A stretch of DNA of 11,305 bases from Promethearchaeota archaeon. Lineage in GTDB: Archaea; Asgardarchaeota; Lokiarchaeia; Sigyniarchaeales; SOKP01. The notes under the pieces are model-generated. The model searched no databases and had not been told where the DNA came from. It worked only from the letters and a program-made list of their open reading frames with translations. Shown piece after piece: positions 1 to 11,305 of this stretch. Positions within the stretch are counted from its first letter, which is position 1. Every line of letters begins with the position of its first letter. The stretch is taken from assembly GCA_048938445.1 (NCBI GenBank), contig JBHLME010000140.1, forward strand, positions 1 through 11,305. Direction: 5' to 3'. The position numbers and the translations under genes were made by a program.

Positions 1-293
1 TGTTAAAAAAAGTAAGAATTAAACTATTATATATAAAAAACGGTATTATTTGCTTTTTCAATTGTCAAAATTATCTTTTTTTTTAAGATATTTTACTTTA
101 ATTATAATAAAAAATGCATTAATCATTAAAATATCATAATATTGATTTATTTTTTATCATATTATTAACCCAAACTAATAGTTCGTTATTATGATACATT
201 TTAAATTATGTTTGGGTCATATTTATTAATGTTGAAGAACAAAGGAAATATTAGGGAATAAAATTAAATAAACTCTTTTTTAGTATTGAAATC

Positions 294-578
294 ATGAAAA
301 AAAAGAAAGAAAAAAAAAAAAGTAAAAAAAGCATTTATGATGAATTTTTAGAGAGTTTTGAGAAACTTAATGAAAGTTTAGAAATGATGACCTCAGTGTC
401 AAAATCTTTACGATCTACTGCTGAAATTTTAAGAGGTCCAGTTCAATCTAATATAGCAAATTCAAAAAAAAATATGAAATCAACTGCTGAAATTATTAAA
501 GATATTAAATCCACTCAAATAAAATTGAAAGGATCAAAATATTCCATTTTTGATGCGGATGATTTAAATATCATTTAA
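294..578 (+). CDS. Small hypothetical protein, Lys-rich N-terminus plus predicted amphipathic helices; resembles the linker of the 456-aa kinase
   Basis: 94-aa ATG ORF in very AT-rich DNA, where long chance ORFs are rare. Internal STAEI repeat. Residues 2-46 align by eye with residues 154-197 of 6838..8208. Confidence 0.7.
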   Translation: MKKKKEKKKSKKSIYDEFLESFEKLNESLEMMTSVSKSLRSTAEILRGPVQSNIANSKKNMKSTAEIIKDIKSTQIKLKGSKYSIFDADDLNII

Positions 579-852
579 ACAGTTGCATTGGATATTCTTT
601 AAAACTAAGTTATTTATATCCATTAATTTTTGACATTAAAATAAATATTTAAATATGAATTCTTTCATAATATAAGAAGTATTAACCAAGATAATCTTAA
701 TATTTCATTGACACCCCTAATATGGGTTTGGAGGATATAAAAATTTTTATAATAATTTTAATATGATTGAAAAAACCATTTACTCCTTTAAAAAATGTGA
801 TTTATAAGATAATCAGGTATATTGTTGAATAATTGAAAGAATTATAAAGTTA

Positions 853-857
853 GAGGG
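853..857 (+). promoter_or_regulatory. Possible Shine-Dalgarno-like site of the large kinase
   Basis: GAGGG 3 nt before the ATG at 861 in otherwise G-poor DNA. Spacing is short. Confidence 0.3.
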
Positions 858-860
858 CTC

Positions 861-3800
861 ATGACATCATTGGACATTATAGACACTTCTGAGAATTTAA
901 AAGACAAATTGGCAAGGATTTTGCTGGATAACATACATTGTATTGCTTTACTTCTACAACGAGAAACTAGGGAAATAATAGCTACAAACAGATATGGTTT
1001 GGAGGCAGGAGCCGTCGTAGGAAAAACTTGTTATGAAAGTTGGTGTAAACACGAAGAACCTTGCTCTTGGTGTTTAGCTCCAGAACTTTGGCAGACAGGT
1101 AAGGACCAAAATATAGAAGTTAACGATTCAGGCACTATCTGGGATGCATATTGGATTCCAATAACTGAAAATTTATACCTTCATTATGCATTTGACATTA
1201 CGAAAAAAAAAGAAAAAGAGCAAAAATTACTTCAATCCACAGAAAAATATTTACATTTATATGAAAATGCACCTCTTGGTTACCAATCTCTTGATGAAAA
1301 GGGCAATATTTTAGAAGTTAATAAAGCATGGCTTGATTTTTTCGGATATTCAAAAGAAGAAATTATAGGAAAATGGTTTGGTGAATTATTACCCTTAGAA
1401 TATCGTGAAATATTTAAGGAAAAATTTGAAGAATTTAAAAAAATCTGTTCGGTTGACGGTGTAGAATATGAAATTGTGAAAAAAAATGGAGAGCCTGCAA
1501 ATATCATATTTTATGGAAGAGTCGGATATGATAACAGCGGAAATTTCAAGCAAACTCATTGTATATTTCAAGATATAACAGAAAAGAAACAGATTGAAAA
1601 TAAATTAAAAATATCTGAAGAAAAATATCGAAATATATTTGAAAAATCTTCAAATGCGATAGTCCTACTCGACTTAACGGGAAAGATTATAGATTGTAAT
1701 TTTGCCACCGAGAGAATGTTTGGATATTCTCTTGATGAATTGATCGGTCAAAACTACTTGGATTTACCTATTTCTTCGGAAAGCACGATATCTACATTAA
1801 AAAAGAGGTTTCATGCAATAACTAATAAGGACGATTTAGAACCGCAAGAAATGAGAATTATAAGAAAAGATGGATCTAATGCAATTGTTAGATCAGCAAT
1901 CACTTACATCACGATTGGAGAAAAAGAATACTTTCAAGCTATAATTGAAGATATAACTGAAAAGAAAATTGCTGAACAAAAAATAAGAGAATCCGAAGAA
2001 AAGTACCGTCAATTATTTGAAGAAAACATAAACGGAATTATTTTAATAAATTTAAAAGGTCAAATTGTTAATTGGAATTCGACTATTGAAAAATTATTTG
2101 GTTATAAACGAGAAAATTATATTGGAAAAAGTCTTATTGAATTCCCCGGAATAGATCAAAAATTCATTCCCATAATTAAAGAAAGACTTGAAAAGTATTT
2201 TTTAGGTGAAAATTTAGATCCTATAAGGATTAAGGTATATAAAAAAGATGAAACCCCTGCTTGGATAAATGCTCAATCATCATTGGTGGATGTTGGTAAA
2301 GAACAGAATCTCCAAATAATAATTGAAGATATCACGGATTTAGTTAATGCTGAAATGATTTTAAAAGAATCTGAAGAAAGATATCGTGAACTTTTTGAAT
2401 CTTCCCCAGTAGGAATTTGTATAGCAGATTATGAGGGAAATATTTATGCGATTAACGAAGTGATGACAAGAATAACGGGTTATGACCTTGAAGCATATAA
2501 AAAAATACCATTGAGCTCTACTTATTTCAATCCTAATGATCGTATTGAAGTATTGAATATATTAAAAAATAAGGGTGAAGTCAAGAACCATGAAGTATTG
2601 CTTAAACGAGGGGATGGAAAGATATATAATGCTCTACTGAATATATCATTAATTAAAATACAACAGAAGGATTTTATTCTCACAAATGTGCAAGATATTA
2701 CAGAAATCAGAGAGACAATTAAAAAATTAGATGAATCCGAGCAGAAATTTAAAAATATAACCGAAGAATCTCTATTAGGAATATGTATCATTCAAGATAA
2801 TGTTTTAAAATATGTTAATCAGAATTTAGCAGACATGTATGGTTATACAATTGAAGAAATGTTAAACTGGGAGCCAGGTGAATTATTGAAAACAGTGGCC
2901 CCAGAGTCATTAGAGGTGGTCATGGAACAATTAAGAAAAAAACAAGCTGGAGATTCTGATGTTATTCATCAATATAAAATTAAAATTATCCGAAAGACTG
3001 GGGAGCACATTTGGGTAAATAATCTATCTAAAACGATTGATTATGAAGGATATCCTGCCGATTTAGTCACTCAAATTGATATCAACGAGCAGATAATAGC
3101 AGAACAAGATTTAAAAAAATCTGAAGAAAAATTCCAAGAACTTGCTGATCAATATAAAATGCTATTGGAATCCATAACAGATGGAGTATATGCTTTGAAT
3201 CGAGATTGGTTCTATACTTTAGTTAATAAAAATGCTGAAAAGCTAGTAAACATGCCCGTGGAAAGATTATTAGGAAATAAAATAACGGATGTATTTCCTG
3301 GAATTGAAAAATCGATATTTTTCAAGACATATGAACGAGTAATGAATACTGGAAATGCAGAACGTGTTTCAGAAGCTTTCGTTCTCCCTGATGGCATGGA
3401 AGGATATTATTCTGTAAGCGTTTATCCGACAAATGAGGGAATCATTTGCATTGCTAGTAACATAACGGAAGAAAAAAGGATAGAAAAGAAGTTAAATGAA
3501 GAAAGAGAAAAAGCAGAGCTATATTTAAATATAGCTGGAGTTCTCTTAGTAGCTCTTGATAGAAATGGAAATATTACTTTATTAAATAAAAAAGGATATG
3601 AACTGTTAGAATATGAAGAAGGAGAATTAAGTGGAAAGAATTGGTTTGAAAATTGTTTACCTTTTGCTGAGAGAGAAAGGGTTAATGATTATTTTAAGAA
3701 TCTCATGAATGGAGAAATGGATATTATCCCTTCTTACCAAAATCCAATTATTAGTAAATCTGGTGAAGAAAAGCTAATAGCATGGTCTACTGTTTTATTT

Positions 3801-6785
3801 AAGGATGAAAAGGGAAATTTTTCTGGTCTTTTGAGTGCTGGGGAAGATATAACCGCAAGAGCAAAAGCAGAAAATAGTTTGAAGGAATCCGAAATGCGTT
3901 TAAGAAATCTTTTCGAAACCATGGAAGAAGGAGTTGTTTTAATTAATTTGGATGGTCAAATAGTTGAAGCAAACTCCGCGGCAGAAAAGATACTTGGTAT
4001 TAAACGCTCAGTAATTAAAGAAAGAAATTATATCAGCCCCAAATGGGAAATTTTTAATCCAGATGGAAGTCCAATGCCTTTAGAGGAGATGGCTGGACCT
4101 CGAGCAATGAAAGAAAAAAGACCTATCAAAAATACCATTATGGGCTTAAAACGTTCAGATGATACAATTGTTTGGCTCAATGTGAGTGCTTCTCCTCTAT
4201 TAGATGTGTATGGAGGACTTCTCGGAGTGGTTGGAACGTTCGCAGATTTTACCGAATTTAAAAAGGCAGAGGAAAAAATTGTTGAACATAGTAAAAATCT
4301 TGAAATATTAAATCATATCATCATTTCTGGAAATAATGCAAGTAATTTATCTTTTTTATTGAATGACATATTAGATTTTACGCTAAAATTGATGGGAATG
4401 GATGGAGGTGCAATATATTTAGTAGATGAACAAAAATATTTTGCAGATATTGTATCTTTTAAAGATCTACCGAGAGATTTTATAGAGAAAGTCAAGAAAG
4501 TGTCAATATATGAAAGTCCATATCGGAATGTTCTTATAGATGGCGAGCCAGTTTATACTGAAACCATTATGAATAAACATCAAAATCTTATTAAAGAATA
4601 TAAATTTTGTGCAATTGCTAGCGTTCCATTATTTTCAAGGAATAAGGTCATAGGTTCTTTAAACATTGTTTCAAAGAGTCGAAAGATTATCACTCAAAAT
4701 GAAAAAAGTTTGCTTAGCTCTATCGGAAGGGAAATTGGTACTTTAGTCTCAAAGATGCAAGTTGAGCAATATTTAATAGAATCTGAAGAAAAATTTAGAA
4801 CACTTTCTGATCAATCTTTAATGGGTATTGGTATTGCCCAAGATAATAAATTTAAATATGTTAACCAAGCGTATGCAGATATTTTTGGATTTACAGTAGA
4901 AGAAATGATGAATTGGGGAATCGAGGATGGAATTAAAACAATTCATCCAGAAGATAGAGATTTTGCTTTAGAACAGTTAGAGAAAAAACAAAAAGGTGAT
5001 CCTGACGTAATCAACCATTATAATTATCGAGGAATCAAAAAATCAAGTGATATTATTTGGATTGACCAATATTCTAAATCAATCTTGTACGAAGGAAGAC
5101 CTGCAGACTTGATCACTATTATAGATATAACTGAACGTAAGAAGAACGAAGAAAAATTAAAAAAATCTGAAAAAGAATTATCAATAAGAAATAAAATTCA
5201 AGACATTTTTCTAAAGTTTCCAGATGATGAGATGTATTCAGAAATTTTAACTTATATATTAAAAATTTTTGAGAGTAAATATGGAACTTTTGGTTATTTT
5301 AATGAAAATCAAGATTTGATACAAGCTTCACTTACAGGAGAAGTTTGGGAAGAATGCAAAATGAAGAATAAAAATCTTATTTTTCCAAAAGACACTTGGC
5401 ATCAAAATATATGGGGGAGCATCATTAATGAAAAGAAAGCTTTAACTAGAAATAATCCATTTAAAGTACCAAAAGGTCACGTGGTTATTAAGAATTTTTT
5501 GGGAGCACCTATTATTCATAAAAATAAAATTATTGGAGTTATAACAGTTGCAAACAAGGAAGAAGGTTATATTGAAAACCATTTAAAATTATTAGAGTTA
5601 ATATTAGAGATACTTGCTCCAATATTACATGAAAGACTAGAAAAAGATAAATTTCAGCATTTGCGTAAAGTTGTTGAGAAGCAACTTGAAGCTTCGGAAG
5701 AAAAACTCCAAAATGTAATTAATAATATAGCGGATGTCTTAATTGAAATAAATGAGGAAGGTATTATTACCTTCATTAGCCCTCAAATTAAAGATATAAT
5801 TGAATATGATTTAGATAAAGTTATAAACAAAAATATTTCTGAATTTTTTCATCCAGAAGATATCTCATTGATTAAGGATGCGATTAAAAGCTCAAAAATC
5901 ACCTTAAGTGAAGTTAACATTGATATAAAAATCATACATAAAAAAGGATATTTCCTTCCCGTTTCTATTAAAGGTAGTACAAAAGAGATCAATGATAATA
6001 TTAAATTCACTGGAGTTTTAAGAGATATATCTGAAAGAAAAAGAATGGAAGAAATGATGGAAAAAGAAGTAATCCAATTAAAAGAGCTTGAAGATTTGAG
6101 AAATGATCTCATTAACAGAATTTCACATGAATTCAACACTCCATTAAATTTAATCTTATCTGGTTCTCAACTTTTATCCCAGGATTACAAGGGGGAACTT
6201 TTAGATGATCCATTTGAAATTATCGATATCATTAATAAAGGAGCATATCGATTGAAAGACATGGTTGATAATTTATTAACTGCTTTTAAAATTGAATCCT
6301 ATGATTTAAGTTTAAATATCCAAGAATTAAATTTAACGGCAATAATCAAAAGTTGTATAAGTTTAATATTACCTCAAGCAAATTTGAGGAATATTTATAT
6401 AACTACAGAATTGCTTAAGGAATTGAAAGGAAAATGCGATAAGAATTTGATTAAAAAAGCAATTTATAATATTTTATCAAATGCAATTAAAAATACTCCA
6501 CCTAAAGGAAATGTTTTCATTAAAACAATAGAACATCGTAGTCATATAGATATAATAGTTGAGGATTCAGGTGTTGGAATAACAAAAAAAGAAAAAATGA
6601 AATTATTTCAAAAATTTGGAAAAATTGAAAGGTATGGAAGGGGATTGGATGTCGATATCGAAGGGCCTGGAATGGGATTATATATTGCAAATGAGATTGT
6701 TAAACTCCATAAGGGTGAAATCTTGGTAAACTCAAAAGGAAGGTTTAAGGGAAGTAGTTTTACTATTCGTTTGTACAAGGCATAA
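861..6785 (+). CDS. Soluble multi-sensor histidine kinase: 9 PAS - GAF - PAS - GAF - PAS - HisKA - HATPase_c
   Basis: Repeated PAS units starting (S)EEKYR..FE-like and ending D-I-T-E-like (11 counted). Two GAF-like segments (ASVPLFSRNKVIGSLNI; LGAPIIHKNKIIGVITVAN). H-box ISHEFNTP (H1756), N-box NILSNAIKNT, G1 DSGVGI, F-box LFQKF, G2 GPGMGL. No transmembrane segment seen. Confidence 0.95.
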   Translation: MTSLDIIDTSENLKDKLARILLDNIHCIALLLQRETREIIATNRYGLEAGAVVGKTCYESWCKHEEPCSWCLAPELWQTGKDQNIEVNDSGTIWDAYWIPITENLYLHYAFDITKKKEKEQKLLQSTEKYLHLYENAPLGYQSLDEKGNILEVNKAWLDFFGYSKEEIIGKWFGELLPLEYREIFKEKFEEFKKICSVDGVEYEIVKKNGEPANIIFYGRVGYDNSGNFKQTHCIFQDITEKKQIENKLKISEEKYRNIFEKSSNAIVLLDLTGKIIDCNFATERMFGYSLDELIGQNYLDLPISSESTISTLKKRFHAITNKDDLEPQEMRIIRKDGSNAIVRSAITYITIGEKEYFQAIIEDITEKKIAEQKIRESEEKYRQLFEENINGIILINLKGQIVNWNSTIEKLFGYKRENYIGKSLIEFPGIDQKFIPIIKERLEKYFLGENLDPIRIKVYKKDETPAWINAQSSLVDVGKEQNLQIIIEDITDLVNAEMILKESEERYRELFESSPVGICIADYEGNIYAINEVMTRITGYDLEAYKKIPLSSTYFNPNDRIEVLNILKNKGEVKNHEVLLKRGDGKIYNALLNISLIKIQQKDFILTNVQDITEIRETIKKLDESEQKFKNITEESLLGICIIQDNVLKYVNQNLADMYGYTIEEMLNWEPGELLKTVAPESLEVVMEQLRKKQAGDSDVIHQYKIKIIRKTGEHIWVNNLSKTIDYEGYPADLVTQIDINEQIIAEQDLKKSEEKFQELADQYKMLLESITDGVYALNRDWFYTLVNKNAEKLVNMPVERLLGNKITDVFPGIEKSIFFKTYERVMNTGNAERVSEAFVLPDGMEGYYSVSVYPTNEGIICIASNITEEKRIEKKLNEEREKAELYLNIAGVLLVALDRNGNITLLNKKGYELLEYEEGELSGKNWFENCLPFAERERVNDYFKNLMNGEMDIIPSYQNPIISKSGEEKLIAWSTVLFKDEKGNFSGLLSAGEDITARAKAENSLKESEMRLRNLFETMEEGVVLINLDGQIVEANSAAEKILGIKRSVIKERNYISPKWEIFNPDGSPMPLEEMAGPRAMKEKRPIKNTIMGLKRSDDTIVWLNVSASPLLDVYGGLLGVVGTFADFTEFKKAEEKIVEHSKNLEILNHIIISGNNASNLSFLLNDILDFTLKLMGMDGGAIYLVDEQKYFADIVSFKDLPRDFIEKVKKVSIYESPYRNVLIDGEPVYTETIMNKHQNLIKEYKFCAIASVPLFSRNKVIGSLNIVSKSRKIITQNEKSLLSSIGREIGTLVSKMQVEQYLIESEEKFRTLSDQSLMGIGIAQDNKFKYVNQAYADIFGFTVEEMMNWGIEDGIKTIHPEDRDFALEQLEKKQKGDPDVINHYNYRGIKKSSDIIWIDQYSKSILYEGRPADLITIIDITERKKNEEKLKKSEKELSIRNKIQDIFLKFPDDEMYSEILTYILKIFESKYGTFGYFNENQDLIQASLTGEVWEECKMKNKNLIFPKDTWHQNIWGSIINEKKALTRNNPFKVPKGHVVIKNFLGAPIIHKNKIIGVITVANKEEGYIENHLKLLELILEILAPILHERLEKDKFQHLRKVVEKQLEASEEKLQNVINNIADVLIEINEEGIITFISPQIKDIIEYDLDKVINKNISEFFHPEDISLIKDAIKSSKITLSEVNIDIKIIHKKGYFLPVSIKGSTKEINDNIKFTGVLRDISERKRMEEMMEKEVIQLKELEDLRNDLINRISHEFNTPLNLILSGSQLLSQDYKGELLDDPFEIIDIINKGAYRLKDMVDNLLTAFKIESYDLSLNIQELNLTAIIKSCISLILPQANLRNIYITTELLKELKGKCDKNLIKKAIYNILSNAIKNTPPKGNVFIKTIEHRSHIDIIVEDSGVGITKKEKMKLFQKFGKIERYGRGLDVDIEGPGMGLYIANEIVKLHKGEILVNSKGRFKGSSFTIRLYKA

Positions 6786-6837
6786 ACAATTTATTCAATA
6801 AATTAAAATAGTCTAATTTTTTTATTATTAACGACTG

Positions 6838-8208
6838 ATGTATGAAAAAGAACTGGAAAAAAGCGATTATTCATTAAAGAATGAGAATGACAAACTTTTT
6901 AACATTCTCGATTCTTTAGATGACGGAGCCTATATTGTTGATCAAGAATATAATATTAAATACCTTAATCCTTCTTTTGAGCGCCAATTTGGACCATTTA
7001 AAGGCAAAAAATGCTATGAATATACTAACAACCGTTCAAATCCATGCCCTTGGTGTAAAATTCAAGAGGTTGTTGATGGTAAGACAATACGATCTGAGAG
7101 ATATTATGAGAAGAATTTAAAAAAATATGAATTAATAGACACCCCTCTAAGAAATTCTGATGGATCAATATTAAAGTTAAAATTATTGAAGACCATATCA
7201 GATTGCTCTCCTCTTGATAAGAGATCACATCAATTAAAAATTCAAAAAGCAGGACTCAAAGATACTCATAAAAAGGGAGATAAACCTAAGGACATAAAAA
7301 ATAAAAAATTAAAACGAAAAAGTAAATATCCAGATGTTCAAGCTGTAGAAATATCGCAAAATCTAAGTAAAACAATAGAACTCCTTTCAAACAGTTCAAA
7401 ATCATTGAAATTAAGTGTTTCAAATTTAGCTCTAGGCTATATAGGTGAAATAAACAGACAACGAAGAATCAATGAATTAATCAGAAATGAACTCATTAGG
7501 TTAAAAGAAATTGATAAAATCAAAAATGACATGATAAGACGAATTTCTCATGAGTTGAAAACACCCTTGAGTTCGATATATACAACATGTGATCTTTTAT
7601 TACATAATTATAGAGAACGAATGGACTCGAAAATATTAGATTATATCAAAGTTATAAACCATGGTGGTGAAAGATTAAAAAAATTAGTTGATAATTTATT
7701 AGACTTATATTTAATTGAATCTAATGAATTAAGCTTAGACTTAGAATATAATGACATTATCTTAACAATCAATCATTCAATAAATAATATCAGAGATTTA
7801 TTGAAAAAAAGAAATCATGAATTAAACATTAACCTTCCAGATACCTTATCATTCAAATTTGATAAAATTAGAATTGAACAATGTATAACGAGCATTCTTG
7901 AGAACTCCATCAAATACACTCCTAAGGATGGTCAAATTTTACTCGAATTGATTGAAAAGGGAGACTTTCTTGAAATTATTATAAGTGATTCAGGCATAGG
8001 GTTTACTGAAAATGAAAAAGAACAATTGTTCAAACGATTTGGAAAAATTGAGAGATATGGACAAGGAATGGATATAGATGTGGAAGGTCCTGGATTTGGA
8101 TTATATCTTGCAAATGAGATTATTCACTTGCATAAAGGTCAAATTATCGTTGAGTCTCAAGGACGCAATGAAGGTTCAACTTTTAAAATATTATTACCTG
8201 TATTATAA
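6838..8208 (+). CDS. Soluble histidine kinase: Cys-motif PAS - basic/coiled-coil linker - HisKA - HATPase_c
   Basis: N-terminal PAS (ILDSLDDGAYIVD..IKYLN; CY..PCPWC). H-box ISHELKTP (H238), N-box ILENSIKYT, G1 DSGIGF, G2 GPGFGL. Starts 52 bp after the first kinase. Confidence 0.93.
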   Translation: MYEKELEKSDYSLKNENDKLFNILDSLDDGAYIVDQEYNIKYLNPSFERQFGPFKGKKCYEYTNNRSNPCPWCKIQEVVDGKTIRSERYYEKNLKKYELIDTPLRNSDGSILKLKLLKTISDCSPLDKRSHQLKIQKAGLKDTHKKGDKPKDIKNKKLKRKSKYPDVQAVEISQNLSKTIELLSNSSKSLKLSVSNLALGYIGEINRQRRINELIRNELIRLKEIDKIKNDMIRRISHELKTPLSSIYTTCDLLLHNYRERMDSKILDYIKVINHGGERLKKLVDNLLDLYLIESNELSLDLEYNDIILTINHSINNIRDLLKKRNHELNINLPDTLSFKFDKIRIEQCITSILENSIKYTPKDGQILLELIEKGDFLEIIISDSGIGFTENEKEQLFKRFGKIERYGQGMDIDVEGPGFGLYLANEIIHLHKGQIIVESQGRNEGSTFKILLPVL

Positions 8209-8212
8209 TTCC

Positions 8213-8218
8213 TTTTTT
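8213..8218 (+). terminator. Possible archaeal-type oligo-T terminator after the kinase pair
   Basis: T6 run 4 nt after the stop codon, in the 50-bp gap between convergent genes. T-runs are common at this base composition. Confidence 0.3.
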
Positions 8219-8258
8219 ATCAACTTGTTTTAATAAATAAATAAATTTTTCAAATTAA

Positions 8259-9098
8259 TTATAAATAATTTTCTAAAACATTAAAATCAGTCAATTTAAA
8301 TGGTTTTAAAAAGAAGCCATCAGCCCCAGTGTCGCTAATCTTATTTTTTACTTCATTTGGCGATACTGCCGTAATATAATAAACAGGAGTTTTAATTAAT
8401 TCTTTTCTCGTTTTTATAACCTTACATATTTCATATCCACTAATATCCGGTAAGATGATATCTAATAAAATTATTTTTGGAGTTGTTTTTTCTAATAGTT
8501 CAAGAGCTTCCTTTCCCGTTGTAGCTTTTTCGCATTTATATCCCTTGGTCTCTAAAATGTCAGTTAATAGTTGTATGGTGTACTCATCATCATCTACAAT
8601 TAAAATATCATACTGGTCTTTTCGATAAAGTTGTTTAAAATCCATGCTGTTTATTCTTTCTTCAAGATCTACACTTTTTTCGAATATACTTCTAATTTTT
8701 AATAAAACATCCCAACTTAATTCATGTTTATAATCCTGCATTAAAAGTTCAGAAAATCCTTTAATAGTTGTCAACGGTTCTTTTAAATTAAATGTAATAT
8801 TTGACAAGTTCTCAAATTGAGGTAATTTCTTTTTAAAATCCATATAAAAATTAACACTCTCTCTAATTAATTTTGATAATGTAATGATATTGTTTTCCCT
8901 CGCAAAATCTTGCCACTCATTTTTATCCTTTTCATCTATCAAAATACTAATTCTTTCTCTTTTATCAACGTAGACCTTTTCTCCTTTCTTCCATTTTTTA
9001 AATCCTTCTGTAATATTACCATGCCATATCGCTTTCTTTCCAGTCTCTTTCTCATATTTTTCCATCAATTCTGTTCTTGCATTTTCTTCAGAAATCAT
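8259..9098 (-). CDS. Response regulator with RHH-like domain, His-less HisKA-like segment and C-terminal receiver domain
   Basis: Receiver motifs intact: ILIVDDD, LLDIILPDISG, YITA, FLKPF. HisKA-like ITFNLKEPLTTIKGFSELL. RHH-like RISILIDEKDKNEWQDFARENNIITLSKLIRESVNFY. The ORF track starts at TTG 9107; the in-frame ATG at 9098, preceded by GGTG, is preferred. Confidence 0.9.
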   Translation of the reverse strand: MISEENARTELMEKYEKETGKKAIWHGNITEGFKKWKKGEKVYVDKRERISILIDEKDKNEWQDFARENNIITLSKLIRESVNFYMDFKKKLPQFENLSNITFNLKEPLTTIKGFSELLMQDYKHELSWDVLLKIRSIFEKSVDLEERINSMDFKQLYRKDQYDILIVDDDEYTIQLLTDILETKGYKCEKATTGKEALELLEKTTPKIILLDIILPDISGYEICKVIKTRKELIKTPVYYITAVSPNEVKNKISDTGADGFFLKPFKLTDFNVLENYL

Positions 9099-9174
9099 CA
9101 ACACCAAATGAATTTATTTAGGAGATAATAAATAATAACTAAACTAATAATAGACTGATCTAATAAAAATGTAT

Positions 9175-9204
9175 TGAGGGTTATCTAAAAATAGATAACC
9201 CTCA
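9175..9204. repeat. Perfect inverted repeat, 13-bp arms and 4-nt spacer (operator or hairpin)
   Basis: TGAGGGTTATCTA-AAAA-TAGATAACCCTCA, between the MCP stop codon and the regulator start. Confidence 0.9.
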
Positions 9205-9278
9205 GAGGCTAAATAATATTACATACTGGGAATTATCTTTATAATAATTATTATTTTTTTTTTTAATCGTAAAATTTT

Positions 9279-9286
9279 AAAAAAAA
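9279..9286 (-). terminator. Oligo-T tract directly after the MCP stop codon (archaeal-type terminator candidate)
   Basis: Minus strand reads TAA then T8. A T-tract occupies the same position after the paralogous MCP. Confidence 0.45.
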
Positions 9287-10843
9287 TTATTTAAATCTTG
9301 AAATTCTTGAAGTTTTAAAATTTGAACCACCATTATTCTTTAGGTTTCTTTGACTCTGAGTTAATTTTTGCTTTAATTCTTCAGCTACTGCACCAAGTTT
9401 ATTTGCTGTTGCACTGACTTCTTCCATCGAACTGGTTTGCTCTTCGGTTGATGAGCTTATACCTTCCATTCCAGCAGTGGTTGCTTCAATTTTATCAATT
9501 ATTTCGATGATTTTACTGCCCGTGCTTTTTACTGAATTTTTTGATTCTTCTGCTAACTTTCGAACTTCTTCTGCCACTACCGAAAAACCTCTTCCGTGCT
9601 CACCTGCTCTACCAGCTTCAATGCTTGCATTTAAAGCCAATAAATTCGTTTGCTCTGATATGTTCGTGATGATGTCCATGATTTCCTTGATATCTCCTGC
9701 TGAAGCCATTACTTCCTGGCTATCCTGTGAAATATCTTGAGCGGTCACGGCAATTTCTTCGGAGGCCGCATTCACTTCACTCGCACTGGCCGCTAACTCT
9801 GTTGCCATGCTTGCAACGTCAATACTTGTCTTCGTGCTAACCTTAATGATTCTATCCATGCTATCAGTAACTCGCTTAATGCTAGTAACCGTTGGAACTG
9901 CGACGATTATTCCAAGCGCGATGCTTGCTATCAAGACAACTAAAATAATTCCAAATGATGTTATCGCGATTATATTTGCAGCATTGACAGCTTGGGTTGT
10001 ATTTGCTGCTACATATGTTTCTACACTTGATAATTCCGTGTGGAGTTCTTCCTCATTAGACTCAATTACCATATCTAAGCTATGGCGTCGATCATGCAAG
10101 TCAAAAATACCCGTGCCGATAGCTGTTATCAATGGTTGGAAGTTAGTATCATGCCAAGAGTCTAAAGCCACTACTATTTCAGTTGCATTTGCGTCAGGGT
10201 CCGTGTTTAAATTAGTGATTAGAGCGTCAAAGTTCACTAAATAAGTAGTAAAATCAGCACGAAGCGCACTTCTCTCTTCATTTGAATCAGATCGAAGATA
10301 TTCCTCGACTAAAAATATTTGTTCCATCAGTTCCGCTTTTAATAATGAAGCATTTGCTCTTGGATACATCGAATCTTGATAATTGATTAACAATGTAATG
10401 TTAACTTCTTGTGTCTCGTGTTCCTCAATGATTTGATGTAAACTAGCATTAATCATGTCCAAGGTATTGAAAGCACCTGAACTATTAGTAATTGTATTAT
10501 AGACAATTTGAGCATGATTCAGAATTTCATCGATTTCAAACTGTTTTTCTGGGAGCATTAATTCGATGTTACTCAAGTGACTTGAAAAATCGGAAAAGGC
10601 CGAATTAAGTTCATTTTTTGTACCTTCTACTTCTCCAACGATATACTTATGATATAATAACATCATATTTTCCATATCCGTGATTGCTTCCATTGTATTA
10701 TCCGCAACAACCATTTCATGGGAAGTAATTTCAGTAAGAGAGACATTTAGAGAATTTACTTGCATGAGGCCTACGATGCCTATTATGGCAGCAATGATCA
10801 TCAAGAAACCAAACCCTATACTCATTCGTTTACCAATATTCAT
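9287..10843 (-). CDS. Methyl-accepting chemotaxis protein (2 TM, about 260-aa helical extracellular sensor, short signalling domain)
   Basis: Hairpin-tip motif [40 protein letters not shown]. Hydrophobic TM1 (about aa 8-27) and TM2 (about aa 292-316). Methylation-consensus-like [10 protein letters not shown] and [10 protein letters not shown]. Confidence 0.95.
9335..9436 (-). repeat. Paralogous coding repeat, copy 1 (copy 2 at 11204..11305)
   Basis: 90 of 102 nt identical by hand alignment; both copies encode the same 34 aa. Confidence 0.9.
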
Positions 10844-10853
10844 ATTATTTATA

Positions 10854-10858
10854 ACCTC
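10854..10858 (-). promoter_or_regulatory. Shine-Dalgarno-like site of the MCP gene
   Basis: GAGGT on the minus strand, 10 nt upstream of the ATG at 10843. Confidence 0.45.
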
Positions 10859-11145
10859 AAATTATAATTTATTTATTATTAAATTATGGCTTTTTATCAT
10901 TTTTTATGATAATGAATGCCATTTTATTACAAAGAAATAATAAAATATTTTTTATTTAAATGTTTTCATTAACATTATCTTTCGATTAATCTCATTTTAT
11001 TAATACAAATTAATGTTATAAGACAAATTTTACTAAAAAATTTAATTTCTTATTAAAAATTCCCTACTACCCAAATTCTTAATCTATGTTGAGAACTATT
11101 TAAATCGATTTTTAAAAAAGAGATTAATATTTACCACTATTTAAT

Positions 11146-11164
11146 AAAAAGAAAAAAAAAAGAA
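11146..11164 (-). terminator. Oligo-T tract after the second MCP stop codon
   Basis: Minus strand reads TAA-TTC-T10-C-T5. Confidence 0.45.
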
Positions 11165-11305
11165 TTATTTATATCTTGAAAAAACAGGTTTAGAACTACT
11201 TTTATTTTTCAAGTTTCTTTGACTTTGAGTTAATTTTTGCTTCAATTCTTCGGCAACAGCACCTAGTTTATTCGCAGTCGCACTGACTTCTTCCATCGAA
11301 CTGGT
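11165..11305 (-). CDS. 3' end (46 aa) of a second, tandem methyl-accepting chemotaxis protein; continues beyond the window
   Basis: Manual translation: [46 protein letters not shown]. The first 34 aa are identical to aa 470-503 of the 518-aa MCP. Confidence 0.9.
   Translation of the reverse strand, partial: TSSMEEVSATANKLGAVAEELKQKLTQSQRNLKNKSSSKPVFSRYK

Follow-up and report, generated by a model that had tools for sequence, protein, structure and literature searches.

The response regulator encoded on the minus strand at 8259..9107 of the window (the whole 11,305-nt stretch of Promethearchaeota archaeon DNA that was analysed) is probably a phosphorylation-controlled, dimeric ribbon-helix-helix (RHH) transcription factor. 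It belongs to an Asgard family built as motif, RHH, DHp and receiver, and would serve as a putative output of the adjacent histidine kinases; we give this reading a probability of roughly 0.6. We show here of which domains the regulator is composed and how well they are conserved, that its receiver site is intact, that the phospho-acceptor histidine and an ATPase domain are absent, and that the kinase neighbourhood is conserved.

Domain architecture and family of the regulator

The gene, whose coordinates include the stop codon, encodes 282 residues from a TTG at 9107. Other possible starts are a GTG at 9104 and an ATG at 9098, and the database twin P0002 (279 aa) starts at the ATG corresponding to 9098. 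A basic N-terminal motif (aa ∼15-46) is followed by the RHH (∼49-92), a DHp hairpin (∼97-160) and the receiver. The original prediction had read the protein in this way, as an unknown motif, an RHH, a DHp without ATPase and an intact C-terminal receiver; profile and family comparisons bore it out, and its placement of aa 50-90 at nt 8838-8960 is right. [quoted passage not shown] A Pfam search with aa 1-165 alone returned nothing beyond a sub-threshold HisKA match and chance matches.

Searches recovered 954 homologues at E<=1e-3, and the best 120 of these are 267-295 aa long, with 48-100% identity and 92-100% coverage. The family is large and specific to Asgard archaea, and 32 genome loci carrying it, mostly from Promethearchaeota, were collected. 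When the N-terminal 105 aa were used alone as the query, 29 of the 46 mid-length 50%-cluster representatives carried a REC domain. Linker lengths are almost invariant across the family in a 30-sequence alignment. The RHH-to-DHp linker (aa 93-103, 8799..8831, minus strand) is weakly conserved in sequence, with a mean conservation of 0.37 in the family alignment, and almost fixed in length, with an insertion only in L013 and L027 among the 30 aligned sequences. Full coverage, REC carriage and near-invariant linker lengths suggest that the whole architecture is under selection.

Evidence for a ribbon-helix-helix segment

The RHH segment (aa 49-92, 8832..8963, minus strand) comprises a putative strand ERISILID (aa 51-58), helix A (∼59-72), a turn and helix B from ∼T76/S78, with secondary-structure limits taken from the sequence pattern and alignments. 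Its assignment draws on remote homology and an ESM Atlas model, several weak lines that agree. Among 30 family members searched against Pfam, five matched RHH_1 (best E 0.0023; all five below significance for a library-wide claim), two RHH_9, one RHH_3 and one a NikA-like family. An HHpred-type check at the family level favoured the fold: in hhalign the family profile aligned with a stand-alone 49-aa protein at 96.5% probability (E 7.4e-10), and that protein exceeds the Pfam cut-offs for both RHH_9 and RHH_1. The window's own segment alone matched 0 Pfam families, and a PDB profile search gave ORF56 (2k9i) as the best hit at E 0.098, a marginal value not significant by itself.

Structural comparison pointed the same way. 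The Atlas model of aa 47-96, cut from a whole-protein model with pTM 0.43 and mean pLDDT 0.75, lies nearest to clusters of CopG, NikR, RHH_1 and ParD, with TM by query of 0.75-0.83. These account for six of seven non-self rows, and the seventh is an unnamed 60-aa protein. The earlier RHH call at aa 50-90 is thus supported by member Pfam matches, hhalign and Atlas neighbours, each weak and all in agreement. An Atlas search by features gave nothing usable for the RHH segment or for the N-terminal motif segment.

ParD-type and CopG-type families are among the nearest RHH relatives, as would be expected if the protein were an antitoxin-like or plasmid-type repressor standing outside two-component signalling. 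This explanation was already disfavoured and is highly improbable: the gene's neighbours are kinases and a methyl-accepting chemotaxis protein (MCP)-like transducer with no toxin gene adjacent, and within the family the RHH is always joined to DHp-REC.

Across 121 homologues, K62, S78 and V85 are invariant, W65 is present in 120 and R82 in 119. Strand position 54 is variable (N37, G27, S17, M15, V8, C8), and such variation among paralogues is as expected for a residue that would set binding specificity. Many homologues have a strand of the KKGIGILV type, with Gly at outward positions, including the 27 with G54. Gly at these positions would be odd for a base-reading ribbon and counts against a DNA-reading RHH. 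It is one of the features that would fit an RHH acting as a protein-protein or dimerisation module, with output running through the N-terminal basic motif, which would dock on a shared cellular partner or non-specifically on nucleic acid. We regard this alternative as distinctly unlikely; against it, the named sequence and structural neighbours of the segment are all DNA-binding RHH families. The properties of the motif itself bear on it further.

An N-terminal basic motif shared with unrelated proteins

The N-terminal basic motif (aa 15-46, 8970..9065, minus strand) is a mobile module of ∼30 residues without a named family; its consensus in the regulators is [YF]E.ETGK.AIW.G..T..F..W..GE.IY. 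The unknown motif of the original prediction proved to be real, W28, T33, W39 and G42 each being present in 121/121 homologues. No other part of the protein is as well conserved (the commonest residue has a mean share of 0.79) or as basic (net charge +4). The motif occurs almost only in Promethearchaeota, singly or in tandem, in many unrelated proteins, among them GTPases, membrane proteins, ABC/AAA ATPases, LRR proteins and an Rpb1-type RNA polymerase fragment. One of these, P0198, is a GTPase-motif-REC fusion that has neither RHH nor DHp. Conservation, charge, recurrence and this fusion all speak for output through the motif rather than through DNA reading by the RHH. Against such output, the motif is missing from short forms, encoded at 9 of the 30 genome loci, that retain RHH-DHp-REC; the motif is thus optional and the RHH core is not.

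A profile built from 31 motif sequences gave no meaningful PDB match and no Pfam family. A sub-threshold match of one P0188 repeat to the RNase H1 N-terminal domain (PF01693; 19.1 bits against 21) recurred in none of the 31 motif instances and is given no weight. The motif is a separate lead, as yet unnamed.

A DHp hairpin without an ATPase domain

The DHp (HisKA) helical hairpin (aa 104-158, 8634..8798, minus strand) has no ATPase domain after it: the regulator gave no match to HATPase_c, and REC begins 8 residues past the DHp. On the window protein the Pfam HisKA model (PF00512) scores below its cut-off (E 0.008; 16.6 bits vs 26.9), and precomputed PF00512 matches are present on 30 of the best 120 homologues (of 954). 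A 30-member family profile matches the DHp of the kinase chains 4jas, 3dge and 2c2a over both helices (E 3.8e-07 to 1.9e-05). The hairpin was correctly recognised beforehand as HisKA-like and lacking a HATPase. A search for aa 47-165 within longer fusion proteins (495-2000 aa) found none, which is weak evidence.

In the window copy the phospho-acceptor position of the DHp is occupied by Phe106 (codon 8790-8792). Among 121 homologues, 101 have His at position 106, and the others have Tyr (12), Gln (4), Phe (2), Arg (1) or Ser (1). Of the 30 genome loci, 29 retain the His. The description of the domain as a pseudo-DHp therefore holds for the window copy and not for the family. The 20 homologues without His reflect at least 8 state changes on the tree, so the residue appears dispensable, as would fit a DHp whose role is mainly structural. 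Because Phe replaces the acceptor in the window copy, its DHp would serve only as a scaffold for dimerisation and docking.

The scaffold model leaves the features retained by most members unaccounted for. Glu occupies the position four residues after the His position (H+4) in 109/121 sequences, and together with a His106 present in 83% of the family this suggests that the DHp does chemistry in most members. A different reading takes the DHp as the working part of a phosphorelay or phosphatase component, a phosphotransferase in the style of Spo0B/ChpT or a HisKA-type phosphatase acting on receivers, with the RHH secondary. Phosphate would pass between D216 and His106, or other regulators would be dephosphorylated. 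The prevalence of His in homologues and genome loci, and the alignment of the H-box and both helices with genuine kinase DHp domains, argue for such a component. Motifs of HisKA phosphatases have Thr or Asn four residues after the His; the family has Glu there, whereas the two adjacent kinases have Thr. Phosphotransfer, phospho-acceptor or phosphatase roles have been raised for HATPase-less archaeal HisKA proteins (PMC5847659). We nevertheless consider this reading unlikely, given the Phe in the window copy, the repeated loss of His elsewhere, and an RHH and N-terminal motif conserved as well as the DHp or better.

Spo0B and ChpT are DHp-type phosphotransferases. For the window copy this identity was rejected outright: Phe106 leaves no phosphorylatable His on DHp helix 1 and precludes His phosphotransferase action of their kind.

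The receiver and a model for phospho-switching

The receiver (aa 168-274, 8286..8606, minus strand) matches Pfam Response_reg (PF00072) at E 1.8e-24, with 86.5 bits against a cut-off of 30.2, and its phospho-acceptor is D216 (codon 8460-8462). The receiver had been called intact, and D172, D173, D216, T246 and K268 are all present. Among 121 homologues D216 and K268 are invariant, D173 is found in 120, and at position 246 there are 115 with T and 6 with S. Matches in the PDB include DivK, PhoP, Spo0F and CheY, with E values from 5e-16 upwards.

We infer dimerisation, DNA binding, the identity of the kinase partner and the direction of the phospho-switch in the following model. Two regulator chains would pair through a DHp four-helix bundle, and this pairing would join two RHH halves into one two-stranded DNA-reading ribbon. 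The receiver would sit near the top of the bundle, beside position 106 and the RHH, because a short linker of constant length connects it to DHp helix 2. One or both of the adjacent PAS histidine kinases would phosphorylate D216; phosphorylation would then alter the packing of the receiver on the DHp and RHH, changing DNA binding and, through it, transcription.

Pairs of DHp and receiver of the HK853-RR468 type (PDB 3dge and related entries) bear on this packing. The family DHp profile aligns with the DHp of these kinase chains over both helices and the receiver matches chain 3dge_C, so docking of the receiver beside the H-box is a plausible geometry. HK853 and RR468 are separate partners, whereas the window regulator unites both elements in a single polypeptide that lacks a CA domain and the His.

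A bolder version, which we hold to be possible but rather unlikely, sees the family as a single-chain signalling hub. The receiver would dock on its own DHp beside the RHH, and His-bearing members would shuttle phosphate between Asp216 and His106, acting both as DNA-binding output and as relay or sink. The N-terminal motif would be an undescribed, Promethearchaeota-specific adaptor domain; through it regulators, small GTPases, ATPases, membrane proteins and a fragment of the RNA polymerase large subunit would all engage the same partner, or else nucleic acid.

Neighbouring kinase and transducer genes

Two histidine kinases are encoded on the plus strand. HK2 (6838..8208), a PAS-HisKA-HATPase_c protein of 456 aa, is convergent with the regulator, their stop codons lying 50 nt apart. 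HK1 (861..6785), a cytoplasmic kinase of 1974 aa with multiple PAS and GAF domains, immediately precedes HK2 on that strand. In the collected loci a PAS kinase with HisKA and HATPase_c occupies the +1 position in 20/30 and lies within two genes downstream in 25/30; the other 5/30 have no kinase within two genes. This kept gene order supports the proposed pairing of the regulator with its adjacent kinases. The kinase core of HK1 is the best match to the regulator-adjoining kinase in the two closest loci (57% in L001, 48% in L006), and the regulator-adjoining kinases form a coherent group with cores 37-57% identical to HK1.

Such adjacency to one coherent kinase group would also be seen if the ATPase-less DHp formed mixed dimers with the DHp of an adjacent kinase, or titrated it, and so tuned kinase output, an arrangement resembling RetS-GacS. 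Regulator DHps are slightly closer to the DHp of their own neighbour than to those of other kinases (25.1% vs 23.7% identity; permutation p 0.015), a very small effect measured in 17 of the 30 loci, the search pattern having missed the regulator DHp in the rest. Within the window the regulator DHp is just 20-24% identical to the kinase DHps. A modulator of this kind accounts for neither the RHH nor the intact receiver, and we judge it quite improbable.

The regulator gene is preceded on its own strand by one for an MCP-like transducer of 518 aa (4HB_MCP and MCPsignal; 9287..10843, minus strand). Among related loci an MCP gene in this position was found only in the closest two, L001 and L006. 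No convincing Pfam family was found for the small ORFs that separate regulator from kinase in L007, L008, L010 and L012, nor for the upstream genes for proteins of 475-484 aa in L002, L005 and L026. A tRNA scan found none.

Relation to known regulators

The original prediction raised the possibility of an undescribed type of circuit; the architecture is, however, already in print. RHH-HisKA-REC regulators of Lokiarchaeum sp. GC14_75 and a marine sediment metagenome were noted in 2018 (Galperin et al., J Bacteriol 200:e00681-17; PMC5847659), where the design is treated in one sentence covering four proteins. These share with the window protein its lineage and the domain order of RHH, HATPase-less HisKA and C-terminal REC. 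That sentence does not mention the N-terminal motif, the status of the His or the gene neighbourhood; the window copy has Phe at the phospho-acceptor position. A homologue under the GC14_75 name, P0012, is 63% identical to the window protein over 95% coverage and carries a Lokiarchaeum sp. GC14_75 accession and the marine-sediment name LCGC14_0492060; its membership among the four is putative. A literature search found no experimental study of any family member.

The archaeal regulators FilR1 (wHTH-DUF1724-REC) and LtrR (HTH-REC) likewise start with a DNA-binding domain and end in a receiver (PMC5847659). Like the window regulator they reverse the bacterial order, with DNA binding first and the receiver last, and are paired with a histidine kinase. 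They use a helix-turn-helix, whereas the window regulator would use an RHH and a DHp dimeriser, and no sequence relationship outside REC was seen in domain profile searches. ATPase-less HisKA proteins and REC-(PAS/GAF)-HisKA regulators such as AF_1472 have likewise been described from archaea (PMC5847659). They share a DHp without a working ATPase, a receiver and predicted dimerisation, but have no DNA-binding domain.

NikR-like RHH regulators provide a further parallel, in which an oligomerising sensor at the C terminus controls DNA binding by an N-terminal RHH, as proposed here; NikR clusters are among the structural neighbours of aa 50-96. NikR senses nickel through NikR_C, whereas in the window regulator the receiver would be the sensor of phosphorylation and the DHp bundle the oligomeriser. 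An RHH held by a kinase dimerisation bundle would be a novel design for a repressor or activator switched by phosphorylation, and one with natural variants that have or lack the His.

Asgard archaea are the closest prokaryotic relatives of eukaryotes. With a family that is abundant, conserved and kinase-paired, and with cultured strains in existence, the coupling of sensing to gene expression in this group is testable. Archaea have few DNA-binding response regulators (PMC5847659), and for this reason the very large PAS-kinase repertoire of the Lokiarchaeota type may act on transcription mainly through this family.

A palindrome upstream of the regulator gene

The spacer between the MCP and regulator genes contains a perfect 13-bp inverted repeat with a 4-nt spacer (9175..9204, no strand assigned), 66 nt upstream of the TTG start, which could be a candidate operator or an RNA hairpin. 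Its conservation in related loci counts in favour of the transcription-factor reading. It is single-copy in the window, where a search for the half-site returned only its own pair and one site with 2 mismatches, within chance. Rfam searches of the window, L001 and L006 gave no family. The distance from palindrome to regulator start differs among the three loci (66, 232 and ∼305 nt); spacing is constant instead from a conserved block after the MCP gene, so it may function as RNA or as a terminator rather than as an operator. Related palindromes are present in the same spacer of L001 (4083-4109) and L006 (5669-5695), and the element is thus kept in 3/3 MCP-linked loci.

Organization of the locus

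The regulator is encoded on the minus strand (8259..9107; 282 aa from a TTG start) of a window with 29.3% G+C, 180 nt downstream of the minus-strand gene for an MCP-like transducer (9287..10843). It is convergent with HK2, a cytoplasmic PAS kinase of 456 aa (6838..8208, plus strand), the two stop codons being 50 nt apart. HK2 is arranged in tandem with HK1, a cytoplasmic histidine kinase of 1974 aa that contains numerous PAS domains and two GAF domains (861..6785, plus strand). A Lys-rich ORF of 94 aa at 294..578 (plus strand) gave no significant Pfam family; its top match, HEF_HK (E 0.0067), lay under the cut-off.

A whole-protein search returned 954 proteins at E≤1e-3, of which the best 120 are 267–295 aa long and share 48–100% identity with the regulator over 92–100% of the query. 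When one genome per species was scanned, 32 loci (L001–L032) were found that also encode the N-terminal part; they are labeled Promethearchaeota (20), Hermodarchaeota (2), Thorarchaeota (1), Hodarchaeota (1) and 'uncultured archaeon' (6). The remaining two, L001 and L015, are in bins labeled Anoxychlamydiales (bacteria) and Bathyarchaeota, one each, and their contigs are probably mis-binned. The ESM Atlas cluster of the family has 374 members, 99% of them from Archaea. L023 and L029, with short recovered frames (5 and 117 aa), were left out, and 30 loci were counted.

A HisKA/HATPase_c kinase, mostly multi-PAS, is the next gene downstream of the regulator in 20/30 loci (18 convergent, two co-directional), and in five more (L007, L008, L010, L012 and L028) a single small ORF separates the regulator from a kinase gene, which supports the proposed pairing of the regulator with its adjacent kinases. 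The cores of the neighboring kinases are 37–57% identical to HK1 and 35–50% to HK2. Because the HK1 core, rather than that of HK2, is most like the kinase beside the regulator in L001 (57%) and L006 (48%), the two closest loci, HK1 may have been the original partner, with HK2 added later by insertion or duplication. An MCP gene precedes the regulator only in the window, L001 and L006. An unnamed, adjoining and co-directional gene for 475–484 aa is found upstream in L002 (4339-5766), L005 (93-1547), L009 (154-1596) and L026 (4436-5872); it matched no convincing Pfam family, only weak coiled-coil-type entries. Small GTPases are encoded upstream in L017, L018 and L020, CheB in L021 and a kinase in L024.

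Receiver and DHp segments

The C-terminal part of the regulator is unambiguously assigned as a receiver by its match to Pfam PF00072 (aa 168–274, E 1.8e-24), and sequence matches in the PDB to DivK, PhoP, Spo0F and CheY are restricted to aa ∼165–277. The active-site residues Asp172, Asp173, Asp216, Thr246 and Lys268 are all present, in agreement with the intact receiver originally predicted. Across an alignment of 121 homologues Asp216 and Lys268 are invariant, Asp173 is found in 120, and position 246 is Thr in 115 and Ser in six.

The segment preceding the receiver reads as a true DHp. The regulator alone scored 16.6 bits against Pfam HisKA, under the 26.9-bit cut-off; a precomputed HisKA assignment is listed for 30 of the best 120 homologues, and a 30-sequence profile of aa 47–165 aligned over both helices with the DHp domains of the kinase chains 4jas, 3dge and 2c2a (E 3.8e-07 to 1.9e-05). 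HATPase_c is absent from the regulator, whose receiver starts eight residues past the second DHp helix; the HisKA-like hairpin lacking a HATPase is thus upheld. Modulation of the neighboring kinase through DHp contacts is quite improbable; the DHp of the regulator is only slightly more similar to that of its own neighboring kinase than to those of other kinases (25.1% versus 23.7%, p 0.015; 17/30 loci).

Loss of the phospho-acceptor histidine

In this family the H-box follows the consensus S-H-[DE]-L-K-E-P-L-T. The phospho-acceptor position is His in 101 of the 121 homologues, Tyr in 12, Gln in four, Phe in two (the window regulator and its database twin), and Arg and Ser in one each. In an alignment of the window regulator with 29 of the genome loci, the window sequence alone lacks the His. 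The term pseudo-DHp therefore fits this copy, which carries Phe106, and does not fit the family. At least eight changes between His and non-His are needed on a FastTree tree made without the H-box columns, indicating repeated loss of the His; whatever maintains the family does not require it, yet most members keep it. The residue at H+4 (aa 110; 8778-8780, minus strand) is Glu in 109/121 family members, unlike HK1 and HK2, which both have Thr. Action of the DHp in a relay or as a phosphatase is unlikely overall, with better support among the majority of members that have the His than in the Phe106 copy.

A putative ribbon-helix-helix segment

Residues 49–92 of the regulator alone matched no Pfam family. 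When 30 family members were scanned singly, RHH_1 was the commonest Pfam match (5/30, best E 0.0023), followed by RHH_9 and DUF6290 (two each) and RHH_3 and NikA-like (one each). The top PDB match of a profile of the segment was ORF56 (2k9i/3ft7, E 0.098) and the third was ArtA (3gxq, E 0.9), both of which we take to be RHH proteins. Searching 5.8 billion proteins with a profile retrieved, after fragments of the family, the stand-alone 49-aa protein P0257, which exceeds the Pfam cut-offs for RHH_9 (26.2 versus 23.4 bits) and RHH_1 (22.1 versus 20.5) and aligned with the family profile at 96.5% probability in hhalign (E 7.4e-10, 43 columns). The stored ESM Atlas model of aa 47–96 has CopG-family, NikR, RHH_1 and ParD clusters as structural neighbors, with TM by query of 0.75–0.83. 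These lines are independent and each is weak; their agreement favors the predicted RHH fold that had been proposed for aa 50–90. An antitoxin-type role is highly improbable.

Proposed mechanism

An RHH domain can read DNA only when it is dimeric, and a DHp domain necessarily exists as a dimer, in the form of a four-helix bundle. Fusion of the two through the RHH-to-DHp linker, which is near-constant in length (an insertion in 2/30 sequences), would give a stable RHH dimer, the DHp bundle pairing two chains and holding the RHH in place. Because helix 2 of kinase DHp domains ends close to the start of helix 1, the receiver would occupy the site at which kinases dock their cognate receivers, next to both the RHH and the position of the H-box; the placement is drawn by analogy from the HK853-type chain match and known structures. 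Asp216 would be phosphorylated by HK1 and/or HK2, and phosphorylation would shift receiver packing and thereby DNA binding, with the Phe106 DHp purely structural in this copy. We assign this reading a probability of about 0.6. Against it stand the marginal single-sequence RHH statistics, a large subgroup with Gly at strand positions that face outward (position 54 is Gly in 27/121), the retention of His and conservation of Glu at H+4 in most members, and the five of 30 loci in which no kinase is near the regulator.

The RHH-HisKA-receiver architecture was already noted in Lokiarchaeum sp. by Galperin et al. (2018; PMC5847659). P0012, a homologue with 63% identity, is listed under an accession of Lokiarchaeum sp. 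GC14_75 and also under a marine-sediment (LCGC14) name. A table in a 2023 Asgard kinase paper has an entry for a 34-kDa 'HisKA; REC; CheY' protein beside a PAS kinase (PMC10343646). Since a full-text literature search gave no further mention of the architecture and no experiment on it, the architecture is known but uncharacterized, and the regulator is a new, His-less member of a family noted in the literature and never studied. The original prediction thus keeps its domain reading and kinase adjacency, and loses its suggestion of a possibly undescribed type of circuit, the architecture having been in print since 2018.

A palindrome in the MCP-regulator spacer

The spacer between the MCP and regulator genes contains, at 9175-9204 and 66 nt upstream of the TTG, a perfect inverted repeat whose 13-bp arms are separated by 4 nt. 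Related palindromes that share its core are present in the corresponding intergenic spacer of L001 (4083-4109) and L006 (5669-5695), and between the window and L006 one arm position is altered on both sides. The element is G+C-rich within a very A+T-rich spacer and is conserved, with an upstream T-run block, in 3/3 MCP-linked loci. Its position is fixed relative to that block after the MCP gene and not to the regulator start, from which it is separated by 66, 232 and about 305 nt. As RNA it is predicted to form a strong hairpin, and it matched no Rfam family; candidate roles for it are those of an operator, a terminator-like hairpin or a small RNA.

The N-terminal motif

Within the regulator, conservation and basic charge are both highest in a module of ∼30 aa (aa 15–46; 8970-9065, minus strand), which has a mean share of the commonest residue of 0.79 and a net charge of +4. 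A 31-sequence profile matched no Pfam family and gave no meaningful PDB match. An exhaustive HMMER search with aa 1–105 against 1.84 billion representatives gave 118 matches at E≤0.001, many of which cover aa ∼10–50 alone, some repeatedly; among 46 mid-length matches that were scanned, 29 contain REC, four HisKA alone and 13 nothing. P0206 has eight matched stretches, P0188 three C-terminal copies after Rpb1 domains 4–5 (an RNA polymerase fragment), P0235 two copies with a Ras-like GTPase and P0197 two with a NosD/beta-helix membrane protein; P0203 and P0239 are also carriers, and the unrelated Promethearchaeota proteins with the motif further include ABC, AAA and LRR proteins. In P0198 (415 aa) an Arf-like GTPase is followed by the motif and a family-type REC, with neither RHH nor DHp. 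The first six Atlas structural neighbors of aa 8–48 are all Promethearchaeota clusters (the regulator family, ABC_tran, LRR, AAA_5/CbbQ and hypothetical proteins). Short regulators of 226–254 aa, which begin with the RHH strand and have no copy of the motif, occur in 9/30 loci (L017–L022, L024, L025 and L032). From these short forms and the unrelated carriers, we infer that the motif is an optional, mobile and lineage-restricted module, at times in tandem. Output through this motif, with the RHH a mere dimerizer, is rather unlikely. The leading leads are this promiscuous motif and the natural series of members with and without the His. In P0149 (315 aa) a receiver at aa 115–222 directly follows the N-terminal part and precedes a tail of ∼90 aa.
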